In this document: positions 1 through 52,194 of the stretch, in pieces | Layout: each line of letters starts with the position of its first letter | How positions within the stretch are numbered: position 1 is the stretch's first letter | NCBI GenBank assembly: GCA_017616855.1 | Contig: JAFZXI010000064.1 | Span: 1-52,194, forward strand | Source of the DNA: Clostridia bacterium | GTDB taxonomy: Bacteria; Bacillota; Clostridia; Oscillospirales; RGIG8002 | Direction: 5' to 3' | Length of the DNA: 52,194 bases | Position numbers and translations under genes: made by a program | Notes under the pieces: model-generated | Databases searched by the model: none | The model's input: only the letters and a program-made list of their open reading frames with translations | Told to the model about the DNA's origin: nothing

Positions 1-261
1 AAAGTCCCTCTGCCGGAATTGAATAAATAGCGTGGCAATACAAGTAACGGCGCTCCAAACGCGCGAGCGAAGCGCAGCGGCGTTTGGCAGCAACGCTCCG
101 GGGGAGCGTTGCGCAAGCAAGAAGAAAGTCCCTCTGCCGGAATTGAATAAATAGCGTGGCAATACAAGTAACGGCGCTCCAAACGCGCGAGCGAAGCGCA
201 GCGCGTTTGGCAGCAACGCTCCGGGGGAGCGTTGCGCAAGCAAGAAGAAAGTCCCTCTGCC
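1..261. repeat. Tandem ~124-bp palindromic (REP/MITE-like) repeat: 2 full units plus a 14-bp start of a third; may extend past the window edge
   Basis: Units start with AAAGTCCCTCTGCC at 1, 125 and 248; units 1 and 2 differ by a 1-nt indel; each contains hairpins CCAAACGCGC...GCGCGTTTGG (perfect in unit 2) and GCAACGCTCC-GGG-GGAGCGTTGC. Confidence 0.9.
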
Positions 262-312
262 CCGATGCTGTCAGATCTCTTTGACGTATAGGCGGTCGAC
301 GCCGTTTCACCA

Positions 313-1140
313 TCAATAATAATCGACGCGCCTGTTGTCATCGAATACCGGCGGATAGATATTCTTTTCCGGATCTATCCCTGCGAGGCGGCAGACGGCG
401 TCGTGGCAGCGTCTGACGAGGTCGAGCTCGCGCTCTTTCTTCGGCAGCGAATCGTCGGCGTATATCAGCTCGCCGACATTCAGCGTGACGCAGGCGATCT
501 GACGGAATATCTTTTTGCGTATGAACCCGGGTTCGCGATATGAAAACGCGAACGGCAGCACCGGCTTGCCGCACGTTACGGCGAAGTAGCCGAGCCCGCG
601 CTTGAAGGGGCGGATCGGCGCGTAGTATTCCCACATGCTGCCTTCGGCGTAGAGGTGGAGCCATCCGCCGTTTGCGATGTGTTCGCGCACGGTTTTCAAA
701 AACACGACGTATGCTTTCCGGTCGTTTTCGGGTATCGGTATGCCGCCGACGAGGCGCACGAGCGCTCCGCTGTCACCGGTCACGGTCGGACCCCATGAAA
801 GCATGTTTGTACGGAACGGACGCACGGCTTTCATCAGGAAGATATAGTCCCACATATGCACGTGGTTGGAGCATGAAATTACGCCTTTTTTCAGCGTTTC
901 CTTGTTCGCCTTTATGTAATCCCTGCCGCGTATGCGAAGCCCGAAGCGTATCGCCGCGAGCGGAAACACGATAAGCCGCATCATAAATCGGACCCAGAAC
1001 CGCTTGGAGCGGAAGGAACGCGAGTTGTCAATATACGGATAGTTGCTGTCGAATACCTCGCCGCTGTCTTTTTTGAAGGTCAGATAGTGCTTGTCGGTGT
1101 ATTCGGGATAGGGATAGCGGGTCGGTTTGGGGTCGAACAT
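313..1140 (-). CDS. 1-acyl-sn-glycerol-3-phosphate acyltransferase (PlsC/lysophospholipid acyltransferase family)
   Basis: NHVHMWD (NHx4D) catalytic motif, LYAEGS, PFKRG, PVLP blocks; GAGGTG RBS. Confidence 0.85.
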   Translation of the reverse strand: MFDPKPTRYPYPEYTDKHYLTFKKDSGEVFDSNYPYIDNSRSFRSKRFWVRFMMRLIVFPLAAIRFGLRIRGRDYIKANKETLKKGVISCSNHVHMWDYIFLMKAVRPFRTNMLSWGPTVTGDSGALVRLVGGIPIPENDRKAYVVFLKTVREHIANGGWLHLYAEGSMWEYYAPIRPFKRGLGYFAVTCGKPVLPFAFSYREPGFIRKKIFRQIACVTLNVGELIYADDSLPKKERELDLVRRCHDAVCRLAGIDPEKNIYPPVFDDNRRVDYY

Positions 1141-1184
1141 TCAATAACACCTCTGCCGGATCGATTTGTTGATTCATTACTCTT

Positions 1185-1212
1185 ATTATATATTTTTCGA
1201 CTTGTTTGTCAA
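1185..1212 (-). promoter_or_regulatory. SigA-type promoter for the acyltransferase
   Basis: Minus strand TTGACA-N16-TATAAT. Confidence 0.6.
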
Positions 1213-1241
1213 TAATTCTGCACGTTTTTGAGGAGGCGCGT

Positions 1242-1715
1242 ATGGACTGCGGATTCTTGAACGGAGACGAATGGTTCAGATACAGGGCTTGCGGTATCAT
1301 TGTCGAAGACGGTTGCGTGCTTTTCGTTTCGGACGACGGATTTGAATATATCTATTCCGTCGGCGGCGGAGTGCATCACGGCGAAACGTCCGCCGACGCT
1401 GCCGTCCGCGAGGTTTACGAAGAAACGGGAGTGCGGTATGAGATTGATCGTCTCGCCGTCGTCCACGAGAATTTCTGGAACGAAGACGACGGCGCCGGCG
1501 GAATCAGAAAATGCCACGAGCTTGCGTTTTATTACATGATGAAGCCGCGCGGAACGCGCGAGCTTCCCGGCGGCGAATCGAAGCATTGCTTCCACTGGAT
1601 ACCTATAGAAGAGCTCGGCAGTGTCAAGTCGTTCCCGACGTTTCTGAACGATTATTTCAAGCGCGGGCATTCCGGCATAGAACTTATCGTCGCGGACGAG
1701 AGAACGGAGGTCTGA
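1242..1715 (+). CDS. NUDIX hydrolase
   Basis: Nudix box GGGVHHGETSADAAVREVYEETG; start moved to ATG 1242 after AGGAGG. Confidence 0.9.
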   Translation: MDCGFLNGDEWFRYRACGIIVEDGCVLFVSDDGFEYIYSVGGGVHHGETSADAAVREVYEETGVRYEIDRLAVVHENFWNEDDGAGGIRKCHELAFYYMMKPRGTRELPGGESKHCFHWIPIEELGSVKSFPTFLNDYFKRGHSGIELIVADERTEV

Positions 1716-1716
1716 A

Positions 1717-2163
1717 ATGGATTATTCGCAGCTTGTTTCGCAACTCGACGCCGTGACCGACGGCGTGGAGAATAATATCTCGAACCTTGCCAACGCGGCG
1801 GCGCTGCTTTACCGCGGGCTTGAGGACGTCAGCTGGGCGGGCTTTTATATCGCCGACGGCAATACGCTCGCGCTCGGTCCGTTCCAGGGCAAAATCGCGT
1901 GCACAAGCATTGCGAAGGGGAGAGGCGTCTGCGGCGCGGCTTTCGAGACGGGCAAAACCGCAGTCGTCACGAACGTGCACGAGTTCGAAGGGCATATCGC
2001 CTGCGACGCGGAAAGTAATTCCGAGATCGTCGTTCCGCTTTTCAAGGGCGGCGAGGTCTTCGGCGTTATGGATATCGACAGCACGTCCTACGCGCGCTTC
2101 GACGATTGCGACAGGGAAGGCCTCGAGCGCTTCGCGCGTTTGCTGGAGTCGAGATTGATATGA
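1717..2163 (+). CDS. msrC: GAF-domain free methionine-R-sulfoxide reductase (fRMsr)
   Basis: WAGFY, LGPFQGKIAC, GVCG, HIACD, SEIVVP, DIDS motifs; adjacent to msrA. Confidence 0.85.
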   Translation: MDYSQLVSQLDAVTDGVENNISNLANAAALLYRGLEDVSWAGFYIADGNTLALGPFQGKIACTSIAKGRGVCGAAFETGKTAVVTNVHEFEGHIACDAESNSEIVVPLFKGGEVFGVMDIDSTSYARFDDCDREGLERFARLLESRLI

Positions 2164-2663
2164 AATACGCGTATTTTGCGGGCGGTTGCTTTTGGTGTAT
2201 AGCGGCGGTGTTCGACGCACTCAAGGACGTGACCGGCGTGGTCAGCGGTTTCAGCGGCGGCGGCGAGCCGAATCCGGAATATGAAGACGTCAAGGCGCAG
2301 CGGACGACGCATCGAGAGACAGTCAAAGTAATCTATGACGATGCCGTTGTAGATTATGAAACGCTGGTTTCCGTGCTTCTCGCGAACGTTGACCCTCACG
2401 ATCCGGACGGCCAGTTCATAGACCGCGGCAGGTCGTATTCGCTCGCGGTATACTACGAGACCCCGCAGGAAAAAGAAATCGCCGAGCGGCTTGTCGGCTC
2501 CCTCGAGCGCGAATCGGGGAAGCCCGTTTTCGTCGCGATCGAGCCGTTTTCGGTGTTTTACGCCGCGGACGAATACCACCAGGACTACCATAAAAAGCAC
2601 CCGTCGGAGTTCCGAAAAGAGCTTATTTCTTCGGGAAGGGCATCGGAAGATAAAACCGAATAA
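2160..2663 (+). CDS. msrA: Peptide-methionine (S)-S-oxide reductase
   Basis: FAGGCFWC, HRETVKV, GQFIDRG, ADEYHQDY; ATGA overlap with msrC stop. Confidence 0.92.
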   Translation: MKYAYFAGGCFWCIAAVFDALKDVTGVVSGFSGGGEPNPEYEDVKAQRTTHRETVKVIYDDAVVDYETLVSVLLANVDPHDPDGQFIDRGRSYSLAVYYETPQEKEIAERLVGSLERESGKPVFVAIEPFSVFYAADEYHQDYHKKHPSEFRKELISSGRASEDKTE

Positions 2664-2670
2664 CCGTTCG

Positions 2671-2700
2671 ACAGACCGTTTTTGCGCGGTCTGTTTTGTT
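2671..2700 (+). terminator. Intrinsic terminator after msrA
   Basis: ACAGACCG/CGGTCTGT stem followed by TTTGTT. Confidence 0.7.
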
Positions 2701-2723
2701 ATATATTAATATAAAATAATATC

Positions 2724-2752
2724 TTGTAAAATATAGAACTCTATGCTATAAT
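2724..2752 (+). promoter_or_regulatory. SigA promoter with extended -10, probably giving a leaderless tagA mRNA
   Basis: TTGTAA-N17-TATAAT with TGn; ATG 6 nt after the -10; no Shine-Dalgarno. Confidence 0.65.
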
Positions 2753-2758
2753 GGCAAT

Positions 2759-3502
2759 ATGGAAAAAGTATGTATTATGGGAATAGAATACGCGAACGCA
2801 GGACTCGGCGAGATTGCCGACGAATGCGTTTCCTATACCGCGTCGAGAGAAGCGAAGATGGTCGTTACGCCCAACGGTGAGATCGCGGAGCGCGCCTATA
2901 AAGACAGTGATTTCATGGCTGTCCTTGCTCAGGCCGACCTCGCGGTGCCTGACGGCGTAAGCGTCAAGCTCGCGGCTAAGCGCTGCGGCACTCCGATAAA
3001 GGAACGCGTGCCTGGAGTCGAACTCGCGCAGGAGCTTATCAAACGGCTTGACGCGAGCGGCGGCAGTTTGTTCCTTTTCGGCGGCGCGGAAGGCGTCGCG
3101 GAGGACGCCGCGAAGAATATTTCGGCTCAGCACCAGGGCGTCGTTATCGCGGGCAAACGCAACGGCTTTTTCGATGACGACTCCGGCATAATTGCGGAGA
3201 TAAACGCCGCTTCGCCGGACGTTCTCTTCGTTTGCCTCGGTTCGCCGAAGCAAGAAGAATGGATGGCGGCAAACCGCGCCGGACTTTCCTGCGGAGTGAT
3301 GCTCGGACTCGGAGGCACGCTCGACGTGCTAGCGGGCAGAGTGAAACGCGCTCCGGCGTTTTGGCGCAAGATCGGCTGCGAATGGCTCTATCGCACAATC
3401 AAGCAGCCGTCGCGCATCAAGCGCATAGTGAAAATACCCGTTTTCGTGCTTTCCGCTAAGCGGAGGACGAAAAAGCTCAATAAGCAAGAGGTGTCAAAAT
3501 GA
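2759..3502 (+). CDS. tagA: WecB/TagA/CpsF family glycosyltransferase (N-acetylmannosaminyltransferase-like)
   Basis: VVTPN, PDG, ERVPGVEL, LGSPKQE, GLGGTLD, EWLYR motifs. Confidence 0.9.
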   Translation: MEKVCIMGIEYANAGLGEIADECVSYTASREAKMVVTPNGEIAERAYKDSDFMAVLAQADLAVPDGVSVKLAAKRCGTPIKERVPGVELAQELIKRLDASGGSLFLFGGAEGVAEDAAKNISAQHQGVVIAGKRNGFFDDDSGIIAEINAASPDVLFVCLGSPKQEEWMAANRAGLSCGVMLGLGGTLDVLAGRVKRAPAFWRKIGCEWLYRTIKQPSRIKRIVKIPVFVLSAKRRTKKLNKQEVSK

Positions 3503-4170
3503 AAGGCAAACTGATAGTATTTGAGGGCATGGACGGCAGCGGTAAGGCGACGCAGAACAAGCGCCTTTACGATACGCTCGTTTCCGCCGGTTATAAGGTC
3601 AGACGCATCAGCTTTCCGGATTACGAAGCGCCTTCGAGCGCGCTGCTGCGCATGTATCTTAACGGCGCGTTCGGGGACAAGCCCGACAGCGTCAACGGCT
3701 ACGTGGCTTCCGCGTTCTTCGCGGTCGACCGCATAGCGTCGTATCTATCAAAGTGGCGCACCGCGCTCGACGACGGCGAGATAGTCCTTCTCGACAGATA
3801 CACGACCTCGAATATGGTGCATCAGACCTCGAAGCTTCCGAGGGAGCAATGGGACGAATACCTCGATTGGCTTTACGATTTTGAGTTCAACCGGCTCGGG
3901 CTTCCCGCACCGGATCTTACGCTTTACCTGCGCGTTTCCGCGGATATTTCCGAAAAGATGCTCGCTAAAAGATACGGAAACGACGAATCAAAAAAGGACA
4001 TTCACGAGAGAGACGAAGATTATCTCCGCAGATGCGAGGAGAGCGGAATGTACTCCGCCAAAAAGTTCGGCTGGAAGGTCATCGAGTGCGCCGAAAACGG
4101 CGAGCTCCGCCCGATAGACGAAATCGCGGAGGACGTTCTCAGAGAGGTTTCTGTGCTTCTTAATGCTTGA
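3499..4170 (+). CDS. tmk: Thymidylate kinase
   Basis: FEGMDGSGKAT P-loop, SFPDY, DRY, PDL, DIHE. Confidence 0.85.
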   Translation: MKGKLIVFEGMDGSGKATQNKRLYDTLVSAGYKVRRISFPDYEAPSSALLRMYLNGAFGDKPDSVNGYVASAFFAVDRIASYLSKWRTALDDGEIVLLDRYTTSNMVHQTSKLPREQWDEYLDWLYDFEFNRLGLPAPDLTLYLRVSADISEKMLAKRYGNDESKKDIHERDEDYLRRCEESGMYSAKKFGWKVIECAENGELRPIDEIAEDVLREVSVLLNA

Positions 4171-5026
4171 TTTCAAAGACGTTGAACTTAATGATAAAGC
4201 GCGTTTTGACGCAATAATAAACGCCTGCGACCCTGACGGCGGATTATACTGCGGAGCCGATTACAGCTTCGGCAATCTGTTTATCTGGCGTCACAGGTAT
4301 GCGACGCAGCTCGCGTTTGACGGCAATGCTTGCTTTATCTCGGAAAATGGCGGGGAATACGCCTATTTTCCGATTTGCGGCGACGCCGAACTGCCCGGCG
4401 CGATAGAAAAACTCGCCGGAAAGCGTCTTCTTTTCGTCACCGACGCGATGCTTGCGAAACTCGACGCGCTCGGCGTCAACTACGAATGCGAGCCGATGCC
4501 GGATTCTTTTGATTACGTTTATCGCTACGATGATCTCGCGGATCTGCCCGGGAAAAAGTATCATCAGAAGCGCAATCACATCGTTTTTTTTGAAACCGCT
4601 CACCCTGATTACGTATTCCAAGCTGTAACGCCGGAAAATATAGAAGAATGCAAAGAGTTTTCTTTCAAATGGGCAGAGCAGAGTCTGCACGGCATTGACG
4701 GCGAGGAGCGTTTGGCGCTCGATAACGCGCTCGGCAGCTTCTTTGAACTCGGCTTTGAAGGCGGTCTTATCCGCGCCGGCGCTGAGGTGGTCGCTATGTC
4801 GGCGGGCGAAAGACGCGGCTCGACTTTCGTCGTCCATATAGAAAAGGCGCTCGGTATTCGCGGGGCGTATCCGCTTATCAACCGCGAATTCGTGCGCAAC
4901 GTCTGCGCCGGGTGCCGTTTGATAAACCGCGAGGAAGACATGGGGCTCGCAGGGCTTGCAAAAGCTAAGAAATCCTATCACCCCGCCTTTATGATAAAGA
5001 AATACTCGGTGAGAATATGCAACTGA
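4163..5026 (+). CDS. DUF2156 / aminoacyl-phosphatidylglycerol synthase C-terminal-like protein
   Basis: DYSFGNL, DYVY..L..LPGKKYHQKRNH, VHIEKA, INREEDMG..GL.KAK.SYHP. Confidence 0.85.
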   Translation: MLDFKDVELNDKARFDAIINACDPDGGLYCGADYSFGNLFIWRHRYATQLAFDGNACFISENGGEYAYFPICGDAELPGAIEKLAGKRLLFVTDAMLAKLDALGVNYECEPMPDSFDYVYRYDDLADLPGKKYHQKRNHIVFFETAHPDYVFQAVTPENIEECKEFSFKWAEQSLHGIDGEERLALDNALGSFFELGFEGGLIRAGAEVVAMSAGERRGSTFVVHIEKALGIRGAYPLINREFVRNVCAGCRLINREEDMGLAGLAKAKKSYHPAFMIKKYSVRICN

Positions 5027-5817
5027 ACAGTGAAGCGCGCAATCTTGACAGTGATATTACGGCGCTTGTTTCTTATTGCTTCGGCATGAGCAGTGAAGAA
5101 AGCGCGCTTATGCTCGCGGACGCAGAGGAAAACGGCGCGCGTTTTGTGAACGTATCGGACGGAAAACCCGTTTCATCCCTGTTTTCTAAAGAATTGATGC
5201 TCCGTTCAGGCGGAGCGGCGCACAGGTGCATGTATATTTTCGGGCTTTGCACCGCGCCTGAGTTTCGCGGCAGAGGGCTCGCCTCCGGACTTATAGACGA
5301 AGCGTGCCGCCAAAGCGAAGCGGAGTTCGCGCTTTTGATACCCGAGAGGGAAGAACTGTACGGATTCTATGAAAAACTCGGGTTTCTCGCGAACGGCGCC
5401 GCAGCGGTATTTGATGTCGCCGCCGAGGGAACCGAAAACGTGAAACGATGCGAAAACGTCCAAAACGCCTATGCTGCGTACAGGAGCGCCGTGGCGGTTT
5501 GCGATAATATATGTCTGCTTTCCGAAAGCGACTTTTCGTTCAGTATGCGTGTCTGCGGCAACGAGTGTTTTGAAGGCGAAAAAAGTTTTTGCATCGTCGG
5601 CGACGGCAGTATTAAGGAGATCATCGCGCCGCGCGAACGTATCGAAGGATTTGCCGCATCGGTAATGAAACTTTGCGGAATCGGCTCCGCGAAAGCGCCC
5701 GCGCCCGTCGCGCTCGCGCCGGAAAACGCCGAAGTTGTAAAGCTTGGTATGATAAAGCGCTTGAAAGATACCGAGCCGCCGCAGAGCTTTTACGTCAATA
5801 ATCTTTACAATCTGTAA
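5017..5817 (+). CDS. GNAT N-acetyltransferase (Eis-like N-terminus)
   Basis: YIFGLCTAPEFRGRGLAS acetyl-CoA motif; FYEKLGF. Confidence 0.8.
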   Translation: MQLNSEARNLDSDITALVSYCFGMSSEESALMLADAEENGARFVNVSDGKPVSSLFSKELMLRSGGAAHRCMYIFGLCTAPEFRGRGLASGLIDEACRQSEAEFALLIPEREELYGFYEKLGFLANGAAAVFDVAAEGTENVKRCENVQNAYAAYRSAVAVCDNICLLSESDFSFSMRVCGNECFEGEKSFCIVGDGSIKEIIAPRERIEGFAASVMKLCGIGSAKAPAPVALAPENAEVVKLGMIKRLKDTEPPQSFYVNNLYNL

Positions 5818-5826
5818 GGAGGACTT

Positions 5827-6360
5827 ATGATTTACTTATTCCTTGCCGACGGCTTCGAGGAAATCGAAGCGCTCGGCTGTGTAGATATTCTTCGCCGCGC
5901 GGAGCTTGACGTTTCGACTGTCGGAGTTACGGGAAAGACTGTGACCGGCGCGCACGGCGTTAAAGTCGAAGCGGATATTCTCGTTTCCGAATGCTCCGAC
6001 GACGCCGAAATGGTTATCCTTCCCGGCGGAAGCACGGGCACGAACAACCTTGCCGCGAGCGAAGCCGTCGCGTCGCTCGTCAGGAGCGCCGCGCGCAGGA
6101 ACGCCTACGTTGCCGCGATTTGCGCCGCGCCCACTGTCCTCGGCGGACTCGGACTTCTCGAAGGTAAACGCGCGGTATGCTATCCCGGTCTTGAGGGACG
6201 CCTTACCGGCGCGAAACGCTGCGATAAGCGCGTATGCGTAGACGGCAATTATATCACAAGCAGAGGCCCCGGCACTACCGCCGAGTTTTCGCTCGCTATA
6301 GTCGAGATATTGAAGGACCGCGCCGCCGCGGAAAAGATAAGAAAGGGTATGCTTTGGTGA
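5827..6360 (+). CDS. DJ-1/PfpI (ThiJ/YajL) family protein
   Basis: GFEEIEA, LPGG, AICAAP nucleophile elbow, TSRGPGT. Confidence 0.9.
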   Translation: MIYLFLADGFEEIEALGCVDILRRAELDVSTVGVTGKTVTGAHGVKVEADILVSECSDDAEMVILPGGSTGTNNLAASEAVASLVRSAARRNAYVAAICAAPTVLGGLGLLEGKRAVCYPGLEGRLTGAKRCDKRVCVDGNYITSRGPGTTAEFSLAIVEILKDRAAAEKIRKGMLW

Positions 6361-6911
6361 AAACGAAACTGCGCCGTTCGCTTTCCGCCGCCCGCGACGC
6401 GATACCCGCGGCGGAGCGTTCCGCGCTGAGCGCGGAGCTTTGCTCGCTGATAAGCGCGATGCCGGAGTTTACCGCCGCTGAATGCTTGCTTATTTATTGC
6501 CCTATAGCGAGCGAGCCGGAGCTGCTTCCGTTAGCTGAAAAAGCGTATGCCGACGGTAAGTCGGTGGCGTTCCCGAAGATTGACGGCAGGAAACTCGTAT
6601 TTATCAAGGTGAATGATACATCTTCACTCAAGCCGGGCCGGTACGGGATACCCGAGCCGGACGACGGCGCCGGGGAGCGCGTTACAGTATTTGCGGATAC
6701 GCTCTGCGTCGTTCCGGCGCTCGCTGCGGACAAGCAGGGAAGCCGCCTCGGTTACGGCGGCGGATACTACGACAGATTTCTTAAAGATTACGACGGATTC
6801 TCGGTTTGCGGAGTTTTCCCGCAGCTTGTCCGTGAAGATCTGCCTCGCGAACCGCACGATGTTTCCGTAAACGCGTTGGCGATAGCCGGCGAAGGCGTTA
6901 TACGCTTCTGA
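6357..6911 (+). CDS. 5-formyltetrahydrofolate cyclo-ligase
   Basis: K..LR, GIPEP, VPALA.D..G.RLGYGGGYYDRFL, EPHD; GTG start at 6357 overlaps the upstream TGA. Confidence 0.9.
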   Translation: MKTKLRRSLSAARDAIPAAERSALSAELCSLISAMPEFTAAECLLIYCPIASEPELLPLAEKAYADGKSVAFPKIDGRKLVFIKVNDTSSLKPGRYGIPEPDDGAGERVTVFADTLCVVPALAADKQGSRLGYGGGYYDRFLKDYDGFSVCGVFPQLVREDLPREPHDVSVNALAIAGEGVIRF

Positions 6912-6917
6912 AAAGAC

Positions 6918-6942
6918 GGATACCGCCACGCGGGCGGTATCC
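6918..6942. terminator. Hairpin between convergent genes
   Basis: GGATACCGCC-N5-GGCGGTATCC perfect 10-bp stem. Confidence 0.65.
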
Positions 6943-6974
6943 TGAGTATATATCCTTTTGACGTCGTTGTGGTA

Positions 6975-7094
6975 TCAGCCGCAGGTGGAGCAACCGTTAT
7001 TGCAGCCGCAGCCGCCGAGACAGCCGCTGAGAAGCAGGATAAGGATTATCCACATAATACCGTTGCATCCGCAATCGTCCGTACATCTGCCCAT
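6975..7094 (-). CDS. 39-aa Cys/Gly-rich small hydrophobic protein (not in the ORF track)
   Basis: Translates MGRCTDDCGCNGIMWIILILLLSGCLGGCGCNNGCSTCG*; GAGGTG RBS upstream; hairpin downstream. Confidence 0.75.
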   Translation of the reverse strand: MGRCTDDCGCNGIMWIILILLLSGCLGGCGCNNGCSTCG

Positions 7095-7168
7095 TATTTT
7101 CACCTCACATTCTGGTGTTTGCTATATACTATGCGAAACGGCTTTATTGTGTTACAGGAGTTGAGATT

Positions 7169-8485
7169 ATGGATTTCAATCAGTCGGAGTTTGAGAAAAA
7201 CCTATTGAGAAAAGCCGGCGGCGATTCCGATGGTACTCCCGGCGAAAAGAAGATCGACATCGAGAGCATTCATATTAAGGATGCCGACGATGTGCCGATC
7301 AACACCTACGAAGGCGAAACGCCGCGCGACCGTGCGGCGAAGCTCGCCATGTGGGAAGCTCAGAAGGGCAAGAAGCCCGGCAAAACGACAGGCAAAGCCG
7401 CCGATAAGGAAAAGAAAAAGCGCCGTGTGCCAAAGGGCGTAATCTATATTTCCTGCGTTCTGGCGGTATCGCTGCTGCTTACGCTCGTGGCCTGGCTTGC
7501 GATCCGCGACTGTTTTGCGTTCCATAATAAAGTCAGCGAAGATATTCCGATCGTCGTTGAGGACGGCGAAGGTCTTTCCGCTATCACTACGAAGCTTTCC
7601 GACGCCGATATCATAGATTTCCCGCTCGCTTTCCGTATGTATTATTCACTTATTAAGAAGAATACGCAGGTGCAATACGGGACCCATTACTTTAAGAAAG
7701 GCGACGACTACGATACGATACTGCGCAAGCTCGCTCAGGCGACGGAAAGCAGAGAAACCGTCGAGTTCCTTATAACCGAGGGCAAAACGCAGGCGGACGT
7801 CATCAGGATTATCGCCAACGCCGGATATGCCAGCACCGGAGATTTGACGGAAGCGATAAACTTCGCCGATTATGAGGAGTTTAAGTTCCTCGAAAACCTG
7901 CCGGATCGCGCCGCGCGCCTTGAGGGCTATCTATTCCCGGCAAAGTATGAGATTTATGCGGGCGAAAGCGCGACATCAATCATTATCAGAATGCTTAAGA
8001 AATTCGATTCCGTTTTCGACGACGTCATGTACGACCGCGCTAAAGAGCTCGGTATGACTGTCGACGAGGTAATAACCCTCGCTTCGATAATACAGGCGGA
8101 AGCGGGAAGCGAGGACGAAATGCCCAACATTTCCTCTGTATTCCATAACCGCCTTAATAATCCCAGCTACGGCTATTTGCAGTCATGCTCAACAGTCCAG
8201 TATACCATGAGCGAGCGGAAAGCCGTATTGACGCGAGATGATATTTCAGTTGACAATAAGTATAATACATACAAGTATCCGGGTCTGCCCGTCGGCCCGA
8301 TATGCAATCCCGGACTTGCCGCAATAGAAGCTGCGCTTTATCCTGCCGAAACAGATTATTACTACTTTGTTTCCGACGGCCAGGGGCATAATGTATTCTC
8401 GCGTACGTATGCGGAGCATACAAAGGCGAAGAATGCGTACATTCAGGACGGCAAATTCATCAACGGAACGGACGTTGCGGATTGA
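7169..8485 (+). CDS. mltG: Endolytic transglycosylase MltG
   Basis: TM anchor, LEGYLFPAKY, LASIIQAE, VFHNRL, LQSC, YNTYKYPGLPVGPICNPG, YYYFVS; start at ATG 7169 after AGGAG. Confidence 0.92.
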   Translation: MDFNQSEFEKNLLRKAGGDSDGTPGEKKIDIESIHIKDADDVPINTYEGETPRDRAAKLAMWEAQKGKKPGKTTGKAADKEKKKRRVPKGVIYISCVLAVSLLLTLVAWLAIRDCFAFHNKVSEDIPIVVEDGEGLSAITTKLSDADIIDFPLAFRMYYSLIKKNTQVQYGTHYFKKGDDYDTILRKLAQATESRETVEFLITEGKTQADVIRIIANAGYASTGDLTEAINFADYEEFKFLENLPDRAARLEGYLFPAKYEIYAGESATSIIIRMLKKFDSVFDDVMYDRAKELGMTVDEVITLASIIQAEAGSEDEMPNISSVFHNRLNNPSYGYLQSCSTVQYTMSERKAVLTRDDISVDNKYNTYKYPGLPVGPICNPGLAAIEAALYPAETDYYYFVSDGQGHNVFSRTYAEHTKAKNAYIQDGKFINGTDVAD

Positions 8486-8529
8486 CGGTGATTTTCGGCA
8501 TACCGAGCGTTTGATTTTGGAGGAACTGT

Positions 8530-9381
8530 ATGGAATACCGCGTTATTGACGACGAATACGTTTCAAGGTTCATAGTGCAGCGTCCGGAAGCGGCTAACAA
8601 GTACGATTTCGGCTACGTTCTTTGCGTCTGCGGAAGCAGAGGAATGCACGGCGCCGCCGTAATGGCCGCCACCGCGGCGCTTCGCAGCGGGGCGGGTATA
8701 GTTACCGTTGCCGTTCCGAGCGAGATTGAAGCCGCGATGTACCCTTGTTTTACGGAAGTTATGGTACGCGGCTATGATAAGCCCGAAGACCTTGACCGTC
8801 TTCTCGAAAAATCCGACGTATGCATACTCGGGTGCGGTATCGGCAAGTCTGACCTTTCGTCGGAAGTAGTGAGATATATTCTCGCGAATTACGACAAGCG
8901 TATAGTTCTCGACGCCGACGGCATAAATATCCTTGCGCGCGACATAGATATTATCAAGGATACCAAGGCAACCGTAATAATGACTCCGCACGTCGGGGAG
9001 ATGGCGCGGCTCAGCGGTATGACGTCGGAAGAAGTCGAAGATGACCGCGAGATTGTCGCCTCCGGCATGGCGAGGGAACTTAACGCGGTCGTGGTGCTGA
9101 AAGGCGCGCAAACCGTTATCGCTTCCCCGCACGCGAAGGGGACTATTTACGTCAATCACAGCGGCAATCCCGGCATGGCGACCGCGGGAAGCGGCGACGT
9201 GCTCGCCGGTATAACCGGAGCGCTTGCCGCCGTCATAAAGGAACCGCACCGCGCTGCCGCCTGCGCCGTCTATATTCACGGCGTTGCCGGTGATCTTGCC
9301 GCAGACGAACTTTCTATGACCGGCATGACCGCGCGTGACATTATTGACAGACTGCCGAAGGTGTTCAAAAGCTTTGAGTAA
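8530..9381 (+). CDS. nnrD: ADP-dependent NAD(P)H-hydrate dehydratase
   Basis: GAAVMAA.AALRSGAG, LDADG, TPHVGE, LKG, MATAGSGDVLAG; dehydratase domain only. Confidence 0.9.
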   Translation: MEYRVIDDEYVSRFIVQRPEAANKYDFGYVLCVCGSRGMHGAAVMAATAALRSGAGIVTVAVPSEIEAAMYPCFTEVMVRGYDKPEDLDRLLEKSDVCILGCGIGKSDLSSEVVRYILANYDKRIVLDADGINILARDIDIIKDTKATVIMTPHVGEMARLSGMTSEEVEDDREIVASGMARELNAVVVLKGAQTVIASPHAKGTIYVNHSGNPGMATAGSGDVLAGITGALAAVIKEPHRAAACAVYIHGVAGDLAADELSMTGMTARDIIDRLPKVFKSFE

Positions 9382-9396
9382 AGGGGAGACCCCCAC

Positions 9397-9873
9397 TTGC
9401 GAAGAGTGCTTGCTTCTGTCGTTTTTGCTTTTCTGCTGTTAGCCGCGGGCTGTAAAAAGAACGTCGATATTATCAGTTATCTTTCGATGCCTTTCGAGAG
9501 CCGGGCGAAGCTGACAATCGAATCGTCGGAATACTATGTTAACGTACAAAAAGGCGGCGCGAACCTCGTTTCCGTGACTGTCGTTTCGCCCGAAGCGCTC
9601 GCGGGGCTTACCGTTTCGCTCGGCGAACAAAGCGAGCTTACGTTTAACGGCGTTGCCTGCTCCGAAGGAATGCCGTTCACGGCAGCGGAACTTATTTGCG
9701 AGGCGTTCGACGCGCGCAACGTCGTTTCCTCCGTTTCCGACGGCGAAACGACGGAAGTGTATTTCGCGGCTTCGGCTGTTGCGGGAAAACTGCGGCTCGA
9801 CGCTTTTTCCGCCGTGCCGCTCTCTCTTGAGGCGGACGGCATATATATGGAGTTTACCGATTTCAAGCGATAA
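9397..9873 (+). CDS. Putative lipoprotein (LolA/YdcC/GerS-like by position)
   Basis: Signal peptide with lipobox LAAGC; beta-rich; lies between nnrD and alr. Confidence 0.6.
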   Translation: MRRVLASVVFAFLLLAAGCKKNVDIISYLSMPFESRAKLTIESSEYYVNVQKGGANLVSVTVVSPEALAGLTVSLGEQSELTFNGVACSEGMPFTAAELICEAFDARNVVSSVSDGETTEVYFAASAVAGKLRLDAFSAVPLSLEADGIYMEFTDFKR

Positions 9874-9879
9874 GGGTGT

Positions 9880-11034
9880 GTGAACAATTTGGAGCAATAT
9901 CTGAAGCGTACATGGGCGGAGGTCGACCTTGACGCCATAGCACACAATTATAATATGATCAGGAAGGCGGCAGGCGACGCCGAATGCATGTGCATCGTGA
10001 AGGCGGACGCCTACGGCCACGGCGCGATTCCTGTCGCAAGGCAGCTTTTCGACTGCGGAGCGCGTTTCTTTGCCGTCTCAAATATCGAGGAGGCGCTCCA
10101 GCTTCGCGACGGGGGCATTTCCGGCGGGATACTTATCCTCGGTTACACGCCGCCGGAGTTCGCGGACGTGCTGTATATAAACGATATTTCTCAGACTGTT
10201 TTCTCCGTTTCGGGCGCCCGTCAGCTCGCCGAGGCCGCGCACGGCAGGACGATAAAAGTTCATATCAAGCTCGACACCGGTATGTCGCGCCTCGGACTGA
10301 ACGGCGGCGCCGACGAAATGACGGAGCAGGCGCTCGCGATCTGCGGTATAAAAGGGCTTCGCGTCGAAGGACTTTTCACGCACTTCGCGAGAGCGGACGA
10401 AAAGAATGACGAAGCGACGAAAGCGCAGTTCGATTTGTTTTCCGAGGTCGCGGAGCGGCTTGCCGCCGCAGGCGTGAAAATCAAGTTCAGGCACTGCTGC
10501 AACTCCGCAGGCCTGCTTGCTTATCCGCAATACCTGCTTAATATGTGCCGCCCGGGACTTATTCTTTACGGGCTTTCACCCTTCGGCGGCGAATACGGCA
10601 TCCCGGCGATGACGCTTAAAACCGTCGTTTCGCAGATAAAGACGATCCCGGCAGGCACGCCGATAAGTTACGGCGGTAGGTACGTTACCGAGCGCGAAAG
10701 CCGTATTGCCGTGCTTCCCGTCGGATACGCGGACGGCTTTGCGCGTCTGCTTTCAGGCAAAGCACAGGTGCTTATCAACGGCGAGCGTGTGAATACAGTC
10801 GGCAATATCTGTATGGATATGACGATGGCGGACATCACTGGCAAGAACGTCAGCGAAGGCGACGTTGCCGTTATTATCGGCAGCGACGGCGGCGACATGA
10901 TCACCGCGGAGGATATCGCCAAGCTGACCGGCACGATACCTTACGAGGTGATTTCGCTTATCGGAAAGCGCGTTCCGCGCGTTTTCATCAGAAACGGCGA
11001 AATCGTAGGCAGCACGGGGCTCCTCGAACATTAA
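9880..11034 (+). CDS. alr: Alanine racemase
   Basis: VKADAYGHG PLP lysine, DTGMSRLG, THFA, ISYG, GYADG, ICMD, TIPYE. Confidence 0.96.
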   Translation: MNNLEQYLKRTWAEVDLDAIAHNYNMIRKAAGDAECMCIVKADAYGHGAIPVARQLFDCGARFFAVSNIEEALQLRDGGISGGILILGYTPPEFADVLYINDISQTVFSVSGARQLAEAAHGRTIKVHIKLDTGMSRLGLNGGADEMTEQALAICGIKGLRVEGLFTHFARADEKNDEATKAQFDLFSEVAERLAAAGVKIKFRHCCNSAGLLAYPQYLLNMCRPGLILYGLSPFGGEYGIPAMTLKTVVSQIKTIPAGTPISYGGRYVTERESRIAVLPVGYADGFARLLSGKAQVLINGERVNTVGNICMDMTMADITGKNVSEGDVAVIIGSDGGDMITAEDIAKLTGTIPYEVISLIGKRVPRVFIRNGEIVGSTGLLEH

Positions 11035-11091
11035 CAACAGAATACGTCTCCGAATAAACTGATACGGGAGCGGAAAATATTTCGTATCATT

Positions 11092-11121
11092 GTTTAATCG
11101 TGTCGGCGAATGGCAAGAATA
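11092..11121 (+). promoter_or_regulatory. SigF-like promoter upstream of mazF
   Basis: GTTTA-N15-GGCAAGAATA fits the SigF pattern (GYWTA-N15-GGnnAnAnTA). Confidence 0.55.
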
Positions 11122-11162
11122 ATGATGACAGCCGCTGATTCGATAAACGGAGATGAACTGCA

Positions 11163-11504
11163 TTGAATGTTTTAAGAGGGGATATATACTACGCGGACCT
11201 AAGTCCCGTCGTCGGCTCGGAGCAGGGCGGTATGCGTCCGGTGCTCATCGTGCAGAACGACGTCGGCAATAAATACAGCCCGACGGTCATCGCCGCGGCA
11301 ATTACCTCCCAGACCGGCAAAGCGCGTTTGCCTACTCACATTCCGCTTTCCGCGTCAAACTGCGGACTTGAGAAGGATTCCGTGGTGCTGCTCGAGCAGG
11401 TCAGGACCATCGATAAGCAGCGTTTGCGCGAGCGAATGGGGCACATAGGGGACGAATCCATGCACAGAGTCAACGAGGCGCTGTCAATCAGCTTCGGACT
11501 TTGA
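11163..11504 (+). CDS. mazF: PemK/MazF family endoribonuclease toxin (NdoA-like)
   Basis: RGDIYYADLSPVVGSEQGGMRPVLIVQNDVGNKYSPT, LLEQVRTIDK.RL. Confidence 0.95.
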   Translation: MNVLRGDIYYADLSPVVGSEQGGMRPVLIVQNDVGNKYSPTVIAAAITSQTGKARLPTHIPLSASNCGLEKDSVVLLEQVRTIDKQRLRERMGHIGDESMHRVNEALSISFGL

Positions 11505-11857
11505 CTCGGACCGTTTCCGCGATATTATCCGAAAAAACAACGGAGTTTTTTGCGGCATTTTGTGCCGTGAAAAGCTCCGTTTTTCAGTGAAATGTATAAT
11601 GTGTATAAGGTACCTGTTCGGGAGTGTAAACAAAGAGTAGAAAAAATTTTTTTCGACAAAAAACCACATGTTGATGAAATGCGAGTTTTTCACATTTTCC
11701 ACCGAGTTTTCAACAGCCCGAGGCCGAAATCGGTATCCGATTTGTATAATTCTACCGTTTATTCCGCCGGCAGAATGAATAAAAACCGCCGATTTCACCT
11801 AAGGAAAATATCAAAGGCGCTGCGTCGCGGTTTTCGGTGTATAATTATAAATCCATT

Positions 11858-11899
11858 AAAAAAGCCGACGGAAAAGCAAGTTTCCGTCGGCGGTTTTTT
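11858..11899. terminator. Bidirectional intrinsic terminator
   Basis: A6-GCCGACGGAAA/TTTCCGTCGGC stem-T6. Confidence 0.85.
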
Positions 11900-11904
11900 G
11901 TGCT

Positions 11905-13662
11905 TCAGTCCTCTTTTATCAGCGCGATGTGGACGTCGGTGAGCTGCTTCGGATCGACTGTCGAAGGGGCGCCCATCATGAGGTCCTGCGCGTTCTTGTT
12001 CATCGGGAAGGGGATGACCTCGCGGATTGAATCCTCGCCCGCGAGCAGCATCACCATACGGTCGACGCCGGGGGCGATACCCGCGTGCGGCGGCGCTCCA
12101 TAGCAGAAGGCGCCGTACATAGCAGGGAACTTGGCGCGTACATCTTCTTCGCCGAGTCCGACGATGCTGAAGGCCTTAATCATCAGCTCGGGATCGTGGT
12201 TTCTGACCGCGCCGGAGCTGAGCTCAACGCCGTTGCATACGAGGTCGTACTGATAGGCGAAGATGTCAAGCGGATCCTTTTCTTCGAGCGCCTGCATGCC
12301 GCCCTGCGGCATCGAGAAGGGGTTGTGGCAGAACTCGAGCTCGCCGGATTCCTCGCCGATCTCGTACATCGGGAAATCGACAATCCAACAGAACTCATAG
12401 CGTTCCTTATCCATGTGTCCGGGCACGGAAGCGCCGAGCAGGCGGCGAAGCACGCCCGCGGTCTTCTGCGCGGCGTTCTTCTTGCCGGCGGCAAGCGCGA
12501 TGAAGCTGTTGGGCTTGAGTCCGAGTTTCGCGACGACGGCGTCCTTGCGGTCGAGCAGGAACTTGGAGATGCCGCCGACAAGCTCGCCGTTTTCGTCGAG
12601 ACGGAACCAGCACGCTTTGTTGCCGGAAATGACTTCCGTATCTGCGATGAGCTTATCTATAAACTTGCGCGTTTCCGCGAAGTCGTGAACGACGACGCAG
12701 CGCACCTCGGCGCCCTCAAAGGGCCCGAAGCCGCAGCCCTGCATTTCGGCGGTAACGTCGCTGACTTCAAGATCAATGCGAAGGTCGGGCTTGTCCGTGC
12801 CGTATTTCTCCATTGCGTCGAGATAGGCGATACGCTTGAACGGCGCGGACGAGGCGACGTTGTACTTGCCGAATTTCGCGAATATCGGCGGCAGCACGTC
12901 CTCGAGAACGGCGAAAACGTCGTCCTGCGTAGCAAACGACATTTCCATATCGAGCTGATAGAACTCGCCGGGGCTTCTGTCGGCTCTGGCGTCTTCATCG
13001 CGGAAGCAGGGGGCGATCTGGAAATATCTGTCGAAGCCGGACGCCATAAGCAGCTGCTTGAACTGCTGCGGCGCCTGCGGCAGCGCGTAAAACTTGCCGG
13101 GATGGTTGCGCGACGGCACAAGGTAGTCGCGCGCGCCCTCCGGCGAGGAGCTGGTCAGTATAGGCGTCGTGATCTCGAGGAAGCCGTGTTCGATCATCGA
13201 GGCGCGCAGGGCGGCGACGATGTTGCTTCTGAGCACGATGTTGCTCTTGACTTCGGGATTGCGAAGGTCGAGATATCTGTATTTAAGACGGGCGTTCTCG
13301 TCCGCCTCGCGGGATTTGTTTATCTCAAAGGGCAGGGAATTGAAGCGGCATTTGCCGAGCACTTCGACCTTGTCCGGAACGACTTCGATATCACCGGTCG
13401 CCTGCTTCGGATTCTTCGACTGGCGCTCGCGGACGACGCCCGTGACGGTGATCGTTGACTCCTTGTTGATTTCCTTGAACGCCGCCATCATTTCCGCGGA
13501 CTCGGCAACGAGCTGCGTCGTGCCGTAGAAGTCGCGCAGCACGATGAAAGCGAAGTTTGAGCCAACCTCGCGGACGTTTTCCATCCAACCGCAGAGCGTA
13601 ACTGTCTTTCCGGCGTCGGAAAGGCGGAGCTCGCCGCAGTTATGCGTTCTTGACTGGAACAT
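11905..13662 (-). CDS. aspS: Aspartate--tRNA ligase
   Basis: RTHNCGEL, RLKYRYLDLR, PEGARDYLVPSR, LPQAPQQFKQLLM, CFRDED, YGTDKPDLR, PPHAGIAPGVDR. Confidence 0.97.
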   Translation of the reverse strand: MFQSRTHNCGELRLSDAGKTVTLCGWMENVREVGSNFAFIVLRDFYGTTQLVAESAEMMAAFKEINKESTITVTGVVRERQSKNPKQATGDIEVVPDKVEVLGKCRFNSLPFEINKSREADENARLKYRYLDLRNPEVKSNIVLRSNIVAALRASMIEHGFLEITTPILTSSSPEGARDYLVPSRNHPGKFYALPQAPQQFKQLLMASGFDRYFQIAPCFRDEDARADRSPGEFYQLDMEMSFATQDDVFAVLEDVLPPIFAKFGKYNVASSAPFKRIAYLDAMEKYGTDKPDLRIDLEVSDVTAEMQGCGFGPFEGAEVRCVVVHDFAETRKFIDKLIADTEVISGNKACWFRLDENGELVGGISKFLLDRKDAVVAKLGLKPNSFIALAAGKKNAAQKTAGVLRRLLGASVPGHMDKERYEFCWIVDFPMYEIGEESGELEFCHNPFSMPQGGMQALEEKDPLDIFAYQYDLVCNGVELSSGAVRNHDPELMIKAFSIVGLGEEDVRAKFPAMYGAFCYGAPPHAGIAPGVDRMVMLLAGEDSIREVIPFPMNKNAQDLMMGAPSTVDPKQLTDVHIALIKED

Positions 13663-13809
13663 ATCTATCCCTCTTCCGTTTTTTCTTTAACCTTGTTATT
13701 TTCTCACATTTGCCGCGGATTGTCAATAGAAAGAGTCAATTTTACATAATCGTAGACAAGCCGGGAAAAGTATGTTATAATGCGAATAATAAATCAAAGG
13801 AGAACGAAT

Positions 13810-14124
13810 ATGGCTGAATTGAAAATAACCGCCGGCAATTTCAACGCTGAGGTAATCGGCTCGGAATTGCCCGTCCTGCTTGACTTCTGGGCTTCGTGGT
13901 GCGGTCCCTGCCGCATGCTCGGACCTGTCATCAGCGAGCTTGCCGAGGAATACGAAGGCAAAATGAAAGTCGGCAAGGTCAACGTCGATGACGAGCCGGA
14001 GCTCGCCGGCAGATTCGGCGTCAGCAGCATCCCGACGGTCGTGCTGATAAAAGAGGGGAGAGTTGTCGCGGCTTCGATAGGGTATAAGCCGAAGGAAGAA
14101 CTTGTCAAAGCGCTCGGAATATAG
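13810..14124 (+). CDS. trxA: Thioredoxin
   Basis: DFWASWCGPC, SIPT; start at ATG 13810 after AAGGAG. Confidence 0.95.
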   Translation: MAELKITAGNFNAEVIGSELPVLLDFWASWCGPCRMLGPVISELAEEYEGKMKVGKVNVDDEPELAGRFGVSSIPTVVLIKEGRVVAASIGYKPKEELVKALGI

Positions 14125-14136
14125 AATATAATAAAC

Positions 14137-14165
14137 CAACGACCTCCGGCTGCCGGAGGTCGTTG
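14137..14165. terminator. Hairpin between convergent trxA and the FlaR-like gene
   Basis: CAACGACCTCCGG-N3-CCGGAGGTCGTTG 13-bp stem. Confidence 0.7.
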
Positions 14166-14181
14166 CGGTATTAAAACGGAA

Positions 14182-14643
14182 TTATTGTTCCGTAACTTTT
14201 TCGTTGTATTCGGAAAGTAAGCTCCTTATCTCGGCCATATTCACGGTGTTGTACTTATCCGCCCATTTAAGAAGCGCACGTACTGATTTTACGCTCTCTT
14301 TTTTGCCTTTTTCCATGCCGAGTTTTCTTCTGAAATACCTGCGTATTATCCTGCACCTGTATTTGCATCTCGGAACGCTCAGTAAATAGATTATATCGGC
14401 GTCGTCGAAAGATTGTTTGCACCATGCGTAATAAACGCCTTCGATAATCCAACCGTCGCGCTTCAGAATGTCGTTAAGAAGTGCCTCGCGCTCGTGAGGA
14501 TCGCGCTTTTTCCCGTAATGATTCGAAGCGTTGTCCCATTGGATATCGTCAAGGTCGTAATGGGGTATTCCGTATTCTTTTGAGAGCTTTTCGGCAAGGA
14601 AAGTCTTTCCGCTGCCGGGCCCGCCGATAATACGTATTTTCAA
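14182..14643 (-). CDS. FlaR/adenylate-kinase-like P-loop protein (DNA topology modulation protein family)
   Basis: KIRIIGGPGSGKT, DLDDIQW, WIIEGVY, ADIIY; TTG start with GAGG RBS. Confidence 0.8.
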   Translation of the reverse strand: MKIRIIGGPGSGKTFLAEKLSKEYGIPHYDLDDIQWDNASNHYGKKRDPHEREALLNDILKRDGWIIEGVYYAWCKQSFDDADIIYLLSVPRCKYRCRIIRRYFRRKLGMEKGKKESVKSVRALLKWADKYNTVNMAEIRSLLSEYNEKVTEQ

Positions 14644-14683
14644 TCGCTTATCCTCACTTTGTTAGCCGAAGGGCACATTATTC

Positions 14684-14715
14684 AAAAAAGCACTTGCGAC
14701 TGCAAGTGCTTTTTT
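14684..14715. terminator. Intrinsic terminator downstream of tRNA-Leu
   Basis: AAAAAAGCACTTGC-N4-GCAAGTGCTTTTTT. Confidence 0.85.
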
Positions 14716-14717
14716 GA

Positions 14718-14804
14718 TGGTGCGGTCGGGGGGACTTGAACCCCCACGAGATTGCTCTCACTAGCCCCTCAAGCTAGCGCGTCTGCCTATTCCGCCACGA
14801 CCGC
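14718..14804 (-). tRNA. tRNA-Leu(GAG)
   Basis: 87 nt GCGGTCGTGGCGGAATAGGCAGACGCG...CTAGC-TTGAGGG-GCTAG, long variable arm, GTTCAAGTC T-loop, encoded CCA. Confidence 0.95.
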
Positions 14805-14815
14805 GTGCAAGAGGT

Positions 14816-14844
14816 ATTATAATCGAATACCCCCGACTTGTCAA
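14816..14844 (-). promoter_or_regulatory. Consensus SigA promoter of tRNA-Leu
   Basis: TTGACA-N17-TATAAT exact. Confidence 0.85.
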
Positions 14845-14872
14845 CACTTTATTTGAGATTTTTTGAAAAAAA

Positions 14873-15637
14873 CTAATCGAGTATATTCAGGTGCTTTTTC
14901 AATATGCCGTTTGCGGTTTCAAAGCACGCGATGCAGAGCAGCAGGAAAAACGCCGCTCCGAAAACGCCGTAGTCGTTAAGCGTCTGCAAAACGCCGCCGT
15001 CGACGAATGAAAACACCTTTTCGATCGGGTTGAAATACAGCGCGAGATAAAACGATCCGCCGAGGACGGCGAAGACTCCGACGCCGCAGAGCAGGGAAGC
15101 GGCTATGCGCTCCTTGCGGAAAAGATGCCCGAGCGCGACGGAGAGATAAAGCCCCGATATTACCATCGCGGCGAGAATCAGCATCAGCACCGCCGCCATA
15201 AAGTTGTACCAGAAGCCGAAGTCCGACTTGAAAAAAACCGTAACGACCGGAGGCAGCTGCGCGCGGTAAAGCCAGTATGCGAAAACGCAGAAGCCCGCGT
15301 TCAGCACGCTCCACATCATGGCGCAGGCGAAACGCGCGGTAAGCTGCTGACGTATCGTCGCGGGGAGCGACATCGTTACTGCGCCGTTCTCTCCGAGCAT
15401 GGATTTATAAACGCGCATAGTGATGACATACAACGTCAGAAAGACGCCGAGAATTATAATGATATCATTCGTTATGCTGACAAAGTTGATTATCGTCTGC
15501 ATAATCGTGCTTTCCGAGTTTCCAGCGAACGCGTTGAGTATGCGGCCTGCTCCTGCGGCTGCGACAACGGCAGCGTAAAGCGGGAGCATAGTGCGCCAGG
15601 TGGCGAGCAGTTCCCGCTTGAATAGATTTTTCAGCAT
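14873..15637 (-). CDS. ABC-2-type transporter permease (about 6 TM)
   Basis: Hydrophobic helices; YKSMLGENG..TMSLP motif; overlaps the ATPase gene. Confidence 0.8.
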   Translation of the reverse strand: MLKNLFKRELLATWRTMLPLYAAVVAAAGAGRILNAFAGNSESTIMQTIINFVSITNDIIIILGVFLTLYVITMRVYKSMLGENGAVTMSLPATIRQQLTARFACAMMWSVLNAGFCVFAYWLYRAQLPPVVTVFFKSDFGFWYNFMAAVLMLILAAMVISGLYLSVALGHLFRKERIAASLLCGVGVFAVLGGSFYLALYFNPIEKVFSFVDGGVLQTLNDYGVFGAAFFLLLCIACFETANGILKKHLNILD

Positions 15638-16338
15638 TTGAACTCCTCCCTGAATATCGCGTCCAAGGATTTGCCTCTCTCGGACCGGAGGTTTTCCGCG
15701 TCTTCGAAAAGCGTTACCCTGCCGTTTGAAATGAAGGCGGCGTCCTGCAAAACGCGCTCGACGTCGGAGGCCGAGCCGGCCGTAATGATTACGGTGCTGC
15801 CGTCGGGCCTGTTCGCGAAGACGGTGTTGAAAACGTAGTCGCGTGTCGCCGGGTCCAGCCCGCCGATCGGCTCGTCAAGAAGGAAAAGCTTGGCGCGCCG
15901 GCTCATCGTCAGCGCGATGCCCAGCTTTTCAAGCGCGCCTCTCGACATTTCTTTCAGTTTTTCTTTATGCTCGATTCCGAGATCGGAGAGCATACTCAAT
16001 GCTTTTTCGCAATCAAAATCGGCGTAGAAATCGCGATACAAACGGAACGCGTCTCCGGCGGACGCCCAGTCCTCAAAGGCGTTTGCGCCGCCGAGAAATG
16101 CGGTGAACTTTTTGGTGTTGACGCCCGGCGCGACGCCGTCTATCCTGATTTCTCCGGAGTCGGGCGTAAGCAAACCGGCGGCGAGTTTGAGAAACGTTGT
16201 TTTTCCGCTGTCTTTCGGTCCGAGCAGGCCGACAACGCGCCCCGGTTCGACGGAAACAGAAAGGCCGTCGATTGCGGGCGTTTTACCGTATGTCTTTGTA
16301 AGGTCTTTGCATTCGAGTATATGGGACACGTTCTTCAC
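15631..16338 (-). CDS. ABC transporter ATP-binding protein with degenerate motifs
   Basis: GLLGPKDSGKTT, MSRG, LLDEPIGGLD; H-loop reads ITAG. Confidence 0.85.
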   Translation of the reverse strand: MKNVSHILECKDLTKTYGKTPAIDGLSVSVEPGRVVGLLGPKDSGKTTFLKLAAGLLTPDSGEIRIDGVAPGVNTKKFTAFLGGANAFEDWASAGDAFRLYRDFYADFDCEKALSMLSDLGIEHKEKLKEMSRGALEKLGIALTMSRRAKLFLLDEPIGGLDPATRDYVFNTVFANRPDGSTVIITAGSASDVERVLQDAAFISNGRVTLFEDAENLRSERGKSLDAIFREEFKC

Positions 16339-16395
16339 CTCTCAGTGCCTGATTAAAAAGCCGCAGCCGTCGGGAAGGCGGCCGCGGCGTAAGGA

Positions 16396-17880
16396 TTATT
16401 TTCTGTAAAGCCGCTTTCCGCGGATGACCGGTTCGCTTGTCAGATTTATTCCGAGCTTTTTGAGCGTCGATTCGTCAACGCTCGCGAGCATGACCGACGT
16501 GTGCATTTCAGCGTGGCGCAGCTTGCTGAGCTGCTTCAAAGCGAGGTCGGCGGTCGGGTTGGTCGCCGCGCTTATCGCAAGGGCGATGAGTATTTCGTCG
16601 GTGTGCAGGCGCGGATTGCTGTTTCCGAGATCGACGGTCTTGAGCTTCTGTATCGGCTCGATGATGATCGGGGAAATAAGAAGAATATCGTGGTGGATAC
16701 CGCCGAGAATTTTGAGCGAGTTGAGCAGCGCGGCAGCCGCAGCTCCGAGCAGGGAGGAGGTCTTGCCGGTAACTATCCTGCCGTCCTCGAGTTGTATCGC
16801 TGCGGCGGGGGCGCCGGTTTCCTTTTCGCGTTCGAGCGCGGCTCCGACGACCGGTCGGCAGCTTTCGTCGACGCCGGCCTGTTTCATGAGCATTTCGTTT
16901 TTGTAGACGGCTTCGTTGCCGACCTTGCCGTTTTTGCAGGCGCAGACGGTGTTGTAGTAGCGGCGTATAATCTCCTGCTTCGACGCTTCGCAGACGACGT
17001 CGTCGTCGATGATGCAGTTGCCCGCCATGTTGACGCCCATATCCGTAGGCGATTTATACGGGCATTCGCCGGTGATTTGCTCGAAAAGCACCTTCAGCAC
17101 CGGGAAAATCTCGACGTCGCGGTTGTAGTTGACCGCGGTCGTGCCGTAAGCTTCGAGGTGGAAGGGGTCGATCATATTGACGTCGTTAAGGTCTGACGTC
17201 GCGGCTTCGTAAGCGAGGTTGACCGGGTGTTTGAGCGGCAGGTTCCAGATGGGGAAGGTCTCGAACTTCGCGTAACCGGATTTTATTCCGCGCTTGCTGT
17301 CGTGATAAAGCTGCGAAAGGCAGGTCGCCATTTTTCCGCTTCCGGGACCGGGGGCGGTCACAACGACGAGCGGGCGGGTGGTTTCGATGTATTCGTTCTT
17401 GCCGTAGCCGTCGTCGCTGACGATGAGCGGAATATTGGAGGGGTAACCGTCTATTTTGTAGTGGCGGTAGACCTTCAGCCCGAGGTTTTCGAGTCGCTCT
17501 TTGAAGAGACGGCAGGCGGGCTGGTCGCTGTATTTGGAGATAACGACGCTGCTGACGTACAGTCCGCAGTCGCGGAAGGCGTCGATAAGGCGCAGAACGT
17601 CGGTGTCGTAGGTGATTCCGAGATCGCCGCGGATCTTGCTGTTTTCAATGTCGGATGAGTTGATGACGATGACGACTTCGGCCTTGTCCGCAACCTTCAG
17701 TAGCATGCGGATCTTCGAGTCGGGCTCAAAGCCGGGGAGAACGCGGGAAGCGTGCAGATCGTCGAACAGCTTGCCGCCGAATTCAAGGTAAAGCTTGCCG
17801 CCGAACTGTTCGATGCGCTTCTCTATGTTTTCCGATTGCATCGCGATATACTTTGCGTTATCAAATCCGACTTTGAACAT
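16396..17880 (-). CDS. DUF1846 (UPF0371) family protein
   Basis: KLYLEFGGKLFDDLHASRVLPGF, TAPGPGSGKMATCLSQLYH, YAKFETFP, NYNRD. Confidence 0.9.
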   Translation of the reverse strand: MFKVGFDNAKYIAMQSENIEKRIEQFGGKLYLEFGGKLFDDLHASRVLPGFEPDSKIRMLLKVADKAEVVIVINSSDIENSKIRGDLGITYDTDVLRLIDAFRDCGLYVSSVVISKYSDQPACRLFKERLENLGLKVYRHYKIDGYPSNIPLIVSDDGYGKNEYIETTRPLVVVTAPGPGSGKMATCLSQLYHDSKRGIKSGYAKFETFPIWNLPLKHPVNLAYEAATSDLNDVNMIDPFHLEAYGTTAVNYNRDVEIFPVLKVLFEQITGECPYKSPTDMGVNMAGNCIIDDDVVCEASKQEIIRRYYNTVCACKNGKVGNEAVYKNEMLMKQAGVDESCRPVVGAALEREKETGAPAAAIQLEDGRIVTGKTSSLLGAAAAALLNSLKILGGIHHDILLISPIIIEPIQKLKTVDLGNSNPRLHTDEILIALAISAATNPTADLALKQLSKLRHAEMHTSVMLASVDESTLKKLGINLTSEPVIRGKRLYRK

Positions 17881-18046
17881 TTTTCTCGACCTCCGACATA
17901 TTTTTACAAATTCGAATTTATTATATTACAATTCGCCGGAAGTTTCAATCTATTTTTGAAAAATAAACGGATAAAACTTGATATATTTTGTTGTTGATGG
18001 TAAAATTATATTGCGGTCAGAGAAAACCCGCTTGGAGGAAATGATA

Positions 18047-18436
18047 ATGGACGGCAGAGAATTGATAGCGCTCGCCAAAGAAGCGAGAAAAAACGCATAT
18101 ATCCCGTATTCCGGCTTCTCCGTCGGAGCGGCGCTGCTTGCTAAAAGCGGCAGGGTGTATACCGGTTGCAACATAGAAAGCGCGACCTTTTCGCCGACGA
18201 TTTGCGCGGAACGTACCGCTTTCGCGAAAGCGATAAGCGAAGGCGAACGCGAATTCGAGGCGATCGCCATCGTCGGAGGCAGCGACCGCGACGACGAAAT
18301 CTGCTATCCGTGCGGAGTTTGCCGGCAGGTGATGAGCGAGTTTTGCTCCGGCGATTTCAAACTTTACTTTGCGGACGGCGAAGAAGTTAAAGAGTATTCG
18401 TTTGATGAAATGATGCCTTACAGGTTTTACCTGTGA
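18047..18436 (+). CDS. cdd: Cytidine deaminase (homotetrameric type)
   Basis: AYIPYSGFSVGAA, GCNIE, CAERTA, PCGVCRQ; GGAGG RBS (start 18041 or 18047). Confidence 0.92.
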   Translation: MDGRELIALAKEARKNAYIPYSGFSVGAALLAKSGRVYTGCNIESATFSPTICAERTAFAKAISEGEREFEAIAIVGGSDRDDEICYPCGVCRQVMSEFCSGDFKLYFADGEEVKEYSFDEMMPYRFYL

Positions 18437-18446
18437 GGCATCTCTT

Positions 18447-20477
18447 TTATTTGAGTTTTATGCAAACGGCGGTTATATCGTCGCTTCCGGAGGAGCCGTA
18501 GCTTTCGCGGGCTGCGCGTACGATCTTTTCGCATACCGCGTTCGGCTTCATGTCATAAAACAACGTGTTTTCGAGCCATTCGTCGCCGTTGTTTACCGCG
18601 CCGTCGGAAAGCATGAGAAGTAGATCGCCGCGTTTCAGTTTTGCGCTTATCTCATCTATGCGCGTTTCGTTCAGTATTCCCACCGGAAGAGTGGGGGAGT
18701 ATAGCCGTCTCACGCGGCTTTCGGACACAATATAGCTCGCCGGAGCGCCTGCTTTCGCTATTGTGAAGGCGCCCGTTTCCGTATCGAGTCTGCAAATATC
18801 GGCGGTGGCGAAGGATTCGTCGCCGCCTTTAATTTTCAGCGCCGCGTTCGCGAGCTTGAGCGCTGTGGAAAATGAGAGCCCGTTGAGCAGGAAGCGTTTG
18901 AGCAGTCCGCAGGTCATGCCGCTGTCTATCGAGGCAAGTTTGCCGGAGCCCATTCCGTCGCTGATAATCACGTTAAGATATTTCCCGCGCGTGAAGTATT
19001 CGCAGTTGTCGCCGGAATTGCTCTCGCGTTCGTTCTTATATTCCGCGAAGCCGATATCGATTCGTTCCGATGCGTCGAACGCCTCGCCGAACGCCTCCGG
19101 TTCAGCGGCGATTTCCGTTGATACGTCTTCCAACGCCTCCGATACAATGGAATATGAATCGGTTGACAATTCTCTCAAATCGCTGTTTTCCGAGTTTACC
19201 GCGGGTGATGACAGCATATATGCTTTTATCATGCTTTCCATGTCGCCGATATGGGCGCATCTGGGCAGGAGTGCAGAGTTTGCGTGTCCCGAAATTATGC
19301 CTTGAGCGTAGTTGTATATCCCTTCGGCTACCTGTTCTCGCTTTACGCCGGTGCAGAACTTTGTCAGTTCGCACCCGGAGCATAGTCCGTCGTGCACGTG
19401 AGAAACGCATCCTTCGGGCGTCGGCGCGAGTTCTTTGCTTACTTCAGCGGAAACGTCGGCGATGCTGTCGCTCAAATAGCGGAAAAGCGACGCGGTTTCC
19501 TTCAGTTTTTCCGCCGCTTCCGCGCGCGGAGCCGTATCCGGCAGCGGCAGAAACGAAGTTTTACTTAATAAACATTGAGGAGTAATAATGAAAATCAGCG
19601 CGGCAAACAGCACCGCCGCCATTTCCGAAAGCAGTTCAGTGATAGGCGTGAAGATCAGGTTTGTGCAAAACCGTATCGCTATGAAGCAGGCGGCGCAGGG
19701 GAGTTTTCCCGCGCGGAAGAGCATGCGTGAGCACGTTACGCTGAGCGGCAGGATAAAGAAATACTCCGGGCGCAGCGCGCCGAGCGCCCACGCCGCCCCG
19801 AAATACGCGCTCGAAAAGAACGCTTCCGTGCCGTTCAGCTTTGCGGCAAATATCAGCGCGAAAGCGGAAGCGGCGACGCCGAGCGCGCTGACTCCGAACG
19901 GCTGCAGCGAGTTTGCGGAAAGCAGTAAGGGAAGTGCCGCGGCTGCCAGAGAAGCGAGTGTTGCGGGTTTTTGCCTGAATACGCTTTTGCCGTAATTCGC
20001 TATCGCTGTTTTGAAGACGAACGCGCCCCCGGCCGCGACCGCGGATATTCCTATCCACGCAAAGCTGCCGGCAATGTTTTTTGAGCTTAATTCGCCGCAG
20101 AGGAGTCCGGTTACCGTCAGCGCGATGAAAACCGCTAACGGCGCGATATACGCGTCGGATAGGGTTTTGCCCTTGCCTTTGAAAATCAAACGGAACAGAA
20201 TCATTGCGGTCATAGCGGATACCGGCGCCGCGGAGCCGTAGAAAGAAAAGCTCATATATGAAAAGAATCCGCCTAAATAGCATAGCGGCAGCCAACTCCG
20301 CGGTATCACCGCAATTGCCGCGACTGCAAACGGAGAAGCGCCGATTGCTTTTATCGGCAGCGCGGAAAGGAATCCGAACAGTGCGGCGGCGGTGCCTTTA
20401 ACGATTCCGAGTGAGATGAATCTTTCATAATTGAGTTTAAGAGCAGACCGTTTTCTTTTTGTCAAAGTGTTATCCAT
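18447..20477 (-). CDS. spoIIE: Stage II sporulation protein E-like membrane PP2C phosphatase
   Basis: Multi-TM N-terminus, CxxCx5C cluster, SGDN, ISDGMGSG, ATADI, KAGA, SDG, DDIT; AAGGAGG RBS; spoIIE-type promoter. Confidence 0.8.
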   Translation of the reverse strand: MDNTLTKRKRSALKLNYERFISLGIVKGTAAALFGFLSALPIKAIGASPFAVAAIAVIPRSWLPLCYLGGFFSYMSFSFYGSAAPVSAMTAMILFRLIFKGKGKTLSDAYIAPLAVFIALTVTGLLCGELSSKNIAGSFAWIGISAVAAGGAFVFKTAIANYGKSVFRQKPATLASLAAAALPLLLSANSLQPFGVSALGVAASAFALIFAAKLNGTEAFFSSAYFGAAWALGALRPEYFFILPLSVTCSRMLFRAGKLPCAACFIAIRFCTNLIFTPITELLSEMAAVLFAALIFIITPQCLLSKTSFLPLPDTAPRAEAAEKLKETASLFRYLSDSIADVSAEVSKELAPTPEGCVSHVHDGLCSGCELTKFCTGVKREQVAEGIYNYAQGIISGHANSALLPRCAHIGDMESMIKAYMLSSPAVNSENSDLRELSTDSYSIVSEALEDVSTEIAAEPEAFGEAFDASERIDIGFAEYKNERESNSGDNCEYFTRGKYLNVIISDGMGSGKLASIDSGMTCGLLKRFLLNGLSFSTALKLANAALKIKGGDESFATADICRLDTETGAFTIAKAGAPASYIVSESRVRRLYSPTLPVGILNETRIDEISAKLKRGDLLLMLSDGAVNNGDEWLENTLFYDMKPNAVCEKIVRAARESYGSSGSDDITAVCIKLK

Positions 20478-20503
20478 TTTTGCCTCCTTCCGCAACAAAA
20501 ATA

Positions 20504-20537
20504 AGTATACTGCTTGTCCGGGAGGCGATTTGTCAAA
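20504..20537 (-). promoter_or_regulatory. Spo0A-dependent-type SigA promoter with 21-bp spacer
   Basis: Minus strand TTGACA-N21-TATACT; TGTCAAA (6/7 match to 0A box TGNCGAA) overlaps the -35. Confidence 0.6.
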
Positions 20538-20646
20538 AAATGTGATAAAAAACCGACAAAATCTTTCTTATGTACTTTATTTATACCATATTTTGTGGTA
20601 TTATATTCTCATACTTACAAAATCGACGGAAAAGGTAGGTGCTTTT

Positions 20647-22002
20647 ATGGAGTGGGTAACGCTTATTGCCGCTTGTCTCGCTTGCGTTCTGGCGGCCGCC
20701 GCGCTCATAGTTGTGATTAAAAATAAAAGACAACCCGCGGACGTTGAGGTTAAGCGTGATATCATTGACGAATTGCGCACCACGCGCGGAGAGCTTTCCG
20801 CGCAGGTACAGAACTCGTCGAAGAATAATTTTGAGACGCTGGCGGAGTTGCAGAGAAGCGTCGGGCAGAAGCAGGACGTTCGCATTTCCGAGCTTTCCAC
20901 AAGTCTGATCGAAAGCCAGCGCGCGCTGCGTCAATCGGTCATTGAGGCGATGAACCTGATGAACGATCGCATAAAGGCGTTTTCCGAGCAGAACGAGCAG
21001 AAGCTTGAGAATATCCGCAAATCGACCAACGAGAGCATCAAGCTGATGATAGAGGAAAACAGCAAGAAGCTCGACGAGATGCGCAATACCGTTGACGAGA
21101 AGCTCCAGAAGACTCTTGAGGAACGCCTGCAACGCTCATTCTCGACCGTCAGCGAGCAGCTTGAGAAGGTTTATCAGGGACTCGGCGAGATGAAGACGGT
21201 TGCCGCTGACGTCGGAGATTTGAAGAAAGTGCTTTCGAATGTCAAAACGCGCGGCACGCTCGGCGAATACCAGCTCGGTGCTATACTTGAACAACTGCTT
21301 TCTCCCGAGCAGTACGACGCAAACGTCGCGACGATAAAGGGCAGCAGCGACCGCGTCGAATACGCCATACGCCTTCCCGGCGACGGCGAGGAGTTTGTCT
21401 ATCTGCCGATAGACGCGAAGTTCCCGGCTGACGCGTATCAGCAGCTCCTTGACGCGAGAGACAAGGGCGACGTCGAAGCGGCAGACGCGGCGGGAAAACT
21501 GCTCGAAACGCGCATCAGAAACAACGCCAAAGACATCAAGAGCAAATACGTTTCGCCTCCGGACACTACGGACTTCGGTATTCTTTTCCTGCCGTTCGAG
21601 GGGCTCTACGCCGAGGTCGTCCAGCGCGGACTTGTTGAGGTCCTTCAGCGCGAAAGCAAAATTATGATTGCCGGTCCTACGACGATGGCGGCGCTGCTGA
21701 ACAGCTTGCAGATGGGCTTCAGGACCCTCGCTATCAAGAAACATACTTCCGAGGTCTGGAACGCCCTCGCGGCGGTCAAGAGTGAATTCGAGAAGTTCGG
21801 CACGGTGCTGAAGAAGACTCAGGAGCGTCTGGACCAGGCGAGAGGGGAACTCGAAAACCTCGTCGGAACGCGCACGAGGAAGATTCAGCTGCGGCTTGAC
21901 GCCATGACAAAGCTCGGCACGAAGGACGACGCTATCGACTTTGAGCGCGCGGTTGCTATGATTGAAGGCGAGGATTCCGCTTCAACTGATAATAATTTGT
22001 AA
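20647..22002 (+). CDS. rmuC: DNA recombination protein RmuC
   Basis: N-terminal TM, coiled coil, NVKTRGTLGE, LPIDAKFP, FLPFEGLYAE, GPTT; start moved to ATG 20647. Confidence 0.92.
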   Translation: MEWVTLIAACLACVLAAAALIVVIKNKRQPADVEVKRDIIDELRTTRGELSAQVQNSSKNNFETLAELQRSVGQKQDVRISELSTSLIESQRALRQSVIEAMNLMNDRIKAFSEQNEQKLENIRKSTNESIKLMIEENSKKLDEMRNTVDEKLQKTLEERLQRSFSTVSEQLEKVYQGLGEMKTVAADVGDLKKVLSNVKTRGTLGEYQLGAILEQLLSPEQYDANVATIKGSSDRVEYAIRLPGDGEEFVYLPIDAKFPADAYQQLLDARDKGDVEAADAAGKLLETRIRNNAKDIKSKYVSPPDTTDFGILFLPFEGLYAEVVQRGLVEVLQRESKIMIAGPTTMAALLNSLQMGFRTLAIKKHTSEVWNALAAVKSEFEKFGTVLKKTQERLDQARGELENLVGTRTRKIQLRLDAMTKLGTKDDAIDFERAVAMIEGEDSASTDNNL

Positions 22003-22082
22003 TATTTGGATTTTTTCACTTTACAACACACCGTATTATGTAGTAAAATATACGTAATAAATGAGTAAAGAAGGGTTGCCTG

Positions 22083-22790
22083 ATGAAAGATACCTATAAA
22101 CGGGTTTTGGTCAAAATCAGCGGCGAGGCCCTCGCCGGCAGCAACGGACACGGCCTTGATTACGAAACGCTTAAGCGTATCTCCGTGAGCTTAAAAAAAG
22201 TTTACGAGCTCGGCGTTGAAATCGGTATTGTTGTCGGCGGAGGAAACTTCTGGCGCGGAAGACAGCATGAGAGCATGGACCGCACGACCGCGGATCATAT
22301 CGGAATGCTTGCCACGACGATGAACGCGCTCGCGCTTGCGGACGCGATACAGGAGCAGGGAGTACCCACCCGCGTTATGACGGCGATTGAAATGCGTTCG
22401 ATAGCCGAGCCGTATATCCGCGGCAGAGCCGTCAGACATTTCGAGAAAAACCGCATCATCGTCTTCGGCGCCGGCACGGGCAATCCGTTCTTCTCAACCG
22501 ATACCGCCGCGGCGCTTCGCGCGGCTGAGATTGAGGCGGACGTCATAATGAAGGCGACGAACGTCGACGGCGTTTACGACAAGGACCCTCACAAGTTCCC
22601 GGACGCCGTGAAGTACGATGAATTGACCTATCTCGACGTTATCAACCGTCAGCTCGGCGTTATGGACTACGCCGCGATCTCCCTTTGCATGGAGAACAAG
22701 ATCCCGATACTCGTTTTCAATCTTAACGATCCCGACAACATCTTCAGAGCCGTCACCGGTGAGAAGATAGGAACTACAGTAAAGGAGTAA
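22083..22790 (+). CDS. pyrH: UMP kinase
   Basis: [28 protein letters not shown]. Confidence 0.97.
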
Positions 22791-23350
22791 TGGCAATGAA
22801 AGGCAATTATCCCGAAATCGAAGAAAAAATGCAGAAAACCGTAAATGCGCTTGAGGCGGAGTTTGCTACAATCCGCGCGGGCAGAGCAAATCCCACGATG
22901 CTCGATAAGATCAGAGTGGATTATTACGGAACGCCCACACCCATCAATCAGATGGCTGCGGTTTCCGCTCCGGAGCCGCGCATCCTGCTTATCGCGCCCT
23001 GGGACGCTTCGCAGGTGAAGGCAATCGAAAAAGCGATTCTTACTTCCGAACTGGGCATCAACCCGCAGAATGACGGCAAGACGATTCGCCTTGTCGTTCC
23101 GCCGCTGACGGAAGACCGCCGTAAGGAAATCGCGAAGACGCTCCATAAGTACGCCGAGGAAGCAAAAGTGTCCGTCAGGAACATTCGCCGCGACGCCATT
23201 GAAGATTTCAAAAAGCAGCAGAAGGCGAGCGAGATGACCGAGGACGATTATAAGATTTGCGAGAAGGACATCCAGGAGCTCACCGACAAATACTCCGAAA
23301 AGATCACGAAGATACTCGAAGTTAAAGAAAAAGAGATTTTAGAGGTCTGA
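22790..23350 (+). CDS. frr: Ribosome recycling factor
   Basis: IRAGRANP, VDYYG, PPLTEDRR, VRNIRRDA. Confidence 0.97.
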   Translation: MAMKGNYPEIEEKMQKTVNALEAEFATIRAGRANPTMLDKIRVDYYGTPTPINQMAAVSAPEPRILLIAPWDASQVKAIEKAILTSELGINPQNDGKTIRLVVPPLTEDRRKEIAKTLHKYAEEAKVSVRNIRRDAIEDFKKQQKASEMTEDDYKICEKDIQELTDKYSEKITKILEVKEKEILEV

Positions 23351-23351
23351 T

Positions 23352-24077
23352 TTGAGGAAAAAGCACGAGCTTCCGGCGGTCATACCGGAATCCGTCGGAA
23401 TAATAATGGACGGGAACGGCCGCTGGGCAAAAAAACGCGGTCTGCCGAGAAGCCTCGGACACAGTAAAGGTGCCGGGGTTTTTCGCGATACGGTCTTTAA
23501 TTGCAGGGATTTAGGCGTTAAGTATCTTACTGTTTACGCGTTCTCTACTGAAAACTGGAAGCGTTCCGAAGAGGAGATAGACGCTATTGTAAATATTCTC
23601 CGCGAGTATTTGAAAAAGGCGTTTACCGAGTTTAAGGACGAGAACATATCGGTAAAATTTATCGGCGATATCTCGCCGTTCCCGCAGGACGTTATCAGTG
23701 AGATAAAGCGCCTCGAGGCCGACAATCCCGCGAATCCTGATATGCACCTGAACGTCGCGCTGAATTATGGCGGAAGAGCTGAGCTCGTCCACGCGTTCAA
23801 GCTGATGCTGGCTGACGTTGAAGCAGGGAAGCTTTCCGCCGAAAACGTAAACGAGGAAACGGTTGACAATTACCTGTACACCGCGGGACAACCGGATCCT
23901 GACGTTATAATCAGACCGAGCGGAGAACAGCGTCTTTCAAACTTCATGCTTTGGCAGGCGGCGTATTCGGAGTTCTGGTTCGATAACGTGCTTTGGCCCG
24001 ATTTTTCAAAAAAAGACCTGCTGCGCGCGTTCGCTGATTACGCGAATCGGGACCGCAGATACGGGGGGAGAAAATGA
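23352..24077 (+). CDS. uppS: Undecaprenyl diphosphate synthase
   Basis: IMDGNGRWA, YAFSTENWKR, NYGGR, RPSGEQRLSNF, WPDF. Confidence 0.96.
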   Translation: MRKKHELPAVIPESVGIIMDGNGRWAKKRGLPRSLGHSKGAGVFRDTVFNCRDLGVKYLTVYAFSTENWKRSEEEIDAIVNILREYLKKAFTEFKDENISVKFIGDISPFPQDVISEIKRLEADNPANPDMHLNVALNYGGRAELVHAFKLMLADVEAGKLSAENVNEETVDNYLYTAGQPDPDVIIRPSGEQRLSNFMLWQAAYSEFWFDNVLWPDFSKKDLLRAFADYANRDRRYGGRK

Positions 24078-24934
24078 AGCAGAGAATACTGACGGCTTCC
24101 ATACTTATTATTCTTGCCGCGCCGATACTTATCTGGTCGGATACCATAGTGCTCAATATCGCAATATCGCTTATTTCCGCAGTCGGCATATATGAACTGC
24201 TTGCCGCGACGAAATACATTCAGAATCACACTTTGACGGTTGTCAGCATTATATACGCCGCCGCGGTGCCGTTTCTGTTTTTGCTGCCGAGCGAAAGCCG
24301 TCACGGCGTATTTATCGGAGTCATTTTTGTTTTCGTCGTCGTGCTCTTTATGCTGCTGATGTTCAAGAATAAGAAATACCGCCTTGAACATATTTCCGTC
24401 GCGTTTTTGATGACGAATATAATACCGATGTTTCTTTCGTCGCTCTACGTTCTGCGCAAAATGCCCGAAACGATGGTCGTTGATGCGCGCATGGACTTTG
24501 TCTTTATGCTGCTGCCGATTGTTTGCGTGATAATAACGGATACGTTTGCGCTGTTTACCGGCATGCTTATCGGAAAGCACAAGCTTGCGCCGGCGGTAAG
24601 CCCGAAGAAGACCGTTGAAGGCGCAATCGGCGGCGCTGTATTCGGCGTGTTGGTATTCGTGGCGGCGGCGATTATCTCAGAAAAGGTAATCGGTGTGGAC
24701 GTTAACCTTCCGCTGTTTGCCGCGGCCGGACTCCTCACGAGCGTTATCGGGCAGTTCGGCGATTTGTTTATGTCGGTTATCAAGCGCCACTGTGATTTGA
24801 AAGACTTCGGGAATCTGATGCCAGGACACGGCGGCATACTTGACAGATTCGACAGTCTGATTTTTGCGGCGCCGACCTTCCTGCTGTTCGTTTACGGTAT
24901 GGATTATATCGGCGTTCATATGATAATTCATTGA
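24074..24934 (+). CDS. cdsA: Phosphatidate cytidylyltransferase
   Basis: SPKKTVEG, GDL..S.IKR...KDFG..PGHGGILDRFDS. Confidence 0.95.
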   Translation: MKQRILTASILIILAAPILIWSDTIVLNIAISLISAVGIYELLAATKYIQNHTLTVVSIIYAAAVPFLFLLPSESRHGVFIGVIFVFVVVLFMLLMFKNKKYRLEHISVAFLMTNIIPMFLSSLYVLRKMPETMVVDARMDFVFMLLPIVCVIITDTFALFTGMLIGKHKLAPAVSPKKTVEGAIGGAVFGVLVFVAAAIISEKVIGVDVNLPLFAAAGLLTSVIGQFGDLFMSVIKRHCDLKDFGNLMPGHGGILDRFDSLIFAAPTFLLFVYGMDYIGVHMIIH

Positions 24935-24948
24935 CCGGAGCATAGAAT

Positions 24949-26106
24949 ATGATTGAATCATCAGTTGCGCTGCTCGGTTCGACAGGTTCTATCGGAACAC
25001 AGACAGTTGACGTGATACGCTCTCTGGGAATGCGTATCACGCTTTTGTCGGCCAGAAACAGCGTTGACACAATCGAAAAACAAATCAGAGAGTTTTCTCC
25101 CGCCGCGGCGGTAATGACAGACCCGTCAGCTGCGGAGGAGCTGAAAATACGCGTCGCCGATACGAAAACGAAGGTTTACGGCGGCGAAGACGCGCTTTCC
25201 GCTTGCGTCGCGGAGTGCGGCGCCGAAACCGTTGTAAACGCTGTCGTCGGCTTTGCCGGCTTAAAGCCGACCGTTGCCGCGATAGAATCGGGGAAGCGCA
25301 TCGCGCTCGCTAATAAGGAGACGCTTGTCGCCGGCGGCGAGCTCGTCACTTCGCTCGCTAAAAAGCACGGCGTCAAGATATTCCCGATTGACAGCGAGCA
25401 CAGCGCGATATTCCAGTGCCTGCTTGCTTCCTCGAAACCTGCGGACGAGGTTGAGAAGATAATCCTCACCGGTTCCGGCGGGCCGTTCAGGGGCAAAAAA
25501 TGGTTCGATCTCCGGAGCGTTACGCCGGAGCAGGCGGTCAAGCACCCGACCTGGAACATGGGGCAGAAAATATCCGTCGACTCCGCGACTCTGATGAATA
25601 AAGGGCTTGAGGTTATCGAGGCGGTTCGCCTGTTCGGCGTTTCTCCCGACAAGATAGAAGTCGTGATACACAAGGAAAGCGTGATTCATTCGCTCGTTCG
25701 TTTCCGCGACGGAGCAGTAATCGCGCAGATGTCGTATCCGGATATGCGCCTGCCGATCAGCTACGCGCTGACTTATCCGGGCCGCGTATATCCCGCTGCC
25801 GAGCCGCTTGATCTCGCTTCACTCGGAACGCTCGACTTCGAGGAGCCGGACACCGAAACCTTCAAATGCCTCGATTATGCCTATACGGCGCTTGAAATGG
25901 GCGGTAACGCGACTGCTGCGCTGAACGGCGCCAATGAAGTCGCGGTTGAACGCTTTTTGAAACGCGAGATCGGTTTCTGCGACATACCGCGCTGCGTCGA
26001 AACCGCGCTGCTCGGTTTTGCTCCGACGGATAACGACCTCGACGGCATTATCGACGCCGACCTGCAGGGCAGAAGAATAGCTGCTGCAGTCAAGAAATCA
26101 TGGTGA
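24949..26106 (+). CDS. dxr: 1-deoxy-D-xylulose-5-phosphate reductoisomerase
   Basis: LGSTGSIG, LANKE, PIDSEH, SGGPF, HPTWNMG, NKGLE. Confidence 0.97.
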   Translation: MIESSVALLGSTGSIGTQTVDVIRSLGMRITLLSARNSVDTIEKQIREFSPAAAVMTDPSAAEELKIRVADTKTKVYGGEDALSACVAECGAETVVNAVVGFAGLKPTVAAIESGKRIALANKETLVAGGELVTSLAKKHGVKIFPIDSEHSAIFQCLLASSKPADEVEKIILTGSGGPFRGKKWFDLRSVTPEQAVKHPTWNMGQKISVDSATLMNKGLEVIEAVRLFGVSPDKIEVVIHKESVIHSLVRFRDGAVIAQMSYPDMRLPISYALTYPGRVYPAAEPLDLASLGTLDFEEPDTETFKCLDYAYTALEMGGNATAALNGANEVAVERFLKREIGFCDIPRCVETALLGFAPTDNDLDGIIDADLQGRRIAAAVKKSW

Positions 26107-26110
26107 GTAA

Positions 26111-27160
26111 ATGAACATTTTCCTCGGCATCTTAATATCCGTGCTTGCGTTTGCGCTGATGATTTTCATTCACGAGTTCGGCCATTTCATTACGGCAAAG
26201 CTCTTCAAGGTGAAGGTCAATAAGTTCGCGCTCGGAATGGGGCCGGCGCTTTTCAAGTTCGGCAAGGGTGAAACTGAGTATTCGCTCCGCGCTTTCCCGA
26301 TAGGCGGCTATTGCGCTATGGAGGGCGAGGACGGCGAAAGCGAGGAGCCGCGTGCCTTCGTTAACCAGAAGCCGTGGAAGCGCCTGATTATCCTTGTCGC
26401 AGGCGCGGCGATGAATATCCTGCTCGGATTGATTATAATGTCGATTCTCGTGTGCCAGATGCCGCTTCTCGGCACCAGGTATATAGCGAACGTTCCCGAC
26501 GCTAACGAAGGTATTGCGGAAATGCTTCAGGTCGGGGATGAAATACTCGAAGTCAACGGAAAGAACGTATATATAACAAGCGACGTTGATTATATAATCG
26601 CGCTTGATAACGACGGTAAAGCCGATTTTCTTGTCAGACGCGACGGAGAGGAAATAGAGCTTAAGGACGTTCAGCTGTCACTGTATACCGATGAGGACTC
26701 CGGTTCTTCCGGCACTTACATCGATTACGGCGAGGAAGGGTATCAGTTCCTCGGCAAAGAGAAAACGTTTTTCGGAGTGATTGGTTATAGTATATCCGAA
26801 ACAATATCGACCGTCCGTCTTGTTCTTTATTCATTTGCGAGTCTGATTACGGGGAAAATCCCGATTAAGTCGATAGGCGGGCCGGTCGCGGTAACAACGA
26901 CTATTGTCAAAAACGTAACAAGCGGCTGGAAACCTATATTGAAACTGATCGGCATGATAAGCATCAACCTCGGCGTATTCAATTTGTTCCCGCTGCCCGC
27001 GCTTGACGGCGGACGGATACTGTTCGCACTGATTGAAATGATAATTCGCAGGCCGGTCAGCCGCAAGGTTGAAGGAATTATTCACACAGTCGGCTTTATT
27101 TTACTGCTCGGTTTGATGGCGCTGATATTCTTCAAGGATATCCTGTCGTTGTTTATTTGA
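26111..27160 (+). CDS. rseP: RIP metalloprotease RseP (M50, with PDZ domain)
   Basis: HEFGH, PIGGYC, NLFPLPALDGG. Confidence 0.93.
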   Translation: MNIFLGILISVLAFALMIFIHEFGHFITAKLFKVKVNKFALGMGPALFKFGKGETEYSLRAFPIGGYCAMEGEDGESEEPRAFVNQKPWKRLIILVAGAAMNILLGLIIMSILVCQMPLLGTRYIANVPDANEGIAEMLQVGDEILEVNGKNVYITSDVDYIIALDNDGKADFLVRRDGEEIELKDVQLSLYTDEDSGSSGTYIDYGEEGYQFLGKEKTFFGVIGYSISETISTVRLVLYSFASLITGKIPIKSIGGPVAVTTTIVKNVTSGWKPILKLIGMISINLGVFNLFPLPALDGGRILFALIEMIIRRPVSRKVEGIIHTVGFILLLGLMALIFFKDILSLFI

Positions 27161-28218
27161 GGTGTGAGATGACGCGCAAGGTCAGAGTCGGAAATACTTA
27201 TATCGGCGGCGGCGCGCCCGTATCCGTTCAGACGATGCTGGATGCTCCGTCTTACGACGTCGAGGGTAACGTCGCGCAGGCGATTGCCGTCGAGGAGGCG
27301 GGGTGCGATATTCTTCGCGTTGCCGTGCCGGATGAAGCTGCGCTTGCGGCGCTTGAAGCCGTGAAAAAGGCGGTCTCCGTGCCGGTTGTCGCGGATATTC
27401 ATTTCGACTATAAGCTCGCGCTTGCGGCGATCGATTGCGGCGCAGACAAGATACGCATCAACCCCGGAAACATCGGCGGAGCCGAACGAGTCCGCGCCGT
27501 AACGGAGAAGTGCAAAACTAACGGCGTCGCGATACGCGTGGGCGTCAACTCGGGTTCGCTTGAAAAAGAGGTTCTCACGAAGTACGGTTCGCCAACGCCA
27601 GAGGCGCTTTGCGAGAGCGCTTTGAACGCCGTGCGGCTACTCGAAAGCTTTGATTTTTATGACACCGTCGTTTCGATAAAGACGTCGTCAGTCGTTGATA
27701 CCGTTTCGGCTTACCGTCTGTTTTCTGCGGCGTCGGATTATCCTCTTCATATCGGCGTGACTGAGGCGGGAACCGAAAAAAGCGGCACTGTACGCAGCGC
27801 CGTTGCGCTCGGTTCGCTTCTGCTTGACGGGATAGGGGACACGCTCCGCGTTTCGCTTTCCGCTTCGCCTTTGAAGGAGGTCGAGGCCGGGATCGCGATT
27901 CTGAAAGCGTGCGGACTTCGCGATGGCGCGCAGGTTATCTCTTGTCCGACGTGCGGCAGGACACGCATCGACGTAAAGTCGCTCGCCGAGCAGGCGGAAG
28001 CATTGGCCGCGCGCTGTGAAAAACCGATAAAAATCGCGGTTATGGGCTGCGTCGTCAATGGGCCCGGCGAAGCGCGTGAAGCCGACATCGGAATAACCGG
28101 CGGAGACGGGGTCGGTCTGGTTTTCAAAAAAGGCGAGGTCGTCGAAAAGGTCGCGGAAAGCGAGCTTCTCGCGGCTCTCGAAAAGTACATAAAGGATTAC
28201 GAAAACGCAAATGAGTGA
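27157..28218 (+). CDS. ispG: HMBPP synthase
   Basis: VADIHF, RINPGNIG, GVNSGS, CPTCGR, MGCVVNGPGE; start may be ATG 27169. Confidence 0.96.
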   Translation: MRCEMTRKVRVGNTYIGGGAPVSVQTMLDAPSYDVEGNVAQAIAVEEAGCDILRVAVPDEAALAALEAVKKAVSVPVVADIHFDYKLALAAIDCGADKIRINPGNIGGAERVRAVTEKCKTNGVAIRVGVNSGSLEKEVLTKYGSPTPEALCESALNAVRLLESFDFYDTVVSIKTSSVVDTVSAYRLFSAASDYPLHIGVTEAGTEKSGTVRSAVALGSLLLDGIGDTLRVSLSASPLKEVEAGIAILKACGLRDGAQVISCPTCGRTRIDVKSLAEQAEALAARCEKPIKIAVMGCVVNGPGEAREADIGITGGDGVGLVFKKGEVVEKVAESELLAALEKYIKDYENANE

Positions 28219-31200
28219 AAACGGATACAAGTTTATCGAGGTCTTTACCGAGCTGACGCAGGCGTCAGACAAGGTGAAAGACATACGGATAAAGAACGCT
28301 TCCGTCCGTAAGGATGACAACGTTCTTTCTCTTAATATACGCGAAAGCGTTTCCGCCGATACGGAAACGGAGTTAAAGCAGTTGCTCACCTCTGCCTACG
28401 GGTTTTCTGACGTAGTCGTGGAGTGCGAGTCGCCGGCGGAACCGGAGATCTCCGCCGAAGTCACTGCGCCTGTTTCCGAGCAGTTATCTAAAGAAGCGGA
28501 ATCCGTGCCGGAACCGGTATCCGAGGCCGTATCCGAGCAGCCCGAGCCGTCGGAAAACACAGATGAGTACGCGTTTGCGGAGATTCTTAACAAGGCGATT
28601 TCAATGAGCCCGCCTGTTGCTTCGCTGCTTGCGGGGTGCAAATACGCGCTTGACGGCTCCGTTGCTACGCTTACGCTCGCGAAAGGCGGCAAATCGTATC
28701 TTGATGTAAGGGGAGTCACCGCCTTTTTTGAAAAGCAGCTCCGCGCGGCAACGAATAAACCTTACGTGATTGAATACGACGGATTGACCGAGCTTGAAAA
28801 AGATGTTTCAGACCAGGAAATAATTGAATTGTCAACCGTTAATTCGGACAATGTAGCCAAAGAAAAAGAGCGCGTTCTGCTCGGAAATAAGATAACTAAG
28901 CAGGTCGTTCCGATGTCGTCGATAAACGAAGATACCGGCAGAGTCACGGTCGAGGGCGACGTTTTTAAGATTGATTCGCGCGAGACCCGCGACGGCTCCA
29001 AAATCAGAGCGACGATTTACGTTACGGACTATACCGCTTCGGTAGCGGTGAAACTCGAGGACGTCGCGTTAAGGATCAGACCCGTCGTGGATAAACTTGA
29101 GGAAGGCAAGCGCATCCGTGTCCGCGGTATCATCAGGTATGACCGCTATTTCGGCGATAACTGCCTTTTTGCGGACGACATAATGTCGGTCCCGAAGCAG
29201 ACTGTTCCGGACACTGCGGAAGAAAAGCGCGTCGAGCTTCATCTGCATACCAACATGTCGTCAATGGACGGCGTTGCCGATATCGCCGATTACGTAAAGC
29301 GCGCTTCCGAGTGGGGACACAAAGCGATCGCCGTGACGGATCACGGCGTCGTGCAGTCATATCCGGCGGCTTCGGCGGCGTCGAAAAAGTACGGCGTCAA
29401 GATGATTTACGGCGTCGAGGACTACTTCGTCAATGATATCGTCGATGCGTTCTTCGGCGAAGAAAAGATGCCGCTTTCGGGCGAGTTTACCGTATTCGAT
29501 ATCGAAACGACCGGCACGATGATGTCGGACGACAGAATAACCGAAATTGCCGCCGTGAAGTTCCGCGACGGAGACGTTGCCGAGGAGTTCAGGACCTTCT
29601 GCAACCCCGATAAGAGCATCAGCGAAAAGATACAAAAGATAACCGGCATAACCAACGAGATGGTCGCTGACGCCCCGAAGGAAGCGGAAGTGGTTAAGAG
29701 TTTCCTGGATTTCTGCGGAAAAAGCGTACTTGTCGCGCACAACGCCGCTTTCGATACCGGCTTTATCGCCGCCGCCTGCGAAAGAAACGGCGTTCCTTTT
29801 GATTATTCCTACGTTGACACCGTGCCGCTCTGCCGCAAATACTACCCGAAACTAAAAAACGCGCGTCTTGACACTGTCGCAAAAGGACTCGGCTACGGCG
29901 ATTTCCGCCACCACAGAGCGATGGACGATACCAAAGTGCTCGCCGCCATTTTCCGCGACCTGTCGGAGCGGCTTATCGCGGACGGCGTTGAGGATACGCT
30001 CGGTCTGAACGGCGCGCTCGAGGGTATGAACACCAACTCGATGCACCGTTTCCATCAGGTCCTGCTCGTCAAGAACAAGGAGGGCTTGAAAAACCTCTAT
30101 AAGCTCGTGTCCAAAGCGCATATCGATAACTTCTACTATCAGCCGCGCGTCAAAAAGAGCGACCTGAACGAGCTCCGCGAAGGCCTTATCGTCGGCAGCG
30201 CCTGCGTCGAAGGCGAGTTATACCGCGCTTTCCTCGAGATGCGCAGCGAGGAGGAGATCCGGGAAATAGCGGATTATTACGACTATTTCGAGATTCAGCC
30301 CGTCGCGAACAACGAGTTCCTTATCAACGACGACGATATTACATGCGTAAACAGCAAGGACGACATTCGCGCAATTAATAAAAAAATCGTCGAGCTCGGC
30401 GAAAAACTCGGCAAACCCGTCGTCGCGACCGGCGACGTGCATTTCCTCAATCCGCGCGACAGCATCTTCCGCGAAGTGCTGATGGACGCAGCCGGCTTCC
30501 AGCCGGGCGAAACCGAAAGCGAGCTCTATTTCCGCTCGACCGACAATATGCTCCGCGAGTTCTCATATCTCGGCGAGGAAAAGGCGTTCGAGGTCGTCGT
30601 AACGAACACGAATAAGATCGCCGACATGGTCGAGGAGATACTGCCCGTGCCGGAAGGAACGTTCACTCCCGTCATCGAGGGCGCGGAAACCAGCTTCCGC
30701 GAAAGCACCTACGCGATGGCGCACGAAATATACGGCGATCCGCTTCCGGAAATCGTCGAAGACCGCCTCGCGAAAGAAGTCAATTCCGTCATTCAGAACG
30801 GATTTTCCGTCATGTACGAATCCGCGCACCGTATCGTCAAGTTCTCGAACGACAACGGCTACATAGTCGGCTCGCGCGGATCCGTCGGCTCGTCCTTCGC
30901 CGCTACTATGGCAGGCATAACCGAGATAAACCCGCTCCCGCCGCACTACATTTGCGCCAACTGCAAGCACTCGGAGTTCATCACCGACGGAAGCGTCAAA
31001 TCCGGCTTCGAGCTTGACGAAAAGCCCTGTCCGGTATGCGGCAAACCCATGCGCGGCGACGGACACGACATACCGTTTGAGACCTTCCTCGGCTTCCACG
31101 GAGAGAAGGCGCCGGATATCGACCTCAATATTTCCGGCGAGTTCCAGTCCACGGTTCATAAATACGTCGATTCGCTTTTCGGGGCCGAATACTGCTTCAA

Positions 31201-32548
31201 AGCCGGCACGATTTCGGTCATTCAGGACCGCACCGCCTACGGCTTCGTCAGAAAATACCTCGAGAACAGAGGCAAAAATGTCAGCAACGCCGAAACGGAG
31301 CGCCTGATGACCGGCATAACCGGCGTAAAACGCACGACCGGCCAGCATCCGGGCGGCATAGTCGTCGTCCCGAAGGGCTACGAAATATACGATTTCACGC
31401 CCGTTCAGCGCCCGGCGGACAAGTCGGAATCCGACATTATCACCACGCATTTTGACTTCAACTCCATGCACGACACGCTCTTGAAGCTCGACCTGCTCGG
31501 CCACGACGTCCCGACGCTCGCGAAGCACCTGACCGACATGACGGATACGCCGTTCACGAGCGTTCCGCTGAACGATAAGAAGGTCATGTCGCTCTTCACT
31601 TCGCCGGAGGCGCTCGGCGTCGACGCGAAGCAAATCAATTGCGAGACGGGCACGCTCGGACTGCCAGAAATGGGCACCGAATTCGTCCGCCAGATGCTTG
31701 TTGAAGCGCAGCCGAAGAAGTTCTCCGACCTGCTGCAGATATCCGGCCTTTCGCACGGCACGGACGTCTGGCTCGGCAACGCGCAGGATCTTATCAAGAA
31801 TAAGGTCTGCACGATTTCCGAGGTCATCGGCACAAGAGACGATATAATGGTCTATCTTATGCATAAAGGTCTGCCGTCCGATCAGGCGTTTTCCATCATG
31901 GAAAAGGTCAGAAAGAAAAATAAGACCCTTTCCGAAGACGACGAAAAGCTGATGAAAAGCAACGGCATCCCGGATTGGTACCTTGACAGTTGCAAGAAGA
32001 TCAAATACATGTTCCCGAAAGCGCACGCCGCCGCTTACGTCATGAGCGCGATACGCCTCGGGTGGTACAAGGTCTACCGCCCCCGCGATTTCTACGCGGC
32101 GCTGTTCACCGTCCGTCCGGACGGTTTCGACGCCGAAACCATGTCTGGCGGCATCGGCGGGATAAGGGCGAAGCGCGCCGCGCTCATCAACAAGCTTGCG
32201 GAAAGCGGCACGAAGATGTCCGCGAACGATAAAAACGCGCTCAACGTGCTTGAGCTTTCTATCGAGATGTATGAGCGCGGGATAAGCTTCCTGCCCGTCG
32301 ATATTTACAAGTCTGACCCGTTCAAATTCACCGTCGAAGGCAACGGAATAAGAATGCCCTTCATCGCAGTGGCCGGGCTCGGCGGCTCCGTCGCCACCGC
32401 GCTTGACGAAGCGAGGAAGGAATCCCGCTTTTCGACCCAGGAGGACATAAAAAACGTCGCCGGCGTTTCCAAGACCATAGTCGAAACAATGGACCGCCTC
32501 GGCGCGTTCGCCGACATCCCGAAGAGCAACCAGCTGACGTTCTTCTGA
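28211..32548 (+). CDS. polC: DNA polymerase III PolC-type
   Basis: PHP ELHLHTNMS, exonuclease DIETTG/AHNA/HRA, GSRGSVGSS, Zn finger, PDIDLN, KLDLLGH, YMFPKAHA. Confidence 0.97.
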   Translation: MSENGYKFIEVFTELTQASDKVKDIRIKNASVRKDDNVLSLNIRESVSADTETELKQLLTSAYGFSDVVVECESPAEPEISAEVTAPVSEQLSKEAESVPEPVSEAVSEQPEPSENTDEYAFAEILNKAISMSPPVASLLAGCKYALDGSVATLTLAKGGKSYLDVRGVTAFFEKQLRAATNKPYVIEYDGLTELEKDVSDQEIIELSTVNSDNVAKEKERVLLGNKITKQVVPMSSINEDTGRVTVEGDVFKIDSRETRDGSKIRATIYVTDYTASVAVKLEDVALRIRPVVDKLEEGKRIRVRGIIRYDRYFGDNCLFADDIMSVPKQTVPDTAEEKRVELHLHTNMSSMDGVADIADYVKRASEWGHKAIAVTDHGVVQSYPAASAASKKYGVKMIYGVEDYFVNDIVDAFFGEEKMPLSGEFTVFDIETTGTMMSDDRITEIAAVKFRDGDVAEEFRTFCNPDKSISEKIQKITGITNEMVADAPKEAEVVKSFLDFCGKSVLVAHNAAFDTGFIAAACERNGVPFDYSYVDTVPLCRKYYPKLKNARLDTVAKGLGYGDFRHHRAMDDTKVLAAIFRDLSERLIADGVEDTLGLNGALEGMNTNSMHRFHQVLLVKNKEGLKNLYKLVSKAHIDNFYYQPRVKKSDLNELREGLIVGSACVEGELYRAFLEMRSEEEIREIADYYDYFEIQPVANNEFLINDDDITCVNSKDDIRAINKKIVELGEKLGKPVVATGDVHFLNPRDSIFREVLMDAAGFQPGETESELYFRSTDNMLREFSYLGEEKAFEVVVTNTNKIADMVEEILPVPEGTFTPVIEGAETSFRESTYAMAHEIYGDPLPEIVEDRLAKEVNSVIQNGFSVMYESAHRIVKFSNDNGYIVGSRGSVGSSFAATMAGITEINPLPPHYICANCKHSEFITDGSVKSGFELDEKPCPVCGKPMRGDGHDIPFETFLGFHGEKAPDIDLNISGEFQSTVHKYVDSLFGAEYCFKAGTISVIQDRTAYGFVRKYLENRGKNVSNAETERLMTGITGVKRTTGQHPGGIVVVPKGYEIYDFTPVQRPADKSESDIITTHFDFNSMHDTLLKLDLLGHDVPTLAKHLTDMTDTPFTSVPLNDKKVMSLFTSPEALGVDAKQINCETGTLGLPEMGTEFVRQMLVEAQPKKFSDLLQISGLSHGTDVWLGNAQDLIKNKVCTISEVIGTRDDIMVYLMHKGLPSDQAFSIMEKVRKKNKTLSEDDEKLMKSNGIPDWYLDSCKKIKYMFPKAHAAAYVMSAIRLGWYKVYRPRDFYAALFTVRPDGFDAETMSGGIGGIRAKRAALINKLAESGTKMSANDKNALNVLELSIEMYERGISFLPVDIYKSDPFKFTVEGNGIRMPFIAVAGLGGSVATALDEARKESRFSTQEDIKNVAGVSKTIVETMDRLGAFADIPKSNQLTFF

Positions 32549-32562
32549 CATCTTTCATTATT

Positions 32563-32596
32563 ATAAAAAGCGTCCCTTTCGAGGGGCGCTTTTTAT
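32563..32596 (+). terminator. Intrinsic terminator after polC
   Basis: ATAAAAAGCGTCCC...GGGGCGCTTTTTAT. Confidence 0.8.
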
Positions 32597-32611
32597 CGTT
32601 ATGATAAATAA

Positions 32612-32682
32612 TTGAAAAATAACCTGCAAAAGTGTTATAATCGAATAATAAGTGTAACCAATCGCCGAAAACGGTGCTTATA
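32612..32682 (+). promoter_or_regulatory. SigA-like promoter followed by a possible ECF autoregulatory promoter
   Basis: TTGAAA-N18-TATAAT (32612-32641) with TG; TGTAACC (32653) ... CTTATA (32677). Confidence 0.45.
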
Positions 32683-32715
32683 TTGGCAGAGGCCATCCAA
32701 CGCGGAGGAAACGAG

Positions 32716-33285
32716 ATGATACTCTTGGATGACAGCAAGATAGTTGACCTGTTCTTACAGCGTGACGAAGACGCGATAAAACATACATCAGAAAAATACG
32801 GCAGCCGCCTGCGCTCTTTGGCATACGGCATAGTAAGAGACGAGCGGACGGCGGAAGAATGCGAAAACGATACATATCTCGAAGCGTGGAACTCCATCCC
32901 GCCGCACGAGCCGAGAGATTATCTTTACGCGTTCCTTGCGCGGATAACGAGGCACTTAACGCTCAACCGCTGCCGCGACAGCAGCCGCCTGAAACGCAAA
33001 GCTTACATATCAGACCTCGGCGAAGAGCTCGACCTTTGCATTCCGTCGCGGGAAGACGTGGAAAACCGCATGGATAACGCAGCGTTGGGCAAGGCGATAA
33101 ACGGATTTCTGGGCACGCTGGATGCGGAAAAGCGCAATATCTTAATTCGCCGGTATTGGTATCTCGATTCCGTATCGGATATCTCAAAGCGTTTTTCAAT
33201 GTCTGAAAGCAAGGTCAAAACAACTCTTTTCCGATGCCGCAACCGGCTCAGGGAATATCTTGAAAAGGAGGGTTACGTCGTATGA
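32716..33285 (+). CDS. ECF (sigma-70 group 4) RNA polymerase sigma factor
   Basis: Region 2 AEECENDTYLEAWNSIPP, FLARITR; region 4 RRYWYLDSVSDIS...SKVKTTLFRCRNRL; GGAGG RBS; exact start uncertain (32716/32725). Confidence 0.92.
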   Translation: MILLDDSKIVDLFLQRDEDAIKHTSEKYGSRLRSLAYGIVRDERTAEECENDTYLEAWNSIPPHEPRDYLYAFLARITRHLTLNRCRDSSRLKRKAYISDLGEELDLCIPSREDVENRMDNAALGKAINGFLGTLDAEKRNILIRRYWYLDSVSDISKRFSMSESKVKTTLFRCRNRLREYLEKEGYVV

Positions 33286-34406
33286 GAGGAATTGAATTAC
33301 TTGAAATGATGGAGTTCATCGACCCCGAATATATCGAAGCCGCCGATGCGCTGCCTGAAAAAACCGTCATAACGTCGTTCAGACCCTGGATGAAATGGGC
33401 TGTCGCGGCTATACTGATCGTCGTTATCGGCGTCGGGACGCCCGTCGCGCTGAATATGATGGGTGTTTTCCGCAACGAAAACTTCGTTTCCCCGAGCGGC
33501 GGCAGCGGCAACTCCGGCGTCATAACGTCTTATGGCAGTTCAGAGGAAAGATCAGAGGAAGTATCAAGCGCTGAGACGGGCGAAAATGGAACACTTGAAT
33601 CTTCGGTTGAATCTACGGCAATGATTAATAGTTCATTAGATCAGCATGGGAACATCAGTTCTGCATCAGGAGGTGAGGAAAACGTCACTGATACCACAAT
33701 GCCCGCTTGGGAGGACAAATTCATATTAAATGAAGTGAATTTCGTTAAAGTGAATATTTCTGATGTAACTTATCAGATAAACGGAGAAAATGTCACGTTT
33801 ACTTATGGATACTCATCTTTTGTTAAGATGAATGCAGATATGGATCTTAATGGTAAGCAAAGTCATTATGTTATTGATCATTATATTGGCAGTAATGGCG
33901 GCACTATTTCAATTATCGAAGGCTCCTATGATTTAATTAAATATGCATCAAACATTAGCTCTAATGAGTCAGTTGGTGATGAAATCTCCGAATCGGAAGC
34001 AGTTGAAATCGCAAAACGCATAGCCGTAAACACTAGCGTTATTTTGAGAGGTGTTGATGAAAACGCAAGCGCCTCAATAAAAGCTGTGGATGAAAAATAC
34101 TATGTTGTTTTATCTGTACCGGAAGGAAGAATTGATATTTATATCGACAAGACAGGTGCGTTGCTGTATTTTGTCGCAATTAAGGATGTTTCGCAACAGC
34201 TTTCTCCCGAAATGATAGCTATAGCGAGAGAGCGTATGAAAGCAAAATTGGTTGAGTTAAATAATAATCCGAACGAGAAATATGTTTTGGATGCTGAGCG
34301 ATTTATAAGATTGGGTGATAGTATATATGCGATTTTTAGTGTTAATTACTATCCTCATAATGATTCTAACGTGCATAGTGTGTATCAATTCTATTGTGCT
34401 ATTTAG
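33282..34406 (+). CDS. Putative transmembrane anti-sigma factor with extracytoplasmic domain
   Basis: ATGA-coupled to the sigma gene; short N-terminus LLEMMEFIDPEYIEAA, one TM, Ser/Glu linker, C-terminal domain. Confidence 0.7.
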   Translation: MRGIELLEMMEFIDPEYIEAADALPEKTVITSFRPWMKWAVAAILIVVIGVGTPVALNMMGVFRNENFVSPSGGSGNSGVITSYGSSEERSEEVSSAETGENGTLESSVESTAMINSSLDQHGNISSASGGEENVTDTTMPAWEDKFILNEVNFVKVNISDVTYQINGENVTFTYGYSSFVKMNADMDLNGKQSHYVIDHYIGSNGGTISIIEGSYDLIKYASNISSNESVGDEISESEAVEIAKRIAVNTSVILRGVDENASASIKAVDEKYYVVLSVPEGRIDIYIDKTGALLYFVAIKDVSQQLSPEMIAIARERMKAKLVELNNNPNEKYVLDAERFIRLGDSIYAIFSVNYYPHNDSNVHSVYQFYCAI

Positions 34407-34467
34407 CATTCGTTCAATGGGTTATATCCTTGAATGATATGCTTTAAAAAATTTAGGAGGAATTAAT

Positions 34468-36270
34468 ATGATGATTAAACGTGTGGTCGCTATTGTATTA
34501 TGCATTGCATTGACTGCGATCATAATGCCTACTTTGGCGTTCGCCGATGAAGGGAAGCAGATTGAAAGCAAGCACAAAACGGGAGACATTGTTCCTGGAC
34601 AGATAATATTACAACTAAAGGAGCCATATTACACATTTGATGGACCTCACTATGATCTTAGAGAATTGCTTCCGGAAATAGAAATTGAGTCTTATACCGA
34701 TATATTCCTTTCTGTTATCACGGCGCGTGAAAAACCTAGGGAAGAAATGAAACCCGATATGGTTGCGAGTGTCGGCACGGAATTTGGAATAAATCTCACC
34801 GAAAAAACGGTAGAGGCTTCTTTGCGTGCTATTAACCTACTTAAAGATAATCCATATGTCAAACTCGTAGAGCCGAATCTTTATGTTGAGCCGTTGTATA
34901 CAATTCCGAATGACCCGCTTTACGCTCCGTCGATTGGCACGCCGCAATGGGGTCTAGAGAAAATCGGTGCACCGGAAGCATGGGATTATATAACAGGTAG
35001 TGATATGACGGACGGCTCTGAATTGGATGATTATGTAAGAGTTGCCGTTATAGATTCTGGTATTTATGATCAACATCCAGATCTTGTGAATAATCTCGAT
35101 ATGTCACTTGCGTATAATGCGTATTATAATACGCTCGGTTATACTTCAGACACTTACGGACACGGAACTCATGTTGCTGGAATAATTGGTGCGGAAGGTA
35201 ATAATCTGGAGTGTATAGCAGGGGTGTGTTGGCGCATACAAATGGTGCCAATTAAAATAATGGATCCGTACAATGATACTGACGCTTTACTTATTAAAAA
35301 AGCTATAGAGTATGCAAAAGATAATGATATATATATTGCCAATCTAAGTTATACTCTTGTTGATTGCGCGGCTTTAAAACAAGCAATTGAGGATTATTCC
35401 GATGCAGGAGGATTATTGGTTATTGCTGCCGGGAATAGCAATACAAATCTCAATTATAGTAATTTGTATCGTTATGTATCAGGGATTTCCGGCGTAATTA
35501 TTGTTGGAGGACTCGATTATAATATGACAGATGATTCTCCTTATAGCGGTTATTGTTTTGGAGATGAGGTTGTTGACCTTTATGCACCAAGTCGATCAAT
35601 CGTCAGCACAGTACCTTATTCTATAAATCCATCAGGATACTTGGAAGCTAATGGCACGTCAATGGCTGCGCCGTTTGTAACGGGTACTGCCGCACTTATA
35701 AAATCAGCAAACACTTCGTACGGCGCCTCAACAATAAAGAAGAGGATACTTGATAACGTTACGACATCGGCTAATCTTACAAACTTTTGCATAACCGGCG
35801 GAAGGCTAAATATTCCGGATGCTTTATACGATATGGGGTATCGGGTCATAATTTCCAATACTATGACTCACGGAACGGTGCTCCCCTCCGCGATATTTAC
35901 AAAGCCGAATACGATCGTATATCTGACGGCGTATCCGGATGCGGGCTATATGCTGAAGCCGGGGACGATGAAGCATAATTCAAACAATACGGTTCAGATC
36001 AGTAAGTGGCGCTGCTTCTGCGCTATGCCGTATTCAAACGACACGATAACTGCGCAGTTCTATATGGTCGGCGACGTTGACCTTGACGGATATATCACGA
36101 TAGCTGATTCGCTTGCTGCGCTGCGCCATTATACGGGGCAGATCACGTTGACGGGCGACGCCTTACTTGCTGCCGACGTTGACGGCGATAACGACGTCGA
36201 TAACGACGATGCGCAGTATATCGCGGATTACTGCGCGGGAACGATCACGGTGTTCCCAATAGAGTTGTAG
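34468..36270 (+). CDS. Secreted S8 subtilisin-like serine protease with propeptide and C-terminal dockerin
   Basis: Signal peptide (AFA), VAVIDSG, HGTHVAG, AAGN, GTSMAAP; GDVDLDGYITIAD...DVDGDNDVDNDD. Confidence 0.93.
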   Translation: MMIKRVVAIVLCIALTAIIMPTLAFADEGKQIESKHKTGDIVPGQIILQLKEPYYTFDGPHYDLRELLPEIEIESYTDIFLSVITAREKPREEMKPDMVASVGTEFGINLTEKTVEASLRAINLLKDNPYVKLVEPNLYVEPLYTIPNDPLYAPSIGTPQWGLEKIGAPEAWDYITGSDMTDGSELDDYVRVAVIDSGIYDQHPDLVNNLDMSLAYNAYYNTLGYTSDTYGHGTHVAGIIGAEGNNLECIAGVCWRIQMVPIKIMDPYNDTDALLIKKAIEYAKDNDIYIANLSYTLVDCAALKQAIEDYSDAGGLLVIAAGNSNTNLNYSNLYRYVSGISGVIIVGGLDYNMTDDSPYSGYCFGDEVVDLYAPSRSIVSTVPYSINPSGYLEANGTSMAAPFVTGTAALIKSANTSYGASTIKKRILDNVTTSANLTNFCITGGRLNIPDALYDMGYRVIISNTMTHGTVLPSAIFTKPNTIVYLTAYPDAGYMLKPGTMKHNSNNTVQISKWRCFCAMPYSNDTITAQFYMVGDVDLDGYITIADSLAALRHYTGQITLTGDALLAADVDGDNDVDNDDAQYIADYCAGTITVFPIEL

Positions 36271-36332
36271 TGTTTTCGAACAGTGCACGGTTCTTAAACA
36301 AATAATCAAATATTACGAAAGGAGGAATTGTT

Positions 36333-37244
36333 ATGAAAAAGCTTTATAAACGCTTGCTTGCGGTCGTGCTTTGCTTGGCGCTGACGGCGGCGATAGCTCC
36401 GGCAACGGTATTCGCATCGTACGATAGAGAGCAGGGCAGGGTTAGGCCGGGCGTCTTTCTTTTGAAACTGAAAGAACAATACCTTGGGAATCTTAGAGAT
36501 CTGTTCCCTGAGATTGGTATTGAAGCCTATACTGATGAAAGAAAAACTAAATACTTCAATGAGCATAGTATAATTAGTTCGATACCTCCGCAAGATGATT
36601 TTGGAATGTATTTCATAGTGCATACTTCTGAAAACACCAGCGATGCAGTTATCTACGCGATGGCAATTCTTGAAAATGATCCGCTTGTTGAGTATGTTGC
36701 GCCGATTGATTATATCGATGGTGAGTTTTTCTTCATTAGTTTCTATGAGCCCTACAATGGCGACATTGCCGAGCTGCTTGCGGAGTTTTTGCCTGACATC
36801 GAGATTGAGAGCGTTAGAGAGGAAACCGAAACATTACGTTCAATATTGACTCAGCACGGCAAAGAATTCAGCGATTCTCTCAAAGCGCGTATCAATACGG
36901 AATTTAGGATTACACTTGTCGAAAAGACCGGCGATGCCGTCTTGAACGCGGTGAATAGAATTGAGCAAAGCAATTTTGATTTAATCAAAAGTGTCTATCC
37001 ATTGATTTGGCAAGATAATGGACCCAGACCTTTGGTTGAGTGGGGCAAAGAAGATAATGTAGTTATCGACCCGCCCGTCGATGATAAGCTTACAGTTGCC
37101 GAAGCGCTGGATGTTCTCCGTGTTGCCGCAGGGCTTGCGGTAGCCACTCCCGAAGAGGAGGTCGAATTCGACAAAGACGGCGACGGGGAAGTCACCGTGA
37201 ACGACGCGCTGATCGTTCTCCGCATCGCCGCAGGGCTTGCGTAA
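36333..37244 (+). CDS. Secreted protein: two S8-propeptide-like repeats plus a dockerin-like tail
   Basis: Signal peptide (VFA); repeats align to the neighbour's propeptide (LKEQY..LRDLFPEIGIEAYTD vs LKEPY..LRELLPEIEIESYTD); DKDGDGEVTVNDALIVLRIAA. Confidence 0.8.
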   Translation: MKKLYKRLLAVVLCLALTAAIAPATVFASYDREQGRVRPGVFLLKLKEQYLGNLRDLFPEIGIEAYTDERKTKYFNEHSIISSIPPQDDFGMYFIVHTSENTSDAVIYAMAILENDPLVEYVAPIDYIDGEFFFISFYEPYNGDIAELLAEFLPDIEIESVREETETLRSILTQHGKEFSDSLKARINTEFRITLVEKTGDAVLNAVNRIEQSNFDLIKSVYPLIWQDNGPRPLVEWGKEDNVVIDPPVDDKLTVAEALDVLRVAAGLAVATPEEEVEFDKDGDGEVTVNDALIVLRIAAGLA

Positions 37245-37265
37245 GTTTTGTCTTGGTCAACAGAT

Positions 37266-37305
37266 AAAAAAGCATCCGCTTTCCGATAGGAGGGCGGATG
37301 CTTTT
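37266..37305. terminator. Bidirectional terminator between the protease and B12 operons
   Basis: AAAAAAGCATCCGC...GCGGATGCTTTT. Confidence 0.8.
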
Positions 37306-37319
37306 GATTATATTCGTAT

Positions 37320-37994
37320 TTATATCCCGTATTTGATTTTGAGGCGTTCGATCTTTTTGCCTATCGGTTTGGCGAGCAGCAGCAGGAATATTACGTTCGA
37401 TACAGCGTAGGTTATCGTGAAGGGGAGTGAAGACGCGATCTTCGTCGCATAGACGCCGAAGTCGAAAACGTTCGTATACCACATCGCCGTGTTGATATCC
37501 ATTATCAGCGAGAATATGACTCCGGCGAGCGCTCCGTAAACGCAGGTGATGATGAGGTTCCTGCGCAGCAGCGGCGCGAGCAGCCCCGCGAAAAGCCCGA
37601 CGAGCCCCCATGCGAGCATCTGGTACGGCGTCCACGGGCCCTGCCCGAAGTAAAAGTTCGATATCAGCGCCGTCATCGCGCCGCAGATGAAGCCGGCTTC
37701 GCCTCCGAAGTACATGGAGAGCAGTATTATTATCGCCGTCACGGGCTTGAATGCGGGGATGACCGCAAACACGAGCCGTCCGACTATAGAGAGCACGCAC
37801 ATTATCGCGATAACGATGAGCTGACGCGCGCTGTTCTCCTTTTTCTCAAACGAGAGGAAAAGCGCCGCGAGCGCGAAAACGACGATTATCAGCGAAAGAT
37901 ACGCGTAGCTTTTATCGGCGAAAACCGTGAAGCCGAGCAGCACGATTATCGGAACGGAGATCAGCAGCAGCGCGATGGAAAGCTTCTTTCTCAT
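37320..37994 (-). CDS. ECF transporter S component (CbrT-like, probably cobalamin)
   Basis: GR..F..IP.FKPVTA, SNFYFGQGPWTPYQM; start moved to 37994 (MRKKLS, AAGGA RBS). Confidence 0.85.
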   Translation of the reverse strand: MRKKLSIALLLISVPIIVLLGFTVFADKSYAYLSLIIVVFALAALFLSFEKKENSARQLIVIAIMCVLSIVGRLVFAVIPAFKPVTAIIILLSMYFGGEAGFICGAMTALISNFYFGQGPWTPYQMLAWGLVGLFAGLLAPLLRRNLIITCVYGALAGVIFSLIMDINTAMWYTNVFDFGVYATKIASSLPFTITYAVSNVIFLLLLAKPIGKKIERLKIKYGI

Positions 37995-39619
37995 TGCGGC
38001 TTCCTTCCGTTTTCGGCGCAGAGTTTCACGACGTTTTCGACAGTTACGGCGCGGTCGTAGTATCCGCGGCTCATGCGGCTCGCGGCGGTCGTGTAGAAGT
38101 TGTTTTCGGAGAAGAAGGTCTCCGGGTCCTCGACCGCGGCGACGGAGCCGTTGAAGAAGAGCGCGCAGCGGTCGGCGCATGCGGCGGCGAATTCGACGTC
38201 GTGCGTGACGAGCAATATGGTGACGCCGTTTTCTTTGAGGTCGCGGAGGATTTTGATTATGCGGCGTTTCGCCGCGGCGTCGATGCCCTTCGTCGGCTCG
38301 TCGAGCAGGAGCAGTCGCGGCTTGAGCAGCAGGATCTTCGCGAGCGCGCAGAGCTGCTGTTCGCCTCCGCTGAGGTCGTACGGGTGCTTTTCGAGGTAAG
38401 GCGAAACGTCAAACGGAAGGGAGGAGAAGTCGTCGCTTATCTCGCTCAGATCGTCCTTGACGGTGTCGCGCAGGAAGACCGTCTGCACGTCCTGCGGCAG
38501 CATGGCGACGCCGTTTTTGTATAGCTCTCCGCCCTTGTAGGCGGAGATTTTTTTGCCGAACACTTCGACTTTGCCGGAATACGCTTTCAGCAGTCCGGCG
38601 GCAACGGAGAGTGCCGTAGTTTTGCCGGATGCGTTGTCGCCGAGGATGCAGAAGATTTCGCCTTTGCGGACGGAGAGGTCCATATCGTTCAGAACGTCCG
38701 GAAGCTCTCTGGCGTAGCGGAAGAAAACGCGGGAGAAGCGAAGTATTTCTTCGCCGGATACGCGTTCGACGGGTGGAAGCGACCTTGTCGCGTTGCCGTA
38801 TCCGCTTTCGATGAAGGCGCGGCCTTCTTTTACCGTCAGCGGCGGTTCGCTGTCGTCGCCGAGCGCTTTGCAGATGCGGACCGCGGAGGGCATCGCGGCT
38901 TCCATCGGGTCGTCGTTCGCCATTCTGGAGGCGACGGCGCGAGGCGTGTCGTATGCGGCTATCCTGCCGTCTTTAAGTTGTATCGCCTTGTCGGCGACGA
39001 GGAAAAGGTCCTCGAGGCGATGCTCGGAAATGATTATCGTCAGCGAAAGCTCGCGGTTGAGCTTCGCGAGCGTCGCGATAAATTCGGAGGCGGCGATCGG
39101 GTCGAGCTGGCTCGTCGGCTCGTCGAGCAGCAGCAACTTCGGCTGCGTCACCATGACGGAGGCGAGGTTGAGCAGCTGCTTCTGTCCGCCGGAAAGCTCG
39201 GAAACGTCGCGCAGGAACCAGTTGCCGATGCCGAAGTAGCTCGCCATCTCGCTTATCCTGCGGTTGACTGCGCTTTTTGAAACGCCGGCGCTTTCGAGTC
39301 CGAACGCGAGCTCGTGCCAGACCTTGTCGGTCACAATCTGCGTTTCCGGTTTTTGCATGACGAAGCCGATTTCGCCCGCGGAGGTGCGGGCGTCCAGCTC
39401 GGAAAGCTCGGTCCCGCAGAATGTGACGCTGCCGGACTTTTCGCCCGCGGGCGAAAGCTCGCGCTTCAGCATGCGCAGGAGTGTTGTTTTTCCGCAACCG
39501 GTCTCGCCGAAGAGTACGACGAAGTCGCCGGCGTTTACCTTGAATGAAACGTCGGAAAGCGCGTTACGGTCGCTGTTCGGATATTTGAAGGTCAGATTGC
39601 GGACGTCAAGTATTTCCAT
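37991..39619 (-). CDS. ECF transporter tandem ATPase (A-A' fusion)
   Basis: Two NBDs: GETGCGKT/LSGGQKQ/LDEPT/SEH and GDNASGKT/LSGGEQQ/LDEPT/VTHD; start moved to 39619 (GGAGAGG RBS). Confidence 0.92.
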   Translation of the reverse strand: MEILDVRNLTFKYPNSDRNALSDVSFKVNAGDFVVLFGETGCGKTTLLRMLKRELSPAGEKSGSVTFCGTELSELDARTSAGEIGFVMQKPETQIVTDKVWHELAFGLESAGVSKSAVNRRISEMASYFGIGNWFLRDVSELSGGQKQLLNLASVMVTQPKLLLLDEPTSQLDPIAASEFIATLAKLNRELSLTIIISEHRLEDLFLVADKAIQLKDGRIAAYDTPRAVASRMANDDPMEAAMPSAVRICKALGDDSEPPLTVKEGRAFIESGYGNATRSLPPVERVSGEEILRFSRVFFRYARELPDVLNDMDLSVRKGEIFCILGDNASGKTTALSVAAGLLKAYSGKVEVFGKKISAYKGGELYKNGVAMLPQDVQTVFLRDTVKDDLSEISDDFSSLPFDVSPYLEKHPYDLSGGEQQLCALAKILLLKPRLLLLDEPTKGIDAAAKRRIIKILRDLKENGVTILLVTHDVEFAAACADRCALFFNGSVAAVEDPETFFSENNFYTTAASRMSRGYYDRAVTVENVVKLCAENGRKPQ

Positions 39620-40470
39620 TTTATCCTCTCCTTCAGTTCGAGCAGGGCGGGGAGCAGCGCGAGCGCTCCGTAGAATACGTAGCAAAGAATAATCAGCGGC
39701 GACGCCGTCGGCAGCACGATGTTGGGGTAGAACTCCATCGAAAGTCCGCCGACCGCAGCGAAGGTTATCGCTCCTGCGGCGAGCATGGCGGCGATGACCG
39801 TGAAAACGACGTCGGAAACGTGGTATTTGAAGAGTGAAAACGGCTTGCGGTGTTTCAATCCGTAGCCGCGCGCTTTCATCGAGTCCGCGGTGTCTATCGA
39901 GTTCTCGAGCGACCAGGTCGTGAGAATCGAAAAGACGCGGGCTGAGCCCTTCAGCTTGTCGGTGATATTGTCGGCGGAATAGAGCCCCATCGCTTTCTGG
40001 GCGTTTCTTATTTTCGCGCTTTGCTGCTTGAAAAGCGGGATATAGCGCAGGGCGGTGCAGAGTATGAGCGAAGATTTCGGCAGTACGCTTCCTGTCAGAT
40101 AAAGCAGTTTTTCGCCGGTCATTACGAGCGAAAACGAACGGAACCATATGATGATTCCGACTATCATTATTGCGGAGACGGCGCCGTAGATTATCGCTTC
40201 GAGCGTTACGGGCTTGTTGTTGATGAAGAAAAGCTCGGTTTCGCCGTGGTGCGATATGAGTGGGTTTATGAGCGTAATGCCGAAGAAAAGGATGATATAA
40301 AGCCATATTCCGCTCTTTTCGCCGCTCTTTTTAACACAGATAAGGCAAAGCACCGAACCGGCAAGAGAAAACGCGAGAATGACGGGGTCGAGCACGAACA
40401 TCGGGAGCAGGATGACGGTTATAAAATACAGCATGAGCGCGGAAGGATGGAGGCGTTTTATGTCAGTCAT
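39592..40470 (-). CDS. ECF transporter T component
   Basis: TM helices, LRYIP, AQKAMG, TADSMKARGY. Confidence 0.9.
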   Translation of the reverse strand: MTDIKRLHPSALMLYFITVILLPMFVLDPVILAFSLAGSVLCLICVKKSGEKSGIWLYIILFFGITLINPLISHHGETELFFINNKPVTLEAIIYGAVSAIMIVGIIIWFRSFSLVMTGEKLLYLTGSVLPKSSLILCTALRYIPLFKQQSAKIRNAQKAMGLYSADNITDKLKGSARVFSILTTWSLENSIDTADSMKARGYGLKHRKPFSLFKYHVSDVVFTVIAAMLAAGAITFAAVGGLSMEFYPNIVLPTASPLIILCYVFYGALALLPALLELKERIKWKYLTSAI

Positions 40471-42253
40471 CGGTTTCCGCGTCCTTTCCGAGATCGAGGG
40501 TATAGACCCATTCGATAATGTCGCCGTCCTTTATGTCGTAGCTTCCGCAGCCGACGTCGGGCGTGTATTTATTGACTCTGTATATCCAGCCGGAAAGCGC
40601 GCCGTACTGCATTTCCGTGTAGCCGCCTATCGAACTGACGTAGACGGAAATCAGTCCGCCGGAGCCGGTGTAGCTGATTTTAATCTGGTTCGCTCGGGTA
40701 ACGGCGAGAAGCGCGTCGAATACGGTGTCGCCGTCTTTTATCACGTAATGCGTCGGCCTGAGGATGTATCCGTCCTCGGGGTAATCCTCGGCGACGCCTT
40801 CGAGGACGCGGCAGCTGATGCTTATCGTTACGGCGCTGTCGCCGTCGCTTGCGCTGTCGAGGTTGACGTTGTAATAATCCTTGACGGAGGTGAAGTTGAA
40901 GAATAGCGTTCCGCAAATCAGCATTATCGCGCCGATTGCGATCGGTATGATGTTTTTCAGCGTTGCCTGTTGGCGCACGCGCAAATAGACGCACGCGAAC
41001 GCGAACATCAGCACGATACCGCCGCAGACGTAATACTTATAGGAAATGCCTTTGGAGGCGGCTTCGTTTTCGAGAGCGGATGATGAATCGTCGGAAGAAT
41101 AACTTTCAGCCGACGAGGAGGCGACGCTAGTGTCGGATGAAGAATCAGCATAAGAACTCTCCGATGAATCCGAAGAATCAGACGACGTTTCCTCTGTTGA
41201 TAAGCTGCTGTTTTCGGGAGGTAGGGAAGAGCTGTCTTCTTCTGTGTTTTCGGGAGGCGTAACGACAGGCGGCTCGACTTGAGTGCCGCCGGACGTCCTG
41301 AATTTGTAGAAGGAGGTTTTTCCGGCGGAGAAGCGCTCCGCTGCGGTTAACGCACATGCGGCCTGATAGGTGGCGATGGCGTTTTTGACTCCGCCTTTAA
41401 CGTGGCAGTACGTGCCGTCAGAGGTTTGGTACTGACCGAGCGCGTCGTAAAGCGTGTGCCCGTTCTTAATGAAGCGGCCGTCGGATACCGGGTCGATACC
41501 GAGCGACGTCAGCGCGATAATGACCTGTGCGGTGCTTTCGCATGTAGGCATCGGCGGTCTGCCCATTCCTTTGTAATCGCCGTCCTCCGTTTGCCTTGAG
41601 GAAAGAAACGCGAGCGCTTTGTCTATCGCGGCGGCAACGTCAGCTTCGTTATTGTACGGAGCGAGCGCCTGAAGCGTCATGGCGGTGATGTCGATATCGG
41701 AGGAAGAAAACCCTTCGAGCGCCCAACCCTGCATATTGCCGTTTGAATCGGAAAGCTGATGTGCAAGGATATAGTCAATCAAAGAGCGGCGCGTGTTTGT
41801 TTTGCTTTCGTATCCGGCGCAGTCGAGCAGGATAAGCCCGAATATAACGTCGTTTATGTTTTCGCTGACTTTTTCTTCAAGCACCGAATAGACGAAGTCG
41901 TTGTCAACTCCGGATACCGCAAATGCGAGAGCGACGCGCTCTTTTTGAATGTGAGGGAGCGAGCTGCCGTTTGAGGCGACGAAGGTGTTAAGATACGATA
42001 GATACTTATCGCCGTTGATGGAGGGGTCGTGGCGCTTGATGCTGATATAAAGCCAATCGGAATTGCTCGTTCCCGCTTCGGGCGCGACAACATTGTCGAC
42101 GTATCCCTGCAGCGAGCCGCCCTCCGAAGCGAATGCGGAAAACAGCTTTGAAGACTGCGGGGAATACGCGCTTGAGGGTATGGCAATGCCTGCCGCGACA
42201 GCAAGTATCAGCAGCAGGCATGCTATACATTTTTTGAAAAACGTCTTATTCAA
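40463..42253 (-). CDS. Prenyltransferase/squalene-cyclase-repeat domain + Ser-rich linker + 2 TM + DUF4430 domain protein
   Basis: DIDITAMTLQALAPY, ESTAQVIIAL..LGIDP, ATYQA; C-terminal SGWIYRVN...VGCGSY.IKDGD.IEWVYT.DLG.D. Confidence 0.85.
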   Translation of the reverse strand: MNKTFFKKCIACLLLILAVAAGIAIPSSAYSPQSSKLFSAFASEGGSLQGYVDNVVAPEAGTSNSDWLYISIKRHDPSINGDKYLSYLNTFVASNGSSLPHIQKERVALAFAVSGVDNDFVYSVLEEKVSENINDVIFGLILLDCAGYESKTNTRRSLIDYILAHQLSDSNGNMQGWALEGFSSSDIDITAMTLQALAPYNNEADVAAAIDKALAFLSSRQTEDGDYKGMGRPPMPTCESTAQVIIALTSLGIDPVSDGRFIKNGHTLYDALGQYQTSDGTYCHVKGGVKNAIATYQAACALTAAERFSAGKTSFYKFRTSGGTQVEPPVVTPPENTEEDSSSLPPENSSLSTEETSSDSSDSSESSYADSSSDTSVASSSAESYSSDDSSSALENEAASKGISYKYYVCGGIVLMFAFACVYLRVRQQATLKNIIPIAIGAIMLICGTLFFNFTSVKDYYNVNLDSASDGDSAVTISISCRVLEGVAEDYPEDGYILRPTHYVIKDGDTVFDALLAVTRANQIKISYTGSGGLISVYVSSIGGYTEMQYGALSGWIYRVNKYTPDVGCGSYDIKDGDIIEWVYTLDLGKDAETDD

Positions 42254-42281
42254 CTTAACCTCCGGGAGGTTATTTTATGAC

Positions 42282-43907
42282 TTAGATGATATCACCGTGC
42301 ATAACGCCGGACTGACCGGCATCGAGATATTCTGTGCCGGGTTCTTCGCCGCCTGGAGCGGGAATGAGCTTCGCGGCAATGCGCAGGACGTAAAGCGCGT
42401 CGGCGACTGTGATTTCGCCGTCGTTGTCCATATCGCAAATCGCAAGTGCTTCATCAGTTACGGGCACGAGTTTTGCCGCAATGCGGAGGACTGCGAGGGC
42501 GTCGGATACGGTGATTTCGTGGTCATAATCCATATCGCCGATCATGTCGCGTACTTCGGGGAGCTCGACGGTGAAGTCCGGCGCAAAACGCAGCACGAGC
42601 GGCAGGCCGTTTTCTGCTTTTTTGTCGATGGCGACAGTGTGCGCGACTGCGGTAAGCAGATCACGGCTGAGCTTAATCTCGCCATTTTCGTCGGTTACGA
42701 ACTCATGTCCGTCGAAGAGAACGGTCATGCCGACAACGGGATTGGTCGTGACGACCGGGCTCCAGTCTTCGCCATAGGTCGTATCGTTGCTGACGAATCT
42801 GATTATATGCTTGTTAATATCGGTAATGTCGATTTCGGGATACTGCATTCCGACGCCGTAGGGATCGCCGAAGTAGAAGAGGATTTCGTCGCCTTCTTTG
42901 AGGAAGGTTTCGTTTATTCCGACTCCGGGTTCTTCGCCGTTGACGGTGTAAAGCCAGCCGTCCCAACCGCCGAACGTTCCGGCGGCATCGCCGTTAATGC
43001 TCGAGATATAGGGGCTTGCGCCTTCTGCTCCGATAACAGTGAGGGCGTCGCTGTGCTCGTCAGCGTAGATAATGAAATCCTGAACGGAGAGCTGCTCGCC
43101 GGTATAAGCCACCGTGACATCGTCATAGAAGAGATTTGAGTTGATGCCCTCGATGCGGAGTTTAACCGTCATTTCCGAAGTGGCTGCGGGAAGCTCGGGA
43201 ATTTCTATCTCGGCGTCGGGAGCGAAACGGAGCACAAGCGGCAGGCCGCTTTCGGCTTTTTTGTCAATGGAGATCGCGTATTTACCTGCGGGCAGGAGTT
43301 CGTTATCGAAAACTATCTTGCCTTCTTCGTCGGTGGTGAAGGTGGCTTCTCCGATGACGACCGTCATACCGACGACGGGATTGGTCGTGACGACCGGGGT
43401 CCAGTCTTCGCCATAGGTCGTATCGTTGCTGACAAAGCGGATAACTCCGCTGTCAATATCATCTGTGTCTGCAACGGGGTACTGCATTCCGACTCCGTAG
43501 GGATCGCCGAAGTAGAAGACAACGTTGTCGCCTTCGGAAAGGTTGTAGCCGTTTACGCCGACCGGGGGTTCTTCGCCGTTGACGGTATAGAGCCAGCCGG
43601 AGTATGCGCCGAGCGTTCCGGCAACGTCACCGTTTATGTCGGTAATATAAGGGTTGCTGCCGGTCGCGCCGACGACTGTTATCGTGTCGCTGTTGTTGTC
43701 GGCGTATATGATCAGATCCTGAACGGTAAGATTTGCTGAGGAATACTGAACGGTCAGCGTTTCATAATAATAATTCTGCGATACGCCTTCGATGCGAAGG
43801 GTAACGGTCATCTGATGCTGCGCTCCGGCGAATACTGCCATCGGAAGCGCCGCGGTCACGAGCGCGAACGCGAGAATGACCGCCAGAAGCTTTTTGACGT
43901 GTTTCAT
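42282..43907 (-). CDS. Secreted tandem DUF4430-repeat protein with C-terminal type I dockerin
   Basis: Signal peptide; two ~213-aa repeats (LRIEG...GWLYTVNGEEP.VG...GD...FYFGDP); GDMDYDHEITVSDAL...DMDNDGEITVADAL; start 43907 (GGAGG). Confidence 0.85.
   Translation of the reverse strand: MKHVKKLLAVILAFALVTAALPMAVFAGAQHQMTVTLRIEGVSQNYYYETLTVQYSSANLTVQDLIIYADNNSDTITVVGATGSNPYITDINGDVAGTLGAYSGWLYTVNGEEPPVGVNGYNLSEGDNVVFYFGDPYGVGMQYPVADTDDIDSGVIRFVSNDTTYGEDWTPVVTTNPVVGMTVVIGEATFTTDEEGKIVFDNELLPAGKYAISIDKKAESGLPLVLRFAPDAEIEIPELPAATSEMTVKLRIEGINSNLFYDDVTVAYTGEQLSVQDFIIYADEHSDALTVIGAEGASPYISSINGDAAGTFGGWDGWLYTVNGEEPGVGINETFLKEGDEILFYFGDPYGVGMQYPEIDITDINKHIIRFVSNDTTYGEDWSPVVTTNPVVGMTVLFDGHEFVTDENGEIKLSRDLLTAVAHTVAIDKKAENGLPLVLRFAPDFTVELPEVRDMIGDMDYDHEITVSDALAVLRIAAKLVPVTDEALAICDMDNDGEITVADALYVLRIAAKLIPAPGGEEPGTEYLDAGQSGVMHGDII
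42736..43433. repeat. Intragenic direct repeat with a 639-bp period
   Basis: 59-nt blocks 42736-42794 and 43375-43433 differ at one position; protein repeats share the same period. Confidence 0.9.
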
Positions 43908-43920
43908 AATATTACCTCCA

Positions 43921-43956
43921 ATAAAAATGCCTTTCCCGCTAAAGGGCGAGAAAGGC
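43921..43956 (-). terminator. Leader terminator (riboswitch expression platform)
   Basis: Minus strand GCCTTTCTCGC/GCGGGAAAGGC stem, then ATTTTTATT, directly before the RBS. Confidence 0.7.
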
Positions 43957-44044
43957 GCATAACAAAACAAACCGACATAAAGCCGGCGTTCAGTCCGCGC
44001 TTTTCATTACCCAAAAGCGTTCTCCGTGATAGCGGAGCCGAACT

Positions 44045-44139
44045 TTCTTCCGGTAGGCGACCCGACTTGTGACGTTTTGTCAGATACGGTAATGGCTGTT
44101 GCGGCGGATTCTCACCGCGCTTCTCCCGGGCCGGAAGAA
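44045..44139 (-). ncRNA. Cobalamin riboswitch aptamer (compact variant)
   Basis: Closing helix TTCTTCCGG/CCGGAAGAA; GGGAGAAG-CGCGGTGAGAATCCGCCG-CAACAGCCATTACCGTA...AAGTCGG core; leads a DUF4430/ECF operon. Confidence 0.8.
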
Positions 44140-44213
44140 CTATTCACATCGTTTGCATTATATCAATAAAACGGATGGTTTTATATGACGATTATTACTA
44201 TTTATATAAAAAT

Positions 44214-45050
44214 CTACTTATTCGGCGCGCCGCCAGAAACTGCGTTTCCGATGCGTTCTCCCATGACGACGGGGAACTCCTTGCCGCTGCCTGGTTCGAA
44301 TCTTCCTTCGACGTCTGCGGCGCCTTTTTCGAGCAGCAGAATGACAGTGCTTCCGCCGTAAAGGAAACGTCCCTTTTCTTCGCCGCGCTTGAAGGCGTGC
44401 TCTTCGTGGTAGTTGTCTATCTTTCCGACGAGCATCGCGCCGACTTCAATCTGAACGGCGTCGCCGAAGTTTTCGGTGTGCAAAACGGTGTATTCGCGGC
44501 AGTTTTCGACAAATACGGGCAAGCTTTCGAGCGCGGTCGGTCTTACGGTGTGCAGAAAACCGGGGATAAACACGTTCTTATCCTTGCGCCCGCCGTCAAA
44601 ATAGCAATACCTGTGGTAGTTGTCGACACAAAGGCGGAAGACAAGGCAGAGTCCGTCGTTATAGCGTTTCGCGAGTTCTTCGTCGTGCAGCAGGGAAGCT
44701 ACGGTATAGCTGCTTTGCTTTACCGGCAGTACGGTATCGCCGGAAATGCGATAGGCAGTCAACAATCCGTCGCAGGGAGAAATAAGAGCCGAGGGATCGG
44801 TGTCTATCGGGCGGTACCCCTCGCGTATCTGCCGGCAGAAACAGTCGTTAAAGCATTTGAAGTCATCGGCATAGTACTGCGATAGATCAATATTATTTTT
44901 TTTGACGAACTTTTTAATCAGGTGCTTCGAGCAGCGCGAGTTCAGATAACTCCCGCAAAGACGCGAAAGCCATCTGCGCTTGATGACTTTCAAGCACAGA
45001 CGGCCAAACGGATTATAATAAAGAAATCTGACGGATGCGCTTTCGCTCAT
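44214..45050 (-). CDS. psd: Phosphatidylserine decarboxylase proenzyme
   Basis: FNDCFCR, SPCDG, RL...NYHR, VGAMLVG, F.YGGST self-cleavage motif. Confidence 0.92.
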   Translation of the reverse strand: MSESASVRFLYYNPFGRLCLKVIKRRWLSRLCGSYLNSRCSKHLIKKFVKKNNIDLSQYYADDFKCFNDCFCRQIREGYRPIDTDPSALISPCDGLLTAYRISGDTVLPVKQSSYTVASLLHDEELAKRYNDGLCLVFRLCVDNYHRYCYFDGGRKDKNVFIPGFLHTVRPTALESLPVFVENCREYTVLHTENFGDAVQIEVGAMLVGKIDNYHEEHAFKRGEEKGRFLYGGSTVILLLEKGAADVEGRFEPGSGKEFPVVMGERIGNAVSGGAPNK

Positions 45051-45063
45051 TATCTTTCGCCTT

Positions 45064-45810
45064 CTAATAAATTATAAGCAGAAGTGCTATAGCTATAAAC
45101 TCGATTATCCCTACGCCTACCATTATCAGCACTCCGCGCATAGTCGGCTTTTTGAAACTGAACTTTGCGAGGAAAAGGTAACCAGTTATCAACATCGTTA
45201 CAAAATAAAGAGGAGTGACGTCTATCTGCACGGTCAGCCCGAGAACGTATCTGAGAAGCAAAACCGTCGGGAAAATCAGCGCCGAGGAGGTTACCGGCAG
45301 GCCGGTATACATCATGGGCGACGCGGGGTTGTTTTGTACGCGTTCTTCTTCGGTCACGTTGAAGTAGGCGAGTCTTATCAGCGCCGCGAGAGAGAAGAGC
45401 ACGAGTATCGCAATCAGCGCAACTTTCAAAACAATATAATACCAGGCGATGTCGCCGAACAGCTCCTTGAATATGGCCGGAGGAGTTACTTCGGACGCTC
45501 TGGGGAATATCTGCGAAAACAGCGGGGAAGTGTTGAGCGCGGCATAGCCGATACAGGCGGGGAGTACGCCGAACGCGACTACGTCGGAAAGGGAATCGAT
45601 TTGTATGCCGAACTTGCGTCCGTGGTCGGTGCGGTCTTTTTTGGTTCTTGCGACCTTGCCGTCAAAGGCATCGCAGAGTCCGCAGAACAGCAGGAAAAAC
45701 GCGCCTATATAAGGGTGCCCGTTACCGGTAAGCGCAATTATCGAGCCGAGGGTGGCGGAGGCCAATGACAGATATGTAAGAATTACGGTATAATCAAATA
45801 TTCCTATCAT
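45064..45810 (-). CDS. pssA: CDP-diacylglycerol--serine O-phosphatidyltransferase
   Basis: DAFDGKVAR...G.QIDSLSDVVAFG, RLAYFN, GLP; adjacent to psd. Confidence 0.88.
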   Translation of the reverse strand: MIGIFDYTVILTYLSLASATLGSIIALTGNGHPYIGAFFLLFCGLCDAFDGKVARTKKDRTDHGRKFGIQIDSLSDVVAFGVLPACIGYAALNTSPLFSQIFPRASEVTPPAIFKELFGDIAWYYIVLKVALIAILVLFSLAALIRLAYFNVTEEERVQNNPASPMMYTGLPVTSSALIFPTVLLLRYVLGLTVQIDVTPLYFVTMLITGYLFLAKFSFKKPTMRGVLIMVGVGIIEFIAIALLLIIY

Positions 45811-46894
45811 TTATGTTTTTTCTCCCCTTAAAGTAATAATACAGCATGAACAGCCCGCAGGCGAAAACGCAGATATAGAATGAAAGGGTTCTGCTCAACA
45901 ACTCGAGGGTTCCCGGCTCAACGCTCGACTTTGTGATAAGATTGCTGAAGCCGTCTATCATCAGATAGTCGGTTATGCCGATTGAACCGGGTATCGGCAT
46001 GAATGTGGATCCGAGCAGAACGTAAATCTGCATGACGAAGATGTTGAATATTTCCGCTCCGCGCCCTCCGAGCGCGATAAACGTAAACATCGTGACCGAT
46101 ATGACCGAAGCGCGCTGAAGGATGTTAATTCCGAGCACCTTGAACATCATCGGACGCTTTCCGTGCAGGTATTCGGCGTATCTGTCGTATTCCGCCATTT
46201 TTTCGTCAAAAGTGTTCAGAAGCTTGTCTTTATCACGGACGAGGTGAAGTTTCCCAAGCAGTCGGATAAGGCGTTTGCCGATGCCGTGGAGTATTCGCTT
46301 GTTCTTTATCAGCAGCAGCACGAGCGCGGCGAGCGTGAATTGTATTACGGTGCCGACTATTATCATGATGCGCGATACGACGCTGAATTTCAAGAAAAGC
46401 GAAGGGCGCGCTATGAACGCGAATATGCCGAGTACCGCGATGGAAAGAGTGTACATCAGCAGGTTGACCAGCAAGGCGATAGCGGCGAAAACGCCCGGGA
46501 TACCGTCCTTTATCATTACGTACGCCTGTGCGGGTTGTCCGCCGGTCGCGGACGGAGTAATTGAAGAAAAATAGAACCCGGTTGAAGAATAAAGCAATCC
46601 GCTTTTAAGGCGCCTGCCGTAGCCGAATGAACGGCATATATACATCAGCGAAAGCGCTTCAAACAGGATGTAGCCGAATGTGCCGCACACGGCGGCAACT
46701 ATCCACGGGGCGGAAGCGGAACTAACGCTTTTGAAGAATTCGCTGAAATGAAAGTTACGGTTAAACGAAGTTACCGCAACCACACTCAGCGCTGCAATCA
46801 CTATGAATAATACCGACCATAGGACGCGATGGGAGCGCTTATTGTTTTGCTCCCCGCCGATTTCGGGATCGGGAAGAAAGCTACTGCTGCTCAA
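45794..46894 (-). CDS. Lysylphosphatidylglycerol-synthase TM (flippase-like) domain protein
   Basis: FSSITPSATGGQP, PIPGSIG, R.LSFY; multi-TM. Confidence 0.85.
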   Translation of the reverse strand: MSSSSFLPDPEIGGEQNNKRSHRVLWSVLFIVIAALSVVAVTSFNRNFHFSEFFKSVSSASAPWIVAAVCGTFGYILFEALSLMYICRSFGYGRRLKSGLLYSSTGFYFSSITPSATGGQPAQAYVMIKDGIPGVFAAIALLVNLLMYTLSIAVLGIFAFIARPSLFLKFSVVSRIMIIVGTVIQFTLAALVLLLIKNKRILHGIGKRLIRLLGKLHLVRDKDKLLNTFDEKMAEYDRYAEYLHGKRPMMFKVLGINILQRASVISVTMFTFIALGGRGAEIFNIFVMQIYVLLGSTFMPIPGSIGITDYLMIDGFSNLITKSSVEPGTLELLSRTLSFYICVFACGLFMLYYYFKGRKNINDRNI

Positions 46895-47624
46895 GTGGTA
46901 TATCCTTTCGATTCGCCTTGTTCAGGCGTTTTTCGTTAATCTTCGCAAAAACTTTGTCGGCCCTTGTGAACCGGCAGATCAAGAATCCGAGCTCGCACAC
47001 GAGTATACCCGCGGGTATGTCAATCAGCACGTGCTGATGTATAAAGACCGTTGATGCGAAAACAAGTATCGTGAACACGACCGAAAACGGCGCGTACCAT
47101 TTGCGTATTCCTTTGACATAAAATGACGTGCGCAGACAAAACCAGCTTTCAAGACAGTGAATTGAGGGAAAGAGGTTTATCATAGGCGTGTCTATGAAGT
47201 GCATGCAAGCTACGAGTGTGTAGAATACTCCGCTTCCCGCAATCTCCGGTTTCGTCATTTCCGTAGGGTAGATAATAAATACAATCAGGCAGATTGCCTT
47301 CGCGATGATTTCTCCGGCGGTGAAGCGGTAGCAGAGTTCTTCGCTTTCTCTTGCGATAAGGGTGAAACCGATAAACCACTGCACGTATGAAAGAACATAG
47401 ATTATTATAAATACCGGTATGAGCGGTATATCTACTCCGAGAAAAATCGAGTTGACGTTCGCGACGGTGTCCTCAGCGAGCAAATGCGTCGGGCCGATTA
47501 TGCCGAGCATTAAAAGCAGCTTGGGAAGATAGTATACGAAACAGTTGAATATGAAAACGGTCAAGAGGGGAATGACCGCGTATTTGGGATATATCTTTCT
47601 TAAAAGGTCTAATATCCGCTTCAT
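46881..47624 (-). CDS. PAP2-superfamily membrane phosphatase/phosphotransferase (AUR1/IPCT-like)
   Basis: D.P.NLFPSIHC and STVFIHQHVLID motifs; about 6 TM. Confidence 0.82.
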   Translation of the reverse strand: MKRILDLLRKIYPKYAVIPLLTVFIFNCFVYYLPKLLLMLGIIGPTHLLAEDTVANVNSIFLGVDIPLIPVFIIIYVLSYVQWFIGFTLIARESEELCYRFTAGEIIAKAICLIVFIIYPTEMTKPEIAGSGVFYTLVACMHFIDTPMINLFPSIHCLESWFCLRTSFYVKGIRKWYAPFSVVFTILVFASTVFIHQHVLIDIPAGILVCELGFLICRFTRADKVFAKINEKRLNKANRKDIPLEQQ

Positions 47625-47758
47625 TTGCGACTCCTTAATTAAAGGCGCTTTTTAATTTCGGCATGATATGGTATTTTGCTTAATCATAAACAGTATACCA
47701 AATTATTAAAATAATATCAAGTTATTTTCATTTATTTTTAAAAAATATGGGGCGGCAA

Positions 47759-49033
47759 TCATATTACGCCTTCGTCAATACAACGCTCGACGAACTCGGC
47801 AAACAACGCCTCCGGCCAGGTGAACCACTCACGGGTGTATTCATAAGGATTGTCAACGTTAAATCCTTCGTGAAGGTGACGTTTTCCGGCGTCGGTCGAT
47901 GCTATTATTCCGAGTAATTCCCGCTTTTCTTCGGCATCGGTTGAGGTCAAGCCTTGCATGACGAGTGCCAAATGCCAGACGTAGTTCGGCGGAGTGTGCG
48001 GCGAACCGACGCCTTTAGCATATTTTCCGGAATAGTAATAGGGATTATCTTCACTGAGCAGGAAGCGGCGGGTATTTTTGTATATTTCATCATCCGCGGA
48101 TGCGTATCCGATATACGGTATTGAAAGCAAGCTCGGGACGTTGGCGTCGTCTATCATGGAATAATTGCCGTACCCGTCGGTTTCGCAAGCGTATATTCGG
48201 CCGTATTTTTCGTGATTGACGATACAGTAATTCTTAATTCCTGCGTCGATTTCATTACGGAGCGCGTCGCATTCGGCAGCGAGATCGGTATCTCCGCACG
48301 CGCTGCGCAGCATCTCTGCCGCGTAACCAAGCGTTACGACGGCGAACATTTCCGAAGCCGTCAGATATCCGTAAACGCAGCCGTCGTCGCTCGGACGGAA
48401 CGCCGACCACGTCATGCCGGTATATGCGACGTCGGCGCCGCGTCCTCCGTTGGGGAAATCATCAAGCTCAGTGCCGCCCTCCATGCGGATAAAATAGTAC
48501 GGAGAAAATTCACCGTGCCGCTGCTCAATCCTCCATTGATTGAGTATTATGCGCATGACGGCAGGCAGTTTTTCTTTTATTATCCCGGTTTTTCCGGTCT
48601 TTTTCCAGTATAGGTACAGCAGTCGCAGAGGATAGCAAAGGGAATCCACTTCGTATTTGCGCTCAAAAACCCAGTCGTTTATCTTCGGCAGGTCTTCTTT
48701 GTGTCCTTCTCCGTTTGGCTCAATATTGAAAGCGTTTGCGTACGAATCGATTTCAATATACATAAGCTGGCGCCTTATTACGCCTTCGATGATTTCCGCG
48801 ACTTCGGGATCGTTCGCGACGGTCAGATAATGGTTTACCTGCGCGGAGGAATCGCGCAGCCACATGGCCGGAATGTCTCCGGTCAAAACAAAGTATGTTC
48901 CGTCGGCGCATTTGCGGACCGCTGTTTCAATGGTACTTGCGCAGCAGTTGACGTATAATTCGCGAAGAGCGGGGTTTTCCAGCTTTCCGGCATAATAATC
49001 TATTCTGTTTTTTACTGCTATCGGTAGCCGCAT
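47759..49033 (-). CDS. Glycoside hydrolase family 125 (exo-alpha-1,6-mannosidase-like)
   Basis: TGDIPAMWLRDS, ERKYEVDSLCY, FRPSDD, DDANVPSLL, GSPHT, HEGF, TREWFTW; start moved to 49033 (GAGAGG). Confidence 0.92.
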   Translation of the reverse strand: MRLPIAVKNRIDYYAGKLENPALRELYVNCCASTIETAVRKCADGTYFVLTGDIPAMWLRDSSAQVNHYLTVANDPEVAEIIEGVIRRQLMYIEIDSYANAFNIEPNGEGHKEDLPKINDWVFERKYEVDSLCYPLRLLYLYWKKTGKTGIIKEKLPAVMRIILNQWRIEQRHGEFSPYYFIRMEGGTELDDFPNGGRGADVAYTGMTWSAFRPSDDGCVYGYLTASEMFAVVTLGYAAEMLRSACGDTDLAAECDALRNEIDAGIKNYCIVNHEKYGRIYACETDGYGNYSMIDDANVPSLLSIPYIGYASADDEIYKNTRRFLLSEDNPYYYSGKYAKGVGSPHTPPNYVWHLALVMQGLTSTDAEEKRELLGIIASTDAGKRHLHEGFNVDNPYEYTREWFTWPEALFAEFVERCIDEGVI

Positions 49034-49095
49034 TTCTATACCTCTCAAGTCGAACTTTAACTCATTATATAACAATTGCCGCCGTGTTTCAATAT

Positions 49096-49132
49096 AAAAA
49101 ACGGGTACCCGCATTTTACTGCGGATACCCGT
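49096..49132 (-). terminator. Terminator downstream of tRNA-Pro
   Basis: Imperfect ACGGGTA(T/C)CCGC stem with a T-tract on the minus strand. Confidence 0.65.
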
Positions 49133-49208
49133 GGTCCGAGTGACTGGAATCGAACCAGCGGCCCCTTGAACCCCATTCAAGTACTCTACCAAGCTGAGCT
49201 ACACCCGG
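49132..49208 (-). tRNA. tRNA-Pro(GGG)
   Basis: 77 nt CCGGGTGTAGCTCAGCTTGGTAGAG..CTTGA-ATGGGGT-TCAAG..GGTTCGATTCC..ACCA. Confidence 0.95.
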
Positions 49209-49378
49209 ATCGGTCAACGGTTATTAGTCTATCACAGCTTTGGTGAAAATGCAAGAGTAATTTTGATTATTAATTGAATATTTTAACTCTCGGCAGCGAG
49301 TAAAGATGAATAATTCGAGTTTTTTCAAGATATTCGTTAATTTTCACCATATTTTTTTCATAATTTAATAAAAATTAC

Positions 49379-49407
49379 TTGACAAATTGGTTTTACAGGC
49401 GTATCAT
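49379..49407 (+). promoter_or_regulatory. SigA promoter of the zinc-ribbon gene
   Basis: TTGACA-N17-TATCAT. Confidence 0.65.
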
Positions 49408-49523
49408 TATTACGCTTGAAAACAAGCGAGAAACTGCCCAGAAGGGAATTGAACACCCATCTTTCACTTCCGGTTCACGTCCGATTTTGAGCAAAACCAT
49501 TATTTTTGGAGGAAAACAAAACA

Positions 49524-49796
49524 ATGTACGAAGACAAGACCTTGGTATGCAAAGATTGCGGAGCCGAATTCGTGTTCACCGCCGGTGAGCAGGAGTTTTA
49601 CGCGGAGAGAGGCTTCCAGAACGAGCCTTCCAGATGCAAGGAATGCAGAGCTAACCGCAAGCGCGCCACCAGAGAAATGCACGAGACGACTTGTTCTCAG
49701 TGCGGCGGCGTTGCCAGAGTTCCGTTCCTGCCCCGTGACGACAGACCGGTTCTGTGCAGCGAGTGCTTCGCCAAGAGCAGAGAGCAGCAGCAGTAA
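49524..49796 (+). CDS. Zinc-ribbon protein (zf-trcl plus CxxC-x17-CxxC domain)
   Basis: DKTLVCKDCGAEFVFTAGEQEFYAERGFQNEPSRCKECR and CSQCG...VPF.P...RPVLCSECF; GGAGG RBS. Confidence 0.9.
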   Translation: MYEDKTLVCKDCGAEFVFTAGEQEFYAERGFQNEPSRCKECRANRKRATREMHETTCSQCGGVARVPFLPRDDRPVLCSECFAKSREQQQ

Positions 49797-49846
49797 TTAC
49801 AGCGCTCTGCATACCATGTAACCATATATTGCTTACAGGGTAAAAC

Positions 49847-49885
49847 AAAATGCGTTCCGAAATTCGGAACGCATTTGCTTTTTTT
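49847..49885 (+). terminator. Intrinsic terminator
   Basis: AAATGCGTTCCGA/TCGGAACGCATTT stem plus T-tract. Confidence 0.75.
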
Positions 49886-49933
49886 GAAATAATGTGTTAT
49901 AATATCAACATATTCACGAAAGGAAGTGCAATT

Positions 49934-50128
49934 ATGGTAGATAAAGATTGGATCATAGGTGCGGTGCTTGACAGATATCCCGATACGGCGGAGCTGTTCC
50001 TCGGTATAGGAATGCATTGCCTCGGCTGCCCCGGCGCGAGAAGCGAAACAATCGAGCAGGCGTGCATGGTCCACGGCGCTGATTGCGACGCGCTCGTAGA
50101 TGAGATAAACGCGCTTATCGGCGCATAA
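49934..50128 (+). CDS. DUF1858 domain protein (hybrid-cluster-associated redox disulfide domain)
   Basis: GMHCLGCP....ETIEQAC.VHG. Confidence 0.88.
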   Translation: MVDKDWIIGAVLDRYPDTAELFLGIGMHCLGCPGARSETIEQACMVHGADCDALVDEINALIGA

Positions 50129-50141
50129 AAGAAGGCGAATT

Positions 50142-50170
50142 GAAAACCGTCCGTCACGGACGGTTTTCTT
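50142..50170 (+). terminator. Intrinsic terminator
   Basis: GAAAACCGTCCG/CGGACGGTTTTC stem plus Ts. Confidence 0.75.
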
Positions 50171-50237
50171 TATTTTTGTATTGAATGAAAAGTCCGTATA
50201 TGGTATAATTACGAAAAGAAACAAACGGAGGGCGAGT

Positions 50238-50912
50238 ATGAAGCTTCCGCCGCGTCTTGAATATATACTGTCGCTGACGGAATCAAGCCGCCATACGGTC
50301 GACGTCGGCTCGGACCACGGCAAACTTGCGGTCGCGCTTGCGCTTTCCGGAAAAGCGGAGCGCGTTACCGCGAGCGACGTGAACGCCGGCCCGCTTTCAA
50401 AAGCGGAAGCGCTAATAGAAAAGCTCTGCGTCGGAGACAAAGTTGCAACGCGGCTCGCCGACGGGCTTAACGGCTTCGAATGCGAAGGCGTCGACCAGGT
50501 GATTATCGCCGGCATGGGCGGCGAGCTTATCCGCGACATAATTGCCGCGGCTCCGTGGGTCAAGGCGGACGGCGTCTTGCTGATTCTTCAGCCGATGACG
50601 ACCGCTCCTGAGCTTCGCAGGTATCTATTTGAAGAAGGATTCAGAATCGAACGCGAGGGAGCGGTAGTCGAGGGCAGACGTCCTTATGAGGTCATAACGG
50701 CGCGTTATGACGGCGTAGTACGCGAGTGTGCGCCGGAAGACGCGGAAATCGGCGGATTTTTAGATAAAGATGATTCGGCTGTCCGTGCGCTGCTTCTGAA
50801 AAAGAGGACGGCACTGAAGAAACGCCTGATTGGCGCTGAAAAAGAAAACAGCGGCGAAACGCTCACACTGAAACGCGTTATTGCCGAGATAGACAGACGA
50901 TTGGAGGAATAA
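50238..50912 (+). CDS. trmK: tRNA (adenine(22)-N1)-methyltransferase
   Basis: RL, DVGSDHGKL, DVNAGPL, DGL, IAGMGG, LQPM; start at ATG 50238 (GGAGGG). Confidence 0.9.
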   Translation: MKLPPRLEYILSLTESSRHTVDVGSDHGKLAVALALSGKAERVTASDVNAGPLSKAEALIEKLCVGDKVATRLADGLNGFECEGVDQVIIAGMGGELIRDIIAAAPWVKADGVLLILQPMTTAPELRRYLFEEGFRIEREGAVVEGRRPYEVITARYDGVVRECAPEDAEIGGFLDKDDSAVRALLLKKRTALKKRLIGAEKENSGETLTLKRVIAEIDRRLEE

Positions 50913-50914
50913 TC

Positions 50915-51694
50915 ATGGCATCGGTTGGCGAAATACTCAGTTTTTTATGGAAAGCGGCTCCGCAGGAACTTGCGGAGGGTTTCGATAACGTCGGCCTCAT
51001 CGCCGGCGACGAGGAAGTGAACGTTACGCGCGCGCTGCTCGCGCTCGACATAACCGAGGACGTTATCGCCGAGGCGGTCGAACAGAAGGCGCAGCTTATT
51101 ATCAGCCATCACCCCGTGGTTTTCGGCAACGTCAAACGCTTCACGCCGCAGGACTACGTGGCGAAACGCGCGTATTCACTTGTCCGCGCTGGCATTTCCG
51201 CTATCTGCATGCACACCAATCTTGACGCCGCTGACGACGGAGTGGGCGAAACGCTTGCGAAGAAAATCGGGCTTACGGATATTCGCGAGATAGAAGGCAC
51301 CGGCGAAAACGGCAACTGCGGCAGAATCGGCTTTCTTGAAGAGCCCGTCGAACCGGAATGGCTCGCTCTAAAGGTCAAGGACGAACTCGGCTGCGAAGCG
51401 GTCAGATACGTTTCCGGCGGCAGGAAGGTCAGCGCCGTCGCGGTCATCGGCGGCAGCGGGGGCGACTTCGCCGAGCTTGTCGCAAACTCCGGCGCCGACG
51501 CTTTCGTTACCGCGGACGTTAAGCATCACCAGTTTATATACGCGAAAGACAGCGGGCTGACGCTTATCGACGCCGGCCATTACGAAACCGAGTACCCGAT
51601 AATTCCCGAGCTGAAAAAGCGCCTCGAAGAGGAGTTTACAATGGTTAAGTTCACGCTTTCCGAATCGGGCAGCGTGATAAATACACTCTATTAA
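50915..51694 (+). CDS. Nif3-like dinuclear metal center protein
   Basis: DNVGL, ALD, SHHP, MHTNLD, GGSGG, DVKHH, DAGHYETE. Confidence 0.92.
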   Translation: MASVGEILSFLWKAAPQELAEGFDNVGLIAGDEEVNVTRALLALDITEDVIAEAVEQKAQLIISHHPVVFGNVKRFTPQDYVAKRAYSLVRAGISAICMHTNLDAADDGVGETLAKKIGLTDIREIEGTGENGNCGRIGFLEEPVEPEWLALKVKDELGCEAVRYVSGGRKVSAVAVIGGSGGDFAELVANSGADAFVTADVKHHQFIYAKDSGLTLIDAGHYETEYPIIPELKKRLEEEFTMVKFTLSESGSVINTLY

Positions 51695-51703
51695 GGACGT
51701 AAT

Positions 51704-52194
51704 ATGGCACTTGACGCAGCGTTTTTGAGTCTGATATGCAGGGAACTGAACGAGCGCGCCGCGGGGGCGAAGGTGGACAAGGTCTACCAGCCCGAACGCG
51801 ACGAGTTCGTTTTTGTGCTGCGCACTTACGGGAACTCGATGCGGCTGCGCGTTTCAGCGTCTTCGTCCACGCCCGCGGTTTATATCACCGCGCATACGAA
51901 AGATAATCCGAAGCAGGCGCCGACGCTCTGCATGCTCGCGCGAAAGCTCTTCATCGGCGGCAGATTCATATCCGCGGAGCAACCGGATGCCGAGCGCGTT
52001 ATAACACTGCGGTTTGAATGCACCGACGAAATGGGCGATACAGTCGAGCGCCGCGTGATAGCGGAAATCATGGGGCGGAGCAGCAACGTGCTGTTTACCG
52101 ACGCGAACGGCAGGATAACCGAGGCGGTAAAGCATGCCGGCGCAGATCCCGACGCCGCGCGCGTAATCATTGCAGGAATGCCTTACGTCATGCC
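51704..52194 (+). CDS. rqcH: NFACT family ribosome quality control factor RqcH/FbpA, truncated by the window end
   Basis: Not in the ORF track; MALDAAFL...GAKVDKVYQP...NPKQAPTLCMLARK...ERVI...EIMGRSSNVL. Confidence 0.88.
   Translation, partial: MALDAAFLSLICRELNERAAGAKVDKVYQPERDEFVFVLRTYGNSMRLRVSASSSTPAVYITAHTKDNPKQAPTLCMLARKLFIGGRFISAEQPDAERVITLRFECTDEMGDTVERRVIAEIMGRSSNVLFTDANGRITEAVKHAGADPDAARVIIAGMPYVM

Follow-up and report, generated by a model that had tools for sequence, protein, structure and literature searches.

The minus-strand operon described here, carried by an animal-gut Clostridia bacterium (contig JAFZXI010000064.1), is by its sequence an ECF system that is led by a cobalamin riboswitch and whose S component resembles CbrT. 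It probably serves as a B12-repressed, dedicated corrinoid importer to which two putative capture proteins have been added: P2, held in the membrane, and P1, predicted to dock on a cohesin. ECF transporters are taught as having no need for an extracellular binding protein; contrary to this teaching, they are accompanied in a large family by surface proteins that resemble transcobalamin. In gut communities, vitamin B12 is in short supply and competed for, and the ways in which Gram-positive auxotrophs win it are poorly known. The system belongs to a widespread and long-predicted kind, and only the dockerin anchor of P1 is unusual.

Five genes and a leader make up the operon, all on the minus strand of the window, the whole 52,194-nucleotide stretch of DNA that was analysed. 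In the direction of transcription, the genes encode P1 (541 aa, 42282..43907), P2 (596 aa, 40463..42253), the ECF T component (39592..40470), a fused ECF A-A' ATPase (542 aa, 37991..39619), and the S component (224 aa, 37320..37994). The start of the T gene overlaps the end of the P2 gene by 8 bases, and overlaps between genes of the operon range from 4 to 28 bases. The P1-P2-T-A-S order recurs in at least 16 of 80 related loci, and further copies are interrupted by contig ends. A terminator scan placed a 17-pair hairpin between the convergent genes at 37268..37305; it is likely a two-way terminator that closes the operon. At the other end, a consensus scan found a sigma-70-like promoter candidate, TTGATA-16-AATAGT (44139..44166, minus strand, 9 of 12 matches), which is weak evidence because promoter-type sites are no more numerous in the region than in shuffled sequences. 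Every part that the preliminary description had placed here (riboswitch, leader terminator, two surface proteins, and the T, A-A', and S components) was recovered on this strand and at these positions.

The leader contains a compact aptamer of the cobalamin clan at 44019..44153 (minus strand), identified from an Rfam match, a covariance model of our own (R1), and covariation. The Rfam AdoCbl model RF01482 matches these positions with 30.6 bits (E 0.0015 in an 801-base search) against a gathering score of 50 bits. A search of the whole window at gathering level reported no cobalamin riboswitch, and RF00174 has no match anywhere in the genome at E <= 0.001, so that on Rfam alone the leader is sub-threshold. 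The element thus lies below the gathering threshold for clan CL00101, but it possesses the core shared by the clan and covarying stems. The same conserved core is found upstream of orthologous operons and is invariant in 15 leaders. A 16-pair structure laid on these 15 leaders is 93.7% paired, compared with 34-45% when the partners are slid, and shows 33 double-sided changes; none of 500 shuffles reaches this result. R1, built on the alignment of the 15 orthologous leaders, scores the leader in the window at 103.7 bits (44031-44145), its sole match in the genome, and matches 56 of 83 sources. Its matches precede this operon in 53 of the 80 related loci, all seven dockerin-type loci among them. 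The Rfam Cobalamin cut-off is passed by 4 of 11 related loci, and R1 recovers each of them: L045 and L046 (Rfam Cobalamin at 92.8 and 96.2 bits) and L008 and L011 (40.7 and 44.0 bits). The B12 riboswitch of the preliminary description, to be checked with Infernal against Rfam, therefore stands as a member of the clan through R1 and covariation, while its Rfam score of 30.6 falls short of 50. Just 5' of the ribosome-binding site lies an intrinsic terminator (43919..43956, minus strand), with an 11-pair stem at 43956-43929 that includes 7 G-C pairs and is followed by the T-run ATTTTTATT; it would be the expression platform of the riboswitch, and its hairpin appears in the minimum-energy fold as well as in the centroid fold. 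The operon is thus led by a compact cobalamin-clan riboswitch, for which corrinoid sensing is predicted.

The three transporter components each carry the expected domains above Pfam cut-offs: CbiQ in T (PF02361, E 7e-10), two ABC_tran domains in A-A', and ECF-ribofla_trS in S (40.4 bits, cut-off 26.7). Together they make up a dedicated ECF transporter. The ATPase matches ECF_ATPase_1 (TIGR04520) at 312.7 bits, under the cut-off of 315. The sole PDB sequence match of S is the S chain of ECF-CbrT (6fnp_A), with E 8.1e-9 over residues 55-223, and an N-terminal extension of about 50 residues precedes the matched region. By homology, S is of the CbrT type, as had been proposed, and this likeness together with the riboswitch predicts that it transports cobalamin. 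ECF-CbrT itself transports cobalamin and cobinamide, according to the available text of its description (PMC5997447). The host genome (97% completeness) gave no match to CbiC or CobS. It encodes a protein with B12-binding_2 and B12-binding domains and a B12-binding radical SAM protein; most likely, the bacterium is unable to make B12.

P2 consists of a signal peptide, an alpha/alpha toroid, a serine-rich linker, a two-helix membrane hairpin, and a DUF4430/SLBB domain. Its Pfam matches are weak for SQHop_cyclase_C and Prenyltrans, and DUF4430 scores 60.4 bits against a cut-off of 23.8. With the AlphaFold2 model (pLDDT 79.8) as query, Foldseek ranks haptocorrin, transcobalamin, and intrinsic factor in all of the first 15 places, with alignments that span both domains (haptocorrin 4kki, E 2.1e-6, TM 0.54). 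The toroid and beta domain of a two-domain B12 carrier are thus present in a single chain, and by modelled fold P2 is a membrane-anchored transcobalamin-like protein, in keeping with the membrane alpha-barrel/DUF4430 protein described earlier. This architecture is kept in 18 of 22 aligned homologues; in the remaining four, the chain ends once the first membrane helix is complete, and DUF4430 is encoded by a small gene of its own. Complex prediction of S with P2 residues 400-596 (hairpin and beta domain), run without controls, returned “no answer” with a score of 0.00 in both runs, which speaks neither for nor against contact.

P1 is built from a signal peptide, a tandem pair of units, a dockerin, and a 27-residue tail, so that the secreted 2xDUF4430-dockerin protein of the preliminary description is present in full. 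The two units are 63% identical to each other, and each comprises a DUF4430/SLBB domain followed by a beta-sandwich of about 90 residues, a part that the earlier description does not mention. Both DUF4430 (PF14478) domains are recognized by Pfam (90 bits against a cut-off of 23.8). The AlphaFold2 model (pLDDT 83.7) places them with the transcobalamin beta domain 5no0 (TM 0.79) and with 3u7z (TM 0.75) in Foldseek, which upholds the supposed likeness of DUF4430 to that domain; membership in the transcobalamin-like SLBB family thus has both the Pfam score and the beta-grasp fold behind it. Searches of P1 against PDB chains by sequence, single and profile, reached dockerins alone and no transcobalamin, and the link to transcobalamin therefore depends on Pfam and fold. 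By fold in the model, P1 is transcobalamin-like, with beta-type domains and no toroid. Its two-domain unit is matched by 962 cluster representatives. Corrinoid binding is inferred for both P1 and P2.

The dockerin module of P1 (42387..42539, minus strand) is a type I dockerin with two calcium-binding loop-helix repeats, DMDYDHEITVSD and DMDNDGEITVAD. Its Dockerin_1 (PF00404) score is marginal in hmmscan, at 23.2 bits where the cut-off is 22.9; the genome scan gave 28.3 bits. Among PDB chains, it is matched best by the dockerin of Ruminococcus bromii Amy16, and identity to dozens of dockerins in the same genus is 41-75%. Anchors vary within the family: among 70 family members of P1, 14 carry SLH domains and seven carry Dockerin_1, and sortase-like tails occur in many. 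Because P1 orthologues use sortase-type, SLH, or other anchors, the dockerin represents a recurrent anchor swap; it is one of several interchangeable anchors in the family. The locus thus shows a surface anchor that is freely exchanged, here for a dockerin.

The absence of a cohesin partner from the genome would have told against docking, but cohesins are present. The genome contains 77 dockerin matches and four cohesin modules in three proteins (301 aa, 409 aa, and 800 aa), which include anchor and adaptor forms; one has a signal peptide, a cohesin, a C-terminal membrane helix, and a KKKK tail. Docking of P1 on a cohesin of its own genome is predicted. The genus is likewise predicted to display about 70 proteins through dockerins. 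A sample of 20 of these includes phosphatases, nuclease-like proteins, a subtilase, an LRR protein, NAGLU, and GH16, and contains no match to a cellulase family. With no cellulase family in this sample and at most two cohesins in any one protein, the system falls short of a cellulosome, and the term “cellulosome-style” used earlier was overstated. The cargo of cohesin-dockerin pairs extends well beyond carbohydrate enzymes. Two further ideas about cohesins were rejected. Cohesin presence does not track dockerin-type P1, since cohesin matches occur in five of five dockerin-type and five of five sortase-type genomes checked, and a suspicion of cohesin genes adjoining the P1 copy at locus L055 was dropped, as the ORF sizes do not fit. 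BLAST with the three cohesin proteins, a method insensitive for cohesins, returned Big_2 and dockerin matches but no cohesin gene next to the orthologous operons.

In the favored mechanism, plentiful corrinoid would bind the leader aptamer, and the terminator hairpin would then halt transcription; when corrinoid is scarce, the five translationally coupled genes would be expressed. P2 would act as a full transcobalamin-like binder with its toroid and beta domain facing outward and its two-helix hairpin holding it at the membrane. Secreted P1, with its two transcobalamin-beta-type domains, would be clipped non-covalently by the dockerin to a cohesin of either a membrane-anchored single-cohesin protein or a cohesin-dockerin adaptor, the dockerin being a lineage-appropriate substitute for the sortase-type, SLH, or other anchors of orthologues. 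Together, P1 and P2 would raise the capture of scarce corrinoid near the CbrT-like S component, to which we infer that it is handed over, and T and A-A' would then power import. More tentatively, and as a possibility rather than an expectation, cohesin-dockerin display may have been recruited for micronutrient capture in a two-tier relay that runs from docked P1 to membrane P2 to S. If so, an ECF transporter gains functional extracellular binding proteins, comparable to the BtuG/BtuH relays of Bacteroides. The staphylococcal Isd heme system is a comparable relay.

Other roles for P1 can be weighed against this mechanism. P1 may serve as a surface store that hoards corrinoids, or may sequester them so that competitors go without, with P2 and S alone feeding the transporter. 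We consider this unlikely, even though the two beta-type domains of P1 come without a toroid and at least one genome (L055) has a solitary P1 gene, led by a riboswitch and carrying a dockerin, with no ECF genes next to it. BtuJ1 has also been proposed as a surface B12 “reservoir” protein in Bacteroides, in the source as far as it was available. P1 is usually the first gene of a transporter operon, however, a position that suits a working partner. It is less likely still that P1 is not kept on the cell for good but diffuses away to scavenge corrinoids, with the dockerin as the return address through which it docks again on a cohesin. Such release would fit the non-covalent nature of docking, the marginal dockerin score, and the conserved tail after the dockerin, but the dockerin resembles the ordinary dockerins of the genus. 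Characterised cohesin-dockerin pairs bind very tightly, and free cycling is accordingly improbable.

The substrate could also be heme or another tetrapyrrole rather than a corrinoid, as claimed for the lsa1836-1840 operon of Lactobacillus sakei, although we regard this as very improbable. That operon is likewise made up of S, a fused A-A', T, and two secreted transcobalamin homologues, one beta-like and one alpha-like, and it is the one homologous operon studied by experiment; the available text reports heme uptake, not B12 (bioRxiv 10.1101/864751). Against a heme substrate, a cobalamin-clan riboswitch precedes the operon both here and in most of the related loci and is the only such element in the genome, and hemin did not compete with cobalamin in ECF-CbrT uptake in the part of that study at hand (PMC5997447).

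The interpretation is new only in part. In 2007, Burroughs, Balaji, Iyer and Aravind (PMC1796856) suggested that extracellular transcobalamin-like SLBB proteins of Gram-positive bacteria, already in company with ECF genes, scavenge B12. In the available text, those proteins, like P1 and P2, have signal peptides, surface anchors, alpha/alpha toroid fusions, and two paralogues per operon, and their operons, as here, contain CbiO/CbiQ ECF-type genes and occur in hosts without B12 synthesis. That text does not describe the internal membrane hairpin of P2 or the tandem unit of P1, and dockerin, cohesin, and riboswitch do not occur in the main text (the additional files, which might list dockerin fusions, lie outside this statement). 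With the same design predicted then and the L. sakei homologue since described, the view that the transporter core is not new can be endorsed. For L. sakei, its authors suggest that the ligand is scavenged outside the cell and then passed to S; their operon differs from ours in the heme uptake reported, in having the alpha and beta parts as separate proteins, and, within the text available, in the absence of any mention of a dockerin. ECF-CbrT of Lactobacillus delbrueckii (6FNP) is likewise an ECF-type importer, and its S component is the only PDB match of S here. According to the consulted text (PMC5997447), one ECF module serves both that S and the folate S component FolT2, whereas the T, A-A', and S of the present operon form a dedicated set encoded together. 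The present system also differs in its fused A-A', its extended S, and its two additional extracellular binders.

Likeness to binders of other lineages is a matter of fold. Animal transcobalamin, intrinsic factor, and haptocorrin have the toroid and beta fold in common with P2 and the beta-domain fold with P1, at sequence identities of just 10-13% (P2) and 11-23% (P1). The two domains are joined by a soluble linker in the animal carriers and by a membrane hairpin in P2; P1, unlike the carriers, has beta domains only, with a beta-sandwich after each. BtuG, BtuH, and BtuJ of Bacteroides are also surface binders that capture cobamides before the transporter, and one title speaks of a “multiprotein extracellular relay.” As far as the available sources describe them, they differ in fold (BtuJ is DUF4465), in their place at the outer membrane, in serving a TonB-dependent transporter, and in their lipid anchors. 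Cellulosomes and the R. bromii amylosome share with the P1 system a type I dockerin, two calcium-loop repeats, and cohesin anchor or adaptor proteins, but in P1 the cargo is a vitamin binder rather than a carbohydrate-active enzyme.

The literature searched contained no B12-binding test of ECF-paired transcobalamin-like surface proteins, and the single aptamer, the two putative binders, and the transporter of this locus, with the four cohesin modules of the genome, form a compact set in which such tests could be made. Public sequencing runs include no RNA run listed as containing the stretch; 18 DNA runs contain all or part of it, most of them labelled gut metagenome.

The locus is a single minus-strand operon consisting of a structured leader and five genes. 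A promoter-like site detected by scanning (44166-44139, minus strand) is followed by a leader terminator, in which a hairpin of 11 pairs precedes a T-run (43956-43929, minus strand; terminator scan and fold), and a GGAGG ribosome-binding site lies on the same strand between this terminator and the first gene. The genes, all on the minus strand, encode P1 (42282-43907), a secreted protein with two Pfam DUF4430 matches and a Dockerin_1 match; P2 (40463-42253), with DUF4430 and weak squalene-cyclase and prenyltransferase toroid matches; the T component (39592-40470; CbiQ); the fused A-A' ATPase (37991-39619; two ABC_tran domains); and the S component (37320-37994; ECF-ribofla_trS). From P2 onward the genes overlap or abut, sharing 8 bases at P2/T, 28 at T/A, and 4 at A/S, and a 17-pair hairpin found in the terminator scan (37268-37305) closes the operon. 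The ATPase scores 312.7 bits, slightly below the NCBIfam ECF_ATPase_1 cut-off of 315. The parts named in the preliminary description (riboswitch, P1, P2, and ECF T, A-A' and S) are confirmed as observations. The operon is a real and widespread system predicted to capture and import corrinoids.

Curated Rfam models alone do not certify the leader as the B12 riboswitch first described: a whole-window search gives no gathering-level match, the AdoCbl model RF01482 reaches 30.6 bits in a permissive search against a cut-off of 50, and RF00174 has no match across the whole genome. Comparison of leaders across orthologues resolves the question in favour of a riboswitch. The conserved leader core also precedes orthologous operons, and an alignment of 15 orthologous leaders has 36 invariant columns. 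A 16-pair structure is 93.7% paired on these leaders versus 34-45% when partners are slid by 1-3 columns, has 33 cells with changes on both sides (10 or fewer in the slid controls), and was reached by none of 500 shuffles. The covariance model built from the 15 leaders, R1, matches 56 of 83 sources (the window, two same-genus genomes, and 53 of 80 loci of other species), upstream of the operon and on the same strand; setting aside the 12 of these 53 loci that were used to train the model leaves matches in 41 of 68 independent loci. These matches include loci that Rfam Cobalamin scores at 92.8 and 96.2 bits (L045, L046) and at 40.7 and 44.0 bits (L008, L011). The Rfam cut-off was passed by 4 of 11 loci in one search, and a second, permissive search of six sources gave sub-threshold clan matches only in L043 (38.9 bits), L090 (29.0), and L051 (23.5). 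On this evidence the element, the sole copy in its genome, belongs to a compact cobalamin-clan aptamer class that curated models score poorly.

AlphaFold2 models of P1 and P2 were built from alignments of orthologues (mean pLDDT 83.7 and 79.8, respectively). Foldseek matches the P1 domains to the beta domain of transcobalamin (5no0; TM 0.79, 22% identity) and also to the DUF4430 crystal structure 3u7z. After each DUF4430 domain the model shows a beta-sandwich roughly 90 residues long, and the resulting two-domain unit occurs as a tandem pair whose copies are 63% identical over 208 residues, ungapped. A 27-residue tail after the dockerin (42282-42362, minus strand) ends in a GVMHGD motif; it is modeled with low confidence and is conserved in close homologues (e.g., P0003 and P0007).

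The 15 top PDB matches of the P2 model are haptocorrin, transcobalamin, and intrinsic factor, with both domains aligned (best match 4kki, E 2.1e-6, target TM 0.54). These B12 carriers are followed in the ranking by squalene cyclases and prenyltransferases. The toroid (residues ~31-320) and the beta domain (474-590) are separated by a disordered serine-rich linker and two membrane helices (405-426 and 432-451) connected by a short basic loop. Since the joined helices lie between the domains, both domains should face outward, tethered via a membrane hairpin. This layout is kept in 18 of 22 aligned orthologues; the remaining four have a toroid protein that stops after its first membrane helix, followed by a small, separate DUF4430 gene.

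The sole PDB sequence match of the S component is chain A of 6FNP (E 8.1e-9), the Lactobacillus delbrueckii ECF-CbrT, reported to carry cobalamin and cobinamide without competition by hemin (PMC5997447). Lactobacillus sakei lsa1836-1840 has the same operon parts, and its authors propose that an extracellular pair hands over to S, but for heme (bioRxiv 10.1101/864751). In the window's S component, the first 50 or so residues form an N-terminal extension containing hydrophobic segments (residues 1-54 of the product of 37320-37994, minus strand), which falls outside the Pfam and CbrT matches; S proteins linked to the operon in other species have comparable lengths (205-250 aa), against 182 aa in the 6FNP chain. 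The host genome (1.8 Mb, 97% complete) has no match to CbiC or CobS, the two biosynthesis markers searched, and its products include a B12-binding radical SAM protein and a 210-aa protein combining B12-binding_2 with B12-binding; this pattern fits a predicted auxotroph dependent on import of finished cobamides. DNA runs containing the locus are mostly labelled gut metagenome.

Burroughs and colleagues described this class in 2007 as secreted or anchored transcobalamin-like SLBB proteins, with toroid fusions, two paralogues per operon, and CbiO/CbiQ genes, in hosts without B12 synthesis, and proposed a scavenging role (PMC1796856). The main text of that paper makes no mention of dockerin, cohesin, or riboswitch. 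In the searchable literature, no publication naming dockerin together with transcobalamin was found; literature combining dockerin, cobalamin, and ECF gave nothing on dockerin-anchored B12 capture, and DUF4430 titles listed gave nothing on this topic. The new details are the dockerin anchor, which is recurrent and, as far as searched, unpublished, and the tandem P1 unit.

Of 1.84 billion cluster representatives, 962 match the two-domain unit of P1 at E <= 0.001, and 115 do so at <= 1e-30. A word-based search recovers close two-unit dockerin forms (66-79% identical), along with numerous single-unit forms about 300 aa long. Relatives occur in 125 stretches among 185,579 species genomes, of which 80 were kept. 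In the synteny table of these loci, read by eye, 16 have the full P1-P2-T-A-S order, in nine T-A-S precedes a small membrane DUF4430 protein and then P1, and in five it precedes a larger DUF4430 protein; the remainder include some interrupted by contig ends. In L042, which has the alternative gene order, a 468-aa beta-propeller protein (PQQ_2, DUF5074; 2568-3974, plus strand) directly follows the riboswitch in place of the toroid protein, and is followed by T, A, S, a 251-aa DUF4430 protein, and P1. Similarly placed genes occur in L026, L030, L033, L038-L041, and L044 (domains checked in L042). L009, L010, L012, and L018 have P1, P2, and T, with no ATPase or S gene detected within several kb after T; these parts may be encoded elsewhere in their genomes. 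L055 has a stand-alone, riboswitch-led, dockerin-bearing P1 gene (7593-8855, plus strand) followed by convergent genes, with no ECF genes nearby.

Anchors vary across the family. Pfam finds DUF4430 in 69 of 70 members, SLH in 14, Dockerin_1 in seven (window included), and Big_2 in three; inspection gives seven dockerin loci, one above the Pfam-supported number. By inspection, many C-termini are sortase-like (a P-x-T-G-type motif, hydrophobic stretch, and basic residues), and one clade has an amphipathic C-terminal helix. In a quick maximum-likelihood tree of 67 units (both window units and 65 locus ORFs that align to unit 1 over at least 150 residues), the dockerin label needs five changes, at least two of them forced by well-supported branches; the window's units are sisters (SH-aLRT 99), and their nearest neighbours lack the label. 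The label changes make repeated gain of dockerins probable, and the sister placement marks the duplication as lineage-specific.

The P1 dockerin has two calcium-loop repeats (23.2 to 28.3 bits, Dockerin_1). Among PDB entries it matches the Ruminococcus bromii Amy16 dockerin best, and dozens of dockerins in the four genomes of the same genus share 41-75% identity with it. The window's genome has 77 Dockerin_1 matches, and a search for cohesin-bearing proteins found four modules in three proteins. The smallest protein (301 aa) runs from a signal peptide through a cohesin to a C-terminal membrane helix and a lysine tail; in the second (409 aa), the cohesin is accompanied by two Big_2 domains and a dockerin-like end; and the largest (800 aa) combines two cohesins with cysteine-rich repeats and a dockerin. 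With these proteins present, including the one with a membrane helix, a predicted cohesin route from P1 to the membrane exists on paper; corrinoid binding, cohesin docking, and any relay of the kind first proposed are still inferences. Cohesin presence does not separate the anchor types, with matches in five of five dockerin-type and five of five sortase-type genomes.

The term "cellulosome-style" is not borne out by Pfam analysis of 20 dockerin proteins of this genome, which points to general surface display. The sample includes one CBM_4_9 protein with Exo_endo_phos, four Y_phosphatase3 proteins, and subtilase, LRR_5, Metallophos, DUF4886, NAGLU, and GH16 domains; Dockerin_1 is the sole clear match in seven, and one has no match. 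Just upstream in the window, on the opposite strand, are genes for a secreted subtilase with a dockerin-type end (34468-36270, plus strand; Peptidase_S8, weak Dockerin_1 match), and for a secreted 303-aa protein (36333-37244, plus strand) that has no Pfam match and dockerin-like repeats at its C-terminus. The N-terminal part of the latter repeats a motif also found near the subtilase N-terminus. Elsewhere in the genome, contig C100 (10588-27207; L125-L128) carries a cluster of genes for four large paralogues containing CBM_4_9, Y_phosphatase3, and Big_3 domains, and in three of the four the best Dockerin_1 match is internal.
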